DNA from: Candidatus Bathyarchaeota archaeon
GTDB lineage: Archaea > Thermoproteota > CALKCG01 > B24 > DRYS01
Length of the DNA stretch: 64,000 nucleotides
Direction of reading: 5' to 3'
Assembly (NCBI GenBank): GCA_018396535.1
Contig: JAGTQC010000004.1
Coordinates: forward strand, 64,001 to 128,000
Shown here: piece by piece, positions 1-64,000 of the stretch
Layout of the letters: each line of letters opens with the position of its first letter
How positions within the stretch are numbered: position 1 is the first letter of the stretch
Position numbers and translations under genes: made by a program
Notes under the pieces: generated by a model
The model's database searches: none
Seen by the model: only the letters and a program-made list of their open reading frames with translations
What the model was told of the DNA's origin: nothing

Positions 1-257
1 ACGGGGCTATCTCCCTCTTCATCTAGCGGATCCTCAATTCCGTACGGGTCTTTAAGTTCTAGTGGGCTAGGTATACACTGCATCCATATGGGATCGCCAA
101 CCTCCTCTATGAGGTTGAAGTAGTATCTAGAAACTCTCATAGGATATACGGATACAACGGCTTTGAGAGGTTCTATATCGATCCTAAATTTCTCCGTTAT
201 CTGCTCTGGTTTAGTGATAAGGTCTTTAAGAAGGGTTCTCCAATCCTCTTCTACCAC
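1..257 (-). CDS. KamA-family radical SAM protein (lysine 2,3-aminomutase-like), 5' part; runs off window start
   Basis: Not in ORF track. Manual translation from GTG at 257 gives MVEEDWRTLLKDLITKPEQITEKF...YPMRVSRYYFNLIEEVGDPIWMQCIPSPLELKDPYGIEDPLDEEGDSP, matching the KamA N-terminal pattern (P-x-x-x-x-x-YY-x-x-LI...DPI-x-x-Q-x-x-P...DPL-x-E). Purine-rich SD-like sequence upstream. Confidence 0.8.
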   Translation of the reverse strand, partial: MVEEDWRTLLKDLITKPEQITEKFRIDIEPLKAVVSVYPMRVSRYYFNLIEEVGDPIWMQCIPSPLELKDPYGIEDPLDEEGDSP

Positions 258-589
258 TCCCCTCTCCAGCCCTCCCTCTAAAACCAAAGATCGTGATGAT
301 ACATTGTAGATATAAGCTTTTCTAAATGCTTCTAACCACTCAGGTATACTATACTAGGAGGTTGCAGGTTAGGTTAAGCTATACTGAAAACTGCTACTCT
401 ATCGCTATGTATACTTTAGGGATGTAGTTGGAAGATTTATTCAGATCGCATACTACCAGTTTCGGAAAATACACTTGTAGCTGTATAGATTTGTTGGTGT
501 ACCTCTCCTCGTATAGAGTGTATGGTTATCTAGAGAAGCTTGATGGGTTTATAGTGATCTCTAGGTGTAGGTATACTAGACTAGTAACT

Positions 590-2155
590 TTAGCCTAGGA
601 ATCTTCTAAGCATGGCTGCTTTAACCAAGTAGTCTTCGGAATCCTTCCTACCTAGAAGGAATGCTATTAGGAAGCTGTTAACTGTGTTAAGGTATAGCTT
701 ATCATCTAAGCTAGCTGCTCCAAGCTTTATACCTAGATTCTCTGCTTCAGATAGATCCTCAATATACATATCTAGTACATCGCTCGGTATACTTCTACAA
801 TACTTCTCTAGTAGATCTATATTCTCCATGTTTACGTGGCGTGCAGCATAGCTTAGATCGACGTGGATCTTAACGTATAGATCTTTCACTATATTCCACT
901 CGTATTCGTTTAGTTCGGTTAGAGATGATAAGCCTATAAACTCTGGTGGTATACCTAGACTGTAGAGTGCGGATACATATGGTATGGCTCTGGGGAGTTT
1001 AACCGGGCCTACACTCCTAGTATACCCGTATAAGCCTATATGTAGTCTTCTAGCTCTTCTAGCTGGGACCAGCGTTGCTACATCGTTTACGAGTTTAGCT
1101 AGCTTGGTAACCTCTTTCTGATATCTGCTTACTAGCTTATTTAGTATCGATACTATGTTATCCATATTCGTCTCCACATAGTCTGCTAGATCATCCAGAT
1201 AGTATGATTCATCCTTCTTGAATACCTTACCTATATACTCTATGGCTTTCGCTACGATGTTTATAGGGTGGTCATACTTGAAGGATGATTGTATGGTTAC
1301 GGTTTTGTAACCTCTATACTCTTCTAAAGCATTCTCTATATTCTGTGGTGATATATGTCCTCTAAACGGTGGAGGGCCGCCGCCTATTACAGGGTATATA
1401 TCTATCCTATACTCCTCCATAAGCCTATAAATCTTAGCTAACGCTATCTTCGCTAGTATGGTTGCCGGTATTAATCCATAGTTTAAAGCCGGATCGGATC
1501 TAGCTATGAATACTCTTAGATACTTGGGTTTTATCTTAGCGATGTAGCCTCCGACTATGGTATCTAGTTTAAGTATGCTATCCATATCCTCTAGTAGGGG
1601 TATGACCTCTATAGATTCAGGCTTCGTAGAGCCTATTATATCCGATAGGGGTGTATTATCGAATAGCTTGATAGAATTCCTACTAGCTATTAAGCTTCGA
1701 TAGGTTTCGTAGACTGTTAGGATATCTCTAGGTGATGTAGTTAGGGGTAGTATAACCTCGAATACTGGTGGGTTTTCTAAGCCGCATATGGTTTTAACGT
1801 AGTCGTAGAATCTAGGGATGGTTTCTAGACATTCTATGAAGCTCTTCCTCTCTATAGTCTCTACGAATGGGTTGGGTAGCCTATATGTTAGGAAGTATTC
1901 TTCACCGAGTTTATGTTCTGTGAAGAAGCTTTTATCGATAAATAGTAGTTTACGTACTACATGGATATCCGCATCCTTACCTTCCCAATCCCACATCTGT
2001 TCGTCTATGTTAAGTTTTCTAAAGACGTAGTATGCCTCGTATACTTCATCATCGCCATCTAGTATATCGGTACCGCGTAGCCATGGAGGTGTGAAGACGT
2101 TATCAGGATGCTGTGTAGACATAGTCGCTGGTATCTTCCTATCTATTCTAGACAA
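590..2155 (-). CDS. ppcA: Archaeal-type phosphoenolpyruvate carboxylase
   Basis: IPATMSTQHPDN, MWDWEGK, RVFIARSDPALNYG, PFRGH and LPRAI motifs; 521 aa. Confidence 0.95.
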   Translation of the reverse strand: MSRIDRKIPATMSTQHPDNVFTPPWLRGTDILDGDDEVYEAYYVFRKLNIDEQMWDWEGKDADIHVVRKLLFIDKSFFTEHKLGEEYFLTYRLPNPFVETIERKSFIECLETIPRFYDYVKTICGLENPPVFEVILPLTTSPRDILTVYETYRSLIASRNSIKLFDNTPLSDIIGSTKPESIEVIPLLEDMDSILKLDTIVGGYIAKIKPKYLRVFIARSDPALNYGLIPATILAKIALAKIYRLMEEYRIDIYPVIGGGPPPFRGHISPQNIENALEEYRGYKTVTIQSSFKYDHPINIVAKAIEYIGKVFKKDESYYLDDLADYVETNMDNIVSILNKLVSRYQKEVTKLAKLVNDVATLVPARRARRLHIGLYGYTRSVGPVKLPRAIPYVSALYSLGIPPEFIGLSSLTELNEYEWNIVKDLYVKIHVDLSYAARHVNMENIDLLEKYCRSIPSDVLDMYIEDLSEAENLGIKLGAASLDDKLYLNTVNSFLIAFLLGRKDSEDYLVKAAMLRRFLG

Positions 2156-2216
2156 TCTAACCCTCTACCAGACAAGTATAATCTTGGATATAAGGGTTAG
2201 TGTAGGAGCTCTACTG

Positions 2217-2230
2217 TTTAAATATTTAAA
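2217..2230. promoter_or_regulatory. Palindromic TATA element (TTTAAATATTTAAA), probably serving divergent ppcA and rps11
   Basis: Perfect 14-bp palindrome between the two divergent start codons. Confidence 0.5.
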
Positions 2231-2275
2231 TCTAGGGTTTCTACCTTCTTATCGGTATCTGAGGGTTGGATAGAT

Positions 2276-2686
2276 TTGAGTGGGGAATCTAAGAGGGAGG
2301 TAAAGGAGAGGTGGGGTATAGCTCACATATACAGTTCATCGAATAATACGATAGTCCATATAACAGATCTTAGTGGTAGGGAGACTATAGCTATGGGTAT
2401 AGGTGGTATGTTTGTTAAGGCTGATAGGTTAGGCGGGTCTCCGTATGCTGCTGTGAGAGCTGCTATGCATGCAGCTACGATAGCTAAGGATAAGGGTATA
2501 ACTGCTCTACATATAAAGGTTAGGGCTCCTGGTGGTGTTAAATCTAAGACTCCTGGACCTGGAGCTATGCATGCTATAAGGGTTCTAGCTAGATCGGGGT
2601 TTAAGATAGGTCGTATCGAGGATGTAACACCTATACCGCATGATGGTACTAGGCGTCCAGGAGGTAGGAGGGGTAGGAGGGTTTAG
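2276..2686 (+). CDS. rps11: 30S ribosomal protein S11 (uS11)
   Basis: [22 protein letters not shown]...[23 protein letters not shown]. Confidence 0.97.
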
Positions 2687-2706
2687 TGGATCCTTTATCC
2701 TGCCTT

Positions 2707-3234
2707 TTAGGTTGCTGTAGCTAGGATCCTTCTAACCGGGTGATCTGGATTGTTATACGGGCTTTTATAGGAGTATCTTATAAGCTCCTCCTCCCCTCTC
2801 ATAACCATGTATGATGGTATTCTAACTATCTTATCCCCTACCGCTATATGTCCATGGACTATCATCTGTCTAGCCTGTATTATCGTTTTGGCAAGTCCTA
2901 GTTTATAGACTAGGGTTTGTAGTCTTCTATCGAGTAGATCTTCGACTTTAAGATCTAGGATCCTATCTAGATCTGCATCCTTTGATAGTATACCCATATC
3001 GTATAGCTTATCTATGAGTATCCTAGCCTCCCTCTCCCTCTCTTCTGGTGGTAGAGCTAGGAGGGTTCTAGCTCTATGTCTAAACTTAGATAGCATAGTC
3101 TGGTACTTCCATAGCTCCCTCTTATTCCTAAGCCCATACTCTCCTACTAGTCTAAGCTCCTCCTGTAGTCTAGCAGTATCCCATGGTCTACGTGGTGTTT
3201 CATACTTCTTCCTAGGCTTCTTAGGATCACCCAT
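2707..3234 (-). CDS. rps4: 30S ribosomal protein S4 (uS4)
   Basis: MGDPKKPRKKYETPRRPW, YGLRNKRELW, RRLQT, ARQMIVHGHI. Confidence 0.97.
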   Translation of the reverse strand: MGDPKKPRKKYETPRRPWDTARLQEELRLVGEYGLRNKRELWKYQTMLSKFRHRARTLLALPPEEREREARILIDKLYDMGILSKDADLDRILDLKVEDLLDRRLQTLVYKLGLAKTIIQARQMIVHGHIAVGDKIVRIPSYMVMRGEEELIRYSYKSPYNNPDHPVRRILATAT

Positions 3235-3237
3235 ACC

Positions 3238-3690
3238 CTACTTCTTCCTCCTAACCACACCTACAGTCCTACCCTTCCTACCAGTAGTCCTAGTCTTCTG
3301 CCCTCTAACCTTCAATCCTAAAGCGTGTCTTATACCCTTCCAGCATCTAATCTCCTTCATAAACTCTATATCCATCCTTTGTCTAAGCTCCCATTCGCCA
3401 CCGATTAGAAGCTCATCCCTCCCATTCTCAGGTGCTCTCTGCCTATTCAGTAGGAAGCCTCTTATACCGTAATCCCACGGCCTCCTGAATACATCCTCTA
3501 CTCTTTTAACTTCATCCTCGGTTAGGAAGCCTATCCTCCTATCCGGGTTTATACCTGCTACATGAGCTATAGCATAGCCTAGCCTAACACCTATACCTCT
3601 AATCGAAGCTAGGCCATACGGTACTTTAAGAGATCCATCTACATCGTGCCCAGCTATACGGATGATAGGCTTATACTCCCTACTACTCAA
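3238..3690 (-). CDS. rps13: 30S ribosomal protein S13 (uS13); start moved to TTG at 3690
   Basis: IRGIG, WKGIRHALGLKVRGQKTRTTGR; the ORF-track extension to 3738 runs over the TATA box. Confidence 0.95.
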   Translation of the reverse strand: MSSREYKPIIRIAGHDVDGSLKVPYGLASIRGIGVRLGYAIAHVAGINPDRRIGFLTEDEVKRVEDVFRRPWDYGIRGFLLNRQRAPENGRDELLIGGEWELRQRMDIEFMKEIRCWKGIRHALGLKVRGQKTRTTGRKGRTVGVVRRKK

Positions 3691-3784
3691 CCCTACATCA
3701 AACCCTATAACGCGTATATTTAAATATTCACGAAGCAAACATAAGGTTTAAAAACTAGACGATTAGAGAAAATCAAAACTTGAT

Positions 3785-3858
3785 GCCGCCGTAGCTCAGC
3801 CAGGTAGAGCAGCGGGCTGTTAACCCGTTGGTCGTCGGTTCGAATCCGACCGGCGGCG
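3785..3858 (+). tRNA. tRNA-Asn (GTT), intronless, CCA not encoded
   Basis: Cloverleaf: GCCGCCG/CGGCGGC acceptor stem, anticodon arm GCGGG-CT-GTT-AA-CCCGT, T-loop GTTCGAATC; TATA-like TTTAAAAA upstream. Confidence 0.96.
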
Positions 3859-3869
3859 TCATCTATAAT

Positions 3870-4370
3870 CTTTGAAATAGATCGTAGATTCTTCTACCCT
3901 ACTTCTTCTAAAACCTTGTATTTATCTATATGGTGGAAATGTTCATCGATTATTCTAGCTGTGGTTGATGCATATTCGTTATCGTAATCTCTACCCGGTT
4001 ATCCCTAAATCTAGATTTAGGTATGGTGGAGCCGGCTCCCCGTTTTCATAGAGGTTTGATCTTGAATCCTCTACTTATTCATGGATTTCTTTATCATCTT
4101 TATTTTTCAGAAGAGTATCTACCGTTTGTTCAAATCTTTGTATACTTCTTAGAAGGGTGGGAGAATAATGTTTGGAAGATGTATTCTTGGATACTGTATT
4201 CCTAGAGGATGCTGATGTATGAGAGGTTTAGATTTACCGGTACCTTTTCAGAAGGGTTCTTCTAGAGATTCTTAGCTAAGCTTGGTAGTGTTTTAGCTTC
4301 ATCTTCTGTTATCGGTTTGAGGTTGTAGAGGTTTACCGGTAGTTTTATAGGAATGTGGGGTTGTGTATCT
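3870..4370. pseudogene. Probable decayed gene remnants downstream of tRNA-Asn
   Basis: About 500 bp with only short, stop-interrupted protein-like fragments (minus strand e.g. PIKLPVNLYNLKPITEDEAKTLPSLAKNL* and DYDNEYASTTARIIDEHFHHIDKYKVLEEVG*); family not recognised. Confidence 0.35.
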
Positions 4371-4418
4371 ATTGGGGAGCTTTATATTGGAAGGGGTTTT
4401 GATCTAGCATGATGGAGG

Positions 4419-5357
4419 GTGTGGGGTGTCTGCTTGGTGAGGGTTAGCTTTAGGGATATAGGTTTAAGGTATACTTTAAGTCCTTATGAGAAGCCGGTAG
4501 CATATGTGAAACCTGGGGGTTTGATCGTAGTCGAGGTTGAGGATGCTTCTTCTGGGCAGATAAGGAAGCCGGGTGATGTAAGGGATAGGGGTAGGATACC
4601 CTTCGGGAATCCTCTAGTAGGGCCTATATATGTGGAGGGTGCGAAGCCTGGGGGATCCGTAATCGTGACTATAGAGGATATCAAACCGACGATAGGTCAG
4701 GGTGCGATATACTTCTCAGATTTTACTGAGAGGTATCTTACAGAGGTTCCTATACTAAGGTTTATGAGAACGGCTTTCCCGTATAGGATGAAGATATGTA
4801 GGATAGAGGGTGATACAGTCTTCTTCGATGGGTTGAAGCTTCCCTATAAGCCTATGGTTGGTACTATAGGGACGGCGCCTTATCTAGAGGTTGAGAGTGT
4901 ATCTTCAAGCCTCCTTCCAGGTAGGCATGGTGGGAATATGGATATACCAGATATCTGTCCTGGGAGTAGGGTAAGCCTCCCAGTATTCTATGAGGGGGCT
5001 CTACTCTATGTTGGGGATGTGCATGCGATACAGGGTGATGGCGAGATCTCCGGTACGGCTATAGAGATGCCTGCTGAGGTAGCTCTTAGGATCGATATCT
5101 CCGAGCAGGGTTTAAGATGGCCTAGGATAGAGAGTGGGGAGGAGATGATGTGTATCGCAACTACGGGTTCTGGAAGAAGCTTTGAGGATGCTGTAAGGAT
5201 AGCGTTTCTAGAATTAGCGTTGTGGATTGAGGAAAGGTATGGTATAGATAGGTTTGATGGATTGATGATCTGCTCCATAGCTGGGAAGATCAGGGTTGGG
5301 AATCTATGGTCTTTAGCTGCGAAGATCGAGAAGAGGTATCTAGATAGATCGTTGTAG
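4419..5357 (+). CDS. Acetamidase/formamidase family protein
   Basis: NPLVGPIYVEGAKPG, PMVGTIGTAP, GGNMD, GDVHAIQGDGEISGTAIE; true start may be a few codons downstream. Confidence 0.9.
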   Translation: MWGVCLVRVSFRDIGLRYTLSPYEKPVAYVKPGGLIVVEVEDASSGQIRKPGDVRDRGRIPFGNPLVGPIYVEGAKPGGSVIVTIEDIKPTIGQGAIYFSDFTERYLTEVPILRFMRTAFPYRMKICRIEGDTVFFDGLKLPYKPMVGTIGTAPYLEVESVSSSLLPGRHGGNMDIPDICPGSRVSLPVFYEGALLYVGDVHAIQGDGEISGTAIEMPAEVALRIDISEQGLRWPRIESGEEMMCIATTGSGRSFEDAVRIAFLELALWIEERYGIDRFDGLMICSIAGKIRVGNLWSLAAKIEKRYLDRSL

Positions 5358-5750
5358 ATACACAGTTTGTTAAGCTAGATGCAGCTCATATCTAACTATA
5401 GATCTATAACAGTGTATCCTTCCCATCATAGATTCTCTTCAACAACTCTACTCATCAGCTCTCGTAAACCTCTAATCCTTGATACCCCCACTATCAGGAA
5501 TAGGTTGTAGAGGATAACACCCCCAGTTTTCAGAAGCTTAGCATCCCTACCCTAGCAATCCTCGATCAATCCTACACACCTAGAAATCATACATAAGAAT
5601 AGCTAAGATCGCTAACATCATAGACCCCGACGATATATTCCAAACAAAATAAACACATCACATACTAGCTATGGGTAAACCCCATACCGGATATCATGGA
5701 TAAATATAGGGGGGTATAGAAATACTCAAACACCCCTAATGATAAGGCTA

Positions 5751-5825
5751 TGCTCCGGGCGGGATTTGAACCCGCGACCCCTGGCTCGAAAGGCCAGGAT
5801 ACTTACCAGGCTATACGACCGGAGC
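5751..5825 (-). tRNA. tRNA-Glu (TTC), intronless
   Basis: Reverse complement GCTCCGGTCGTATAGCCTGGTAAGTATCCTGGC-CT-TTC-GA-GCCAGGGGTCGCGGGTTCAAATCCCGCCCGGAGCA folds as a cloverleaf. Confidence 0.96.
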
Positions 5826-5898
5826 CCCCGAATGGTTCACTATTACCCTATGGCTAGATTAAAGTTTTTCTTTTCATAGCATCGTATAGATTTTAGCC

Positions 5899-6681
5899 TT
5901 GCCTATACAAGATAGGATTTACGGTGTGATACTAGCTGCTGGTAGGGGTAGGAGGCTTGCACCATACACTGATGCTGTTCCTAAGGAGCTTCTACCTATA
6001 GGTAGTAAACCTGTTATACAATACTGTGTAGAAGCTTTGAGAGATGCTGGTGTTAAACGTGTATTCATAGTTCTTAGTCAGGGTAAGGATGCTATAATAG
6101 AATATTTTAAGAATGGATCTAGATTCGATATCTATATAGCATACCTGTATCAAGATCTTGAAGCTGGGGTTGGTACAGCTAAGGCTATCGAAGCTGTTAG
6201 AGGCTGGGTTAACGGTGATTTCATAGTAATGTATGGTGATACATTCTTCCATCCATCAAGCTTCATATCATCTATGCTCGACTTCCACTATACTAGGAAA
6301 TCTAAAGCTACCATCGGGCTCTACCATATAGTAGGTGATCCTAGAAGATTCGGTGTAGTTAGGATTAACACCGATTATAGAATCCTAGAGATCGTGGAGA
6401 GGCCGTCACAGACTATGCTAGATAAGCTTATAATCGATGGTGGATACCTAGTTAATTCAGGTCCTCTAATCTTATCTCAAGATATATTCCGCTACATAGA
6501 TAGGACTGGTATCTCCCCGGATGGGGAGTATTGGATAACAGAGAGTATAAGACTTATGATAGTAGATAATCTTCCAGTCTACGGTTATAGAATACCGAGC
6601 CAGGTATTCTGGAGGGATGTGGGTACTCAGGAATCTAGACTCGAAGCTGAGAGGTATGCTTTAGAGAAGCTTAACCCTTAG
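5899..6681 (+). CDS. Sugar-phosphate nucleotidyltransferase (NTP_transferase family)
   Basis: GVILAAGRGRRLAPYT..PKELLPIG, GTAKAI, YGD, WRDVGT. Confidence 0.9.
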   Translation: MPIQDRIYGVILAAGRGRRLAPYTDAVPKELLPIGSKPVIQYCVEALRDAGVKRVFIVLSQGKDAIIEYFKNGSRFDIYIAYLYQDLEAGVGTAKAIEAVRGWVNGDFIVMYGDTFFHPSSFISSMLDFHYTRKSKATIGLYHIVGDPRRFGVVRINTDYRILEIVERPSQTMLDKLIIDGGYLVNSGPLILSQDIFRYIDRTGISPDGEYWITESIRLMIVDNLPVYGYRIPSQVFWRDVGTQESRLEAERYALEKLNP

Positions 6682-7151
6682 AGTATCTTCTCCATAACTA
6701 TGAATCTAGGTTTAAACCCAGATCTACTATAGAGCTTTATAGCTCTCCTATTCCCAACCCATACGGTTATCCTAACTCTACTATAACCTCTAGATTTAAG
6801 TCGTGATAAGCATTCCTCTAGGAGTCTCCTACCTATACCCTTACCCCTATACTCTGGTACTACATAGAGATCTGTGATAACAGCGTATCTATCCTTCTCT
6901 CTAAGCTTGAATGGGAAGCTATAACTCCTAGATGCTATAAACCCAGCTAGTATACCGTTATACTCGGCTACGAGTATACTCTCCGGATCCTCGATGTACG
7001 CTCCAACCATATACTCAACCCACATCCTTCTAGCATCATCATCTAGTATAAACTTCAGATCGCTAGCTTCGCTATCATCCATAAGCTTAACCCAAAGTTC
7101 TACTAGCTTCTCCACATCCTCTATAGATCTAGCAGGTCTAACTACTAGCAA
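6678..7151 (-). CDS. GNAT family N-acetyltransferase
   Basis: LYVVPEYRGKGIGRRLL and NRRAIKLYSRSGF motifs. Confidence 0.9.
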   Translation of the reverse strand: MLVVRPARSIEDVEKLVELWVKLMDDSEASDLKFILDDDARRMWVEYMVGAYIEDPESILVAEYNGILAGFIASRSYSFPFKLREKDRYAVITDLYVVPEYRGKGIGRRLLEECLSRLKSRGYSRVRITVWVGNRRAIKLYSRSGFKPRFIVMEKIL

Positions 7152-7157
7152 AGCAGG

Positions 7158-7715
7158 TTAGACTCCTATACCAAATACATCGTTTAAAGCTCTACTAAAC
7201 TCTACTATATCAGACTGTGTGTAAGCTACAAATACTATTTCGCTAAATCTATAACCAGAATCTAACGCTTCCTTCACAACCTCAGCCATAACCCTAACTG
7301 CATCGTATACGGGTAGCCCACCTACACCTGTACCCATACCTGGGAATGCTATCCTACCAACTCTAAGTCTATATGCAGTCTCTAAAGCAGCGGATGTAGC
7401 TCTACGTACTGCTTCTAAGCTTGTTCTCTCAGCAGGCTTCTCCATCGTCGGGGCATGTATAACGTAACGTGCTCTAAGCCTACCAGCTGAGGTAGCTATA
7501 GCTCTACCTACAGGTACTGGTGCATATCTTAGAGCCTCCCTCTCTATCTCCTCTCCCCCATACATCTTTATAACTCCAGCAACCCCCCCACCCATAATCA
7601 TCAAGCTATTAGCAGGGTTAACTATAGCATCTACATCCTCATCTACTATACTACCCATCTTCAAAGTTATCTTAACACTCCTATACTCGAAGCTCAACGG
7701 TAACCCCCAACACAT
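7158..7715 (-). CDS. Macro domain (ADP-ribose-binding/processing) protein
   Basis: DAIVNPANSLMIMGGGVAG, VIHAPT, IAFPGMGTGVGG; start probably slightly downstream of the ORF call. Confidence 0.92.
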   Translation of the reverse strand: MCWGLPLSFEYRSVKITLKMGSIVDEDVDAIVNPANSLMIMGGGVAGVIKMYGGEEIEREALRYAPVPVGRAIATSAGRLRARYVIHAPTMEKPAERTSLEAVRRATSAALETAYRLRVGRIAFPGMGTGVGGLPVYDAVRVMAEVVKEALDSGYRFSEIVFVAYTQSDIVEFSRALNDVFGIGV

Positions 7716-7741
7716 ATATCCTAGTAGAGTAGGTTTAAACG

Positions 7742-8839
7742 TTATCCAAGCTCCTCCATCCTCTCTTTCAGATAGACATCTACTATATAGCTTAGCCCAT
7801 ATCTACTAAACGCTTCCTGCTCAGCTTTACGCTTATGCTGTAGGAATACCTCTATCTCCTTAGACCATATACCAGATCGATACCTTGGATCGTTCTTCAA
7901 TTCATACAGTCTCTTGATATCTATATCCGTTAGCGGATCGCTTGGAAGCTTATACCTACCTATATCCGATGCGTATACACCAGCCCATCTAGCATCTGGT
8001 GTTGTAAGATCTGTAAGGTGAGCAGCGTTAGCTGAACCCGATATTATAACCATAGCTATATGCATACCCCATGGATCCCCATCTACAAATATATATACCG
8101 GTAGTCCTAGCTCTCTATTGAGTCTCCTTATAAGTTTACGTGTAGCTCTAGGAGGCTGACCAGCTGTATGTATGAGTATAGCTTTAAACTTCTCGTATGC
8201 TCTCTCCTCTACGAGCCTCGTGAACATAGCTCCCTTCTCTATAACTATAACCTTCTCAGCTCCGCATTCTACGAATTCAGCTGTAGATAGCGTAGGTCCT
8301 ATAACGAACCCATCTGGATGGCTTAGAAGGTTTATCCTTCTACCTTCATAACCTGGTACCGTGTACTCTATAGTTAGATCTCCGAATATGCTAGATCTCT
8401 CTTCTGGATATATATTGAAATCCTCCCTTGGGTATCCTATAACCGTCTCTAGATCTGTGACTATATCATCACTCTCATACTGATCTACGAAATCTACTTC
8501 GAAGGCTTGAGCCATGTAGAATATATCTCTGAGAGTACTAGTCTTACCTTGGCTACATAACTGATGAGCTATAGCTGCAACCCATACGAGCTGTGTTAGA
8601 GGTCTTAGATGCCTTATATTACGCGTAGTTCTCCTAACCTTATACTCTCCTAGAACGTATTGCCTAAGAATCGGATCATACCTTATATTCTTAGTAGATC
8701 TACTAGGCATAGTTATGTATGGGAATTCACCCTCCTCTATAGTATGGTAGATATCATAGCCTAGCTTCTCTAGGGATGCTAGAACATCCCTCCTCCTCTC
8801 TCTTATAGAGATCCTTCTATATCCTTCGATCCCCTCCAC
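7742..8839 (-). CDS. top6A: DNA topoisomerase VI subunit A
   Basis: STLRDIFY (catalytic Tyr), VIEK, DGDPWG TOPRIM motif, KAEQEA. Confidence 0.95.
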   Translation of the reverse strand: MEGIEGYRRISIRERRRDVLASLEKLGYDIYHTIEEGEFPYITMPSRSTKNIRYDPILRQYVLGEYKVRRTTRNIRHLRPLTQLVWVAAIAHQLCSQGKTSTLRDIFYMAQAFEVDFVDQYESDDIVTDLETVIGYPREDFNIYPEERSSIFGDLTIEYTVPGYEGRRINLLSHPDGFVIGPTLSTAEFVECGAEKVIVIEKGAMFTRLVEERAYEKFKAILIHTAGQPPRATRKLIRRLNRELGLPVYIFVDGDPWGMHIAMVIISGSANAAHLTDLTTPDARWAGVYASDIGRYKLPSDPLTDIDIKRLYELKNDPRYRSGIWSKEIEVFLQHKRKAEQEAFSRYGLSYIVDVYLKERMEELG

Positions 8840-10344
8840 TTCTTAACCCTCCTAAGGAGTCTACTTACATCAGGTTCACTCATACCTGTTAGCATAGATG
8901 AGAAACGAGCTATCTTACGCAAATATTTTTCATAGATCGAGAAATACTCCCTAGCCTTCTCAACCCTCCTCTTATGTGAAAGATACTCTGAGAGTCTACG
9001 CGCAGCTATCCTTATAGCACGTGTTATCTCAGCTTCTATTTCAGGTCTATCTGCGATAAACTCTTTACCAAGAGTCCTATAGGGGATACGGGTTGAGCAT
9101 ATATGAACTATAACAGCTATAGGATCCTTTGCAGGATCTATCTTATAATGCTTCCAATCTATAATCTGGTTTACAACCTTCCACGATACATCGCTAGATT
9201 CATCGTAGAGTAGGGGTATCTTATTAGCGAACCTATAGAGGGTTATCCTACCCGTCTGAGGTATACCTCCACCATAGGCTAGAGCTACCTCTACTATAAA
9301 TGGGTAGCCTGAATAGGTGGAAGGCTTCCTCTGAATAGCTGTTACGAATTCTGGGTTCAACTCCTTCTTAACCCCCTCAACTAACAGTTCTTCTCCTAGA
9401 GGTGATAGGCATGATGGATCCGGTGGGAGGAATTCGTCGAAATTCTTTAAAGCATAGGCTAGATCTACTATCTCGCTAGGTGTTAGACTAGCTGGATCCC
9501 TAGCTGGATCTAGACTATACTTCTTCAAGAATTTATCTGTCGTAGCTTCTCCAACTCTATGGAAATTCTCTATCAAGAACTCTCTAAGAGTCTTACAGTT
9601 GGTTGAATTTATCATCTTACGTAGAGTTTCTACATCGACGCCGTGCGGATGGGGTTTAACTTCCCTAGAGGATGCTGGAAGCCTCCTAGTGCTACGCATA
9701 AACGTGTATAGGATACCGTATGGATCTATGAATGTAAGTTCAGCATATGGGTTAGCCATAGCAGTCTCCTTGAAGTATTCGATTATCTTAATAGATGATC
9801 GCTGGTAATCCCCCTCTAGGAATATCTCGATTATAGTCCCCCTCCATCTAGGGCTACCGTTACGATGCACATTCCTCTCCACGATTATAGGATTATTCTT
9901 CTCTATATCGATTAGCAGTCTATACTCGTAGATATACCTATCGCCTATACTCGATATTATATGTACAGGTCTATTAGTCGTTATCTGGCCATACAATATA
10001 GCCATCTTCCCTCCAAGCCCGAATATACCCCTCATCTGCTTCAACGTATGCTTAGATCCATAGAGTATCTTACCGAAAGCGTATGGTATATACTCGCCAG
10101 GTATACCTGAACCGTTATCTTCAACTCTTAGACGGTATACCTCGAATTCGAAACCCTCATCTCTAATCAAGCTTACATGTATATCTGGAGGTACTCCTAT
10201 AGATTCAGCTGCATCTAGGGAGTTCTCTACAAACTCTCTTATCGATGTATATACCGCTCTAGCCGGGTTTGTAAAACCTACTATCTCTCGATGCCTATAG
10301 AAGAATTCTGATGGGGATATTTCTCTAAACTCCTGTCTACTCAT
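8803..10344 (-). CDS. top6B: DNA topoisomerase VI subunit B
   Basis: GHKL motifs EFVENSLDA, EDNGSGI, RGIFGLG; RFANKIPLLYD. Confidence 0.96.
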   Translation of the reverse strand: MSRQEFREISPSEFFYRHREIVGFTNPARAVYTSIREFVENSLDAAESIGVPPDIHVSLIRDEGFEFEVYRLRVEDNGSGIPGEYIPYAFGKILYGSKHTLKQMRGIFGLGGKMAILYGQITTNRPVHIISSIGDRYIYEYRLLIDIEKNNPIIVERNVHRNGSPRWRGTIIEIFLEGDYQRSSIKIIEYFKETAMANPYAELTFIDPYGILYTFMRSTRRLPASSREVKPHPHGVDVETLRKMINSTNCKTLREFLIENFHRVGEATTDKFLKKYSLDPARDPASLTPSEIVDLAYALKNFDEFLPPDPSCLSPLGEELLVEGVKKELNPEFVTAIQRKPSTYSGYPFIVEVALAYGGGIPQTGRITLYRFANKIPLLYDESSDVSWKVVNQIIDWKHYKIDPAKDPIAVIVHICSTRIPYRTLGKEFIADRPEIEAEITRAIRIAARRLSEYLSHKRRVEKAREYFSIYEKYLRKIARFSSMLTGMSEPDVSRLLRRVKKWRGSKDIEGSL

Positions 10345-10406
10345 ACCAGGTTTTAACGTAGCTCTATTCGATGATAGACTATGATATAAGTGTGTTTATA
10401 TGTATA

Positions 10407-10985
10407 CTAGCCTAATTCTGGGGTGCGCCAGAATTCGAACTCCATCCTTTTTATTCTACGTCTCTCTCTGAATAGATACTTGAATACGGTGCTATGCTGC
10501 CTCCCCTCCAATAGCATCCTTATAGCTTGTCTAGCTACTTCAAACCCCTCCCCCGATCCTATTATCGCTATACTCTTGAGCTCATCGGATATGGATATGT
10601 AGCATCCTGTAAGCTCCTCTATAAGTGAACGTATCTTACCATCCCTACCTATTACACGTCCTAGAAGTCTCTCCACATGCGCTCCCTCTATACCTAGATC
10701 CTTCTCTAAATCTATAACTTCAAACATCGCATCCTCTTTAGCTAAGTAGAAAGCCTTCTCAGGTGAGAATCCTAAACCTATAGCGTAGACTATATTCTTA
10801 GCTATCATCATATCGGAGACAGTCTTAGATTCTTCATCTAATACTATCTCGATTCCACCCGAGTTTCCATCGATATAGAGCTTTACACCAAACTCCTTCT
10901 CTATCCTCTGTTTAACCGATCCTCCTCTACCTATCAGTACTCCTACTCTACTAGATGGTATCCTAACGAATACCTTATGAATCAT
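10407..10985 (-). CDS. KH-domain rRNA processing protein (Dim2/Pno1)
   Basis: RVGVLIGRGG, GFSPE and GRVIGRDG KH motifs; conserved neighbour of rio1 and top6B. Confidence 0.9.
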   Translation of the reverse strand: MIHKVFVRIPSSRVGVLIGRGGSVKQRIEKEFGVKLYIDGNSGGIEIVLDEESKTVSDMMIAKNIVYAIGLGFSPEKAFYLAKEDAMFEVIDLEKDLGIEGAHVERLLGRVIGRDGKIRSLIEELTGCYISISDELKSIAIIGSGEGFEVARQAIRMLLEGRQHSTVFKYLFRERRRIKRMEFEFWRTPELG

Positions 10986-11779
10986 AGTATCTCACCGCTA
11001 GCTATACGGCTAGCTAACGCCTCCTCATCATAGAGATCTATGTTGAACTTAGAGAAGAACGAGTTTATATTGCTTATATCTCTAACGAGGAGAAGGTATG
11101 CATTCGGATGTTCTATAGATAGAGCTTGGGATAGATCAAATATCACAGGCTCACTCCTCCAAAACATAATATTATACTCACTTAAATCTCCATGGACTAT
11201 CTCAGCTTTCACCCATAATAAGCTTATATACCTTACTATCTTCCTATAGACTTCTCCAGGATCATCTAATACGATATCCTTGAGTATAGGTGCAGGTACG
11301 CCATTATCGCCTATAAACTCCATAACCAATATATTATCCCTAACGACTATAGGTTTGGGTACGCGTATCCCAGCTTCATAAGCTTGCTCCAAATTCTTAA
11401 ATTCTTTAGAAGCCCAAAGTTTAATCAAAGCTCTAACATCCCGCTTTACTTTCTGAAACCTTGGATCTCCCTCTATGTATTTAAGCATAGATTTGCGTCC
11501 GAAAGCCGATGTAACTGTGAGATAGATCTTTACAGCTAAATCTTCACCTATCTTATTTTTAGCCCAATATACCCTAGATTCTTTACCTGAGCTAACTGCA
11601 CCATACACTCTATATATATACCCCTGCCTCATAAGCTTGTATAGAGATAAAAGTGTAGCTTTATCGAAAACCTCCTCTAATACCGCTTCCTCCTCATCTC
11701 TATCCCTTACTAGGTATCTATCCCTCTCCTCTATTCTTCGTTGCTTATACTCTAACTCTCTAGGCTCCTCCTCAGACAT
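10982..11779 (-). CDS. rio1: Serine/threonine kinase Rio1
   Basis: SSGKESRVY, AVKIY, W..KEFKNL, VHGDLSEYNI, IFDLSQA. Confidence 0.95.
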   Translation of the reverse strand: MSEEEPRELEYKQRRIEERDRYLVRDRDEEEAVLEEVFDKATLLSLYKLMRQGYIYRVYGAVSSGKESRVYWAKNKIGEDLAVKIYLTVTSAFGRKSMLKYIEGDPRFQKVKRDVRALIKLWASKEFKNLEQAYEAGIRVPKPIVVRDNILVMEFIGDNGVPAPILKDIVLDDPGEVYRKIVRYISLLWVKAEIVHGDLSEYNIMFWRSEPVIFDLSQALSIEHPNAYLLLVRDISNINSFFSKFNIDLYDEEALASRIASGEIL

Positions 11780-11905
11780 GATTCCTCCTACCGTTATACA
11801 TTTATAGCTACTAACTTAAATTGTATCGAGTAGATCTATTTCTGACTGTCTATGTATCCTTATATGATTTAGGTTTAATCTGTAGGCTATGTAGAGGAAT
11901 CCTCT

Positions 11906-12220
11906 TCAAATCTCTAGATTCTTTATATAACCATTCTTCTTAAGCCATTCTACATGGTTATCGGGGTACCTCCAAAGTATAGTTCCCCGTGTCTCCTTCT
12001 GGAACTCCCAAGGCTCTACTAGAACTATATCCCCCTCCTTAATCCATATCCTCCGTTTTATCTTTCCTCTTATACGGCATAGTCTTAGATAACCATCATC
12101 ACATCTGACGTACAACTTATCATCCCCTAGAAACTTCTCTACCACACCCACTACCTGTCCTGGAATCGGTATTATCAGATCTTTAAGCTCTTCTTCGCTT
12201 ATAACTTTCTTCTTTCCCAT
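11906..12220 (-). CDS. eif1a: Translation initiation factor aIF-1A
   Basis: CDDGYLRLCRIRGKIKRRIWIKEGDIVLVEPW. Confidence 0.95.
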   Translation of the reverse strand: MGKKKVISEEELKDLIIPIPGQVVGVVEKFLGDDKLYVRCDDGYLRLCRIRGKIKRRIWIKEGDIVLVEPWEFQKETRGTILWRYPDNHVEWLKKNGYIKNLEI

Positions 12221-12350
12221 TCCTCAAACCCCAGATATATGAGTATTGAAGATACTTATAAACCGATATATCCGACCGAAAAGTTGAAATTATACCTATA
12301 AGACTTTTTTATCCGTTCATCCCCTTCTCTAGGATGGAGTAGGGTAAGAT

Positions 12351-12917
12351 ATGTTTAAGGTCTATGAGGTAGAGGATGTAGCTAGAATCCCACCTTCATT
12401 ATTCGGTATGGATATTAGAGAAGCTGCTAAGAAGATTATAGAGGAGAAGTATCTACATATAGTCAACGAGGAGCTTGGATACATAGTAGCTATATTCGAT
12501 GTAGAAGTCGATCCGAAGGGGAAGCTTATAATCGGAGATGGAGCTACATATCATAAAGTTAGGTTTAAAGTTGTATCATTCCATCCATCTCTACAAGAGG
12601 TTGTAGAAGGTGATGTAGTCGATATACAGGAGTTCGGAGCTTTCGTAAGACTCGGACCTATAGATGCCTTCATCCATGTATCACAGATAGCAGACGACTA
12701 TATAGTCTACGATGAGACTCAGCCTGCATTCATATGTAAGAAGACTCGTAGAGTTCTACGTAGGGGTGATATAGTTAGAGCTAGGATTGTAGCTATTAGT
12801 TTATCAAGTGCAGCTAAGAGTAGGGTTGGTTTAACTATGAGGCAGCCGTTTCTAGGTAAACTCGAATGGATACAAGAGGATTTGAAGAAGTTAGAGGAAG
12901 CTAAAGCTAGTGGCTAG
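12351..12917 (+). CDS. rpoE1: RNA polymerase subunit Rpo7 (E')
   Basis: RIPP, GDGATYH, S1 domain FGAFVRLGPIDAFIHVSQI, LTMRQPFLGKLEWI. Confidence 0.96.
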   Translation: MFKVYEVEDVARIPPSLFGMDIREAAKKIIEEKYLHIVNEELGYIVAIFDVEVDPKGKLIIGDGATYHKVRFKVVSFHPSLQEVVEGDVVDIQEFGAFVRLGPIDAFIHVSQIADDYIVYDETQPAFICKKTRRVLRRGDIVRARIVAISLSSAAKSRVGLTMRQPFLGKLEWIQEDLKKLEEAKASG

Positions 12918-12931
12918 CCTGGTGGTGGGTT

Positions 12932-13135
12932 ATGGTGGAGATGGCGTGTCGTAATTGTAGGCAGATATTTGATATACCTAAGGGTATACCGCATATATGT
13001 CCTAATTGTAAGTTACCAACTCTCACAACCGAATGGTCTGGCTTAGTAGTTATAATAGATGTTGAGGATAGCGTGATCGCTAGGGAGATCGGAGCTACTA
13101 AGCCTGGTAGGTACGCCGTAAGGATTGGACGTTAG
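12932..13135 (+). CDS. spt4: Transcription elongation factor Spt4 (RpoE'')
   Basis: ACRNC...CPNC...WSGLVVIID...PGRYAVRI; directly after rpo7. Confidence 0.93.
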   Translation: MVEMACRNCRQIFDIPKGIPHICPNCKLPTLTTEWSGLVVIIDVEDSVIAREIGATKPGRYAVRIGR

Positions 13136-13176
13136 CTTTTTATCGATCAGATACGTTTAGCTCATCTAGAAAGTAT

Positions 13177-13959
13177 TTGAGAAGATTATCGACTGGTATA
13201 CCTGAGTTAGATAATTTAATAGCTGGCGGTATACCTGAAGGCTTCCTCATAGCTCTAACTGGGGAGCCTGGTACTGGTAAGACTATACTTTGTATGCACT
13301 TCATCTCTCAAGGCTTAAAGGAGGGTAGTGGATGTATATATGTTACGACAGAGGAAGATAGAGACTCCATAGTCAATCAAGCAGAACAGTTTAATCTAGG
13401 ATTCGAAGATGGTTTGAAGAAAGGTAAACTCATAGTTATAGATGCGCTAACAGGTTCAGGTGATTGGAGTATCGATACGCTAGATGTAGAGAAGCTTGTA
13501 TCTAAGATTATAGAGGCTAAGAAGGTATTAGGCTATAGTCATGCTAGACTCGTTATAGATAGTCTCTCAGCATTCTGGCTTGATAAACCTGCTATGGCTA
13601 GAAGATACTCGTATAGTATTAAACGGATACTTTCTAGATGGAATTTAACAATACTAGCTACATCTCAATATGCTATAACTACAGCTGATGCGTTCGGTTT
13701 CGGTGTCGAGCATATAGCTGATGGTATAATAAGATTCAGGAGGATTGTGAGAGGAGGGGTGCTCCATAGGTATCTAATCGTAGAGAAGATGAGGCAGACA
13801 CCTCATAGCCTATACATGTATGAGATAGCTATAGTAGATGGTAAAGGTTTAACGCTAATTAGACCTGCTGCTATTAGGATTGAAGATACATCTATACCTA
13901 AAGCAGTTAAGGATATGGTCAAAAGATCTCGTGAAAAAGTTGAACAAGAAGTAGGCTAA
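13177..13959 (+). CDS. KaiC/RAD55-like RecA-superfamily ATPase
   Basis: RLSTGIPELD, GEPGTGKT, YVTTEE, LVIDSLS, EHIADGII, VEKMRQT. Confidence 0.9.
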   Translation: MRRLSTGIPELDNLIAGGIPEGFLIALTGEPGTGKTILCMHFISQGLKEGSGCIYVTTEEDRDSIVNQAEQFNLGFEDGLKKGKLIVIDALTGSGDWSIDTLDVEKLVSKIIEAKKVLGYSHARLVIDSLSAFWLDKPAMARRYSYSIKRILSRWNLTILATSQYAITTADAFGFGVEHIADGIIRFRRIVRGGVLHRYLIVEKMRQTPHSLYMYEIAIVDGKGLTLIRPAAIRIEDTSIPKAVKDMVKRSREKVEQEVG

Positions 13960-13961
13960 CC

Positions 13962-14993
13962 CTACCTATGTGTGAGTTCTCCAGCTTTTTCAGCTATACG
14001 TCTAGCCATATCTAATGTAGAAGCGTTTCCTCCAAGATCATATGTAACGTATACCCCTTCAGCTATAACATCCTCTGTCGCTTGGAATATCGCCTTACCT
14101 AGATCTTCTTCACCAAGATATTCAAGCATCCATGCAGCTGATAGTATCATAGCCGTAGGGTTAACTTTGTACAGACCCTTATACTTTGGAGCACTTCCGT
14201 GAGCTGGCTCGAACATAGCGTAGCTATCTCCGAAATTACCAGAGTATATACATCCTATACTAGCGACTAAAGCTGCGGCCTCCTCTGAGATTATATCCAT
14301 GAATAGATTCGTACCGAGTATAACATTCTGATTAAATCTTTGAGGATTCTTAACCAGTTGTTGAGCCATGTTATCTATGAAATACTCCTCGTAGGATATA
14401 CCTGGATAAGATTTAGATATTCTATCGACAGACTCTATGAATATACCGTCACATTCTCTCATAATGTTACGCTTAGTAACAACTATAACTTTGCTCCATC
14501 CTCTCTTCTTAGCTATCTCGAAAGCTACACGTGCAACCCTCTCAGATTGTCTAGCTGTAATCTTCCTTATAGCTATAGCTACATCATCAGAAAGCCTATA
14601 CTCTATACCAGAGTATAATCCCTCAGTAGCTTCTCTAACGCATACAAAATCGACTTCACCAAGCCTACCGATCGTACCTTTAAAGGTCTTTATAGGTCTT
14701 ACGTTAGCATATAGATCAAACCTTTGTCTTATACTAACGGGTACGCTCTTAGGAGCCCATCTTTCAGGTATGGTTGTAGTAGGAGCTTTAAGACATGCAT
14801 TACTTTCCTCTAGAATCTTCCACGATTCAGGTGGTATCATAGTATCTCCACCATGCTTAAGCCACCATTCATAGCCTGCTTCACACTCTACTATCTCTAT
14901 ATCCGGGTTTACCGCATCTAAGACTAGTAAAGCTGCTTCTGCAACTTCAGGTCCTATACCATCACCCCTAATTAGAGCTACACGCTTAGTCAA
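13962..14993 (-). CDS. Isocitrate/isopropylmalate dehydrogenase family protein (possibly homoisocitrate dehydrogenase)
   Basis: GDGIGPEV, YANVRP, REATEGLY, FEPAHGSAPK; lies downstream of lysY/lysJ-type genes. Confidence 0.85.
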   Translation of the reverse strand: MTKRVALIRGDGIGPEVAEAALLVLDAVNPDIEIVECEAGYEWWLKHGGDTMIPPESWKILEESNACLKAPTTTIPERWAPKSVPVSIRQRFDLYANVRPIKTFKGTIGRLGEVDFVCVREATEGLYSGIEYRLSDDVAIAIRKITARQSERVARVAFEIAKKRGWSKVIVVTKRNIMRECDGIFIESVDRISKSYPGISYEEYFIDNMAQQLVKNPQRFNQNVILGTNLFMDIISEEAAALVASIGCIYSGNFGDSYAMFEPAHGSAPKYKGLYKVNPTAMILSAAWMLEYLGEEDLGKAIFQATEDVIAEGVYVTYDLGGNASTLDMARRIAEKAGELTHR

Positions 14994-15077
14994 AGCTAAA
15001 CACCTTTTACTCCCTCATCAAAGTATTGTTGTAGAAAAATTTTTCGCTTAGAATACTAGTTTGAACACTGTATAGCT

Positions 15078-16310
15078 CTACTCTTTAATAGGATGTACTC
15101 TCGTTTTCAGCTTCTCCTCCTCTACAGCTACAAGCTTCTCTAGTATGGATACAGCATATTCAACCTCATCCCTACCTATAACTAGTGGTGGTAGTAGCCT
15201 TACCGTAGTCCTGCCAGAGTATAGTATAAGAAGACCATTAGCTGCTGCACCTAGAACTACATCCTTTACAGGTAGTCTTAGATCGAAAGCCAGCATCAAG
15301 CCTAAGCCTCTTATCTCCCTAACAACTCTATACTTGGATAATCTATCTTGTAGCATACGCTTGAATATAGATCCGATCTCCGATGCTCTTTCTGCTAGAT
15401 TCTCGGAGATCAGTACGTCTATAGTAGCTGAACCAGCTGCGCAAGCTATAGGGTTCCCTCCGAAGGTTGACGTATGTTCACCTATGGATAGCTTATCCAT
15501 TATATCCTTTGATGCTATCGTAGCCCCTATCGGTATACCTGATGCTAAACCTTTAGCTACGCATAGTATATCTGGTATCACCCCCCAGTGTTGAGAAGCC
15601 CACATTTTTCCAGTCCTACAAAGACCGCATTGAATTTCATCAACTATCAAGAGTATACCCTTTTCATCACATACCTCCCTAACCTCCCTTAGATAGCTAT
15701 CTGGAGGTATCTTTACACCCGCCTCACCCTGTACCGGCTCTACTACCACGGCTGCTACGTCATTAGTAGCTAAGCTTCTCAGTTTATCTATATCACCATA
15801 GGGTGCAAATCTAACTTCCCCTATCAATGGTTCGAAGGGGCGTCTATAATCCTCACGCCATGTAACCGATAAGGCGCCCATAGTCTTACCATGATAACCC
15901 CCCATCATCGATATGAAAACCTTTCTACCCGTATACTTCCTAGCAATCTTTAAAGCTGCTTCGATAGCTTCGGCTCCACTATTAGATAGGAAGACTTTAT
16001 CTAAGCCTCTCGGAGCTATCGATACAAGCTTCTCTATGAATTCAGCTCTAGCATCGTTATACATCGATCCATGGCATACTATAAGTTTCTCAGCTTGTCT
16101 TACTATAGCTTCTACTATTTTAGGATGACAATGCCCTACGAGAGCAACACCATATCCACTCATACAATCTACATACTCCCTACCATCGGCATCCCATATT
16201 TTAGCTCCTCTACCCCTGATAGCGACTACAGGAATCTTGCTATATGTTGGTGCTAGTATTCTATTCTCCACATCCACTACTCTATGCTGGTCTACATCGT
16301 ATTTACCCAT
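15078..16310 (-). CDS. lysJ: [LysW]-aminoadipate semialdehyde / acetylornithine aminotransferase (LysJ/ArgD)
   Basis: Class III PLP enzyme: NSGAEAIE, YHGKT, EPVQGEAG, DEIQCG, AKGLASG, HTSTFGGNP. Confidence 0.85.
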   Translation of the reverse strand: MGKYDVDQHRVVDVENRILAPTYSKIPVVAIRGRGAKIWDADGREYVDCMSGYGVALVGHCHPKIVEAIVRQAEKLIVCHGSMYNDARAEFIEKLVSIAPRGLDKVFLSNSGAEAIEAALKIARKYTGRKVFISMMGGYHGKTMGALSVTWREDYRRPFEPLIGEVRFAPYGDIDKLRSLATNDVAAVVVEPVQGEAGVKIPPDSYLREVREVCDEKGILLIVDEIQCGLCRTGKMWASQHWGVIPDILCVAKGLASGIPIGATIASKDIMDKLSIGEHTSTFGGNPIACAAGSATIDVLISENLAERASEIGSIFKRMLQDRLSKYRVVREIRGLGLMLAFDLRLPVKDVVLGAAANGLLILYSGRTTVRLLPPLVIGRDEVEYAVSILEKLVAVEEEKLKTRVHPIKE

Positions 16311-16327
16311 ATCCTATACGCATCCTC

Positions 16328-17377
16328 CTAAACAGGGTGTAAACTAGGTATTCTAAGAGCTTCCGTTTCATCGAAACCGAACATTATATTCATACATTGA
16401 ACCGCAGATCCGGCTGCACCTTTAACCAGGTTATCTATAGCTGATAATACTACGATTCTACCTGTATGCTCATCTATCTCGAAACCTATATCGCAAAAGT
16501 TTGATCCTACAACAGCTTTAGGATCCGGATACCTGAATAACCCCTTCCTATCCCTTACGAATCTTATGAACGGCTCGCCTCTATAAAACCCTCTATATAT
16601 CTTCCATAGATCTTTAATATCTAGGCTTCTAGTAGGGTATACATGGCATGTAGCTAATATACCTCTAACCATATCTACTGCATGAGCTGAAAAACCAACT
16701 TTAACAGGGTTTCCAAGCTTTCCAAGCTCCTGCTCTATCTCTGCTACATGTCTATGTCCTGCAGGAGCATAGGGTCTAACTACGTTAGCTCTCTCAGAAT
16801 GGTGTGATGATAAGCTTCTAGATAGGCCGGCTCCAGAAGAGCCTATCTTAACATCGACTACTAGATAATCACCTTGTATAAGCTTCTCTTTAGCTAGGGG
16901 GGCGAGTCCTAGTATAGCTGCTGTAGCCATGCATCCTGGGCATGCAATTAGTCTAGCTGAACGTATCCTATCTCTGTAAAGCTCTGGTAAGCCGTATACA
17001 GCCTCCTCTAGGAGTTTAGGATAGGGGTGGCTCCAATTATACCATCTCCTATATTCATCCGGATTTTTAAGCCTGAAATCTGGGCTTAAATCTATAACCC
17101 TGATACCTGATTCTAGAAGTTTAGGTGTAAGTTCAGATGAAACTTTAGCAGGTGTTGATAGGAATACTACATCGCATTTCGTAAGCCTATCTATATTAGG
17201 TATTTCGAATCTGAGCATGGTTAAGCCTCTAAGATTTGGATGTACTGTGTGAAGATATTCTCCAGCGTTAGTTCTAGATGTAGCTATCTCTAATTCTACA
17301 TTCCTATGTGTTAGGAGTATTCTAAGTAGTTCTCCTCCTGTAAAACCTGATGCGCCTACCACCGCTACCTTAACCAT
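16328..17377 (-). CDS. lysY: [LysW]-aminoadipyl/glutamyl-phosphate reductase (LysY/ArgC)
   Basis: VGASGFTGGELLRIL, IDLSPDFRL, YGLPEL, ACPGC, HRH, IDNLVKGAAG. Confidence 0.9.
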   Translation of the reverse strand: MVKVAVVGASGFTGGELLRILLTHRNVELEIATSRTNAGEYLHTVHPNLRGLTMLRFEIPNIDRLTKCDVVFLSTPAKVSSELTPKLLESGIRVIDLSPDFRLKNPDEYRRWYNWSHPYPKLLEEAVYGLPELYRDRIRSARLIACPGCMATAAILGLAPLAKEKLIQGDYLVVDVKIGSSGAGLSRSLSSHHSERANVVRPYAPAGHRHVAEIEQELGKLGNPVKVGFSAHAVDMVRGILATCHVYPTRSLDIKDLWKIYRGFYRGEPFIRFVRDRKGLFRYPDPKAVVGSNFCDIGFEIDEHTGRIVVLSAIDNLVKGAAGSAVQCMNIMFGFDETEALRIPSLHPV

Positions 17378-17446
17378 AGGGTACACCTCTCGATTATACA
17401 GTCTTAGTTGGGTATCCTAACCGGATGACAGATATATCTACTGATA

Positions 17447-17475
17447 AACTTTCCCCTTTTATGAAGGGTAAAGTT
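17447..17475. promoter_or_regulatory. Inverted repeat in the divergent lysY / rps24e promoter region
   Basis: AACTTTCCCCTT-N5-AAGGGTAAAGTT (12-bp arms, 1 mismatch); could be back-to-back BRE/TATA elements or an operator. Confidence 0.4.
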
Positions 17476-17512
17476 AAAATATAGGGTTGATGAAATGCTG
17501 CATAGCTAGGGT

Positions 17513-17806
17513 ATGGAGGTAAAGATAGTAGAGGAGAGGTATAACCCACTGTTATGTAGGAGGGAGATAAGGTTTCTAGTCGAGCATAGGGGTAGATCTA
17601 CGCCTATCAAATTCGAGGTTAGGAAGTATCTAGCTGCTATGTTTAATACAGATCTAAGCCTAGTATACATCATAAGGTTTGTTACTAAAACTTCGACTAA
17701 CCTATCTGAAGGTCTATGCCATGTATATGATAGTAAGGAGTATGTAGAACGTCTAGTACCAGATTTTATACGGAGGAAGAATGAGTCTACGCAATCTGGA
17801 GGTTGA
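17513..17806 (+). CDS. rps24e: 30S ribosomal protein S24e
   Basis: ERYNPLLCRREI, STP, CHVYD. Confidence 0.92.
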   Translation: MEVKIVEERYNPLLCRREIRFLVEHRGRSTPIKFEVRKYLAAMFNTDLSLVYIIRFVTKTSTNLSEGLCHVYDSKEYVERLVPDFIRRKNESTQSGG

Positions 17807-17812
17807 TAGAGG

Positions 17813-18013
17813 GTGGCTAGCTCTAGAAGGAAGAGGGGGTTATGGTCTCTATTCGAGTATGATTATAGGACTGGAGTTATAAAGCTTAAAGCAGAGTATT
17901 GTCCACGTTGTAGATCTATCATGGCATTCCATAAGGAGCCTGTAGCTAGATGGTATTGTGGTAGATGCCATTATACAGAGTATGTTAGGATTAGGAGGAG
18001 GGCGTCAACCTAG
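17813..18013 (+). CDS. rps27ae: 30S ribosomal protein S27ae (eS31)
   Basis: CPRC..MAFH...RWYCGRCHYT zinc ribbon, following S24e. Confidence 0.92.
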   Translation: MASSRRKRGLWSLFEYDYRTGVIKLKAEYCPRCRSIMAFHKEPVARWYCGRCHYTEYVRIRRRAST

Positions 18014-18054
18014 CTATCTAGGCTCAAACATATAAGGAACCCTATAATATATGG

Positions 18055-18816
18055 ATGTTTAAGGTTATGAAGACTCTACTTCAAGTCGAGAATCTATCTG
18101 TGAATGTAGGATCTACATGTATAATTAGAGGGTTAAACCTATCCGTCGATAAGGGTGAGGTTATCCTACTCTTAGGTCCAAACGGGTCTGGTAAATCTAC
18201 ATTCCTCCATGCGTTGATAGGTGATCCGAGGTATAGGATATCGTCTGGTAGGATAATATTCGATGGTATAGATGTATCATCGATGCCTATGACGGATAGG
18301 GTTAAGCTAGGGTTGAGTTTAGGTTTACAGTTTCCACCTAGGATTAAGGGTATAACTCTAAGATTTCTAGCTGAGAGGATTTTAGAGAGGAGGGGTGTTA
18401 CCAGTAGTGTTATCAGTAGCGTTATCGAGGGGTATTCGCGTATGTTGAATCTTGGTGGTCTTCTCGATAAGGATCTTTATGTAGGTTTTAGTGGTGGGGA
18501 GATTAAGAGAGCTGAGCTTATGATTACGCTTATCCAAGCTCCTAAGCTTCTTATGCTTGATGAACCTGATTCCGGTGTTGATGTAGAGAATCTAGCTTTG
18601 GTAGGTTCGGCTATTTCGAAATATCTATCTGAGGATGTTGGTAGATCTGCGATTATAATAACGCATACAGGGTATATAGCTAGGTATGTTAAAGCTACTA
18701 AAGCATATGTTATGGTGAATGGTAGGATAGTATGTAGGGGTGATCCTGAGATCCTTGTATCTAATATCCTAGAGCATGGGTTTGAGAAATGTTTTAGATG
18801 TGAGGGGATGATCTAG
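18055..18816 (+). CDS. sufC: Fe-S assembly ATPase SufC
   Basis: GPNGSGKST, FQFP-like motif, VGFSGGEIKRAE, LDEPDSGVD; paired with sufB. Confidence 0.9.
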   Translation: MFKVMKTLLQVENLSVNVGSTCIIRGLNLSVDKGEVILLLGPNGSGKSTFLHALIGDPRYRISSGRIIFDGIDVSSMPMTDRVKLGLSLGLQFPPRIKGITLRFLAERILERRGVTSSVISSVIEGYSRMLNLGGLLDKDLYVGFSGGEIKRAELMITLIQAPKLLMLDEPDSGVDVENLALVGSAISKYLSEDVGRSAIIITHTGYIARYVKATKAYVMVNGRIVCRGDPEILVSNILEHGFEKCFRCEGMI

Positions 18817-20028
18817 GTGAAGTCGAGGAAGGTTAGGGATGATCTTAGAGAGAGAGCTTTATCAGCTTTATCCAAACCCTCAACCTACGGTTTAGATATA
18901 GATTTATCAAGATTCACAGCTAGCCTAGGCTCAGATATCATGGATATAGAATCATATACAGATGCTATGCTATCCGTAGGGGTTGATCCTGAAGAGAGGG
19001 GGAGGGGTGGAAGCTACTATCAGATAGATAATGTAGCCGCATACTCCTCATCAAGATATAAAGGATTGATAGTGAAGCCTATAAGCGAAGCATTAGAAGA
19101 TGAATCTATCCTAGAATACTACTGGAAAGCAGTACCGGTAGATCTAGATAAGTATACAGCTACAGCCTTCCTATACGAGAAGGATGGATACTATATAGAG
19201 GTTAAGGATAGAGTCGAGATACCCATACCTGTACAAGCATGCATACTGTTAAAAAGCCCATCACTTATACAAGTCCCACATAACATAGTAGTAGTAGGTG
19301 AAGGATCCAAACTACACCTAATAACCGGGTGTACAGTAGCTAGAGAGAATCCGGGAGTACATATAGGAATATCAGAATTCTATGTTAAGAAGAATGGGCT
19401 CCTAACATTCACTATGATACATAGCTGGAGTAAGGGTATGCATATACGTCCAAGAACAATCGTATACGTAGAGGATGGAGGAATATTCATAAGCCAATAC
19501 ATATCAACATCGCTAGTAGATTCCATACAATCATACCCTACCATCCATCTAGTAGGAGAGAATAGCAGCTCCCACCTCTCATCGATAATAATCGGTAGAG
19601 GCTCATCGCATATAGATATAGGTGGAGCTATAGAGCTTAAAGCTCCAGGATCCACAGGCGAGGTTACATCTAGGGTTATATCTATGGATGAGAGTAGGAT
19701 TACATCTAGAGGTAGAATATCAGGGTTTATACGAGGAGTAAAGGGGCATATAGAATGTAGAGGACTCATACTCTCAGAAAACTCATCCATATACGCTATA
19801 CCAGAACTAGAAGCTAAAGCATACGATGTACAGCTAACACATGAAGCAGCTGTAGGTAGGATAGCAGAAGAGGAGATAATATACCTAATGGCTAAAGGAT
19901 TCACAGAGGATGAAGCTAGATCTATGATAATAAGAGGATTCCTACAACCTAAGATCCCTATACCACTACCTAGACAATTGGTAGACTATCTATCCATGGC
20001 TATGGAGAAGATAGCGTATGCACTTTAA
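18817..20028 (+). CDS. sufB: Fe-S assembly scaffold SufB/SufD family protein
   Basis: VQAC, HLITGCT, HIGISEFYV, GHIECRGL, LTHEAAVGRIAEEEIIYLMAKG. Confidence 0.9.
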   Translation: MKSRKVRDDLRERALSALSKPSTYGLDIDLSRFTASLGSDIMDIESYTDAMLSVGVDPEERGRGGSYYQIDNVAAYSSSRYKGLIVKPISEALEDESILEYYWKAVPVDLDKYTATAFLYEKDGYYIEVKDRVEIPIPVQACILLKSPSLIQVPHNIVVVGEGSKLHLITGCTVARENPGVHIGISEFYVKKNGLLTFTMIHSWSKGMHIRPRTIVYVEDGGIFISQYISTSLVDSIQSYPTIHLVGENSSSHLSSIIIGRGSSHIDIGGAIELKAPGSTGEVTSRVISMDESRITSRGRISGFIRGVKGHIECRGLILSENSSIYAIPELEAKAYDVQLTHEAAVGRIAEEEIIYLMAKGFTEDEARSMIIRGFLQPKIPIPLPRQLVDYLSMAMEKIAYAL

Positions 20029-20431
20029 ATACAGTAGATATACCACCCTATATGGCTTAATCGTATCTGGGAGAGGCGTCGCATCCAAATTCACATCATA
20101 CCGATGGTTCAAAGAATTTATAAGAGATAGATTCGGATTCACACCCACACCAGGCACCCTAAACATACTACTAGCACCTAGATCATCCATCATCCTCCAA
20201 AAAATTCTATCAAACCCTAACCTAGGAGTTAAGCTAGAACCCCCAGAAGGATTCAAACCAGCAGTACTATTCAAAGCTAGCATACTAGGCGTACCATCAG
20301 CTCTAGTACACCCAATCATAGAAGGTAGACGTATAGAGCTCGCCGAATTCGTATCACCAGTAAACTTTAGAAGATCATTCAACCTAAAGGATCTAACACC
20401 AATACTCGTACAGCTAGATATAGATAAATAG
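20018..20431 (+). CDS. ribK: CTP-dependent riboflavin kinase (no HTH domain)
   Basis: GLIVSGRGVA, GFTPTPGTLNI, VHP, FVSPVNFRRSFNLKD. Confidence 0.75.
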   Translation: MHFKYSRYTTLYGLIVSGRGVASKFTSYRWFKEFIRDRFGFTPTPGTLNILLAPRSSIILQKILSNPNLGVKLEPPEGFKPAVLFKASILGVPSALVHPIIEGRRIELAEFVSPVNFRRSFNLKDLTPILVQLDIDK

Positions 20432-20451
20432 CTGTAAGCATAACACATATA

Positions 20452-20534
20452 TTAGGCGATGAAGATTCTCCTCGCCGCTCCAGTCTGATGAGCTGCGGGG
20501 GCTCGGTGAAGACGCCTGCGACAACAGAGCCTAA
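20452..20534 (+). ncRNA. Box C/D-like sRNA
   Basis: Terminal stem TTAGGC/GCCTAA; box C ATGAAGA (20459-65), D' CTGA (20485-88), internal hairpin GAGC..GCTC, C' GTGAAGA (20506-12), D CAGA (20525-28); GC-rich intergenic patch. Confidence 0.75.
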
Positions 20535-20584
20535 CCCCCACATAGTAAACGTTTAAATCAGTATAGAACAAGCTATCTACCCCT

Positions 20585-21613
20585 ATGTACCATCTATCCA
20601 CCGATAAGCTTATCGAAGCTAAAGCTATGCTCCACAGTCATAGCACAGCTTCAGATGGTAGACTCCAACCTATAAAGGTTATAGAATACTACCGCTCAAA
20701 CGGTTTCAAAATAGTATCGCTAACCGATCATGGTAAGATAACAAAGCTAGATCAACCCCAAAACTGTATATTCATACCAGGCGTAGAGGTATCCGCAGGT
20801 AGATCTAAACTCGGCGAGCCATACCATATAGTAGCTCTCATGATCGAAGATGAAAGTATACTAGAAGCTAAGGATAACCCTCAAGAATTAATCGATAGAA
20901 TATCAAGCTCCGGAGGCTTATCCTTCATAGCCCACCCCCACTGGTCGAACCTAGTCTACGAAGATCTAGCAGAGCTTAAGGGGTACATAGGTATAGAAAT
21001 CTACAATACAGGCTGCGAAGTCGAGGTATCCAAAGGCTTCTCCACAACATACTGGGATAACATACTATCAAACAACCCCCGTATACTAGGATTAGCTGTG
21101 GATGATGCTCACAGATATACAACACCCCCGATCGACTCCCTAGGAGGATGGGTTACCCTCCTAATCGATGAAGAAAGCTGCGATTCAGCTATCGATGCTC
21201 TCAAGCATGGCAGATTCTACTCATCGATGGGTCCTGAGATAAAGCTTCTAGAAGCCTCCGATAACTCTATAGATATAGTATCATCACCTGTGGAGAAGGT
21301 TTCGATAATATCTGTTAACGGTAAGGGTTTCAGTCTAGCTATACCCGATCTAAGATTACTCATAAGATTATGGAAGGATAAGGAGGGGAGGCGGAGCATA
21401 GAGAATATAGTTTCATCGATCGACGTAGATGTAGGAAGGGAGGGTGAGGTTATAATGGTGGAATCAAGGTATGGTAAGATACGATTCATAATCGCTAGTG
21501 GAGGAATAACAAGCTTCTCCTGGAGGGGGAGGCTAGGATCAAAGTATATCAGAATCGAGGTTATGGATTACAACGGTCGTAGAGCATGGTCAAACCCTAT
21601 ACCTACATATTGA
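20585..21613 (+). CDS. PHP-domain metallohydrolase (CehA/McbA-like)
   Basis: HSHSTASDG, LTDH, PGVE, IAHP, EIYN, DDAH. Confidence 0.85.
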   Translation: MYHLSTDKLIEAKAMLHSHSTASDGRLQPIKVIEYYRSNGFKIVSLTDHGKITKLDQPQNCIFIPGVEVSAGRSKLGEPYHIVALMIEDESILEAKDNPQELIDRISSSGGLSFIAHPHWSNLVYEDLAELKGYIGIEIYNTGCEVEVSKGFSTTYWDNILSNNPRILGLAVDDAHRYTTPPIDSLGGWVTLLIDEESCDSAIDALKHGRFYSSMGPEIKLLEASDNSIDIVSSPVEKVSIISVNGKGFSLAIPDLRLLIRLWKDKEGRRSIENIVSSIDVDVGREGEVIMVESRYGKIRFIIASGGITSFSWRGRLGSKYIRIEVMDYNGRRAWSNPIPTY

Positions 21614-21707
21614 TGTATACCGTACCTCCCACACTCGCTAATACGAATCCCTACTAAACGTTTTAGAATTAGAATTTTATACAATACATGGCATAGCGTA
21701 TAGTAGA

Positions 21708-23210
21708 ATGCCTGTAAAAGTATCTATAGGACGTAGAGGTATCATAGCCGATCATCCTATAGCTGTTAAGGTAGGATTAGATATTATAGAGGATGGAGGC
21801 AACATCTTCGATACCGCTATATCCGTAAGCGCTGCTCTCTCAGTCGTCCAGCCGCAGATGAGTGGACCCGGTGGTGATGGCTTCATACTAGGATTCCTCG
21901 ATGATGAAGTTATAGCCTACGCATCCTCAGGCGCATCCCCTAGCGGATTCGATACAGATAGGTATCTCGAAGAGAAGCCTACTAGAGGCCCCTTAACAGT
22001 AACGATACCCGGTCTCGTATATCTATGGGGCTACCTCTACGAAAACTACGCATCCCTACCCTTAGAGAAGCTTCTGAAACCAGCTATAGATCTAGCCTAC
22101 AACGGATTCTATGCAGGCTGGCTCCTATCATCCTCATCCAAAGCTTATGAAATAGATCTAGATAGCTATGAGTGGAGAAGGTATTTCAAAGGTTTAAAGC
22201 TAGGGGATCTCGTAGTCAATAAAGAGCTAGCTAGAACATTGAAGCTTATAGCTTCTAGAGGTTGGAGAGAATTCTATGAAGGTGAACTCGCTGAGGAGAT
22301 GGTAGCTCAGCTTAGAGAGCAGGGTGTAGGCGTATGTATAGACGATTTTAGAAATCATAGAGGTATAGAGGTTAAGCCTCTAAAACTCGAGGCTGACGAT
22401 CAGATACTATACGAGCTTCCCCCTAATACCCAAGGTGTAGCTACGCTTCAATCGATAACCGCTCTATACGAGCTCGGTATGAGTAGGCTAGCATTCGATG
22501 ATAGTGAGAGGATAAAGGCTTGGAGTAAACCTATAGAGAGGATATACTGGTTTAGGGATACGTTTCTAGGCGACCCAGGCTTCATGAAGATCGATATAGA
22601 AGATTATAAAACATTCTCATCCATAGAGAAGCTTCAACAGATCGAAGCATGCAGGGATCCTCCTAGCGGGATAGGTGATACAACATTCTTCGTAGTATCT
22701 GATAGCGATGTTATCCTAGGCTTCATACAAAGCCTATTCCACCCATTCGGATCAGGTCTTATAGCTGGAGGCTTCCCCATACAGAATCGTGGAGTCGGCT
22801 TCGCTAAAGAAAGAGGTTTACCGAATAGCCCAGCACCATGCAAGAAGCCCCTCCATACACTATCGATCTTAGCTATCGAAAACGAGGATAGGAAGTATAT
22901 AGTAGGATGCGTAGGAGGTGATGTTAGACCTCAGCTTCATTTAAGAGTCTACGAGAATATATTCATCTACAAGATGAATCCTGTAGAAGCCGTGGATGCT
23001 CCAAGATTCATGTACACCGTACCTAGGGGTATACAGAAGGTGATCGTCGAGGAGCCGTTGAAGCCTCCCAGATTATCGAGTAGCATAGAAGCAGTACAAG
23101 TCGGGTATTATGGTAGCCCAGGCTACGTTCACGTAGCAGTACTCGATAAGGGGAGAACGCTACTAGCTAGCGATCCTAGAAGCGAGGGTATAGCGTTAGC
23201 TATCCGATAA
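21708..23210 (+). CDS. ggt: Gamma-glutamyltransferase family protein
   Basis: GGNIFD, MSGPGGDGF, LPPNTQG, GDTT nucleophile site, QSLFHPFGSG, NRG, PLHTL, SDPRSEG. Confidence 0.9.
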   Translation: MPVKVSIGRRGIIADHPIAVKVGLDIIEDGGNIFDTAISVSAALSVVQPQMSGPGGDGFILGFLDDEVIAYASSGASPSGFDTDRYLEEKPTRGPLTVTIPGLVYLWGYLYENYASLPLEKLLKPAIDLAYNGFYAGWLLSSSSKAYEIDLDSYEWRRYFKGLKLGDLVVNKELARTLKLIASRGWREFYEGELAEEMVAQLREQGVGVCIDDFRNHRGIEVKPLKLEADDQILYELPPNTQGVATLQSITALYELGMSRLAFDDSERIKAWSKPIERIYWFRDTFLGDPGFMKIDIEDYKTFSSIEKLQQIEACRDPPSGIGDTTFFVVSDSDVILGFIQSLFHPFGSGLIAGGFPIQNRGVGFAKERGLPNSPAPCKKPLHTLSILAIENEDRKYIVGCVGGDVRPQLHLRVYENIFIYKMNPVEAVDAPRFMYTVPRGIQKVIVEEPLKPPRLSSSIEAVQVGYYGSPGYVHVAVLDKGRTLLASDPRSEGIALAIR

Positions 23211-23226
23211 CCATAGCTATCATACA

Positions 23227-24141
23227 CTATCCTCCCACATACTCCCTCCAGTATCTGGAGCTTTCTCTAAGCTCCTCAAGTACCTTATCATCCGGGTACT
23301 CGAATGGATGTATAACCTCTAGGAATAGGTATACCCTACCAGCTCCCCCCTCATCCAGAGTCGAGATGAGTTTAGATGGCTGTATTATACCGATCCTATT
23401 ATACTCTACGGTGAACGGCCAGTGTCTATCAGCCTTACCATCGGTTTGCTGTACATGTATGCAAGGCGTATACTTAGATAGCCTCCTAACCCATTCATAG
23501 GGATCCCTATCCTCTGGTGTAGGTGCCTCCGGGTTACATGCATGACCTAGATCTATACATAGCTTTACCGAAGCTTTAGGATCCCTAGATACCTCCGCCA
23601 TAAGATACTCTGCTTCAGATATAGTCGAGGGCACCTCCCTCGGTACAGGCATAGGCTCTACTAGTATACTCTTCAAACCTAGATCTAAAGCCCTATATGA
23701 TAGAGATTTCAGCGAATCTATAAGGATCGATTCTATATACGATCTCCTACCCCTATCCCTATAATCTCTTACAGACATAGCTCCCACATGCCCACCTACA
23801 GCTTCAGCTCTAAACCTAGATGCAAGCTCTATAGCTTTAACATACCAGCTATATCCATCCATCCTCATAGACATATATGGATGGGATAGTAAATTGAAGG
23901 AATACGCTGCCAACCCTGTGAAGCAGCTTTGAATAATTACACCATAGCTTCTACAAGCATCTATAGTCCTGTATACGATATCATCCAAAGCCTCCGGGTT
24001 CGACCTGGGATCTAGTAGATCATATGAGAATTGCACATATCTCAGATCCAGTTTGCTAGCTACTATCTCAACCCATACCTCAGGCTCGATCCATCTCTTA
24101 ACAGCCCAGCAATTATTTATACCTAGGATAGGTTCAACCAT
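23227..24141 (-). CDS. Xylose-isomerase-like TIM-barrel sugar-phosphate epimerase (EryC-like)
   Basis: LGINNCWAVKRW, EPMP, DLGH, HVQQTDG..DRHWPFT, FLEV. Confidence 0.75.
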   Translation of the reverse strand: MVEPILGINNCWAVKRWIEPEVWVEIVASKLDLRYVQFSYDLLDPRSNPEALDDIVYRTIDACRSYGVIIQSCFTGLAAYSFNLLSHPYMSMRMDGYSWYVKAIELASRFRAEAVGGHVGAMSVRDYRDRGRRSYIESILIDSLKSLSYRALDLGLKSILVEPMPVPREVPSTISEAEYLMAEVSRDPKASVKLCIDLGHACNPEAPTPEDRDPYEWVRRLSKYTPCIHVQQTDGKADRHWPFTVEYNRIGIIQPSKLISTLDEGGAGRVYLFLEVIHPFEYPDDKVLEELRESSRYWREYVGG

Positions 24142-24279
24142 AATACACCACCATTATGATCCGAATAGAAATCTACGGATAGTATACCATATAAGGCTTA
24201 CCCTTCACATCAGTATACTTCCAGAGATAGCTTTAACTCTCTATGGATACCTATGCTCTATCAGAGGTGTCCTCTAGGT

Positions 24280-25107
24280 TTGTGTACGATAGGTAAAATC
24301 CTCAGGCTTAGAAGGATATTTCGTAGAGATACTGGTAGATCGTTCATAGTAGCTATAGATCATGGTGTTAGATTCGGAGCTATAAAGGGTATAGAGGATC
24401 CACGTATACCTGTTAAAGCTGCTAGGGATGGCGGTGCAGACGCTGTTATGGCTACACCCGCTATAGCTAGGATAATATACGATGATCTCGGAGATATGTC
24501 TCTAATAGCTAGGATCGATGGAGCTGCTACGATCATAGGTCCAGATATAACAGATGACGATATAATATCCCCGGTCGAGGATGCTATCGCTATAGGAGCT
24601 GATGCAGTAGTAGCCTTCGGATATGTAGGAGTAGAGAAGGAGAAGTCTAGTCTTAGAAAGCTTAGCATAATATCATCAAGATGTTTCAGATACGGTATCC
24701 CCCTCATGGCTGAGATGATCCCTCCAGAACTATCATCCAAACACTACGCTAAGAAGAAGGGTGAATGGGAGGTGGATATAGATAGGCTTAAACTAGCTGT
24801 TAGAGTTGGAGCAGAGCTTGGAGCCGATATGATAAAAACATACTATACCGGTGATCCAGATAGTTTTAAAGAAGTCGTTAAAGCCTCCCCCATACCCATA
24901 CTAGTATTAGGCGGCCCACCTACAGATAGCGTGGAAGACTTCCTATCCATGATAGAGGCATCTATAGAAGCAGGAGCTAGGGGGGCTGTCATAGGTAGGA
25001 ATGTATGGCAGCATAGTAATCCAACAATCATGGTTAAAGCTCTATCAGGTATAGTTCACAGATACATATCTCTAGAGGAGGCTATGAGATGGCTGAGAGA
25101 AGGTTGA
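24280..25107 (+). CDS. Class I aldolase, DhnA/LsrF family
   Basis: IVAIDHG, GADAV, AELGADMIKTYYTG (Schiff-base Lys), VLGG, IGRNVWQ; start moved to TTG 24280. Confidence 0.88.
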   Translation: MCTIGKILRLRRIFRRDTGRSFIVAIDHGVRFGAIKGIEDPRIPVKAARDGGADAVMATPAIARIIYDDLGDMSLIARIDGAATIIGPDITDDDIISPVEDAIAIGADAVVAFGYVGVEKEKSSLRKLSIISSRCFRYGIPLMAEMIPPELSSKHYAKKKGEWEVDIDRLKLAVRVGAELGADMIKTYYTGDPDSFKEVVKASPIPILVLGGPPTDSVEDFLSMIEASIEAGARGAVIGRNVWQHSNPTIMVKALSGIVHRYISLEEAMRWLREG

Positions 25108-26618
25108 AGCCACCATATATACTAGGTATAGATTCAGGTACATCTGCATGTAAAGCCGCTCTATTCACCCTAGACGGATGCGTAGTAGCTGAGACATCGG
25201 TAGAGCATAGGATATATCATCCTAGACCAGATTATGCCGAGCAGGATCCGCTTGAATGGTGGTATTCGACGGTTAAAGCTATCTCCTCTATCATTAGGGG
25301 TTCTGGTATAGAACCAAGCGATATAGTAGGGTTATCAGTAGACTCCCAGAGGGAGGCTGTAGTATTCCTAGATAGTAGTGGAGAAAGGCTTACACGGAGT
25401 ATAATATGGCTTGATCGTAGAGCTATACCTCAAACCCAAGCTATATCTAGGATGATAGACCCAGATAGGATACTAGAAGTTACAGGTTTACCTTTAGACT
25501 TCATATTCTCAGCTCCAAAGATACTATGGGTTAAGGAGAATATGCCTGAAACCTATACTAGAACATGGAGGATACTATGCGCTAAGGATTACATAGTGTA
25601 CAGGCTTACAGGAAACACCGTCACGGATTACACGATGGCTTCTAGGACTATGCTATTCGATATACATAAGCTCAGATGGTCTGATGAGATATGCGAAGCT
25701 CTAGGTATAGATCCATCCATACTACCAGAAGCTATAGGTTCATGGGAGGTTGCAGGTGAGGTTACAGAGAGTGCAGCTGAAGCTACCGGGTTAAAACCAG
25801 GTACACCTGTAGCATGTGGTGGAGGAGATAGGCCTTGCGAAGCCTTAGGCGCAGGTGTAGTAGATGAGGGTATGGCTAATATAGGTACAGGTACAGGATC
25901 AGTATTCGAGATACCTCTAGAGAAACCTAAACCTGATAGAGGTATGCGCTTCGATTGCTGCCTCCACGTAGTACCAGGTAGATGGGAGTATGAAGGTATA
26001 GTTAACGCTACAGGCGCATCCCTAAGATGGTTTAGAGATACCTTCTGTCTAACCGAGGCTGTAGAAGCTGGGAGGAGGGGGTTATCGATATACTCAATCC
26101 TAGATGAGGAGGCATCCAAGATCCCAGCGGGATGTGAGGGATTATACTATTATCCACACCTATGGGGTGCACGTCTACCTAAACCTAATCCTAAAGCTAG
26201 AGGCGTGTTCTACGGCATACTACACAGCCATGGTAGAGGACACTTCGTTAGAGCTATACTCGAAGCAGCTGCATTCCAATACCTAGGTACCCTAAGGATA
26301 TTGAGAGAATTAGGCATAGATATTAAGCATATACGTATGGTGGGAGGCGAATCTAAGAGTAGTATCTGGAATAGGATAAAAGCTGATGTAATGGGTATCA
26401 GGGTGGAGATACCTGTTATAAGAGATGCAGCTGCACTAGGCTCAGCTATACTTGGAGGCGTAGCTGCAGGAGTTTATAGAGATCCTAGATCAGCTGCATT
26501 AGAGATGGTAAGGATAGGTGAAGTCTACGATCCAGATCCATCTACTCATAGAGTATACGAGTCCATATACGAGGATTATATCAGAGTTTATCGTAGTATA
26601 GAGGAGACATTCATGTAG
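25104..26618 (+). CDS. FGGY-family carbohydrate kinase (xylulokinase-like)
   Basis: LGIDSGTSACKA, EQDP, WLDRR, KDYI, ASRT, GGGD, GTGT; TTG start overlaps the aldolase stop (TTGA). Confidence 0.9.
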   Translation: MKPPYILGIDSGTSACKAALFTLDGCVVAETSVEHRIYHPRPDYAEQDPLEWWYSTVKAISSIIRGSGIEPSDIVGLSVDSQREAVVFLDSSGERLTRSIIWLDRRAIPQTQAISRMIDPDRILEVTGLPLDFIFSAPKILWVKENMPETYTRTWRILCAKDYIVYRLTGNTVTDYTMASRTMLFDIHKLRWSDEICEALGIDPSILPEAIGSWEVAGEVTESAAEATGLKPGTPVACGGGDRPCEALGAGVVDEGMANIGTGTGSVFEIPLEKPKPDRGMRFDCCLHVVPGRWEYEGIVNATGASLRWFRDTFCLTEAVEAGRRGLSIYSILDEEASKIPAGCEGLYYYPHLWGARLPKPNPKARGVFYGILHSHGRGHFVRAILEAAAFQYLGTLRILRELGIDIKHIRMVGGESKSSIWNRIKADVMGIRVEIPVIRDAAALGSAILGGVAAGVYRDPRSAALEMVRIGEVYDPDPSTHRVYESIYEDYIRVYRSIEETFM

Positions 26619-26678
26619 AATAACCTCTCTACTAAAGTTAATCTACCCCTATGGTCTAATTCTATATAGGTGGCGTTC

Positions 26679-27938
26679 ATGGCTAAACTCGCTATTAAAG
26701 GAGGTAGACCTGAAGCAGGAGAGTTGAAGAAGCTTATACCTCCATGGCCTCCTCTAAACGATAAGATAATTTCATCTCTGATTAAAGCTTTAGAGGATAG
26801 GCGTTGGTGTCGATTATACCCCGGCTCCCTATGTGAAAGGTTTGAGGAGAAGTTTGCTAAATTCCATGATGCTAAGTATGGTGTAGCAGTAGCTAACGGA
26901 ACCGTTGCGCTCGAACTCGCATTCAAAACGTTAGGGGTAGGCTATGGAGATGAGGTTATAGTACCTGCTGTTACATTCATAGCTACGGCTTCAGCTGTTA
27001 CAGAAGTTGGTGGTATACCTATATTCACAGATATAGATCCTGAAACAGCGGTTATATCACCTAAATCTCTTAGAGCTACGATAGAGGAGAGGATGGATAG
27101 GGGTGGAAGGGTTAAGGGTATTACTGTCGTACACTACGGAGGCTATCCCGTTGATATGGATTCTATACTCGATATAGCTAAGGAATACGGTTTATTCGTA
27201 GTAGAGGACTGCGCTCATGCTCATGGATCTGAATGGAGGGGGCGTAAAGTCGGAGCTATAGGTGATATGGGCTGCTTCAGCTTCCAGGAGAGTAAATCTA
27301 TGACCGCCGGTGAGGGTGGTATAGTCATAACGAATAGAGACGATCTGATAGATAAGGCTAGACTCATACATAATATAGGTAGGGTTGTAGGTAAGCCAGG
27401 CTACATACACTATATACTATCGTCGAATTACAGGATGACAGAGCTTCAAGCAGCGATACTATTAGAGGTTTTAGAGATGTATCCGGAGCAGCTTAGATTT
27501 AAACATGAAATCGGTGAGTATCTAGCATCTAAGCTATCCAAGATAGGTGGTGTAGATCCTTTAAGGAGAGATCCACGTATAACTATGAGAGGCTACTACT
27601 ACTTCGTCATAAGGTATAATCCTAGGGAATTCGAGGATCTTCCTAAAGAGAGGTTTATAGAAGCTTTAAGAGCTGAAGGCGTACCTGCAAGCGTAGGCTA
27701 TGGTATGCCTCTATACAGGCAGCCAGCCTTCACTAGGGAGAGGCTTATAGAATCTGTATCTAAGGAGTTGGTGGAGCGTATGCCTAGATACGAGGATATC
27801 TACCTACCTGGAGCTGAATCCTTCTGCTCTTCAGAAGTAACACTTCCACATCAAGTCTTATTAGCTGGTAAGGATGGAGCTGATCTAATCGTAGCTGCTA
27901 TAGAGAAGATTAAGGAAAATGTATACGAGCTCCTATAA
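26679..27938 (+). CDS. DegT/DnrJ/EryC1/StrS-family sugar/inosose aminotransferase
   Basis: NGTVALE, GDEVIVP, TFIAT, EDCAHAHG, FSFQESKSMTAGEGG, NYRMTELQAA. Confidence 0.9.
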   Translation: MAKLAIKGGRPEAGELKKLIPPWPPLNDKIISSLIKALEDRRWCRLYPGSLCERFEEKFAKFHDAKYGVAVANGTVALELAFKTLGVGYGDEVIVPAVTFIATASAVTEVGGIPIFTDIDPETAVISPKSLRATIEERMDRGGRVKGITVVHYGGYPVDMDSILDIAKEYGLFVVEDCAHAHGSEWRGRKVGAIGDMGCFSFQESKSMTAGEGGIVITNRDDLIDKARLIHNIGRVVGKPGYIHYILSSNYRMTELQAAILLEVLEMYPEQLRFKHEIGEYLASKLSKIGGVDPLRRDPRITMRGYYYFVIRYNPREFEDLPKERFIEALRAEGVPASVGYGMPLYRQPAFTRERLIESVSKELVERMPRYEDIYLPGAESFCSSEVTLPHQVLLAGKDGADLIVAAIEKIKENVYELL

Positions 27939-27966
27939 TCCAGTACATACCGTATGGTGTAGATCT

Positions 27967-28416
27967 ATGAGGATAGCCGTAGGCTCAGACGATGCGTATA
28001 GTATAGCTAGGTTCATCTACGAGTATGTTAGATCTAAGGGTTATGATGTTATAGCTATAGGAGCTCTTAAGACTGGGAAACCTGAATCATGGGTTAGAGT
28101 CGGGTTCGAAGTTGCTAGATGCATAGCTGATCGTATAGCTGATACAGGTATACTATTATGCTATACTGGTACAGGCGTATGTATCGCAGCTAACAAGGTT
28201 AGAGGGGTTAGAGCTGCTCTAGTATTCGATGCTACAACCGCTAGGTATGCTAGGTTATGGAACGATGCTAACATCCTCGTATTAAGTGCTAGGCTAGTTT
28301 CTGAAGAAGTGGCGAGGGAGATAGTGGATGCATGGCTTTCTATAGATAAGCCTGATCCAAGCGAATCAGAGAATATTATGTTGCTAGATAGGTTGGATAT
28401 AGATAGATGCTTGTAG
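27967..28416 (+). CDS. RpiB/LacA/LacB family sugar-phosphate isomerase
   Basis: MRIAVGSD, GILLCYTGTGVCIAANKVRGVRAAL, ARLWNDANIL; start moved to ATG 27967. Confidence 0.9.
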   Translation: MRIAVGSDDAYSIARFIYEYVRSKGYDVIAIGALKTGKPESWVRVGFEVARCIADRIADTGILLCYTGTGVCIAANKVRGVRAALVFDATTARYARLWNDANILVLSARLVSEEVAREIVDAWLSIDKPDPSESENIMLLDRLDIDRCL

Positions 28417-28420
28417 ATCG

Positions 28421-29668
28421 TTAGTTAGCGATCGTATGGCTTCTAGAAGGTTTAACAGTAGATATGATAGCTAGCGAAGCTAGGATTACAGCTACAGCGG
28501 ATAGGGCTGCAGGACAGTATCCATACCCTTCGTATATCGGAGTGAATATTATGGGGCCTATAAATCCTCCTAAACCCATAAAGGTCCTGTATATACCTAG
28601 AGCGCTCCCCCTGAGATCTGGTGGAGCTATCTCTGAGAGTAGAACCATAAGCGATGTTAGGATCATCCCCCGTCCAAACCCTTCGATGAAAGCTATCGAT
28701 ACTATCGCTAGATAGGTGGAGCCGATCGTATAACCGTATAATCCTGCAGCTTCTAGTAGTAGACCTATAGTTATCATAGGCTTCCTACCTAGCTTATCGG
28801 ATAACCAACCTGAGATACCGGTAGATGTTATGATACCAAGCGTCCTTATAGCCATAACCACACCTATAAGCTCCACATCTATACCTAAATCCATATTCAG
28901 GTATAGTGGAAGAACTGTACCAGATACGCCATTCCATGTCAGCATCCTGGTGAGAGAGTTTATGTAAACAGCTGTCAAACTCCAGCTTCCAACTCCTGGT
29001 AGAACCCTCCTAATAGATGATATATCTAGGTGGATTCTATACCTCTCATAGCCTTCATTATGCTTTAGATCTCTAGATTTAGAAGCTATCATGAATGATG
29101 TAGAGGTTAGTATAGCTGATGATAGGAATACCCCTCTATAACCTATGTATCTCGACATAAATCCTCCTAGAGGTGCTCCTATAAAGCTTCCGATAAACTC
29201 TATAGATTGGAATGTTCCTAGAGCAGTACCTCTAACACTTTGATGAAATGTATCGAAGATTATCGCAGAACTACTCATAAAGTATAACCCAGTCCCAAGC
29301 CCCCATAAACCCCTACCAGCTATAAGCATGTATATGTTGATGGATGTAGAGCATAGAAGCGCACCGATCGATGATAAAGCTAAACCAGATACTAGTAGCT
29401 TATACCTACCTATCCTATCGGCTAGTATACCTGATGGTATCTCCGTGAATATTCTCGATAGAAACCATGCTGATGATACGAACCCGATCATCAACCCTGA
29501 TGGATCGAGCTCATGCGCATATATAGGTAGGAAGGATGAAGCTAGGCTCATACCCATGATCAAGGTTAACGATGAAGCTAGAAGTTCGAAGTAAGCCTTA
29601 GGATACGTTCTTAATAGGCTAACAGTACGTCTCGTAGATCCACCACCAGACTTTCTAGCTACGATCAA
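28421..29668 (-). CDS. MFS transporter
   Basis: About 12 hydrophobic segments; motif A GILADRIGRY and GWLSDKLGRK. Confidence 0.9.
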   Translation of the reverse strand: MIVARKSGGGSTRRTVSLLRTYPKAYFELLASSLTLIMGMSLASSFLPIYAHELDPSGLMIGFVSSAWFLSRIFTEIPSGILADRIGRYKLLVSGLALSSIGALLCSTSINIYMLIAGRGLWGLGTGLYFMSSSAIIFDTFHQSVRGTALGTFQSIEFIGSFIGAPLGGFMSRYIGYRGVFLSSAILTSTSFMIASKSRDLKHNEGYERYRIHLDISSIRRVLPGVGSWSLTAVYINSLTRMLTWNGVSGTVLPLYLNMDLGIDVELIGVVMAIRTLGIITSTGISGWLSDKLGRKPMITIGLLLEAAGLYGYTIGSTYLAIVSIAFIEGFGRGMILTSLMVLLSEIAPPDLRGSALGIYRTFMGLGGFIGPIIFTPIYEGYGYCPAALSAVAVILASLAIISTVKPSRSHTIAN

Positions 29669-29774
29669 TTAGAGTATATAAAGATCATCGATCCCTAAGC
29701 TACCCGATTATATGGGGGGCCTCTTACAGCTACATTTATACGTGTATATATAGCTATTATCGATCGGGTAGGCT

Positions 29775-30503
29775 ATGCTCATAGAAGTAAGGTTTGGCGG
29801 AGACTCGCTTATACTAGATGTGGATAGACGCTTCGATTCTATACTAGGTAGAGAACTACCTTTCACTACAACGTTGAATGTATGGAAGGAGGAGGTATAC
29901 TTCGAAACCCCTATCGAGATAGATGTTTCTGAGATGCGTAGCTTCATCAAGATCGAACCTGGTAAACTATACTATTGGCCTCCAGGTAGAGGATTCTGTA
30001 TATTCTACGGTTTCAGCCAACCGTATAGCCCTGTATACCATATAGGCTCCTATATAGGTGTGTTGAGTAGGCTTAGAACGGTTGAGGATGGCGTGGAGGC
30101 TATAGTTCAACAGTATAAGCCTATAGAATCGTATACGAGTTTGGTATCTCTACTCGAATCTATAGGGTTTAAAGCTGTTACAGCACTGTATGGGGGTGAA
30201 CCGGTAGTCGAATCTGTAGGATTCATCGAGGGTAGGAGGATAGCTTTCAAGATGTATGTAGAGGAGTATGGTATACATATAGAGGGGGAGCCAATCCTCC
30301 CTCAAAACTATACGCTTCAAACACTCAAATTTGTATCTATGCTATCAGATCTGCTAAGTCAAGAAGAGTATGTAAGACCGGATCTAGATGAGGATGGATG
30401 GATAACTATAACAGGCTATACTACGATTGATAGGATAGTAGAAGCAGTGGGAGAATTTAGTAGAGCATATCTTAAAGTGTTTAAGGCTATATCGCAGGTA
30501 TAG
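29775..30503 (+). CDS. Cyclophilin-like fold protein with C-terminal extension
   Basis: LPF....NVWKEEVYFETP...GKLYYWPPGRGFCIFYG pattern. Confidence 0.7.
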   Translation: MLIEVRFGGDSLILDVDRRFDSILGRELPFTTTLNVWKEEVYFETPIEIDVSEMRSFIKIEPGKLYYWPPGRGFCIFYGFSQPYSPVYHIGSYIGVLSRLRTVEDGVEAIVQQYKPIESYTSLVSLLESIGFKAVTALYGGEPVVESVGFIEGRRIAFKMYVEEYGIHIEGEPILPQNYTLQTLKFVSMLSDLLSQEEYVRPDLDEDGWITITGYTTIDRIVEAVGEFSRAYLKVFKAISQV

Positions 30504-30648
30504 CCTTAAGCTTAGAAGGATAGCTCCGCCAATATTATAGGATCAGTTTTAGGTTAGATTAATCTATCAGAATTATAGCTATCCGATTAAACCTAACCTA
30601 GATATAATCGATATTTTTAGTTAGAAAAGCTTTTACACAGCTCCCCAT

Positions 30649-32043
30649 ATGTCCTTAGGTCTCCGACCCCACATGGATTATAGAGCTGTAGCAGCGTTAG
30701 CTATATTCATATTCACACTCTACCTTATGGTTAGGAGACCGTATAGGATAAACCTAGGTCTAGCTTCAGGTATAGGTGCTATACTATCGCTTCTAGCTGG
30801 AACTGTTACACTGAGCGATGCTGTTACAGCGTTTATGGAGATAATGGATGCCGCCCTCGCCTTCATCGGTATAGTAGCCTTCTCTCTAATACTTGATTAC
30901 CTCGGATTCTTCAGATGGGCTGCTATAAAGGTTATCAAAGCTGCTAGCGGAGATGGGTTAAAGCTATACTTCTACACCTCTCTACTAACAGCTTTAGTAA
31001 GTATACTATTCGCTAACGATAGCGCGATACTAATACTCACACCTATAGTTGTAGAGGTTATAGATGAGTTGAGGATGGGATCGAAGGAGAGGCTCGCCTA
31101 CCTATTCGCTGCAGGCCTCATCGCAGATACAGCAGCTATGCCGCTAGTTACGAGTAATCCTGTGAATATAGTGAGCGCAGACTTCCTCTGTTATAGCTTC
31201 ATAGATCATGCCATCTTCATGGGTCCGGTAGCTTTAGCTACTATAGCTATGAGCTTGGTAATATTATACTGCTTCTTTAGGAGTAGTATACCGAGGAGGT
31301 ATACTACAGAAGCTATAGAGTGTTTAGATGCGGATCGTATAATCCATCCATCGATATTGAAGGTATGCATATCTACACTGGTAGCTGTGAACGTAGGCTA
31401 TATACTAGTATCGATTAATAGGCTACCAGTATCTATAGCTATATGTTCAGGTGCATTATCCCTACTCCTAACCTATATAGTAAACTCTAGGTTATCATCG
31501 GGTAGCTGCTACGAAGGGTTGAAAAGTATGGTTAGAGAGATTAACTGGGATATAGTAGTCTTCATGGCTAGCATATTCATAGTTGTTCAAGGTTTAAAGC
31601 ATATAGGCACTATAGAATTCTTCAAACGTATATTCCTAGAATCTCTAAAGCTACCAGGATTCCTCTCGATACTATCACCTAGTCTAGCGGTTACGGTAGG
31701 TGCTAGTATAATGAATAATTGGCCGATGACTATACTAGGGCTACTATCGATAAGAGATGTTTTAGGATACGGGTTAGATGATCATCATATAGCGGGTCTA
31801 GTATTCTCGAATATCATAGGGAATAATCTAGGTCCGCATTTCTTCCCACTAGGATCTCTAGCGATAATAATGTGGATGGAAACTATGCGTAGGAAGGGGT
31901 TGAGTATAAGACTTAGAGACTATCTAAAGGTAGGATCGGTTGTATCGATAATAGAGGTTACGGTATCATCTATAATTCTATGGGTTGAGATAAGTATACT
32001 AGGTATGAAGCTGAATATACCTCTAGATCATCTAAGATATTGA
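30649..32043 (+). CDS. arsB: ArsB/NhaD-family membrane transporter (arsenite efflux-like)
   Basis: FANDSAILILTPIV, IADTAAMPLVTSNPVNI, MNNWP, NLGP...GSLA. Confidence 0.8.
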   Translation: MSLGLRPHMDYRAVAALAIFIFTLYLMVRRPYRINLGLASGIGAILSLLAGTVTLSDAVTAFMEIMDAALAFIGIVAFSLILDYLGFFRWAAIKVIKAASGDGLKLYFYTSLLTALVSILFANDSAILILTPIVVEVIDELRMGSKERLAYLFAAGLIADTAAMPLVTSNPVNIVSADFLCYSFIDHAIFMGPVALATIAMSLVILYCFFRSSIPRRYTTEAIECLDADRIIHPSILKVCISTLVAVNVGYILVSINRLPVSIAICSGALSLLLTYIVNSRLSSGSCYEGLKSMVREINWDIVVFMASIFIVVQGLKHIGTIEFFKRIFLESLKLPGFLSILSPSLAVTVGASIMNNWPMTILGLLSIRDVLGYGLDDHHIAGLVFSNIIGNNLGPHFFPLGSLAIIMWMETMRRKGLSIRLRDYLKVGSVVSIIEVTVSSIILWVEISILGMKLNIPLDHLRY

Positions 32044-32177
32044 ATACAATCCCTGAGGTTATCCGTGATTCCGCCATATAAAATCAGCCATATGCTACCC
32101 CATAGATCTACTCTCCTCAAACACTTTACTAGAGGTTAGAGCTTATATGGTATTATCGGTAGCGATATTTCTCCTGT

Positions 32178-33155
32178 ATGAGTGAGCGTATAATTTTAGT
32201 TACTGGTGGTTTAGGATTTATAGGTAGTCATATAGTCGATAAACTTGTCGATCAAGGGTTTAAAGTTCGTATAATAGATAATCTTAGTAGCGGTAGGATG
32301 GAGAATATAGAGCATCGCCTAGGGGATCCTAGATTAGAGGTTTTGAATATAGATCTAAAGGATAAGGATAAGCTGGTAGAATATACCAAGGATGTGGAGG
32401 TAGTCTTCCACTATGCAGCGAATCCTGAAGTTAGGGTTAGCACAACCGATCCTGAAATACATTTCAAAGAGAATATACTAGCTACGTTCAATCTACTAGA
32501 AGCTATGAGGGTAAACGATGTAGAAGAGCTGGTATTCGCATCATCTAGTAGCGTATACGGTGAACCAGAATTTATACCGGTAGATGAGAATGCATCTGTG
32601 AAACCAGTATCCGTATACGGAGCTAGCAAAGCTGCATGCGAAAACCTAATACAAGCATACAGCAATCTATACGGGTTTAAAACAGTATCCCTAAGATATG
32701 CGAACGTAGTAGGACCTAGGCTAAGACATGGCGTAATATACGATTTCATAACTAAACTACTAGCAAATCCTAGAAGATTAGAGATACTAGGAGATGGAAG
32801 CCAAACGAGAAGCTACATATACATAGATGATGCTGTGGAAGCTACGATAACAGTATGGAGGAGTATAGGTAGAGGATTCGATGTATACAATGTAGGAAGC
32901 GGGGATTGGATAAATGTGAGGGAGATAGCGGATATAATAGTAGAGGTTATGAAGCTGGAAAACGTAGAGTACATATACAAACCAATACTACACGGTATAG
33001 GATGGCTTGGAGATGTTAAACATATAGCTTTAAAGATAGATAAGGTTAGGAAACTGGGATGGAAGCCAAAGCTGGATAGTAGAGGAGCGGTTAGAGAAGC
33101 AGCTAGAAGAATACTAGAAGAAGTGGGTGGAAGACATCTCGAAACGAGTAGATGA
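32178..33155 (+). CDS. NAD-dependent epimerase/dehydratase (GalE-like)
   Basis: TGGLGFIGSH, ASSSSVYG, YGASK, LRYANVVG, GDGSQTRSY. Confidence 0.92.
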   Translation: MSERIILVTGGLGFIGSHIVDKLVDQGFKVRIIDNLSSGRMENIEHRLGDPRLEVLNIDLKDKDKLVEYTKDVEVVFHYAANPEVRVSTTDPEIHFKENILATFNLLEAMRVNDVEELVFASSSSVYGEPEFIPVDENASVKPVSVYGASKAACENLIQAYSNLYGFKTVSLRYANVVGPRLRHGVIYDFITKLLANPRRLEILGDGSQTRSYIYIDDAVEATITVWRSIGRGFDVYNVGSGDWINVREIADIIVEVMKLENVEYIYKPILHGIGWLGDVKHIALKIDKVRKLGWKPKLDSRGAVREAARRILEEVGGRHLETSR

Positions 33156-33410
33156 TACAGAAGTAGTATCGTAAAACCCTAGAATCACATAGAAGAATAT
33201 ACTGTTAGAGGACTGAAGCATCTATCCAATACTATAGAGTATAACATAGGTTTATGTAGGATAGTAGATCAGATACATATATCAACCCATACATAATTCA
33301 ACTGAAACATTGATATGGATACACAGCCGCCTGTATACGTTTCATACATCTTGTATACGTAATCTTAAAATAACTAGCCTAGATAGGGTTAGATTCGGGT
33401 AGGAGAAACG

Positions 33411-36400
33411 GTGAATAAAACTATGAATAAAAGTACATGCTCTAAACTATCGGTAGCCCTACTAACCCTAATAGTACTATCCATACTACCAAACATAGCT
33501 GTAAAACTCGTAGCCGCCGAATCTATGGAAACAGATAGACCTCTGTATGCTATAAAATGGAAGGATAACGCAATAGGATACGTAAACGTAACAGTAACAC
33601 TAACGGGGTTAGATCCTGAAACAAGATACGAGTTAGCAGTATTCAAGCATCATGGACCTGCAGGCTTAAACTATGTTAAAGAAGTCTACGGTGTATATGA
33701 AGCTACGATAAAATTCACTATACCACCAACCATGGATTCACGTCCAGAGGATATAGCTGGTACATGGAACGCTACATTATACAAGGTAGTAGGAGAAACC
33801 AGGTCGATCGTAACGTGGTGTAACTTCGGTGTATGGGCTATAAACTCTAGGATACTAAACTACGGTAGGATACTGCAGATATGGGGTGGAGGATTTAAAC
33901 CAGGTACAAAGGTAAACTTCACAATATACGACAAGGATTGAAACAATAGTAATAACGGATGAGCTATTCGGTGAGGATCCAGCTAAATCCCCTGTAAGTG
34001 GTGTAGTTTGTGTAAAGTATGGAACATTCTCCAATACATCCTATATAATAACTACTGATATAGCTAAAGGAACATATGTAGTAGAACTCGTAGAAGACTA
34101 TCTCTTCCTACCTAAAGTAATATCTACAGGTGATCCTGAAAAAGAACTTGAATTCACTATAACAGATGAGCTGATAGTCGATATACTAAAACCTGAAGAG
34201 GGTAGCAAATGGAGGAGGACAGATACAGTACCTGTCGAGGTCGAAGTCCTATACCAGGATCTCGTACCCGTAACCTCAGGTGAAGTTACCGTCACCTTCA
34301 CACCACCGGTATGTACGCCTAGCGCCGAGCCGCCATACGATGAGCCTAAGACTATCTCGTTAAGCTATAGTCCTATAAGTAAGACTTGGGTTGGAAGCTT
34401 CAAAATACAGAAGGATAACTCCACCGGAATATGGACTGTAGAAGCTACTGCTGAAGATGTCTACGGTAATAGTGGCGGCGACACCAATACGATTACTGTT
34501 AAAGCTGCTATACTCGTCGTCGAGACGGAGGTTGCTCCACCTGCATCCGTTCCGAGAGCTTCATGGGTATCATGGCTAATAAAGGTTAAGTATAAGGGTG
34601 ACGGCTCACCTGCTAAGCTCTACATACCTCTATGCACTGTCTATGTTGTCAACGCTACGACCAATGCTACTGTAGGATCAGCCTACCTGGTAGAGGTTGA
34701 AGTTGGAAGATATAACGTGACATGGTTCGTACCTGCTGATGCACCTCTCGGAGATTATAGATTCCTAATACCTGCAGATGCTTTGAAAGATGTCGTCACG
34801 ACATGTACTGTATGTAACACTGGTCCTGAGAAGGATGTATTATCGCCTGTATTCGCCGTAGGTATAACAGCGCTTAGAGTCGAAGTTAAAACTTATTCAG
34901 CTAAAGATCCTACGAAGGAGAGGGTAGCGTTCACACCTGGATCTATAGTATACATAGGTGCTAAGGTAACATACCTAGAATCAGGTGTAGTAATGACTTC
35001 CGGGTCTGTTAGAGCTTACATATACAATGAGACAGGTTACCTGGTTGCTGAAATACCTATGACGTATGATTCAGGTACTAGGATGTGGTGGTGTGAATGG
35101 GATTCGACAGGCTATCCAGCTGGACGCTACAGGGTTCTTGTAAAGGCTAGGGATATAGGCTACAACGTTGGTGAAGGTGAAACATACTTCTACATATCAG
35201 GCTTAGTGATATCGCCTAGTAAAGGTACAGTACCACCGATAGAGAATACTAAATGCGAGAAGCTTAAAGATGGAAACTGGCTTATAACCGCTAGCGTATA
35301 CAAGGATCCTGTTTCAGGTAAGAGTCTAGGCACCGTTATATCGATATCGGCTACACACTTTACACCAAACTCTAAGGTTAACATAACGGTAGATTGGCTA
35401 CCATACCCAGCTCTAGTAGGTAAGAAGATACTATTAGCGATGAACGTACCTACAGATGCTGAAGGAAACTTTGCCACTACAGTAGTATTCCCGACGACGA
35501 TTAAGGGAATCTACTATATAATAGCTAGGGATGCTAAAGGCCTAGAGATGAAAACTACTTTTGAAGTAATACCTGGAATGATACTCACACCAGACCCGGT
35601 TGTAGGCTCAGCTTTAACAAAGGTTATAGCTACAGGTCTACCAGGGCCTATAAATGACGTCGCCGATGCTGCTAAGGCATGGGAGATACTAGTTAACGAT
35701 ACAGATGCTATGCGCACCCTTGCTGGTCATATAGGCTTCCTCTATAACATGACTGAAACTTATGATACGAGATGGAGGACTAATGAGAATGGTACATTAA
35801 TCTCGGTAGCTTTAGGTAAGTATAAGTATACAGTTAAGCCTGGATTCGTAATACCGTTCACAGAGCCTGGAGCCTATGTCTTCAAGCTTATACTCGAAGG
35901 TGGAGGCTACCGTAACTCTACAGATCCAGCCCTATTCAAAACGGTTAAAACGACATCAGTCTCGGATACCGTTAAGGTTGTTAATGCTTTCAAAGAGTTT
36001 ACTATCTTGGTAGATAAGGTTGATGCTCTAGCTGAGCTTGTCAGTACTATGAACGTTCTATTAAGGTCTGTGGATAAAAACGTAGCTACGCTAGTCACCG
36101 ATACTGGTACTATCAAAGCTGATGTCTCAACTTTAAGAAGCCTGGTTAAGGAGATGGGCGGTACGTTAACCGATATAAGCGGTGGTATAGCTACCATAAA
36201 GACGGATGTAGGTACCATTAAGGCATCCATAGATGCTCTATCACCTAAGATAGAGGCTGTGAGAGGTGATGTAGCTCGTATATCGACCAATATAGGAGAG
36301 ATACTCACAAACCTAGAGACTATAGAACCTGTAGTAATGAGTATAAAGGATGGTGTAGCTACCGTTAACACTAAGATAGATACATTAACAGGTAGGGTTA

Positions 36401-36597
36401 CGACTATAGATGGTAACGTAGCTACGGTAAGAACAGATGTAGGTGATATAAAGGCTAGGGTTGCTGATCTTGCAGGTGTACCTGGAGCTATAAGCACTGT
36501 AACAATGGCTGTATGGATAGCTGTAGTTTTATCGCTAGTAGCAGCTATATGCTCTATAGTATCGCTACTACAGCTACGTAAGAAGATAGCAGGCTAG
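33411..36597 (+). CDS. Large secreted, membrane-anchored surface/S-layer-like protein (~1060 aa), interrupted by a +1 frameshift near 33916-33938
   Basis: ORF 33411-33941 carries a signal peptide. The frame of ORF 34717-36597 is stop-free back to 33916 and reads as protein. The joined product has beta-rich Ig-like repeats with N-x-S/T sequons, a repetitive coiled-coil stalk, a C-terminal TM helix and a basic tail. Confidence 0.8.
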
Positions 36598-36602
36598 AAG
36601 TA

Positions 36603-36640
36603 TCGGGTAGGGCTACCGAACCCCCACCCCCTTTATTTCC
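36603..36640 (+). terminator. Possible terminator after the surface-protein gene
   Basis: Short imperfect hairpin (TCGGGTAG..CTACCGA) followed by a C/T-rich tract, between convergent genes. Confidence 0.35.
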
Positions 36641-36670
36641 ATCCCTTCTTAGAAGGTATCTAGTTATAGG

Positions 36671-37255
36671 CTAGGCTACCGTTTTCCTAAAACTCGCTAT
36701 AACTATACCCCTAGTATACTCCGCTCTCTCAGTCTTATATCCTAGCGCAGACATAACCCCCTCGAATATCGATAATAATAGTTTCGTAGATTCCGATGAG
36801 AGGTTTGATGCTATAAATCTGAATAGTATAGCCTCCCCACCCCCCTCTACAGAGATATCTGTAGGTGCTAGTAGTGTAGATGAGACTAGGATTCTAAGAG
36901 CTTCTATCGGATTATCGAATTTAACCGAGATATATCTACCATACCAGTATCCAGATTCGTATGCATTACGATAGATTTCATCTAAACCCTCTCTATCCAC
37001 CCTAGATAGTATCGTATTCATCAGATTCACAGGTATGAGCATTATACCCGCACTTCTATGCATAGAAGCTACCATATACGATCTAACAGCATCCTTTATA
37101 GATCCACCATCACCATATATCCTAACGACATCCGATAGTATATCTGATATGAACGATGATAGTGTTCTACCCTCCCTATTAGATATCTCCATAAGCTTAT
37201 CGACTATATCTGCCTGTACGAATATAAGCTTCCTACCCTGAGAGCGTGAAGGCAT
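36671..37255 (-). CDS. Putative regulator: N-terminal ribbon-helix-helix plus V4R/H-NOX-like domain
   Basis: RKLIFVQADIVDKLMEISNREGRTLSSFISDIL resembles an RHH; AYESGYWYG...FEGVMSALG resembles a V4R-like fold. Confidence 0.6.
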   Translation of the reverse strand: MPSRSQGRKLIFVQADIVDKLMEISNREGRTLSSFISDILSDVVRIYGDGGSIKDAVRSYMVASMHRSAGIMLIPVNLMNTILSRVDREGLDEIYRNAYESGYWYGRYISVKFDNPIEALRILVSSTLLAPTDISVEGGGEAILFRFIASNLSSESTKLLLSIFEGVMSALGYKTERAEYTRGIVIASFRKTVA

Positions 37256-37262
37256 AGCTCAA

Positions 37263-37829
37263 CTATCCTTTAACCTCGATCCTTATCCTTATAAATCCTT
37301 TATCAACCTCAGAATCCAATACATCGAAGCCTAGGCCTACAAGAACACCTTTAAGAAGGGATTCGAATAGAAAACTATAGTTTAGAGTGAACCTAGAGCT
37401 AAAGCATAATAGTATAGCCTCCCCACCCCTCCTCTCGAATCTAAATTCCGATATATTCCACATAAGCCTCGATAGTATATGTATAGATTCATCTATACTA
37501 GATGATACCGATAGATACTTAGATAGCCATAAACCTGTTTCAAACCAGCTCTTCCTAAGCTTATCAGAGTATCCTGATTCAAAGCATAGATCTACAAGCT
37601 CGTAGAGTAGATTCTCAGGTATGGTTGTAAACCCGGATCTCCTACCATAATCCATAGCCCTATACTCATCTAGTAGACGCTTAATGTTAAGACCCCCCTC
37701 CTCAACTTCTAATATAGATTCGAGTATATCGTTAAGCATAGCGTAGACGGTTACACCCCTACTCTCAGCTAGAACCTTAAGTCTATCAGCTAGATCAACC
37801 CTAGCTGCAAGCATCTTTCTATCAGGCAA
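37263..37829 (-). CDS. Paralogous putative regulator (RHH plus V4R-like)
   Basis: RKMLAARVDLADRLKVLAESRGVTVYAMLNDIL; WFETGLW...LKGVLVGLG; collinear similarity to the neighbouring gene. Confidence 0.6.
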   Translation of the reverse strand: MPDRKMLAARVDLADRLKVLAESRGVTVYAMLNDILESILEVEEGGLNIKRLLDEYRAMDYGRRSGFTTIPENLLYELVDLCFESGYSDKLRKSWFETGLWLSKYLSVSSSIDESIHILSRLMWNISEFRFERRGGEAILLCFSSRFTLNYSFLFESLLKGVLVGLGFDVLDSEVDKGFIRIRIEVKG

Positions 37830-37988
37830 AGATCATTAAACCCCCAGGCTAGATAGACTCGATAACCTAATAGTATTACGAGATTTAAAATTTGGCGTTA
37901 TTACTCGCAGCATCTGTAGACTATGGAATTATACGTATACCAGCCGTAAACCTTATATCCATAGATTCATCTACCTCAATCGATAGTC

Positions 37989-38396
37989 TTGACGATATAC
38001 GCTCTAAGAGTAGCTAAACCTGAATGGGTTGATAACCTGTATAGGGAGGGTGTATACTATGGGTCTGTTAGGAGATTATTTAAACCAGGTGATACCATAA
38101 TATTCTTCTCCAAGATCGAAGATCTAGGCGACGCCCTAATAGGATACAGTGTGGTAGAATCCTTCTATAGAAGAGGGGATCTACCAGAGGATATAGCTTC
38201 GAGATTTCAGGAGCATCCATGGAGTTGGCTTATAAGATTCGATCGATCAAAGCTGGTAAGGTTTATCGATCCTATACCATGGGTTAAACTAGTAGAGCTA
38301 GGTATTATACCTAGAAAGGCTAGGGGTAGATACCTCCACGGATTTAGACTTAGGGATAGAGAGGCTGATATCTTGAGAAGTATATGTAAGATATGA
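37989..38396 (+). CDS. EVE/PUA-like domain protein
   Basis: FKPGDTIIFFS...LIGYSVV...IRF...VRFIDPIP pattern; 135 aa. Confidence 0.55.
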   Translation: MTIYALRVAKPEWVDNLYREGVYYGSVRRLFKPGDTIIFFSKIEDLGDALIGYSVVESFYRRGDLPEDIASRFQEHPWSWLIRFDRSKLVRFIDPIPWVKLVELGIIPRKARGRYLHGFRLRDREADILRSICKI

Positions 38397-38456
38397 TATA
38401 TGAACTTATATCCTCTACAGATGCGATCATCTATATAGCTTGTAAGGTGGTATAGG

Positions 38457-38645
38457 ATGGTTAAAGTTAGAGTAGATCAAGATCTATGTATAGGCTGCGG
38501 TCTATGCGAATCGCTATGTCCAGAAGTATTTAGATTAACGGCTGAGGGTAAATCTGAAGTAGTGAACCCGAACGGATGTGATGGATGCGATTGTAGAAGT
38601 GTAGCTGATCAATGCCCTGTATCAGCGATAATAGTCGAAGAGTAG
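38457..38645 (+). CDS. Ferredoxin (monocluster 4Fe-4S)
   Basis: CIGCGLCESLCPEVF...CPVSAI. Confidence 0.93.
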   Translation: MVKVRVDQDLCIGCGLCESLCPEVFRLTAEGKSEVVNPNGCDGCDCRSVADQCPVSAIIVEE

Positions 38646-38719
38646 CCTCGATATAATAGATAAATTAACTAGCCTCCATCTACTATTTATCTACCCCTCC
38701 CACAACTATAGGGTTAGAT

Positions 38720-39619
38720 GTGAGTGAATGGAGCAGCTTCAAGCCTGAGAGGAGGAGCTTCCATCTATCCATACTTATACCTGGAAGCCTCGTAGATGAG
38801 GAGAGTCATCTACGAGATAAAACCCTTACTGTAGGATTGATAGGTAGAGCTGCAGCTGTATTCAGAGTTGATGAGGTATGCATATACAGGGATCTATATG
38901 GTGTTATGGATCAATCTAGCTCAGTAAATCTTATAGCATCTATCCTAAGATATATGGAGACGCCACCACATCTTAAACGCAAGCTTATAGGGTTGAAACC
39001 AGAGCTTAGATATGCGGGTATACTACCACCTTTAAGGCTACCGAGTCATACACCTCCTAAAAGGATAGATGAAGTTGTATCAGGCGAAGTTAGGGAAGCT
39101 ATCGTAGAGCGTAGCGGAGCTGAATGCTACGTAGATGCGGGGCTAGATAAGCCTATAAAGCTTATAGGATCATCTCCTCCACGTGGATCTAGAGTTACCG
39201 TTAGGATAGTAGTGGATAAAGGAGAAGTCTACTGTAAGCTTGTAGATCCATCTAAACTTAGATTCTACTGGAGCTTCCACGTATCGACACCTGATAAGCC
39301 GTTAAAGGATATACTAGAAGATTATCGTAGTAGCGGTTTAGTTATAGCTACATCCAGGTATGGGGATCCGATCGAGCAGCTTCTAGATGAGTTATCATCT
39401 AAGCTTACATCGATTAGAAACCTCGCTATAGTATTCGGATCTCCTAGAGAAGGGTTGAGAGAGATAGCTGGTAGGCAAGGATTTAAACTCCGAGATTATG
39501 TAGACTATATCGTTAATACTATACCTGAACAGGGATCCTATACTGTTAGGACGGAGGAGGCTGTATACGCAACCCTAGCTATAATGAATATCATATCATC
39601 TAGGATGTATAGAGTCTAG
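38720..39619 (+). CDS. SPOUT-family RNA methyltransferase (DUF171-like)
   Basis: RAAAVFRVD, YMETPP, GILPPL, FGSPREGL, NTIPEQG..TVRTEEA; usual neighbour of rpl3. Confidence 0.88.
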   Translation: MSEWSSFKPERRSFHLSILIPGSLVDEESHLRDKTLTVGLIGRAAAVFRVDEVCIYRDLYGVMDQSSSVNLIASILRYMETPPHLKRKLIGLKPELRYAGILPPLRLPSHTPPKRIDEVVSGEVREAIVERSGAECYVDAGLDKPIKLIGSSPPRGSRVTVRIVVDKGEVYCKLVDPSKLRFYWSFHVSTPDKPLKDILEDYRSSGLVIATSRYGDPIEQLLDELSSKLTSIRNLAIVFGSPREGLREIAGRQGFKLRDYVDYIVNTIPEQGSYTVRTEEAVYATLAIMNIISSRMYRV

Positions 39620-39686
39620 CTAGAGTCATCGACTAACCTTTATATCTAGGGTTAGCCGTCTAACTAGGCGAAGGGTAGGAAGGAGG

Positions 39687-40685
39687 ATGGGTCGAAGAAA
39701 GAAGAGAGCTCCTAGGCGTGGTAGCTTAGCGTTCATACCTAAGGGTAGGGCTGAATCTATTAAGCCTAGTATAAAGTATTGGCCTGATCCACTTCTAGCT
39801 AAGCCCTCCCTACTAGGCTTCCCAGGCTATAAAGCTGGTATGACACATGTATATATGGTAGAGGATGAGCCAACCGTATATAGGGGTAGGGAGGTTGCCC
39901 ACCCAGCTACGATAGTAGTTACACCACCAGCTAGGGTTATGGCTGTGAGATTATACGCTGATACGGTAGATGGATTTAAATCCCTAACAGAGGTTTGGCA
40001 TCCGAATATACTTAGGGATGTATGGCGTAACTTCAATATACCTAAAGAATACGATTTCCAAGCTAAGCTTAAGGATTTCGAGGAGGCTAGAAGCTTCGCA
40101 GGCGATGTTAGAGTTATACTAGGTGCTTCACCTAAGCTTGCTGGCTTATCTAAGAAGAAGCTGGATCTCGTAGAGGTTAGGGTGGGTGGTGGAGATATAG
40201 CTGAGAGGATAGATTACGCTCTATCGATACTCGGTGGAGAGGTTAGGGTTAGCGATGTATTCAAGCCTGGGCAGTATGTAGATGTATCCGCTGTTACTAA
40301 GGGTAAGGGGTTCCAAGGCGAGGTTAAACGTTGGCATGTACATAGGCTACACCATAAGACTAGGGAGGGTGTTAGGGGTGTAGGTACACTCGGCCCGTGG
40401 ACTCCAGCTAGGGTTATGTATACAGTACCTAGACCAGGTCAGCTTGGATTCCATCTTAGATGCGAGTATAATAAGCGTATACTCATGATAAGCAGCGATG
40501 GAAGCTTAGTAACACCCCCAGGAGGTATCACAGGTTTCGGTATAGTATCCACAGAATACGTGCTACTTAAGGGTAGTATACCTGGTCCTAGGAAGCGTCT
40601 AGTATTTTTAAGATATCCAGCTAGACCTCCAAGCATAGTGCCGGCTGAGCCTCCGAAGATAACGTACATCTATAGGGGTCGATAG
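39687..40685 (+). CDS. rpl3: 50S ribosomal protein L3
   Basis: PRRGSL, GYKAGMTH, TKGKGFQG, GQLGFH, KGSIPGP. Confidence 0.97.
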   Translation: MGRRKKRAPRRGSLAFIPKGRAESIKPSIKYWPDPLLAKPSLLGFPGYKAGMTHVYMVEDEPTVYRGREVAHPATIVVTPPARVMAVRLYADTVDGFKSLTEVWHPNILRDVWRNFNIPKEYDFQAKLKDFEEARSFAGDVRVILGASPKLAGLSKKKLDLVEVRVGGGDIAERIDYALSILGGEVRVSDVFKPGQYVDVSAVTKGKGFQGEVKRWHVHRLHHKTREGVRGVGTLGPWTPARVMYTVPRPGQLGFHLRCEYNKRILMISSDGSLVTPPGGITGFGIVSTEYVLLKGSIPGPRKRLVFLRYPARPPSIVPAEPPKITYIYRGR

Positions 40686-40687
40686 CG

Positions 40688-41482
40688 TTGACTATCGAAT
40701 CTATACCTGTATTCAACTTAGATGGTGTTCAAGTAGATTCTATAGAGAAGCCTAAGGTATTCTCCTATCCAATCCATAAATTCTTGATAAGGAGGGTTGT
40801 AGATATACTACAGACGCATAGAAAGCAGAAGCAGGGTAGGGATCCGATGGCTGGTAAACGTACATCCGCAGAATCTCTAGGTACAGGCTACGGTTTAGCT
40901 AGAGTTCCTAGGATTAAGGGTAGCTATAGAGCTGCATTCGTAACCATGGCTGTTAAAGGTAGATCTGCGCATGCACCCACCTCTATGAAGGTAATATATA
41001 AGAGGGTTAATAAGAAGGAGAGGCATCTAGCTCTCCTATCCGCGATATCCTCTACAGGTATACCTGAACTAGTAGCTAAACGTGGTCATAGGATCGAAGG
41101 TGTTAAGTATATACCATTAGTAGTCGTGGATGATATAGAGACTGTAAACTCTACTAAGGCTGCGAAGGATGTGTTGAAGAAACTCGGCTTATGGAGCGAT
41201 GTAGAGAGAGTCTACGAAGGTTCTAGAGCTAGAAGTGGTAAACCTAGACGTAGGGGTAGGGTTAAACGTGTAGGTAGGGGTCCGCTTATAGTCGTATACG
41301 AGGATAGAGGTGTGGGTCTAGCTATGCGTAATATACCAGGCGTGGATGTAGTAGAGCTTAGAAGCTTAAACCCTGAGCATCTAGCTCCAGGAGGATATCC
41401 TGGTAGATTAACTCTATGGAGCCTTTCAGCCTTCAAGAAGCTCGATGAGATAGTAGGGGAGGTGTATACAGCCTATGCCTAG
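40688..41482 (+). CDS. rpl4: 50S ribosomal protein L4
   Basis: GRDPMAGKRTSAES.GTG.G.ARVPR, LAPGG.PGRLTLW. Confidence 0.97.
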   Translation: MTIESIPVFNLDGVQVDSIEKPKVFSYPIHKFLIRRVVDILQTHRKQKQGRDPMAGKRTSAESLGTGYGLARVPRIKGSYRAAFVTMAVKGRSAHAPTSMKVIYKRVNKKERHLALLSAISSTGIPELVAKRGHRIEGVKYIPLVVVDDIETVNSTKAAKDVLKKLGLWSDVERVYEGSRARSGKPRRRGRVKRVGRGPLIVVYEDRGVGLAMRNIPGVDVVELRSLNPEHLAPGGYPGRLTLWSLSAFKKLDEIVGEVYTAYA

Positions 41483-41756
41483 TATAGATGAGCAGCTTAA
41501 AGCTAGACGTATAATCCTATACCCTATAACATCTGAGAAAGCTATGACTCTAGTAGAGAGGGAGAATACTATAACATTCGCTGTAGGTATGAACGCATCT
41601 AAAATGGATATTAGGAAAGCTGTCGAAATACTATACAGCGTGAAGGTGGAGGATGTACGTACCATTATAACGCATAAAGGATATAAGAAAGCGTATGTTA
41701 GACTCGCTGAGGGATACTCTGCTTCAGATCTAGCTATAAGACTCGGTATGATATAG
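41475..41756 (+). CDS. rpl23: 50S ribosomal protein L23
   Basis: YPITSEKA, NTITF, KKAYVRL. Confidence 0.96.
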   Translation: MPSIDEQLKARRIILYPITSEKAMTLVERENTITFAVGMNASKMDIRKAVEILYSVKVEDVRTIITHKGYKKAYVRLAEGYSASDLAIRLGMI

Positions 41757-41768
41757 GAGGCTAGCGGT

Positions 41769-42473
41769 ATGGGTAGACGTATACGAGCTCAGAAGATAGG
41801 TAGGGGGTCTCCGCCGTGGAAGGCTCCCACTCATAAGAGGATAGCCCCCGTTAGATATCCTCAGCTAGATAAGCCTATGAAAGGCTTGGTAGAGGAGCTT
41901 CTACACGAACCTGGGCGTGGTGCTCCGATAGCTAAAATAAAGCTTGAGGATGGTCGGGTATTCTACAACGTAGCTGTCGAATCGCTTAAGGTAGGCGATA
42001 TAATATACGTAGGAGGCGGAGGGTTAACTATAGGTTCGATAGCCCCTCTGAGAGATATCCCAGACGGATCTATCGTATGTAACATAGAGTGTAGACCAGG
42101 ATCTGGGGGTAATCTAGCTAGATCATCTGGAGCCTATGCTACAATCCTAAGCCATGCAGGCGGATACGTAACCCTACAGCTACCGTCGGGTAAGATGGCT
42201 GTTATACCAGAGGAGTGTAGAGCGACGATAGGTGTAGTAGCTGGTGGTGGACGTATAGAGAAGCCGTTCCTTAAAGCTGGTGTTAAGATGAAGTTGATGA
42301 GGGCTAAGGGTAGGAAGTGGCCTATAGTTAGGGGTGTAGCTATGGCTGCAGTCCACCATCCGCATGGTGGGGGGAGGCATCAAAGCGAGGGCCATCCGAC
42401 TACCGTATCTAGGAATCTACCACCAGGAGCTAAGGTCGGTCATATAGCTGCTAAAAGGACTGGTAAGAAGTAG
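41769..42473 (+). CDS. rpl2: 50S ribosomal protein L2
   Basis: HEPGRGAP, RSSG, WPIVRGVAM..VHHPHGGG, PPGAKVGHIAA. Confidence 0.97.
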   Translation: MGRRIRAQKIGRGSPPWKAPTHKRIAPVRYPQLDKPMKGLVEELLHEPGRGAPIAKIKLEDGRVFYNVAVESLKVGDIIYVGGGGLTIGSIAPLRDIPDGSIVCNIECRPGSGGNLARSSGAYATILSHAGGYVTLQLPSGKMAVIPEECRATIGVVAGGGRIEKPFLKAGVKMKLMRAKGRKWPIVRGVAMAAVHHPHGGGRHQSEGHPTTVSRNLPPGAKVGHIAAKRTGKK

Positions 42474-42526
42474 GTGAGGAAACCCTTATATCTAGCTCCC
42501 ACTCTAGATGGCTTTAGCGTTAAGCT

Positions 42527-42922
42527 ATGTCTCGTGAATTCGTCTACAGAGGGTATACGTGGAGTCAGATTAGAGAAATGTCTAGCGACGAATTTATCAA
42601 GCTTCTACCATCTAGACAGAGGCGTAGTCTTACGCGAGGTCTAAAACCCGAGCAGGTGAAGCTTCTGGAGAGGATAAACCTAGCTATTAAGGGTAAGTAT
42701 ACTAAGCCTATAAAAACTCATTGTAGGGATATGGTGATCCTACCTAAGATGGTCGGTCTAACAATACACGTATACGATGGACATAAATTCGTCCCGGTAA
42801 CTATAACCGAGAAGATGATAGGGCACTATCTAGGTGAATTCGTACCTACCAACAAACCTGTTAAGCATGGAGCACCGGGTGTAGGTGCTAGTAGAGGATC
42901 TATGTACGTACCACTTAAGTAG
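42527..42922 (+). CDS. rps19: 30S ribosomal protein S19 (uS19)
   Basis: [43 protein letters not shown]. Confidence 0.97.
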
Positions 42923-42983
42923 ATCAGCATAATTATCCGAATGAAACCTTTTTACTCCTAGACTATAAGCATCAATCTATCTA

Positions 42984-43541
42984 ATGACTCATAGAGGATT
43001 ATTCGTAGGTAGATTCCAACCACTCCATATAGGCCATCTTAGAGCTATACGGTGGATACTCGATAGAGTCGATGAGCTGATAATAGCTATAGGTAGTGCA
43101 CAGTATAGTCATACACTTCAGAATCCATTCACAGCTGGTGAACGACTTGAAATGATAAGAGCATCGCTGATAGATGATGGTATAGATCTATCGAGGATAA
43201 TAACGGTAACCATACCAGATATACACGTACATAGTCTATGGGTTAGACTAGTAGTCTCGCTATCCCCTAGATTCCATGTAGTATACTCTAACGAGCCTCT
43301 AACTCGTAGATTATTCGAAGAGGAGGGTTTCACAGTAGAGGATATACCATTCTTCGATAGGGAGATCTATAGTGCTACAGAGGTTAGGAGACGTATACTC
43401 GAAGATGGTGATTGGAGGAGTCTAGTACCTGAAGCCGTAGCTAAGCTTATAGATGAATTCAAAGGTGTAGAGCGTATGAAGAATCTAGCTAGAACAGATA
43501 GGGTTGAGGAGCCTAAACCAGGGAATATGCTCGGCATATAG
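42984..43541 (+). CDS. nadM: Nicotinamide-nucleotide adenylyltransferase
   Basis: GRFQPLHIGH, GSAQYSH...NPFTAGER, SATEVR. Confidence 0.94.
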   Translation: MTHRGLFVGRFQPLHIGHLRAIRWILDRVDELIIAIGSAQYSHTLQNPFTAGERLEMIRASLIDDGIDLSRIITVTIPDIHVHSLWVRLVVSLSPRFHVVYSNEPLTRRLFEEEGFTVEDIPFFDREIYSATEVRRRILEDGDWRSLVPEAVAKLIDEFKGVERMKNLARTDRVEEPKPGNMLGI

Positions 43542-43555
43542 GGTAACACTCTAGA

Positions 43556-44146
43556 CTATACTGGAGGCTTAGGCATAACTATGGTAGACTCATCCGGATC
43601 TCCTAGAATCGTACATTCACCTCTCACATACATTAAACCTGTATAGGCTGCGGTGATAGCATCGAGTTCGTGAACCGTCGGATCTGGGCTATGAATTCTA
43701 AGACCTAGCTTTTCTAGACCATACCTAAGACGATACCTATCCTTCTTAGCTCTAGGTAGGCCTAAGATATCCTGTGCGCCACCAGGATAGACTTCTATAA
43801 CCTCGAATCCAAAACCCTCGATTATAGGCTTAAGCCGCATACCCCTCTCGGTTAGCATACGCATAGCTCCAAGCGTTACTGGTAGAAATCTTATACCAGC
43901 TCTCCTAAGCATTATATCACATAACCTTAAATGCGGGCCGCTATCCTCTATGCTACCTCTACCTCTAGGTAAGCCTAGAGGTGCATCGATAGCTACAACT
44001 CTAGGCTTACATTCGGCTATAACCTTCAATATCTCATCATCAGTGTAGACTATGGATGTATAAACGTCTAGAGATGGATAGTATAGCTTAGATAAACCTG
44101 TAGGTCTTCTAGGAGATCCAGCTAGATCAAGCCCGATTACTATCAT
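43556..44146 (-). CDS. DUF429-family RNase H-like fold protein
   Basis: IGLDLAG, IDAPL, IEVYP, HELDAITAA. Confidence 0.8.
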   Translation of the reverse strand: MIVIGLDLAGSPRRPTGLSKLYYPSLDVYTSIVYTDDEILKVIAECKPRVVAIDAPLGLPRGRGSIEDSGPHLRLCDIMLRRAGIRFLPVTLGAMRMLTERGMRLKPIIEGFGFEVIEVYPGGAQDILGLPRAKKDRYRLRYGLEKLGLRIHSPDPTVHELDAITAAYTGLMYVRGECTILGDPDESTIVMPKPPV

Positions 44147-44161
44147 CCCATCAATATGAAT

Positions 44162-44767
44162 CTAGAATAAGGGTATAAACTCCTCTCTAACATCATTCTC
44201 CGATATGAGTAGTAGGTCAACACCATCGCCGCTAGTAGCATCACGCATAGAAGCAGTCTTAACACTCCTGATAGCTAACTCTCTAGCATCTACTAAACTG
44301 ATATCCCTAGTATAGCCAGATTCTATAACACCTATAGCTACCTCAGCCCCTGTTCCTAGAGCTGTATAGTTATCTGGTAAGACTACTCCAAGAGGATCTA
44401 GTACATAGAGGCTATACCCCTCCTCCCGATCATATCCGCCTACGATTATCTCTGTTAGAAGCGGGTACATCCTATGATAGATAAGTATATTCGATGTAAG
44501 CTTAGCAGCAGATCTAACAGTAGCTGATCTACCGAGTTCAAGCTCTAGTATCTTAACCTCAGCTCTTATAAGATCGGCTATGGATTGCATATCTGATACC
44601 AATCCAGCACACGCAAACCCTATACGTTCAGCTATACGGAAGACCTTCTTAGCTCTACGACTCAATATGTATCCTCCATAGCTAAGCCGCTTCTCTGAAG
44701 CTAGTACAACACCATCCCTAGCTACTATACCTACTGCCGTAGCTCCAGTGAGATACTGGAAAGCCAT
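44162..44767 (-). CDS. psmB: Proteasome beta subunit (probably non-catalytic type)
   Basis: GATAVGI..DGVVLASEKR, GLVSD, GTG, RDATSGDG. Confidence 0.92.
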   Translation of the reverse strand: MAFQYLTGATAVGIVARDGVVLASEKRLSYGGYILSRRAKKVFRIAERIGFACAGLVSDMQSIADLIRAEVKILELELGRSATVRSAAKLTSNILIYHRMYPLLTEIIVGGYDREEGYSLYVLDPLGVVLPDNYTALGTGAEVAIGVIESGYTRDISLVDARELAIRSVKTASMRDATSGDGVDLLLISENDVREEFIPLF

Positions 44768-44819
44768 ATTAGATCAATATTTGATTCCCCTACAGATATA
44801 TATTAGGGTTTCCTAATAG

Positions 44820-45425
44820 TTGAGAAACGCTTATCTACTACTCCAATACATGTTTTCAGAGGATAAGTTGGTATACACCCCGGTATGCTATTTCGATCTT
44901 AAATCAGGTATACTTTGTCCTAGATGTGAGGCTAAACTTCGCAGCGGGGAGATATCCGAGCTAGATATAGAGGTAGCTAAACTACTAGTGAATGTAGAAT
45001 CTAAGTTTCCGCAATTACAGAAGGCTTCATTCATAAGAGCGGTAGATACCGGAGAGCATACGATCATAGTATTCGGGCAGGGCGATCTAGCTAGGTTGAA
45101 TCCTATACTAGGCGAGTTACGTAGAGTAGTATCAGATAAGCTTGGTAAACCTGCTATCATACTCGAGAATCAGAGCGATCCTAGAATGCTTATAGAGGAT
45201 CTCCTAAGCCCGTTAAGGATAGTCGCTATGAATACTCTCTGGATACCTGATGGTACACGTGAACTCCACATCATAGTTAGTGGCAGTAAGCGTAACCTAC
45301 CAATCTCCGAGAAGATCCTGCACTCTATCGTGGAAAAGCTCTACGGTACATCGCTACGTATAACCTTCGAGCCTCCTATCGAGCAGCGTAGGGGGGTTAA
45401 GCGTAGAATCCAGAAGACTCGATAG
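44820..45425 (+). CDS. NusA-like KH-domain protein with N-terminal Zn motif
   Basis: [16 protein letters not shown]...[19 protein letters not shown]; true start probably 44850 or 44868. Confidence 0.7.
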
Positions 45426-45511
45426 CTATGCTATAATAATCTACCCCTCTATATGTTCTCCATGAAACGTTTATATCTAGGCTAACTATCTCCTCAACTT
45501 TGATAATAGCT

Positions 45512-47185
45512 ATGACCGCCGAAGTTATACCTGCTGTAACCGAGAGTGGGCAGCCTATACTAATACTTAAGGAGGGTACCTCTAGGGTTAGGGGTAGGGA
45601 TGCGCAGGTAAATAATATAACAGCAGCTAGGATCGTAGCCGAGATGGTTAAAACATCGCTTGGACCAGCTGGTATGGATAAGATGCTCGTCGATACTCTA
45701 GGAGATGTTACGATAACAAACGATGGTGCTACGATACTAAAGGAGATGGATGTTCAGCATCCGGCTGCTAAGATGATGGTGGAGATAGCTAAAGCTACCG
45801 ATAGCGAAGTAGGTGATGGTACGACTAGCGTAGTCGTACTAGCTGGTGAGCTTTTAGGTAAAGCTCTCGAATTAATAGAGCTTAACGTGCATCCATCTAT
45901 AATAGTCGACGGCTATAAGAGGGCTCTCGATGAAGCTTTAAGCGTTCTAAGATCGATAGCTGTGAAAGTTGATCCTCTAGATAGAGATACGTTGATAAAG
46001 GTTGCTATGACTGCTATGGGTACTAAAGCAGTTAAGGAGGGTAGGGAGTATCTAGCTAAACTAGTCGTGGATGCTATACTACAAGTTGCTAGGAAGATCG
46101 GGGATAGATATGTAGTCGATCTAGATGATATCAAGGTTGAGAAGAAGGCTGGCGGTACCATATTCGATACCCAGCTTATCAAGGGTGTTGTATTGGATAA
46201 GGAGGTTGTACATGCAGGTATGCCTAAGCTTGTTAGGAATGCTAGGATAGCGTTACTAAACTGCCCCTTAGAGATAGAGAAGACGGAGTTCGATGCTAAG
46301 ATCAATATAGAGACTCCTGAGCAGATGAAGGCTTTCCTAGATGAGGAGGCTAGGATGCTTAAGGATATGGTTGATAAGATTGCTGCTACAGGTGCTAACG
46401 TAGTATTCTGTCAGAAGGGTATAGATGATATGGCTCAATACTTCCTAGCTAAGAAGGGTATACTAGCAGTAAGAAGGGTTAAGGAATCAGATATGCAGAA
46501 GCTTTCGAGAGCTACAGGAGCAAGAATAGTAACAAACATAGAAGATCTAAGAACAGAGGATCTAGGAACAGCAGAACTAGTAGAAGAGAGGAAGATAGGA
46601 GAGGATAGATGGGTATTCGTAGAGGGCTGTGTTAACCCGAGAGCTGTATCGATATTGATAAGGGGTGGAGCAGATAAGGTTGTTGAGGAAGCTGAACGCT
46701 CTATCCACGATGCTCTATGCGTTGTTAAGGATATCGTAGAGTATCCATACCTAGTATTCGGTGGTGGAGCACCCGAGATGGAGGTTTCATTAAAGGTTAG
46801 GAAGTGGGCTGAGAAGCTCTCTGGTAGGGAGCAGCTCGCAGTCTTGAAGTTTGCTGAAGCTTTAGAGGTTATTCCATCAGCTCTAGCAGAGAACTCTGGT
46901 TTAGATGCTATAGATATTATAGTCGAGCTTAGAGCTAGGCATGAGAAGGGACAGATATGGGATGGGGTCGATGTGATTAAGGGTGGTATAGGCGATATGA
47001 AGGCGTTAGAGGTATGTGAGCCTCTCGCTGTTAAAGAGCAGGTACTTAAATCAGCTGTAGAAGCAGCTACCTCGATACTGAGGATCGACGATGTCATAGC
47101 CGCTGGTAAGCTTAAGGAAGAGGGTAAGAAGGAGAAGAAGGAAGAGGAAGGAGAAGAGGAAAAGCCTAAGCCAGAGTTAGATTAG
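45512..47185 (+). CDS. ths: Thermosome (group II chaperonin) subunit
   Basis: [43 protein letters not shown]. Confidence 0.97.
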
Positions 47186-47367
47186 CTCCGCTATCATCCA
47201 CTCTCTAAATCATAACCTAATTCTCAAACTCTAAATACCCCATCTACAGTTTTTATTCTCTCCCCACTTATCCACAATCTATTCTAGGTATACATACGAA
47301 TAACCTGTTTATATCCTAGGAGCTTACACCTTAGATTACGTAAGTCTCTCAGAGGGAGGAGTACTCT

Positions 47368-47922
47368 ATGCTTGAATTCAGATGGCATGGTAGAGCTGGG
47401 CAGGGTATAATAACTGCTATAAGGATTCTAGCATCTTCAGCTATAATCGAAGGGAAGTATGTACAAGCATTCCCACAGTTCGGTCCTGAACGTATAGGTG
47501 CCCCCATCGTAGGGTATTGTAGGATATCTGATACACCGATAACTATCCATGGACCGATAGAGTCACCCGATGTTGTCGCAGTACTAGATCCTACGATAAT
47601 AGGTTTAGTAGATGTAGTAGAGGGGTTGAAGCCAGATGGTATAGTCGTCGTTAATAGTAGAGAGGATCCTAGACAGCTTGCTGTGAAGCTTGGGGTAGCT
47701 AGAGTGTATACGGTAGATGCTACAGGTATATGCTTGGATGTTATGGGTTCAGGTAGAGCTGTGAATATGGCTGTCATGGCTGCTGTAACTAAGATTACCG
47801 GTGTAGTTTCACGTGAATCGCTAGTTAGAGTTCTATCTGAAAGGTTTACGGGTAGGGTTTTGGATATGAACTTGAAGGTATTGGATAGAAGCTTCACAGA
47901 GGTGAAGGGTGTTGAAGCTTAA
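47368..47922 (+). CDS. porG: 2-oxoacid (pyruvate):ferredoxin oxidoreductase gamma subunit
   Basis: RWHGRAGQG, QAFPQFGPERIGAP. Confidence 0.92.
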   Translation: MLEFRWHGRAGQGIITAIRILASSAIIEGKYVQAFPQFGPERIGAPIVGYCRISDTPITIHGPIESPDVVAVLDPTIIGLVDVVEGLKPDGIVVVNSREDPRQLAVKLGVARVYTVDATGICLDVMGSGRAVNMAVMAAVTKITGVVSRESLVRVLSERFTGRVLDMNLKVLDRSFTEVKGVEA

Positions 47923-48193
47923 GGGGTGGCGTGAAATACCTATAGGAGGTATACTACTAGAACCCGGATCTGCGGCTGAGTATAGAACTGGGGATTGGAG
48001 GTTATTCAGACCAATCATAGACTGTTCGAAGTGTATAAAGTGTCTGCTATGCTGGATCTATTGTCCTGAACCAGCTATAGTGAGGAGGGATGATGATAGT
48101 GTAGAGGTAGATTACTATCATTGTAAAGGATGTGGTATATGTGCATCTGAATGCCCCGTCAAGGCTATATCTATGGTTGAAGAGGTGAGGTAG
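47909..48193 (+). CDS. porD: 2-oxoacid:ferredoxin oxidoreductase delta subunit
   Basis: TGDWR..RP, CIKCLLCWIYCP, CKGCGICASECP. Confidence 0.93.
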   Translation: MLKLKGWREIPIGGILLEPGSAAEYRTGDWRLFRPIIDCSKCIKCLLCWIYCPEPAIVRRDDDSVEVDYYHCKGCGICASECPVKAISMVEEVR

Positions 48194-49381
48194 ATGGCTG
48201 CATGGATTGCTGGACGAGTACTAGCTATGAATGGTAATGAAGTTGTAGCATACGCTGTTAAACAATGTGGTGTAGATATCGTCGCAGCATACCCTATAAC
48301 GCCTCAGACCATTATAGTAGAAGCGTTCAGCAGGTATGTAGCTGATGGGCTTGTAGATACAAGCTTCATATGCGTCGAATCTGAGCATTCAGCTATGTCT
48401 GCTTGTATAGGTGCAAGCCTTATGGGTGCTAGAGTCTTCACAGCTACATCGAGCCAGGGGTTAGCCTTAATGCATGAAGCTCTATACGCAGCTTCAGGTC
48501 TTAGATGTCCTATAGTTATGGTTGTAGTTAACAGAGCTTTATCAGCTCCGATAAATATACACTGCGACCACTCTGATATGATGGGTTCCAGGGATTGCGG
48601 ATGGATCCAGATATTCACGGAAAACGTTCAAGAAGCATACGATTTTACTATACAAGCTTTCAGGATAGCTGAGCATCCAGATGTACTATTACCAGTCGCC
48701 GTGAATCTAGATGGTTTCACTATATCCCACTGCGTAGAGAATTTCGTATCGCTAACAGATGAGGAGGCTTTAAGCTTTGTAGGACCTAAACGTAACCCGG
48801 TCTACTGGCTTAACCCTGATAAACCTATAACCGTAGGTGCTCTAACCCTACCAGACTACTACTATGAGGTTAAGAGACAGCAAGTTGAAGCTATGGATAA
48901 TGCCTACAGGGTCTTCCTAGATACGGTTAAAGCATTTAGAGATCTGACAGGTAGAGCATATAGCCCGGTCGAAGTATGGGGTAGCGACTACGCTGATGTA
49001 GCTGTAATGGTTTTAGGTAGTACAGTAGGGTTGATGAGAAGTATAGCATATAGATATGGTGGTAGGGTTAAAGTAGTATTTCCGAGATTATTCAGACCGT
49101 TTCCATCTAAGGATATCAGGGCTATCCTAGAGGATGTTAAGGTCGTAGCTGTTATGGATAGATCCATAGCCTTTGGAGCCCCGCTCAACCCGCTAGCTTC
49201 TACTATAGCTTCAACTATCATCTTAGAGGGTTTGGATACTAAGCTCGTAAACTTCGTCTACGGGTTAGGTGGTAGAGATTTGAAGGTTTCAGAAGCAGAG
49301 TATATAATCGAGTATGCGTTGAAAGCATGCGAAACAGGTGTTATAGATAAGCCTATACAATTCATAGGGGTGAGAGAATAG
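48194..49381 (+). CDS. porA: 2-oxoacid:ferredoxin oxidoreductase alpha subunit
   Basis: AYPITPQT, ESEHSA, TATSSQGL, NRALSAP, YGLGGRD. Confidence 0.94.
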   Translation: MAAWIAGRVLAMNGNEVVAYAVKQCGVDIVAAYPITPQTIIVEAFSRYVADGLVDTSFICVESEHSAMSACIGASLMGARVFTATSSQGLALMHEALYAASGLRCPIVMVVVNRALSAPINIHCDHSDMMGSRDCGWIQIFTENVQEAYDFTIQAFRIAEHPDVLLPVAVNLDGFTISHCVENFVSLTDEEALSFVGPKRNPVYWLNPDKPITVGALTLPDYYYEVKRQQVEAMDNAYRVFLDTVKAFRDLTGRAYSPVEVWGSDYADVAVMVLGSTVGLMRSIAYRYGGRVKVVFPRLFRPFPSKDIRAILEDVKVVAVMDRSIAFGAPLNPLASTIASTIILEGLDTKLVNFVYGLGGRDLKVSEAEYIIEYALKACETGVIDKPIQFIGVRE

Positions 49382-49383
49382 AT

Positions 49384-50313
49384 ATGTCCATACCCATAAA
49401 AGCTATAACTAGGGAAGAGTATCTAAGTCCAGGTCACCGTCTATGTGCAGGCTGCGGATCGGCTTTAGCTATAAGACTAGCTTTAAAAGCTATTAGAGGA
49501 CCTACGGTCGTAGCTCAAGCTACAGGATGTGTCGAGGTATCTACGACGATATACCCGCAGACAGCTTGGAGAATCCCCTGGGCTCACATACTATTCGAGA
49601 ATGCTGCAGCCGTAGCTTCAGGCATCGTCGAAGCTGTGAAAGCGTTGAGGAAGAAGGATATCTTAGATAAGGATATAGATGTCATAGCTATAGCAGGTGA
49701 TGGCGGTACGTTCGATATAGGTATACAAGCCCTATCGGGTGCTCTAGAGAGGGGCCACGACTTCGTATACCTATGCTACGATAACGAAGCATACATGAAT
49801 ACTGGTATACAGAGATCTGGGGCTACTCCAAGGGGGGCTTCTACTACTACATCGCCTGCCGGTAGGGTTATACCTGGTAAGAGGGAGGTTAAGAAGGATC
49901 TTATAGGTATAGCTGTAGCTCATGGAATACCGTATGCAGCTACAGCTTCTATAGCCTATCCAGGTGACTATATAGCTAAGGTTAGGAAGGCTATAGAAGT
50001 AGATGGGCCTGCTGTAATACACGTCCTAGCTCCATGCCCATTAGGATGGGGTAGCGAACCCTCGAATACGATTAAACTAGCTAGATTAGCCGTTCAGACG
50101 AGGGTATTCCCGATATATGAGGTCATAGATGGACGTTACAAGCTTAATGTTAAAGTAGCTAAGCCTACACCGGTTGAGGAATACCTTAAGCTTCAGAGGA
50201 GGTTCGAACACTTGTTTAGACCGGAGTTCAAGGATGAATTAGAGGAGATTAAGCGGATAATCGATGAACGCTGGAATAGGCTGCTAGAGTTATGCGGTGA
50301 AAAACCTGCTTAA
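49384..50313 (+). CDS. porB: 2-oxoacid:ferredoxin oxidoreductase beta subunit
   Basis: GHRLCAGCG, GDGGTFDIG, YDNEAYMNTGIQRS, APCPLGW. Confidence 0.94.
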   Translation: MSIPIKAITREEYLSPGHRLCAGCGSALAIRLALKAIRGPTVVAQATGCVEVSTTIYPQTAWRIPWAHILFENAAAVASGIVEAVKALRKKDILDKDIDVIAIAGDGGTFDIGIQALSGALERGHDFVYLCYDNEAYMNTGIQRSGATPRGASTTTSPAGRVIPGKREVKKDLIGIAVAHGIPYAATASIAYPGDYIAKVRKAIEVDGPAVIHVLAPCPLGWGSEPSNTIKLARLAVQTRVFPIYEVIDGRYKLNVKVAKPTPVEEYLKLQRRFEHLFRPEFKDELEEIKRIIDERWNRLLELCGEKPA

Positions 50314-50322
50314 CCTCAAAAA

Positions 50323-51480
50323 TTGATGAAGATATACGATGTAGCTGTAATTGGAGGCGGACCTGCAGGCTTATCTGCAGCTACCTCTGCATCCAGATTT
50401 AATGCAGATACAATTCTTTTCGAAGAGCATGGAAGTATAGGTCTACCATGGCATTGTGCAGGTGTAGTTAGTTCTAGAATGATTAGATACCTAAATCTAG
50501 GAGGATCTGAGAAGACAATCCTATCGAGTTTCGATACGGTAGATGTATACCTATCCCTACGCTACGTATTCTCGATAAGGAGTAGTATACCCCAATTAGT
50601 CTTAGATAGAGCTGCATTCGATAGATTCCTAGCGGATAGAGCATCCTCCTACGGTGTGAAGCTGATACTGAGGAGTAGAGTCAGAAGTCTAAACTACGCG
50701 GATGGTAATCTAATCGATATCTCTACAGACGGCTCTAGCTATAAGTGTAGGATAGCTATACTAGCTGAGGGTTTACCCGGTGTATTAGCTAGGAGTCTCG
50801 GTTTTAATCTACGTAAACTTACTATGCTCCCATCGATCCAGTACCTAGTTCATGTAGCACCTAATCTAGATATGGGTATCGTCGAAGTGCATCTACTACA
50901 AGGTTTATCACCTCCATTCTTCGCATGGGTTATACCGATCGATAAAGGTGTATGTAGAGTAGGCTTAGCCTCATACAGATCTACGCAGCTTAAACCGTTT
51001 ATAGAAGCGTTTCTCTCTAGAAGGTTCAACAGCTGGAGGATGATATCTAAGAGTAGATGGCTTATACCTATCGGAGGACCGTTAGATAGGACTGTGAAAG
51101 GTCATGTAATCCTAGTAGGTGATGTAGCGGGTCAAGCTAAACCAACTACAGGTGGTGGTATAATTTCAAGTATAGCATGCGGTATGATAGCAGGTTCGAT
51201 AGCTGGCTCAGCATCGGTTGAGGATGAATATTCGATACTAGATCAGTATGAAAGCTTATGGAGGAGCTTCTTCGATTTCAAGTTTAAGATACAGAAGATC
51301 GCTAGGAAGGCTGTAGATAGGATGCGGTGGACGATACTATCCTCGATGGTGGAATCCATATCCGATATGAATCGTGAATTTAGAGTTGTAGACCTCGATA
51401 CTCAGATAGACCTTATATCGAAGCTTATATCATCGCCTCGTATAGTTTTTACTATCTTGAAATCTCTACTCAAGCTATAA
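50323..51480 (+). CDS. Geranylgeranyl reductase family FAD-dependent oxidoreductase
   Basis: IGGGPAG, HCAG, DRAAFD, FAWVIP, VGDVAGQAKPTTGGGI. Confidence 0.85.
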   Translation: MMKIYDVAVIGGGPAGLSAATSASRFNADTILFEEHGSIGLPWHCAGVVSSRMIRYLNLGGSEKTILSSFDTVDVYLSLRYVFSIRSSIPQLVLDRAAFDRFLADRASSYGVKLILRSRVRSLNYADGNLIDISTDGSSYKCRIAILAEGLPGVLARSLGFNLRKLTMLPSIQYLVHVAPNLDMGIVEVHLLQGLSPPFFAWVIPIDKGVCRVGLASYRSTQLKPFIEAFLSRRFNSWRMISKSRWLIPIGGPLDRTVKGHVILVGDVAGQAKPTTGGGIISSIACGMIAGSIAGSASVEDEYSILDQYESLWRSFFDFKFKIQKIARKAVDRMRWTILSSMVESISDMNREFRVVDLDTQIDLISKLISSPRIVFTILKSLLKL

Positions 51481-51730
51481 GCTACCCCCTCTGATCAGAT
51501 CTATACGCTACGCTAGCTTTACAGTATTCAAACTCCGATATTTAATAACTTCTAGATCATATAGCCACCTCCTAGAACTGGTATTTTTCATAATAGATCT
51601 TCTCAATGGGATAGATTCTTTGAACCTATCACTCGTCTATCGATGTTAAGTGGATACATGTATCTTGGATCAAAACTTTATTAATCGATGAACCCATATA
51701 CTCTATACCGAGGCGTTAGGGGTCTACTAT

Positions 51731-53929
51731 ATGGTTGTTAGAGAACTTAGGCTTCAAGTCGCTGAGATGCGTAATCAGCGTGATATAGGGCGTTGTAAAG
51801 CTAGGATCGATTCACTACTCTTAGAGAAGATAGGAGTAGCGATAGGCGATGTTATAGAGATTATAGGTAATAGAGCTACCGCAGCTATAGCTTGGCCAGC
51901 TTACCCTGAGGATGCAGGTAAACCTATAGTAAGGATGGATGGTATAACTCGTAAAAATGCCGAGGTATCCATAGGTGAATATGTAACTATTAGGAAGGCT
52001 AAAGTTAAGATCGCTCGTACGATATCGCTCGCACCCTTAAGCGTTAAGCTGCATGTTGCAGATGAGAATCTATACGAATTTCTAAGGAATAGACTCGTAG
52101 ATCTACCTGTAGTTCAGGGAGATATAATCCAGCTATCCTTATTCGGTAACCCAGTAAACTTTATGGTAGTAAGATCTACGCCTAAAGGCGTTGTTAAGAT
52201 AAGCTACGATACGCAGATTAAGCTTCTAAAGGAGCCTGCTCCAGAGCGTGCTAGGATAGCTTACGTAACCTACGATGATATAGGAGGGTTGAAGGAGCAG
52301 ATTCAAAGGATACGTGAACTCGTAGAGCTTCCATTAAAGCATCCAGAGCTATTTAAACGGCTGGGTATAGAGCCTCCTAAAGGTGTATTACTCTATGGCC
52401 CACCCGGCTGCGGTAAGACATTGCTAGCTAAGGCTGTAGCTAATGAGAGTGATGCATACTTCATAAGCGTTAACGGTCCTGAGGTTATGAGTAAGTTTTA
52501 CGGTGAATCCGAAGCTAGGCTTAGAGAGATATTCAAGAAGGCTGAGGAGAGTGCTCCAGCTATAATATTCATCGATGAGATAGATTCCATAGCTCCTAAG
52601 AGGGAGGAGGTTACCGGGGAGGTTGAGAGGAGGGTTGTAGCACAGCTACTAGCATTAATGGATGGGTTAATGAGTAGAGGTAACGTTATCGTTATAGGTG
52701 CTACCAACAGGCCTAACGCTCTAGATCCAGCTCTACGTAGACCTGGAAGATTCGATAGAGAGATAGAGATAGGGATCCCTGATAAGCAGGGTAGGTTAGA
52801 GATACTACAGATACATACTAGGGGTATGCCTCTAGCTGATGATGTAGATCTAGAGAAGCTTGCTGAGATAACGCACGGCTATACTGGAGCTGATCTAGCT
52901 GCTCTAGCTAGAGAAGCTGCTATGAAAGCTCTACGTAGATATCTACCTGGGATAGATCTGGATGCGGAGACTATCCCCGTAGAGGTTCTAGAGAAGATGG
53001 AGGTTAGGATGGATGATTTTATACAAGCATACCAGGAGATTACGCCATCAGCTTTAAGGGAGGTGGAGATAGAGATACCGGAGGTTAGATGGGATGATAT
53101 AGGCGGTTTACAGGAGGTTAAGCAGCTTTTAAGAGAGAGTATAGAGTGGCCTCTTAAGTATCCTGATAAATTTAAGATGTTAGGGTTGAAGCCTCCTAGA
53201 GGTATACTATTGTATGGTCCACCCGGCTGCGGTAAGACATTGCTAGCTAAGGCTATCGCTAGTGAGAGTGGAGCTAACTTCATAGGGGTTAAGGGTCCGG
53301 AGATATTTAGTAAATGGGTTGGTGAATCTGAGAAAGCTATAAGAGAGATATTCAGGAAAGCACGTATGGCTGCTCCATGCGTGATATTCTTCGATGAGAT
53401 AGATTCCATAAGCTTAACTAGAAGTGTAGATTATGCTGATTCAGGTGTAACCGAGAGAGTTGTGAGCCAGCTCTTAACAGAGATCGATGGCTTAACTAAT
53501 ATAATGAATGTCGTAGTCGTAGGTGCTACAAACCGCCCAGATTTAGTGGATCCAGCTCTACTAAGACCTGGAAGGTTTGATCGACTGGTATATGTACCTC
53601 CGCCAAGTGAGAGTGATCGTCTAGAAATACTGAGAGTTCATACTAGGGGTATGCCTCTAGCTGATGATGTAGATCTAGAGAAGCTTGCTAAACTAACCGT
53701 AGGATTCTCAGGAGCTGATCTAGAGATGCTATGTAGGGAGGCTGGCTTTAACGCTTTGAGGATGCATATCGATGGAGGATCAGGTACGATGCGAGTTACT
53801 ATGGATGATTTTATGAAAGCGTTGGATATAGTTAAGCCATCCATACTACCTGAGATAGAGGAATGGTATCAGAGCTTTACTTCAAGATTTAAGCGTAGGA
53901 TTATACGTAGCTCAACACCTATAACATGA
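51731..53929 (+). CDS. cdc48: Cdc48/VAT AAA+ ATPase
   Basis: N domain plus two AAA modules (GPPGCGKT twice, DEID, ATNRP, RPGRFD). Confidence 0.96.
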
Positions 53930-53951
53930 TATACATCGAGGTATCTTATCC

Positions 53952-54173
53952 ATGGTTAAATCTAGTCTGATCTATATGCTGGTTGAAGCGTTGAAGCGTA
54001 GAGGAGGATCTGCTGAAGATGAGGAGCTTTACACAGATCTATCCAAGGTATCGGAGCTTACCCACAATGATTTTATGAAACTCCTATTGAAGCTTGAAGT
54101 ATCCGGTATAGCTAGGGTATACAGGCTATCTAAGGATAAGTTTAAGATCGAGCTAGTGGCTTCCGAGGATTAG
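53952..54173 (+). CDS. Small winged-helix-like hypothetical protein
   Basis: 73 aa with FMKLLLKLEVSGIARV helix-wing pattern; follows cdc48. Confidence 0.6.
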   Translation: MVKSSLIYMLVEALKRRGGSAEDEELYTDLSKVSELTHNDFMKLLLKLEVSGIARVYRLSKDKFKIELVASED

Positions 54174-55198
54174 CGAAACCATCCCTCAAGCGTCCTACTC
54201 CTACCTATAGTTTTCAATCCTTCTGCTATAACGTTAACAGCTTTAACAACCCTCTCCTCGCTGAAATCTCTCTCACCACATAGGAAGTCCACTACCCCTT
54301 TAGCATCAGGCTGCCGCCATTCAAGCTTGTACTCGCTGGATACCTGCGGCTCTAGGAATATCCTCCTAATATCATCGATCGGTATCTCTTGTACACCTAG
54401 AATCTTGAGAACTATCTTAGCATCGCTATACCTTTTAATATATTCTAGAGCCTTCTTAGGACCTACACCTTTAACACCTTCGGGATAATAGTCTGTCCCA
54501 ACTAGTATAGCTATATCTATAAGCTGTTCTCTCGTTATCCTTAAGCTAGACAACACCTCATCTAATACTATAAGCTCAGGCTCGATCTCCACGTATACAT
54601 CCTTACCTGGAAGCTTCCTTCTACCTACTACGCTTAGATTCCTAACTACTCTTAAAGCTCCGAATAGTAGTGCATCATGATCCTGGCTTACAGCAGCCCA
54701 TGCATCACCTCTTATAGTCATCCAAGCTGCTTGAGCTTCACCTTCAGATGGAGCTTCAATGTATGGTATACCTAGGAGCCTGAGAAGTCTCTTAGCATCA
54801 TCAACCATATAGTCTTTAAGCGTAGCTGAAGCTTGAGCATACTTCCTCGCAGCTTCATAATCCCCTCTACTCAAAGCCTCCTCATACCTAATTATAGCCT
54901 CCTCTCTAACAGCTCTCCTCCTCTTTATCTCAGCCTCCTTTAAAGCTGGCGGTACTCCATCGAATATATACACAGGTTTTATGCCTGCCTCTATAAATCT
55001 AGAAGTCCTATAGAGTAGGCCTGATAGATGGCTTGTCACCCTACCTTCGCTATCCTTTAGAGGTTCGCCTTTAGGCCCTCGGATTGTTGCTAGAAACTGG
55101 TATAACGCGTTATAAGCATCTATGGCTAGAACCCTGCCTTTAAGCATATCCCATCCTATAACTCTTCTAGGTATTATATCGCCTAGATTTACACCCAT
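54170..55198 (-). CDS. fen: Flap endonuclease 1
   Basis: MGV, IDAYNALYQFL, TSHLSGL, FDG, APSEGEAQAA, SQDHD, GTDY, C-terminal PIP-like TLEGWF. Confidence 0.97.
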   Translation of the reverse strand: MGVNLGDIIPRRVIGWDMLKGRVLAIDAYNALYQFLATIRGPKGEPLKDSEGRVTSHLSGLLYRTSRFIEAGIKPVYIFDGVPPALKEAEIKRRRAVREEAIIRYEEALSRGDYEAARKYAQASATLKDYMVDDAKRLLRLLGIPYIEAPSEGEAQAAWMTIRGDAWAAVSQDHDALLFGALRVVRNLSVVGRRKLPGKDVYVEIEPELIVLDEVLSSLRITREQLIDIAILVGTDYYPEGVKGVGPKKALEYIKRYSDAKIVLKILGVQEIPIDDIRRIFLEPQVSSEYKLEWRQPDAKGVVDFLCGERDFSEERVVKAVNVIAEGLKTIGRSRTLEGWFR

Positions 55199-55372
55199 CC
55201 CCTACTACGATTCTCACTCGATCTTAGATTAAATATCTTTCGGATCTCCAAACCCTATCTATAACTTTAGTGTCAGCGTTTCTCGAATACTATGCTGTAA
55301 TGAGTTAGTAACCTATTTATAGATACCCTGCCAATCATATCTTTGATCGTTATAATGAGGGCTCGGTAGGTT

Positions 55373-56350
55373 TTGTACGCTATCGAAGCTCGGAATCTTA
55401 GGAAGACTTATCGAACTAGAAGACGTAGAGGTATACTTAGATCTGAACCTGAATTAATCGAAGCATTGAAGGATGTAAGTTTTTCTGTAAGGTATGGCGA
55501 GGTTGTCGGTCTCCTAGGACCAAACGGTGCGGGTAAGACTACTACGATAAAGATAATCTCTACACTCCTCCTACCAGATGGGGGTGAGGTTTACGTAGAG
55601 GGGTTCGATGTTGTTAGAGAAGCATCTGAGGTTCGTAGGAGGATAGGTATACTTCTATCCGTCGAGAAGGGGTTCTACGGTAAGCTAACTGGGTGGGAGA
55701 ACTTGGAGTATTTCGGAATTCTATATGGTTTAGATCGTAGATTTCTAGAAGCTAGGCTAGGTTACCTGTTTAAGCTTCTCGAACTCGATAAGCTCGGTGG
55801 GATCGATAGGTTATTCGAGGAGTTTAGTCTAGGTATGAAGGCTCGTCTAGGCCTTGCTAGAGCTTTACTTAAAGATCCACCTATCCTCCTACTAGACGAG
55901 CCTACACTAGGCTTAGATCCTCCTAGCGCTGTGAAGATACGTAGTCTAGTAAGGGATCTAGCTAGAGAAGGCAAAGCTATACTATACACTACTCATAACA
56001 TGTTTGAAGCTGAAATCGTATGTGATCGTATACTATTCATAGATCGTGGTTCGATCGTAGCTGAAGGTTCACCATCAGATCTTAAGGATCGTATACCTAA
56101 ACTTAGAAGCTTAAAGATCACGGTGAAGGGTAACGATCCATCGCAGATATTAGCCGGTCATAGTCTAGGATATAGTATCAATCGTATCGATGTAGATATA
56201 TTCGAACTGGATGTAAAGGTTCGAGATCCTATCGAGGTGTTGAACTCCATACTACCACTCTTAACCGTTAAAGGTTATCATATAATCTCATTCAGGATAG
56301 AGGAACCGACTCTAGAAGATGTTTTCCTATACCTCTCTAAGGGGGGTTAA
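55373..56350 (+). CDS. ABC-2 type exporter ATP-binding subunit
   Basis: GPNGAGKTT, FSLGMK, LLDEPT, TTH, EPTLEDVF. Confidence 0.92.
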   Translation: MYAIEARNLRKTYRTRRRRGILRSEPELIEALKDVSFSVRYGEVVGLLGPNGAGKTTTIKIISTLLLPDGGEVYVEGFDVVREASEVRRRIGILLSVEKGFYGKLTGWENLEYFGILYGLDRRFLEARLGYLFKLLELDKLGGIDRLFEEFSLGMKARLGLARALLKDPPILLLDEPTLGLDPPSAVKIRSLVRDLAREGKAILYTTHNMFEAEIVCDRILFIDRGSIVAEGSPSDLKDRIPKLRSLKITVKGNDPSQILAGHSLGYSINRIDVDIFELDVKVRDPIEVLNSILPLLTVKGYHIISFRIEEPTLEDVFLYLSKGG

Positions 56351-56357
56351 AGGCTTC

Positions 56358-57173
56358 GTGAGCTTCGTAGATATCCTTAGGGTGGAGGCTAAATTTATGT
56401 ATGGAGATATCGTGAGGAGGAGATCCCTCTTCTTAGCGATACTAGCATACCCATATATATTAACGATATTCGTGCTTCTAATAGGCTCCTCCATAGGTTC
56501 GCCGGTATTCTTCGAAGAGAAGGTTTGTTTAACACCTACAGTATATCTTGTTACGAACGGCTTTATCCTGATGTCTATGTTAAGCGTAATCGATGATATT
56601 CTATGGAGGCCTATCCTTGACGAGTATACCGGGACGATAGCATACGTGTTATCCTCCCCAACCTCTAGGTTGAAGCATTATCTAGCGATACCTATACCTA
56701 GACTCATACTAGTACTCCTAAGCGGGTTTACGAGTATAGTACCAGTATTCATATACTATTACGGTTATGATGGATTTATAGAAGCATCTATAGTGTTACT
56801 CATGACGCTGTTAGCCTCTACCTCAGCGATACCTTTAGTCATGATCCTCGTAGGGGTGGTATACGGTTTAGGTGGAGGTATCTGGAGGATTGTGAATATA
56901 GTTAGGCCTATCCTACTTATGCTTACAGGCGTATACTATCCTAGAAGGTTTATGCCGCTTATAGGGCAGATGATCTGTTATGCTATACCTCAATCTCATA
57001 TAGTAGAGGCAATTCATCTACTACTCTCAGCTCAGTATCTAGGCTCGGCAGCTATAGATATAGTATCGCTTATAGGTGTAGCTACTATACTAGTCATTGT
57101 ATACTCTCCTCTAAGCTATAGGAGTATGCGATTCTGGGAATATAGTAGGGTGAAGGAGGGTGTTAAAACCTGA
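56358..57173 (+). CDS. ABC-2 type exporter permease
   Basis: Six hydrophobic segments, E..GT motif, GVYYP; start moved to GTG 56358. Confidence 0.8.
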   Translation: MSFVDILRVEAKFMYGDIVRRRSLFLAILAYPYILTIFVLLIGSSIGSPVFFEEKVCLTPTVYLVTNGFILMSMLSVIDDILWRPILDEYTGTIAYVLSSPTSRLKHYLAIPIPRLILVLLSGFTSIVPVFIYYYGYDGFIEASIVLLMTLLASTSAIPLVMILVGVVYGLGGGIWRIVNIVRPILLMLTGVYYPRRFMPLIGQMICYAIPQSHIVEAIHLLLSAQYLGSAAIDIVSLIGVATILVIVYSPLSYRSMRFWEYSRVKEGVKT

Positions 57174-57961
57174 GGGAGCTGATTAAAACTATACTTAAGC
57201 TATATATCGCTAGGGATATTGTTAGAGGACGTGGATTAATAGTAACCCTACTCAGCATAGCTTTATGGATATCACTATTCACGATACCTGTAGTACTGTT
57301 TAAACCACCAGATACGCCTACCGTATGCTTATCCGCTAACATATTCTTAAGCATACTAATCTTCCTCTCATATTCACTAGCAACGTGGAATTGGGCTTCA
57401 GAACTTCAGAGTATGACTACTTCAGGTGTACTCGAATATATCCTATCATCTGGTAGAAGCATACTCATAATCTACATCGGCCTAATACCTGTCTCAACTA
57501 TACTTCTACTAGCGTCGACCCTGATCGTATACGTAGTTCTCTCGATACTTTCCCTACCCCCCATCCTGACTATCCATTCGCCGCCATACCTAGTGGTAGG
57601 TATCCTATTGTTTCTACAAGTTCTATTAGCTCATGCAGTAGTACTGGGTAGTCTAATACTTTCAGTAGGTGTAAGCGGCCCAGTTATGGAGGTGCTAGGC
57701 TGGATTCTACCTATAGCTACAGGTGGATTTACACCTATATCAAATATGCCTCAACCTCTACGAATCATAGCTTTATCCACGCCATACAGCTACCCTGTAG
57801 AGCTATTGAGATACTCCATACTAGGTATAGAGACTATACTACCACTCGATTTGATCCTACCTATAAGTCTAGCTTACAGCCTCCTCTTCCTCCTATCGAG
57901 CATTCTTTACTTCAAGTATACGATCAGGAAGATTATGATGAGGGGTATAGGATCGATCTAA
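57170..57961 (+). CDS. Second ABC-2 permease, probably starting at CTG 57170
   Basis: The frame of ORF 57413-57961 is open back to 57167 and encodes two more TM helices; GGFTP and PYSY motifs. Confidence 0.75.
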   Translation: MRELIKTILKLYIARDIVRGRGLIVTLLSIALWISLFTIPVVLFKPPDTPTVCLSANIFLSILIFLSYSLATWNWASELQSMTTSGVLEYILSSGRSILIIYIGLIPVSTILLLASTLIVYVVLSILSLPPILTIHSPPYLVVGILLFLQVLLAHAVVLGSLILSVGVSGPVMEVLGWILPIATGGFTPISNMPQPLRIIALSTPYSYPVELLRYSILGIETILPLDLILPISLAYSLLFLLSSILYFKYTIRKIMMRGIGSI

Positions 57962-58032
57962 GCTGAACGTATAGGAGGGTAAAAGTAATATCCCTACTTC
58001 TAGGTTGAGTTAGAATACGTAGATAGGGTGGG

Positions 58033-58527
58033 ATGTATATGTCTGTTAAGATGGAGGTTGTCGATATAGAGATACCGGAGGGCTGTAACGTTATAATAGG
58101 TATAACGCATTTCATAAAATCCGTCGAGGATATATATGAAGCGGTAAAATCTTCGACACCGGATGTAGAATTCGCTGTAGGATTCTGCGAAGCTTCCGGT
58201 CCATGTTTAGTTAGAGTTGAGGGTAATAGTGATGATCTTAAACGTAAAGTCGCTGAGCAGGCTTTTAAGCTTGGTGTAGGTCATAGCTTCATAGTGTATC
58301 TCAGGAAGGCTTATCCGATAAACGTTTTGAACGAGCTTAAGAAGGTTCCAGAGGTATGTACGATTCTATGCGCTACCGCTAACCCTGTACAAGTTATAGT
58401 AGCTGAGACTAATCAGGGTCGAGCTATACTAGGTATAGTTGATGGATTTAGATCTAAGGGTATAGAGACGGATCAGGATAGAGAGGCTAGGAAGGCTTTC
58501 CTCCGAAGGATAGGATATAAGCTTTAA
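58033..58527 (+). CDS. Adenosine-specific kinase family protein (DUF355)
   Basis: NVIIG..HFIKSVED, FCEASGPCLVR, AYPINVLN, CATANP, GIVDG, IGYKL. Confidence 0.88.
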   Translation: MYMSVKMEVVDIEIPEGCNVIIGITHFIKSVEDIYEAVKSSTPDVEFAVGFCEASGPCLVRVEGNSDDLKRKVAEQAFKLGVGHSFIVYLRKAYPINVLNELKKVPEVCTILCATANPVQVIVAETNQGRAILGIVDGFRSKGIETDQDREARKAFLRRIGYKL

Positions 58528-58569
58528 ATCCCTCATCTCTACCAGAAGATTATGTAAAGGTGGAATAGC

Positions 58570-58962
58570 TTGTCAGCTATACCTAATCTTAAAGTACAAT
58601 GTCCATGTGGGCGTATCATAAATCATCCATCAGAGTATAAGCTACTACTCTTAAAGCTGGAGATGAAGGAGATCGATATACTCTGCCCGAACGATGTATG
58701 TTACCTAAGAGAGCTAGGCTACGTAAAATTCGATATTAAGGATTCAAAGCTTATATTCAAAGAGGCTGCATTCTATCCGCCGTTTGTTACATGGAATGCA
58801 AGCCAGTTTGGAAGCGAGAAGGCTGCAGAACTTCTTAAAACCCATCTAAGGATCCTAGTATCTGAGGTTATGGATTGGCCTAGGATTAAAGAAACATACT
58901 TCCGCTACTATACATCATCTGGTGCAAGGAAAGAGGAGGGTTCTGAAGAATCTGGTACATAA
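58570..58962 (+). CDS. Hypothetical protein with putative Zn-binding cysteines
   Basis: CPCGR...CPNDVC...FYPPFVTWN; coding-like composition. Confidence 0.65.
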   Translation: MSAIPNLKVQCPCGRIINHPSEYKLLLLKLEMKEIDILCPNDVCYLRELGYVKFDIKDSKLIFKEAAFYPPFVTWNASQFGSEKAAELLKTHLRILVSEVMDWPRIKETYFRYYTSSGARKEEGSEESGT

Positions 58963-59009
58963 TAGGCAGGATGTTCAAATAGCTTCTTCCAGTATATTTC
59001 GTTCCCCCT

Positions 59010-61237
59010 CTATTCTTTCACTATAAAATCTTCAGCCTTCGGAGGTTCTGGTGTTAGACCCTTCCTAGTTCTTATCTCTGTTACTATAGCCTTCTGCATA
59101 GATGCTGGTACCGGAGCCCATCTCGAGAAGCTTAGAGACCAGAATGCTTTACCACTAGTCGTAGACCTCATAACCTCAGCTAGATCGAATGTTTCTGCAG
59201 CAGGTATTTCGCCTATAATCCTAGCTAGATATGCATCCTGGGTTAGACTGACTACTTGTCCACGTTTACCAGTTATTATCCTTATAACGTTACCAACCAT
59301 ATCTAGAGGTGTTTTAACCTCTATACGCATTATAGGCTCTAGTAGTGCCGGGTTTGCTGAAAGCATAGCAGCGTAGATAGCCTGCCTTACAGCTGGTATT
59401 ATCTGTGCAGGTCCTCTATGTGCTGGATCCGAGTGTAATTCTGCATGGTTCAATATCACCTTTACACCTCTCACATACTCTCTACAGAGTGGGCCATCAT
59501 CCATAGCTGATAGGAATCCAGATACTATATAGTCTATAGCTTCATTCAGGTACTGTACACCCTTCGTTCTATCGACTAGTATACATCCATGTTGATCTAT
59601 AGCTAAGACATTTCTAGCATCTTCAGCACTCCACCCTGCATCCCTTAGGATCTTAGTCTTCATCCTCCTATCGAGTTCATCATGCAGCTCTCCACTCATA
59701 ATCTTATCTATAACCTCTGGTTCAAGAGGCTCCGTACTTATGAAGACTCTATTATGCTTATTCGGTGATTTACCCATGAACGGGCCTGCAGATCCTCTAA
59801 TAGTCTCTCTGTAGATTATCGTAGGCTTAGACACTATTATTTCTATACCTGCCTTCTGTATGAGTGTTAACGCTATCTCTATATGGACCTGGCCTAAACC
59901 TGATATCAGGTATTCGCCGCTCTCTTGATCTATATGCGTTACAAGATTCGGATCCTCTATGGATAGCCTTCTAAGGATATCTACTAGCTTAGGTAGATCC
60001 CTACTATACTTTGGCTCTATAGCTACCGTTATCACAGGCTCCGTCACATATCTAACCATCTCGAATGGCACTACATCCTGTATACTCGATATAGTCTCAC
60101 CAGCCCTAGCATCATCTAGACCTAGTAGTGCTGGTATATTGCCTGCAGATAGGCTTCCAACTATCTCCCTTCTAGGTCCCATGTATATGCATACCTGTTG
60201 TACGCGCCCCTTCCTCCTAGCTCCTACCAGGTATACTTCGCTCCCCTCGCTTATCGTTCCAGAAAATAGTCTACCAGTAGCTACTACACCTGCATGTGGA
60301 TCTACAGTTATATTCGATATACACATAACGACTGGGCCATCATCATCGCATGAAAGCATAGCCTTACCTACAGGGCTATCTAGATCTCCCCTCCATATCT
60401 TAGGTATCCTTATCTTCTGTGCATCTATCGGGTTAGGTATATGCCTAATAACCATCTCCAGTATAGCTTCGTGTAGCGGTAGATCCCTAGCTAGCTCCTC
60501 ACTCCTCCCCCTTCTATAAGCTTCCACTATATCCGAGAACTTAACCCCCTTCTTCATAGCTATATCTAACGTTAACCCCCATCTATCTCTAGCAGAACCG
60601 AAGGCAACCTGGTTTAGAGCAGGATTAACCTTCCAGCTTGATCTAAATTCTGGCTCAGCGTATATCTCGATAAGATTATTGAAATCCTTTATTATATTCA
60701 TCAGAGTTTCCTGGATAGCATTCGGTTCTAGCTTAAGCTCGTTTATCAATCTATCGATCTTATTTATGTAGAGTAGTGGTCTAACCCTCTCCTCGAGTGC
60801 TTGTCTAGTAACGGTTTCCGTCTGAGTCATAACACCTTCGACTGCATCTACGACTACTATAGCTCCATCTATAGCTCTCAAGCTCCTCGTAACTTTACCT
60901 GTAAAGTCGATGTGTCCAGGTGTATCTATCAGGTTTATGATATATGGCTTACCTTCAAGCTCGTAGTATAGGCTTATATTAGCTGCTTTAATCGTCATCT
61001 GCCTCTTCTGCTCCTCTTCCATATAGTCTAAAGCTAATGCTTTACCAGCTACGGTAGGCGATAGGAGTCCGGCTGCAGCAAGAAGGCTATCCGTCATCGT
61101 AGTTTTGCCATGATCGACGTGAGCTATTATACCTATATCTTCCGGGGGTGAAGAACCTCCTTTCACCCCTTTCGGATCTGACTCTTATCCTTAACTATAC
61201 CTAATACCTCTGCTACACTCTTATACCTTCCGGGCAT
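59010..61237 (-). CDS. fusA: Elongation factor aEF-2, split by an intron: exon 1 61237-61171, exon 2 61138-59010 (731 aa spliced)
   Basis: GGAGGAG SD then ATG at 61237; exon 1 = MPGRYKSVAEVLGIVKDKSQIR. Exon 2 carries AHVDHGKTT, DTPGH, NKID and the diphthamide loop HRGPAQ. The ORF-track start (61166) lies inside the intron. Confidence 0.95.
61139..61170 (-). other. 32-nt bulge-helix-bulge (archaeal endonuclease-type) mRNA intron in aEF-2
   Basis: Minus strand: TCCG-AA^A-GGGGTGAA-AGGAGGTTC-TTCACCCC-CGGA-AG^A-TATAGG. 4-bp central helix TCCG/CGGA, two 3-nt bulges, 8-bp intron stem. Splicing gives ATC CGA AAT ATA GGT = I-R-N-I-G. Confidence 0.9.
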
Positions 61238-61361
61238 ATTGAGTATCTCCTCCATTCATAGATTCTCTAAGCATTAGAGCATACTCATACTTCTATAAAC
61301 ATTTCTCTGCAGTATTCAGCAGAAAAGTTATAAAGGTTTCCCCGCCTCTGCTTTCATTGCT

Positions 61362-61715
61362 ATGAGTAGTGAGAAGATACCTCCAGCCGTACAGGAGCAG
61401 CTCGTAAGGGTTCAACAGCTTCAACAAACGTTTCAAGCTGTAGTTGCTCAGAAGCAGCAGCTGGAAGCTGAGCTTATAAGTATAGAGCAGGCTTTAGAGG
61501 AGTTGGAGAAGCTTCCAGATGATGCTACAGTGTATAAGGCTGTAGGACCTCTATTGATAAAGGTTAGTCGTAGCGCTATGGTAGCGGAGCTTAAGGAGAA
61601 GAAGGATCTACTAGATATGAGAATATCAGTTCTATCTAAGCAGGAGGAGAGGACTAGGGAGAAGCTTATAGAAGCTCAACGTAAACTACAAGCGCAGATT
61701 CAAGGTTTAACATAG
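61362..61715 (+). CDS. pfdB: Prefoldin beta subunit
   Basis: IPP.VQ.QL...QQLQQ, ALEEL, VYKAVG.LLIK coiled-coil/beta hairpin. Confidence 0.94.
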   Translation: MSSEKIPPAVQEQLVRVQQLQQTFQAVVAQKQQLEAELISIEQALEELEKLPDDATVYKAVGPLLIKVSRSAMVAELKEKKDLLDMRISVLSKQEERTREKLIEAQRKLQAQIQGLT

Positions 61716-61807
61716 ATCTAGCAGATTCGCTAACTAAAACTTATATCGTACGTAGATCCTTCGGGATAGATATACAGTAGGATTAGATAGCATTTGGAGG
61801 ATCTACT

Positions 61808-62653
61808 TTGCACCATATAGTTAGTATCAGGGATTTATGGTTTAGATATAGAGGATCTGATGAATGGACTCTTAGAGATATAGATCTAGATATAGAGAGG
61901 GGCGAGTTCGTAGTAATAACTGGTAGGAGTGGATGTGGTAAGACTACTCTATGCCGTTGTCTTAACGGTTTAATTCCACAGTTCTATGAAGGGGAGCTTA
62001 AAGGATCCGTTACGGTAGCCGGATTGGATGTTACTAGAATCCCAGTTGCACGTATAGCATCTATAGTTGGCATGGTGTTTCAGAACCCGTCAAGCCAGCT
62101 CTTCATGTTAACAGTCGAGAGGGATGTAGCATTCGGACCAGAGAATCTAGGATTACCTAAGGATGAGATTCTTCGAAGGGTTAATTGGGCTCTAGATATG
62201 CTGGGTATATCTGATTTAAGATTTAGATCTCCTCACGAGCTTTCAGGTGGTCAGCAGCAGAGGGTTGCTATAGCTGCTATACTAGCTATGCAGCCTCAGA
62301 TTATAGTTTTAGATGAGCCTACAGCCTACTTAGATCCATACACGTCTCTATCTATATTCAATCTACTCAAAGAACTTAATACTAAGCTCTGTTTGACTGT
62401 TATACTCGTAGAACATAAACTTGAACTAGTAGCTAGTTTAGCGGATAGAGTTATAGTTATGGATAAGGGATGTATAGTTTTAGATGGCAGTCCTAGAGAG
62501 ATCTTCGTGAAGGATCTATCAGTCTACGGTCTCAAACCTCCATCGATACCTAGATTATTCCTTAAGCTATCGGGGTATGGCTTCAAGTTTAGTAGGATAC
62601 CTTTAGCAGTCGAGGAGGCTGTAGAAGTTTTTAGAGAGGGTTCTAGGAGTTGA
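61808..62653 (+). CDS. ecfA1: ECF transporter ATPase A1
   Basis: GRSGCGKTT, VFQNP..Q, VAFGPENLG, LSGGQQQR, LDEPT. Confidence 0.9.
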   Translation: MHHIVSIRDLWFRYRGSDEWTLRDIDLDIERGEFVVITGRSGCGKTTLCRCLNGLIPQFYEGELKGSVTVAGLDVTRIPVARIASIVGMVFQNPSSQLFMLTVERDVAFGPENLGLPKDEILRRVNWALDMLGISDLRFRSPHELSGGQQQRVAIAAILAMQPQIIVLDEPTAYLDPYTSLSIFNLLKELNTKLCLTVILVEHKLELVASLADRVIVMDKGCIVLDGSPREIFVKDLSVYGLKPPSIPRLFLKLSGYGFKFSRIPLAVEEAVEVFREGSRS

Positions 62654-63477
62654 TAGAGGCTAGGAATGTATACTTTACGTATCCAGGTGGAGTTGAAGCT
62701 CTGCGAAACATAAACCTAACTATAGATAGAGGAGAGTTTGTAGCTATAATGGGTGAAAACGGAGCTGGTAAGACTACCCTTATAAAGATGTTTAACGGAT
62801 TACTTAAACCTAGTAAAGGCTACGTTAAGGTTGATGGTGTAGATACTAGAGAAGCATCTGTAGCCGAGCTCTCCCGTAAGGTTGGTATAGTATTCCAGAA
62901 TCCTGAGCATCAGCTATTCGCCGAGACAGTTGAAGAGGAGATAAAGTTTGCTCTTAGAAACTTCGGCTTCCCAGAGGATGAGATAGCTAGTAGAATAGAC
63001 TCTATACTCAGGTTTACTGGGCTTGAGAAGTATCGGGGGTCATCCCCGTTTATGCTTAGTGGTGGTGAGAAGAAGAGGTTGGCTTTAGCATCTATACTAG
63101 TATTCGATCCAGATTACCTAGTTCTTGATGAGCCTACGATAGGCCAGGATCCAGAGCAGAAGGATAGACTACTAGAATTCCTATACGAGGTTAATCGTAG
63201 GGGTAAAGCCATCGTCATGGTTACGCATGATGTGGAGTTTGTCGCGGAGTGTAAGCCTAGAGTTATACTTATGCGTAGAGGCGAGATCATAGCTGATGGC
63301 CCTGCTGAAAGGATACTTGTAGATGAGGATCTTATGAAATCTACATCTCTACTACCGCCTCAGATAGCTTTATTCCTATCTAAGCTTAATCTCAACGAAT
63401 CTAACTATACAGCTCTTAACGTAGATGATGCTCTCAGAGTAATACTAAGCATCTATAGGGGTGGATCCGTATGTTAA
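62650..63477 (+). CDS. ecfA2: ECF transporter ATPase A2
   Basis: GENGAGKTT, VFQNPEHQLF, LSGGEKKR, LDEPTIGQD. Confidence 0.9.
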   Translation: MIEARNVYFTYPGGVEALRNINLTIDRGEFVAIMGENGAGKTTLIKMFNGLLKPSKGYVKVDGVDTREASVAELSRKVGIVFQNPEHQLFAETVEEEIKFALRNFGFPEDEIASRIDSILRFTGLEKYRGSSPFMLSGGEKKRLALASILVFDPDYLVLDEPTIGQDPEQKDRLLEFLYEVNRRGKAIVMVTHDVEFVAECKPRVILMRRGEIIADGPAERILVDEDLMKSTSLLPPQIALFLSKLNLNESNYTALNVDDALRVILSIYRGGSVC

Positions 63478-64000
63478 GTTTTCTAGAGTTATTCAGGTTT
63501 AGGAGAAGGGATTCGCCTATACACAGGATGGATCCAAGGGTTAAAGCACTATACTTACTAGTGATGAGTACACTCTCGATAGTATACTATAGCCTAGCCG
63601 CTATGCTTACCTTATTCGCTTCGACGATACCGTTGATAGCTGTAGCTGGGGTTCATAGAGAATGGATACGTTCTCTTAGAGGAGCAGCATTCCTAGCGTC
63701 TATGATAATATTCGTTAATATGATTGCAGGATACTTATCCGAGGGCTTCATTTTAACTATGGATACCATATCATACGCTCTCTCCATGGGGCTGAGATTC
63801 CTAACATTCACATCTGTCTTCTCGATATTCTTCCTCACAACTACACCCGAAGATCTAAGCTTAGCGTTGGAGAAGCTTGGAGTACCATACGACTACTGCT
63901 TCGCTTTCACATCAGCTATAAGGTTCGTACCGGATTTAGCTCTAGAGATACAAACGGTTATAGATGCTCAGAGATCTAGAGGTTTAGAACTTGAGAAGGG
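63471..64000 (+). CDS. ecfT: ECF transporter transmembrane component T (partial, runs off window end)
   Basis: Not in ORF track. Manual translation: MLSFLELFRFRRRDSPIHRMDPRVK...TTTPEDL..ALEKLGVP...AIRFVP...IDAQRSRGLELEK. Confidence 0.9.
   Translation, partial: MLSFLELFRFRRRDSPIHRMDPRVKALYLLVMSTLSIVYYSLAAMLTLFASTIPLIAVAGVHREWIRSLRGAAFLASMIIFVNMIAGYLSEGFILTMDTISYALSMGLRFLTFTSVFSIFFLTTTPEDLSLALEKLGVPYDYCFAFTSAIRFVPDLALEIQTVIDAQRSRGLELEK

What the first reader, a model, noticed from the sequence alone, without database searches (positions are those of the whole stretch)
61131..61237. Elongation factor 2 mRNA is interrupted by a tRNA-type bulge-helix-bulge intron
Seen in sequence: aEF-2 starts at ATG 61237 behind a GGAGGAG SD and reads MPGRYKSVAEVLGIVKDKSQIR, then K-G-stop (TGA 61165-63). 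The rest of the gene is in another frame. The intervening GC-rich stretch folds into a splice motif: central helix UCCG(61176-73)/CGGA(61144-41), bulges AAA(61172-70) and AGA(61140-38), and intron stem GGGGUGAA/UUCACCCC with a 9-nt loop. Established: the archaeal tRNA splicing endonuclease EndA cuts after the second nucleotide of each 3-nt bulge and RtcB ligates. Applying that rule removes exactly 61170-61139 (32 nt) and yields CGA AAT ATA GGT, restoring IRNIGIIAHVDHGKTT and a 731-aa protein. Archaeal mRNA introns of this type are known mainly from crenarchaeal cbf5; I know of none in EF-2 but cannot search to confirm. Inference: synthesis of an essential translocase depends on the tRNA-splicing machinery, a possible link between tRNA/rRNA maturation capacity and translation. 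The exon-side outer helix is weak (one clear A-U pair), implying a relaxed-specificity endonuclease. Automated annotation hides the intron by calling a false start inside it.
Basis: partly seen in the sequence, partly recalled or inferred. Interest (0 to 1): 0.95.

Follow-up and report, generated by a model that had tools for sequence, protein, structure and literature searches.

The report
tRNA-type intron splitting archaeal EF-2
The only gene for the essential translation factor EF-2 in this hot-spring Bathyarchaeia archaeon is interrupted, 22 codons in, by a 32-base insert shaped like the introns archaea cut out of tRNAs; about 44 related species keep it at the same spot, so its mRNA almost certainly has to be cut and re-joined before the protein can be made.

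Summary
aEF-2 (minus strand) starts at ATG 61237 and hits TGA after 24 codons. Removing 61170-61139 (32 nt) gives one 731-aa frame reading ...SQIRNIGIIAHVDHGKTT.

The insert forms a relaxed bulge-helix-bulge (HBh') motif. It is the genome's only EF-2. The same insert (25-44 nt) sits at the same Arg|Asn codon in 53 Bathyarchaeia loci (44 distinct sequences), and both helices covary.

- Exon 1 shows coding constraint.
- 39 of 44 sequences have no usable internal start.
- All 53 interrupted genes use a CGN Arg codon, which the helix needs; 40 of 50 contiguous genes use AGR.
- A sister strain (97% aa identity) carries an intron-less DNA allele with exactly the predicted junction.
- The genome encodes an (alpha-beta)2 EndA with the Crenarchaea-specific loop, and one RtcB.
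- A blind scan plus Pfam/NCBIfam checks found the same kind of intron in aIF5A, aIF5B, cbf5, SAM synthetase and amrS.

Papers I could search report only cbf5 and one 5'-UTR case. This scan has already reported the same EF-2 intron on at least eight other Bathyarchaeia genomes.

Verdict: a real, unpublished new member of a known kind.

The parts
61247..61253 (-). Shine-Dalgarno-like GGAGGAG, 9 nt upstream of the start codon
   Evidence: Read directly.
61171..61237 (-). Exon 1 of aEF-2: 22 codons (MPGRYKSVAEVLGIVKDKSQIR) plus the first base of the Asn codon
   Evidence: It is 59% identical (E 1e-07) to the N-terminus of a contiguous EF-2, P0147. Coding constraint holds across 44 sequences.
61139..61170 (-). 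32-nt BHB (HBh') intron, phase 1, between CGA-A and AT
59010..61138 (-). Exon 2 of aEF-2 (AT + 708 codons + stop), carrying all five EF-2 domains
   Evidence: Pfam finds GTP_EFTU, EF-G_D2, EFG_III, EFG_IV and EFG_C. It is the only EF-2 in the genome.
61173..61176 (-). Central helix H, 5' strand (UCCG, in exon 1: last base of the Ile codon plus CG of the Arg codon)
   Evidence: Paired in 44/44 sequences, with C-G to U-A double changes in 8. The Arg codon is CGN in 53/53 interrupted genes.
61141..61144 (-). Central helix H, 3' strand (CGGA, in the intron)
61170..61172 (-). 5' bulge AAA; predicted cut after its second base (61171|61170)
   Evidence: The cleavage rule is cited from PMC2738675.
61138..61140 (-). 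3' bulge AGA; predicted cut after its second base (61139|61138)
61162..61169 (-). Intron-side helix h', 5' strand (GGGGUGAA)
   Evidence: Seven of its 8 pairs show changes on both sides across relatives.
61145..61152 (-). Intron-side helix h', 3' strand (UUCACCCC)
61163..61165 (-). In-frame TGA two codons past the 5' splice site; ends translation of unspliced mRNA after 24 residues
   Evidence: A stop sits at this position in 42/44 relatives, as TAG, TAA or TGA.
61164..61166 (-). GTG inside the intron, used by automated annotation as a false start (718-aa VKGGSSPPEDIG... product)
   Evidence: P0128. No equivalent start exists in 39/44 relatives.

Best explanation
A 32-nt archaeal bulge-helix-bulge intron of the relaxed HBh' type interrupts the aEF-2 coding sequence in phase 1, between the Arg and Asn codons just before the P-loop.

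In the pre-mRNA, four exon bases (UCCG) pair with the last four paired intron bases (CGGA). This 4-bp helix is flanked by two 3-nt bulges, and an 8-bp hairpin closes the intron side.

Inferred steps: the heteromeric (alpha-beta)2 splicing endonuclease EndA cuts after the second base of each bulge. RtcB then joins the exons, and probably circularises the intron. The product CGA-AAU-AUA encodes ...IRNIGIIAHVDHGKTT and a 731-aa EF-2. Unspliced mRNA yields only a 24-residue peptide, because of the in-frame TGA.

Shown here: the structure, its conservation and covariation, the coding constraint on both exons, the presence of the enzymes, and a natural DNA allele with exactly the predicted junction. 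Not shown: cleavage and ligation in the cell.
For: (1) Removing 32 nt restores one 731-aa frame with the canonical G1 context. The minimum-energy fold gives the motif.
(2) The genome holds only one EF-2.
(3) The same phase-1 site is interrupted in 53 of 103 EF-2 loci examined, 44 of them distinct. Lengths are 25-44 nt in all three length classes modulo 3, and every case fits a 4-bp helix with two 3-nt bulges.
(4) Covariation: H is paired in 44/44, with C-G to U-A in 8. Seven of 8 h' pairs change on both sides. Paired cells are 84.5%, against at most 50.6% for slid registers. No shuffle of 500 reaches the observed score.
(5) Exon 1 is coding. Third-position entropy is 1.26, against 0.58 and 0.38. 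The syn:nonsyn ratio is 5758:6046, against 1465:10748 and 504:11236 in the wrong frames. No stops occur in 44/44. It is 59% identical to a contiguous EF-2 N-terminus.
(6) 39/44 have no in-frame start between the last stop and the P-loop.
(7) The junction Arg codon is CGN in 53/53 interrupted genes, while 40/50 contiguous genes use AGR.
(8) An intron-less allele lies on two ~15-kb contigs in the same gene neighbourhood. It is 97.4% aa and 92.6% nt identical to an intron-bearing relative, and reads TTCGAA|ATATAGG, exactly the predicted ligation product.
(9) EndA alpha aligns to the A. pernix catalytic subunit at E 7e-48, including the KPRG loop. A second paralogue lacks the catalytic His. One RtcB is present.
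(10) Five other genes in this genome carry the same kind of insert, and one protein family continues across each junction.
Against: No RNA data: no spliced read, no circular intron, no peptide across the junction. The exon-side outer helix is poor: one covarying pair, then a G-A mismatch in 38/44. The motif is therefore not the strict hBHBh'. Cleavage of such a substrate by this organism's enzyme is inferred from crenarchaeal enzymes. The single-sequence fold is only modestly better than shuffles (z -1.86). With only 22 codons upstream, ribosomes could reach and melt the motif early. How splicing outpaces translation is unexplained.
Confidence: 0.88

Rival explanations
1. No splicing. EF-2 is translated from a start inside or after the insert (GTG 61166 here, or the Met after GKTT as in public calls of relatives). 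Exon 1 would then be a separate small ORF or a leader.
For: A GTG lies in frame inside the insert in this genome. Databases hold 718-aa and 693-695-aa calls.
Against: 39/44 relatives have no in-frame ATG/GTG/TTG before the P-loop. The 693-695-aa calls lack the G1 motif of a GTPase. Exon 1 is under coding constraint, and it matches the N-terminus of contiguous EF-2 genes residue for residue. Covariation of H and h' would have no explanation.
Confidence: 0.03
2. Recoding on the ribosome: translational bypass (hop) over the hairpin as in phage T4 gene 60, or a programmed frameshift.
For: A stop codon and a stable hairpin follow the break, as at the gene 60 gap.
Against: Insert lengths fall in all three classes modulo 3, so no single frameshift fits. 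In the window, the exon-2 frame before ATA-GGT reads CCG-GAA-GAT. It holds no codon matching the possible take-off codons CGA or AAG. A hop would not produce the conserved Asn, which is assembled from A + AU. Covariation between exon bases and the 3' end of the insert, with fixed 3-nt bulges, is specific to a BHB.
Confidence: 0.03
3. A real intron, but removed by something other than EndA/RtcB: another nuclease, or self-cleavage.
For: The outer helix is weak, and no cleavage assay exists for this lineage.
Against: At 25-44 nt it is far too small for a group I or II intron. The conserved features are exactly the ones EndA measures: a 4-bp helix between two 3-nt bulges, with cut sites after the second bulge base. 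The genome has the relaxed-specificity enzyme type.
Confidence: 0.05
4. A broken gene or an assembly artefact.
For: The frame is interrupted in a draft MAG of 14 contigs.
Against: It is the only EF-2 copy. The insert recurs in independent assemblies from many studies. Both exons are under purifying selection.
Confidence: 0.01

Closest known systems
BHB intron in the cbf5 pre-mRNA of Crenarchaeota (Watanabe 2002; Yoshinari 2006; Yokobori 2009, PMC2738675)
   Same: Both are short introns inside a protein-coding sequence, in phase 1, at a highly conserved codon. Both have a mostly unconventional (relaxed) BHB, with cuts predicted between the second and third bulge bases. Both depend on a hetero-oligomeric EndA and show a patchy gain/loss pattern. 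This genome's own cbf5 has such an intron in the catalytic Asp codon G|AT.
   Different: The host gene is the translocase EF-2 and the lineage is Bathyarchaeia. cbf5 splicing was confirmed by cDNA and in vitro cleavage; for EF-2 nothing has been confirmed experimentally.
Non-canonical (HBh'-type) tRNA introns of Thermoproteota, cut by (alpha-beta)2 EndA (PMC3241643, PMC5829648, PMC2724299)
   Same: Same motif geometry and same enzyme class. The alpha subunit here aligns with the A. pernix catalytic subunit, including the Crenarchaea-specific loop.
   Different: The substrate is an mRNA, so reading-frame restoration matters rather than tRNA folding. No tRNA body is present to help recognition.
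BHB intron in the 5' UTR of Haloferax volcanii HVO_1309 (Schwarz 2020, PMC7714728)
   Same: An mRNA processed by the tRNA splicing endonuclease.
   Different: That intron lies in the untranslated leader and does not interrupt a reading frame. The enzyme there is not the (alpha-beta)2 type.
Unconventional splicing of HAC1/XBP1 mRNA in eukaryotes (Ire1 cleavage, ligation by tRNA ligase/RtcB); from my own knowledge, RtcB role also mentioned in PMC8718801 abstract
   Same: Spliceosome-independent removal of a short intron from a coding mRNA at RNA stem-loops. Ligation by the tRNA ligase changes the reading frame.
   Different: The endonuclease is different (Ire1), and the event is stress-regulated. 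Nothing here shows regulation.

Membership tests
Archaeal BHB intron (EndA/RtcB-spliced), mRNA subtype as in cbf5 | A 4-bp central helix flanked by two 3-nt bulges on opposite strands | tested here: met
   UCCG/CGGA with AAA and AGA. The same geometry holds in all 53 interrupted loci. H is paired in 44/44.
Archaeal BHB intron (EndA/RtcB-spliced), mRNA subtype as in cbf5 | Cutting after the second base of each bulge gives a functional product | tested here: met
   It yields a 731-aa ORF with IRNIGIIAHVDHGKTT. A natural intron-less allele has exactly this junction. The rule is cited from PMC2738675.
Archaeal BHB intron (EndA/RtcB-spliced), mRNA subtype as in cbf5 | Base pairs maintained by compensatory change | tested here: met
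   7/8 h' pairs and 1/4 H pairs change on both sides. The covariation score is 0.356, against 0.182 for shuffles (0/500 reach it) and at most 0.153 for slid registers.
Strict hBHBh' motif (substrate of homomeric EndA) | Stable outer helix h on the exon side as well as inner helix h' | tested here: not met
   The outer helix has one reliable pair (A-U 39, G-C 4), then a mismatch in 38/44. The motif is the relaxed HBh' form.
Archaeal BHB intron (EndA/RtcB-spliced), mRNA subtype as in cbf5 | The host encodes an endonuclease able to cut relaxed motifs: (alpha-beta)2 or epsilon2 | tested here: met
   There are two EndA paralogues. The alpha subunit has Tyr/His/Lys and the KPRG loop, with E 7e-48 to 3p1z_B. 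The beta subunit lacks the His.
Archaeal BHB intron (EndA/RtcB-spliced), mRNA subtype as in cbf5 | RtcB-type 3'-phosphate RNA ligase present | tested here: met
   One full-length RtcB, E 1.4e-179.
Archaeal BHB intron (EndA/RtcB-spliced), mRNA subtype as in cbf5 | Spliced mRNA and/or circular intron observed | not testable with these tools
Junction scans of metagenome contigs found only DNA of an unrelated intron-less lineage.
Self-splicing group I / group II intron | Catalytic RNA core of hundreds of nucleotides | tested here: not met
   The insert is 25-44 nt. Rfam finds no match in the window other than two tRNAs.
Programmed translational bypass (T4 gene 60 type) | Matched take-off and landing codons in the correct frames | tested here: not met
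   In the window, the exon-2 frame before ATA-GGT reads CCG-GAA-GAT, with no CGA or AAG. Lengths fall in all classes modulo 3.

The most novel reading that the evidence does not exclude
The EF-2 intron is one part of a lineage-wide mRNA-splicing layer in Bathyarchaeia. At least six housekeeping genes in this 1.4-Mb genome need the tRNA-splicing enzymes before they can be translated: EF-2, aIF5A, aIF5B, cbf5, SAM synthetase and amrS. Each is interrupted at or beside a catalytic or most-conserved codon, and each has an in-frame stop inside the intron (within 2-3 codons of the 5' splice site in five of the six). This could mean either of two things. One is that output of the translation apparatus is gated by EndA/RtcB activity, with the early stop acting as a fail-safe. 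The other is that these are domesticated relics of homing-type mobile BHB introns that target conserved sites.
Probability: 0.25. Interest if true: 0.85.

Novelty: new member of a known kind. Interest (0 to 1): 0.72.

Why it matters
Published work confirms endonuclease-dependent splicing of an archaeal coding sequence for one gene only, cbf5. Schwarz 2020 says so explicitly, and a 2025 NAR paper still cites only the cbf5 papers.

An intron in the single-copy, essential translocase makes protein synthesis itself depend on the tRNA-splicing enzymes. It is kept across two Bathyarchaeia clades and accompanied by at least five more in the same genome. Together these suggest mRNA splicing is a regular feature of gene expression in this large, uncultured group.

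There is also a practical cost. Gene callers truncate these proteins: public EF-2 entries of 693-695 aa lack the P-loop. This distorts marker-gene alignments, phylogenies and completeness estimates.

The naturally intron-less allele offers a ready control for experiments.

Tried and rejected

2. Spliced-junction scans of metagenome contigs. The exact junction of this genus gave 0 hits. A degenerate junction for the soil clade gave 5 hits, all on 29-290-kb DNA contigs. Three are EF-2 of an unrelated intron-less lineage, and two showed no EF-2 G1 motif in the fetched stretch. Neither scan gave transcript evidence.

3. Search for spliced-form proteins in the large protein collection. The one 730-aa member (P0147) lies on two ~15-kb contigs with genes on both strands and divergent promoter regions. 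I read it as an intron-less DNA allele, not a transcript. I could not check the library type of SRR28530378/9.

4. Genome-wide census by structure plus ORF merging. Loose and medium filters gave hundreds of candidates, with equal numbers at frame-shifted control offsets. Even the strict filter gave 12 against 7-12 in controls. ORF merging alone therefore has no statistical power, and only family continuity across the junction validated candidates. False positives were adjacent genes: L10/P1, L31e/aIF6, and L14e with a short downstream ORF. A 17-codon ORF before PolB stayed unresolved.

5. Pfam and NCBIfam do not recognise the 22-aa exon 1 of EF-2. Its identity rests on BLASTP to a contiguous homologue and on coding constraint.

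6. Frameshift, bypass, internal start, pseudogene and artefact readings were considered and rejected (see rival explanations).
Full report
**1. Observation.**
The minus strand of window 61400-60900 shows GGAGGAG (61253-61247) and ATG 61237. It then reads MPGRYKSVAEVLGIVKDKSQIR, AAG, GGG, TGA (61165-61163). The long EF-2 frame continues in another frame (ORF 59010-61166, 718 aa from a GTG).

Deleting 61170-61139 (32 nt) gives one ORF of 731 aa reading ...SQIRNIGIIAHVDHGKTT. RNAfold of 61190-61125 returns the 4-bp helix, the 3-nt 5' bulge and the 8-bp stem as the minimum-energy structure: -18.4 kcal/mol, z -1.86, and 7 of 200 shuffles fold as well. On one sequence this is suggestive, not significant.

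The arrangement is exon helix strand, bulge, intron hairpin, intron helix strand, bulge, exon. From my own knowledge of pre-tRNA, this is the handedness of the canonical motif, where exon bases 32-35 pair with the 3' end of the intron.

**2. Context.**
The window is contig 9 (64001-128000) of a 1.41-Mb, 14-contig genome, 93% complete. It holds a single EF-2; the other hits are aIF5B-like and EF-1alpha-like GTPases. Record titles of the nearest relatives identify a hot-spring Bathyarchaeia lineage.

**3. Comparative evidence.**
I examined 103 EF-2 loci from the genome search and the search for related loci. Of these, 53 (44 distinct sequences) are interrupted at the same place: after the Arg codon plus one base. 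Inserts are 25-44 nt, in all three length classes modulo 3. Every one fits a 4-bp helix between two 3-nt bulges, with the cut after the second bulge base.

On a MAFFT alignment anchored on both flanks (A1):
- The central helix is paired in 44/44, with C-G to U-A in 8 sequences. There a synonymous ATC to ATT change in the exon is matched by CGGA to CGAA in the intron.
- Seven of the eight h' pairs show changes on both sides.
- 84.5% of cells pair, against at most 50.6% when the 3' partner is slid.
- No shuffle of 500 reaches the observed covariation score.

The exon-side outer helix is weak. One pair is reliable, and it covaries: A-U in 39 sequences and G-C in 4, tying an Ile to Val change to a synonymous AAT to AAC change. 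The next position is unpaired in 38/44.

**4. Tests against rival readings.**
- *Internal start.* 39 of 44 sequences have no ATG/GTG/TTG in frame between the last stop and the P-loop. The GTG in this genome is an accident.
- *Exon 1 not coding.* Over the 20 codons before the split codon, entropy is 0.58, 0.38 and 1.26 at codon positions 1, 2 and 3. Synonymous to non-synonymous codon differences are 5758:6046 in frame, against 1465:10748 and 504:11236 out of frame. No sequence has a stop in frame, while 41 and 27 do in the other frames. Exon 1 is 59% identical (E 1e-07) to the first 21 residues of a contiguous EF-2.
- *Frameshift or bypass.* All length classes modulo 3 occur. In the window, the exon-2 frame ahead of ATA-GGT reads CCG-GAA-GAT, which offers no landing codon for tRNAs leaving CGA or AAG. 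The conserved Asn codon exists only after joining A to AU.
- *Artefact or pseudogene.* The insert is present in independent assemblies from many studies, in a single-copy essential gene whose exons are conserved.

**5. Two further signals.**
The junction Arg codon is CGA (50) or CGT (3) in all 53 interrupted genes, but AGG or AGA in 40 of 50 contiguous genes. So codon choice in the exon is held by the RNA helix.

The large protein collection also holds P0147 (730 aa), in a 90% cluster whose other full-length members are all called at 695 aa. It is encoded on two ~15-kb Logan contigs from two runs, with genes on both strands and the same neighbours as in intron-bearing relatives. Its EF-2 is 97.4% (protein) and 92.6% (DNA) identical to the intron-bearing L008. 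At the site it reads CTTATTCGAA|ATATAGGTATT, which is the predicted ligated junction with the CGA codon retained.

I read this as a recent, precise intron loss at the DNA level. It is what recombination with a copy of spliced mRNA would give, as proposed for cbf5 (PMC2738675). It independently fixes the splice product, though runs of A leave the exact cut positions ambiguous by up to three bases.

**6. Distribution.**
On a FastTree of 90 distinct EF-2 proteins, intron-bearing genes form two well-supported groups: 13 hot-spring sequences including this genome (100*), and 30 mostly soil, peat and sediment sequences. Three state changes suffice, against about 30 for shuffled labels. One contiguous gene (L045) is nested among intron-bearing ones. 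A separate, deeper Bathyarchaeia EF-2 clade of 27 (IHIDHGKTT type) is intron-less. This fits the two Bathyarchaeota EF-2 clades noted by Narrowe 2018. It is a single-gene tree with midpoint rooting, so I do not claim the order of gains and losses.

**7. Machinery.**
PF01974 finds two EndA genes.
- The first is 187 aa and carries YRYGPGIDHAPYLV...RK. It aligns over its full length with the Aeropyrum pernix catalytic subunit 3p1z_B (E 7e-48), including the loop ...VGKPRGMDIDSPL against ...VEKPRGADFEGPL. This is the Crenarchaea-specific loop implicated in relaxed recognition (PMC3241643, PMC2724299).
- The second is 189 aa and has EAAKYLV where the catalytic His should be. It matches the structural units of M. 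kandleri and A. pernix enzymes.

This is the (alpha-beta)2 type. Together with epsilon2, it is the only type reported to cut non-canonical motifs (PMC5829648 abstract). One RtcB is present. ARAGORN finds only 36 tRNA genes and none for Asp, Phe, Trp or Tyr. This is compatible with tRNA genes disrupted by non-canonical introns, but I did not test it.

**8. Other mRNA introns in this genome.**
A blind scan for H(4 bp)+3-nt bulge+hairpin+H+3-nt bulge that also merges two open frames gave no excess over frame-shifted controls: 12 against 7-12 at the strictest setting. The count itself therefore proves nothing.

The most stable candidates were then tested for family continuity, with these results:
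- SAM synthetase (C8:172213-172247, 35 nt): PF01941 positions 2-23, then 25-394.
- aIF5A (C7:48986-49020, 35 nt, splitting the Lys codon of SKPG-K-HGSAK): IF5A-like_N 4-35, then 37-60.
- cbf5 (C1:62867-62900, 34 nt, splitting G|AT of GGTL-D-P): DKCLD, then TruB_N from position 17.
- aIF5B (C12:5713-5736, 24 nt): GTP_EFTU 4-29, then 70-186.
- amrS (C11:41481-41501, 21 nt): TIGR04337 4-58, then 60-330.

In MAT, aIF5A and amrS exactly one profile position is missing: the split codon. Adjacent-gene false positives were L10/P1 and L31e/aIF6, plus L14e with a short downstream ORF.

All six introns carry an in-frame stop, and in five it lies within 2-3 codons of the 5' splice site. In EF-2 a stop sits two codons in for 42/44 relatives, switching among TAG, TAA and TGA with compensating changes in the stem.

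**9. What is known.**
Seven full-text searches and five papers read gave no report of an intron in archaeal EF-2 (40, 55, 57, 58, 61). Yokobori 2009 states that no archaeal pre-mRNA splicing had been confirmed for genes other than cbf5, although introns in other genes had been predicted. Schwarz 2020 states that cbf5 is the only additional BHB intron reported, and adds a 5'-UTR case. The library lacks most subscription journals, so absence there is not proof.

This scan's own notes show that the same EF-2 intron was already reported on at least eight other Bathyarchaeia genomes, along with several of the other introns in this genome. I treated those as leads and re-derived them independently.

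**10. Verdict.**
This is a real feature. It is very probably a spliced BHB intron, a new member of the kind defined by cbf5, and it is missed by public annotation. Calls of 718 aa from the GTG inside the intron, or 693-695 aa starting after the P-loop, are all named EF-2. Direct RNA evidence remains missing. The proposed regulatory coupling of tRNA splicing and translation is untested.

Noticed in passing
G000 C7:48986-49020 (locus L118): A 35-nt BHB-type insert splits the Lys codon of SKPG-K-HGSAK in aIF5A (from my own knowledge, the hypusine site). Pfam IF5A-like_N continues 4-35, then 37-60 across it.
   Followed up: partly
G000 C1:62867-62900 (locus L117): cbf5 carries a 34-nt BHB-type insert between the first and second base of the catalytic Asp codon (GGTL-D-P). 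This is the same site as the crenarchaeal cbf5 intron described in PMC2738675.
   Followed up: partly
G000 C12:5713-5736 (L119); C8:172213-172247 (L116); C11:41481-41501 (L115): Further BHB-type inserts lie in aIF5B (24 nt, phase 0, TAA as its last codon), archaeal SAM synthetase (35 nt, in ER-K-GLGHPD) and the AmmeMemoRadiSam radical-SAM enzyme (21 nt). The protein family continues across each junction.
   Followed up: partly
Alignment A1, intron positions 6-8; window 61163-61165: An in-frame stop sits two codons after the 5' splice site in 42/44 EF-2 introns. It switches between TAG, TAA and TGA, with compensating changes on the other stem strand. Five of the six mRNA introns in this genome have a stop within 2-3 codons. 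This is possibly selected as a fail-safe for unspliced mRNA.
   Followed up: partly
L124:3001-5193 and L125:780-2972 (Logan SRR28530379 / SRR28530378): An intron-less EF-2 allele in a strain 97% identical (protein) to intron-bearing relatives, in the same gene neighbourhood and still using the CGA codon. It looks like a recent, precise intron loss.
   Followed up: yes
Public protein entries P0121, P0135, P0139, P0140 and others: Database EF-2 entries for these Bathyarchaeia are 693-695 aa, and the one read here (P0121) starts at the Met after GKTT. So they lack the P-loop, yet they are named elongation factor EF-2.
   Followed up: partly
Whole genome G000: ARAGORN finds only 36 tRNA genes and none for Asp, Phe, Trp or Tyr. 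Several tRNA genes are probably disrupted by non-canonical or multiple introns that the program cannot model.
   Followed up: no
G000 C7:58549-60925 (locus L120): A 40-nt hairpin with BHB-like geometry would join a 17-codon ORF to the family-B DNA polymerase gene. There is no homology evidence for the short ORF, so this is probably a chance hit.
   Followed up: partly
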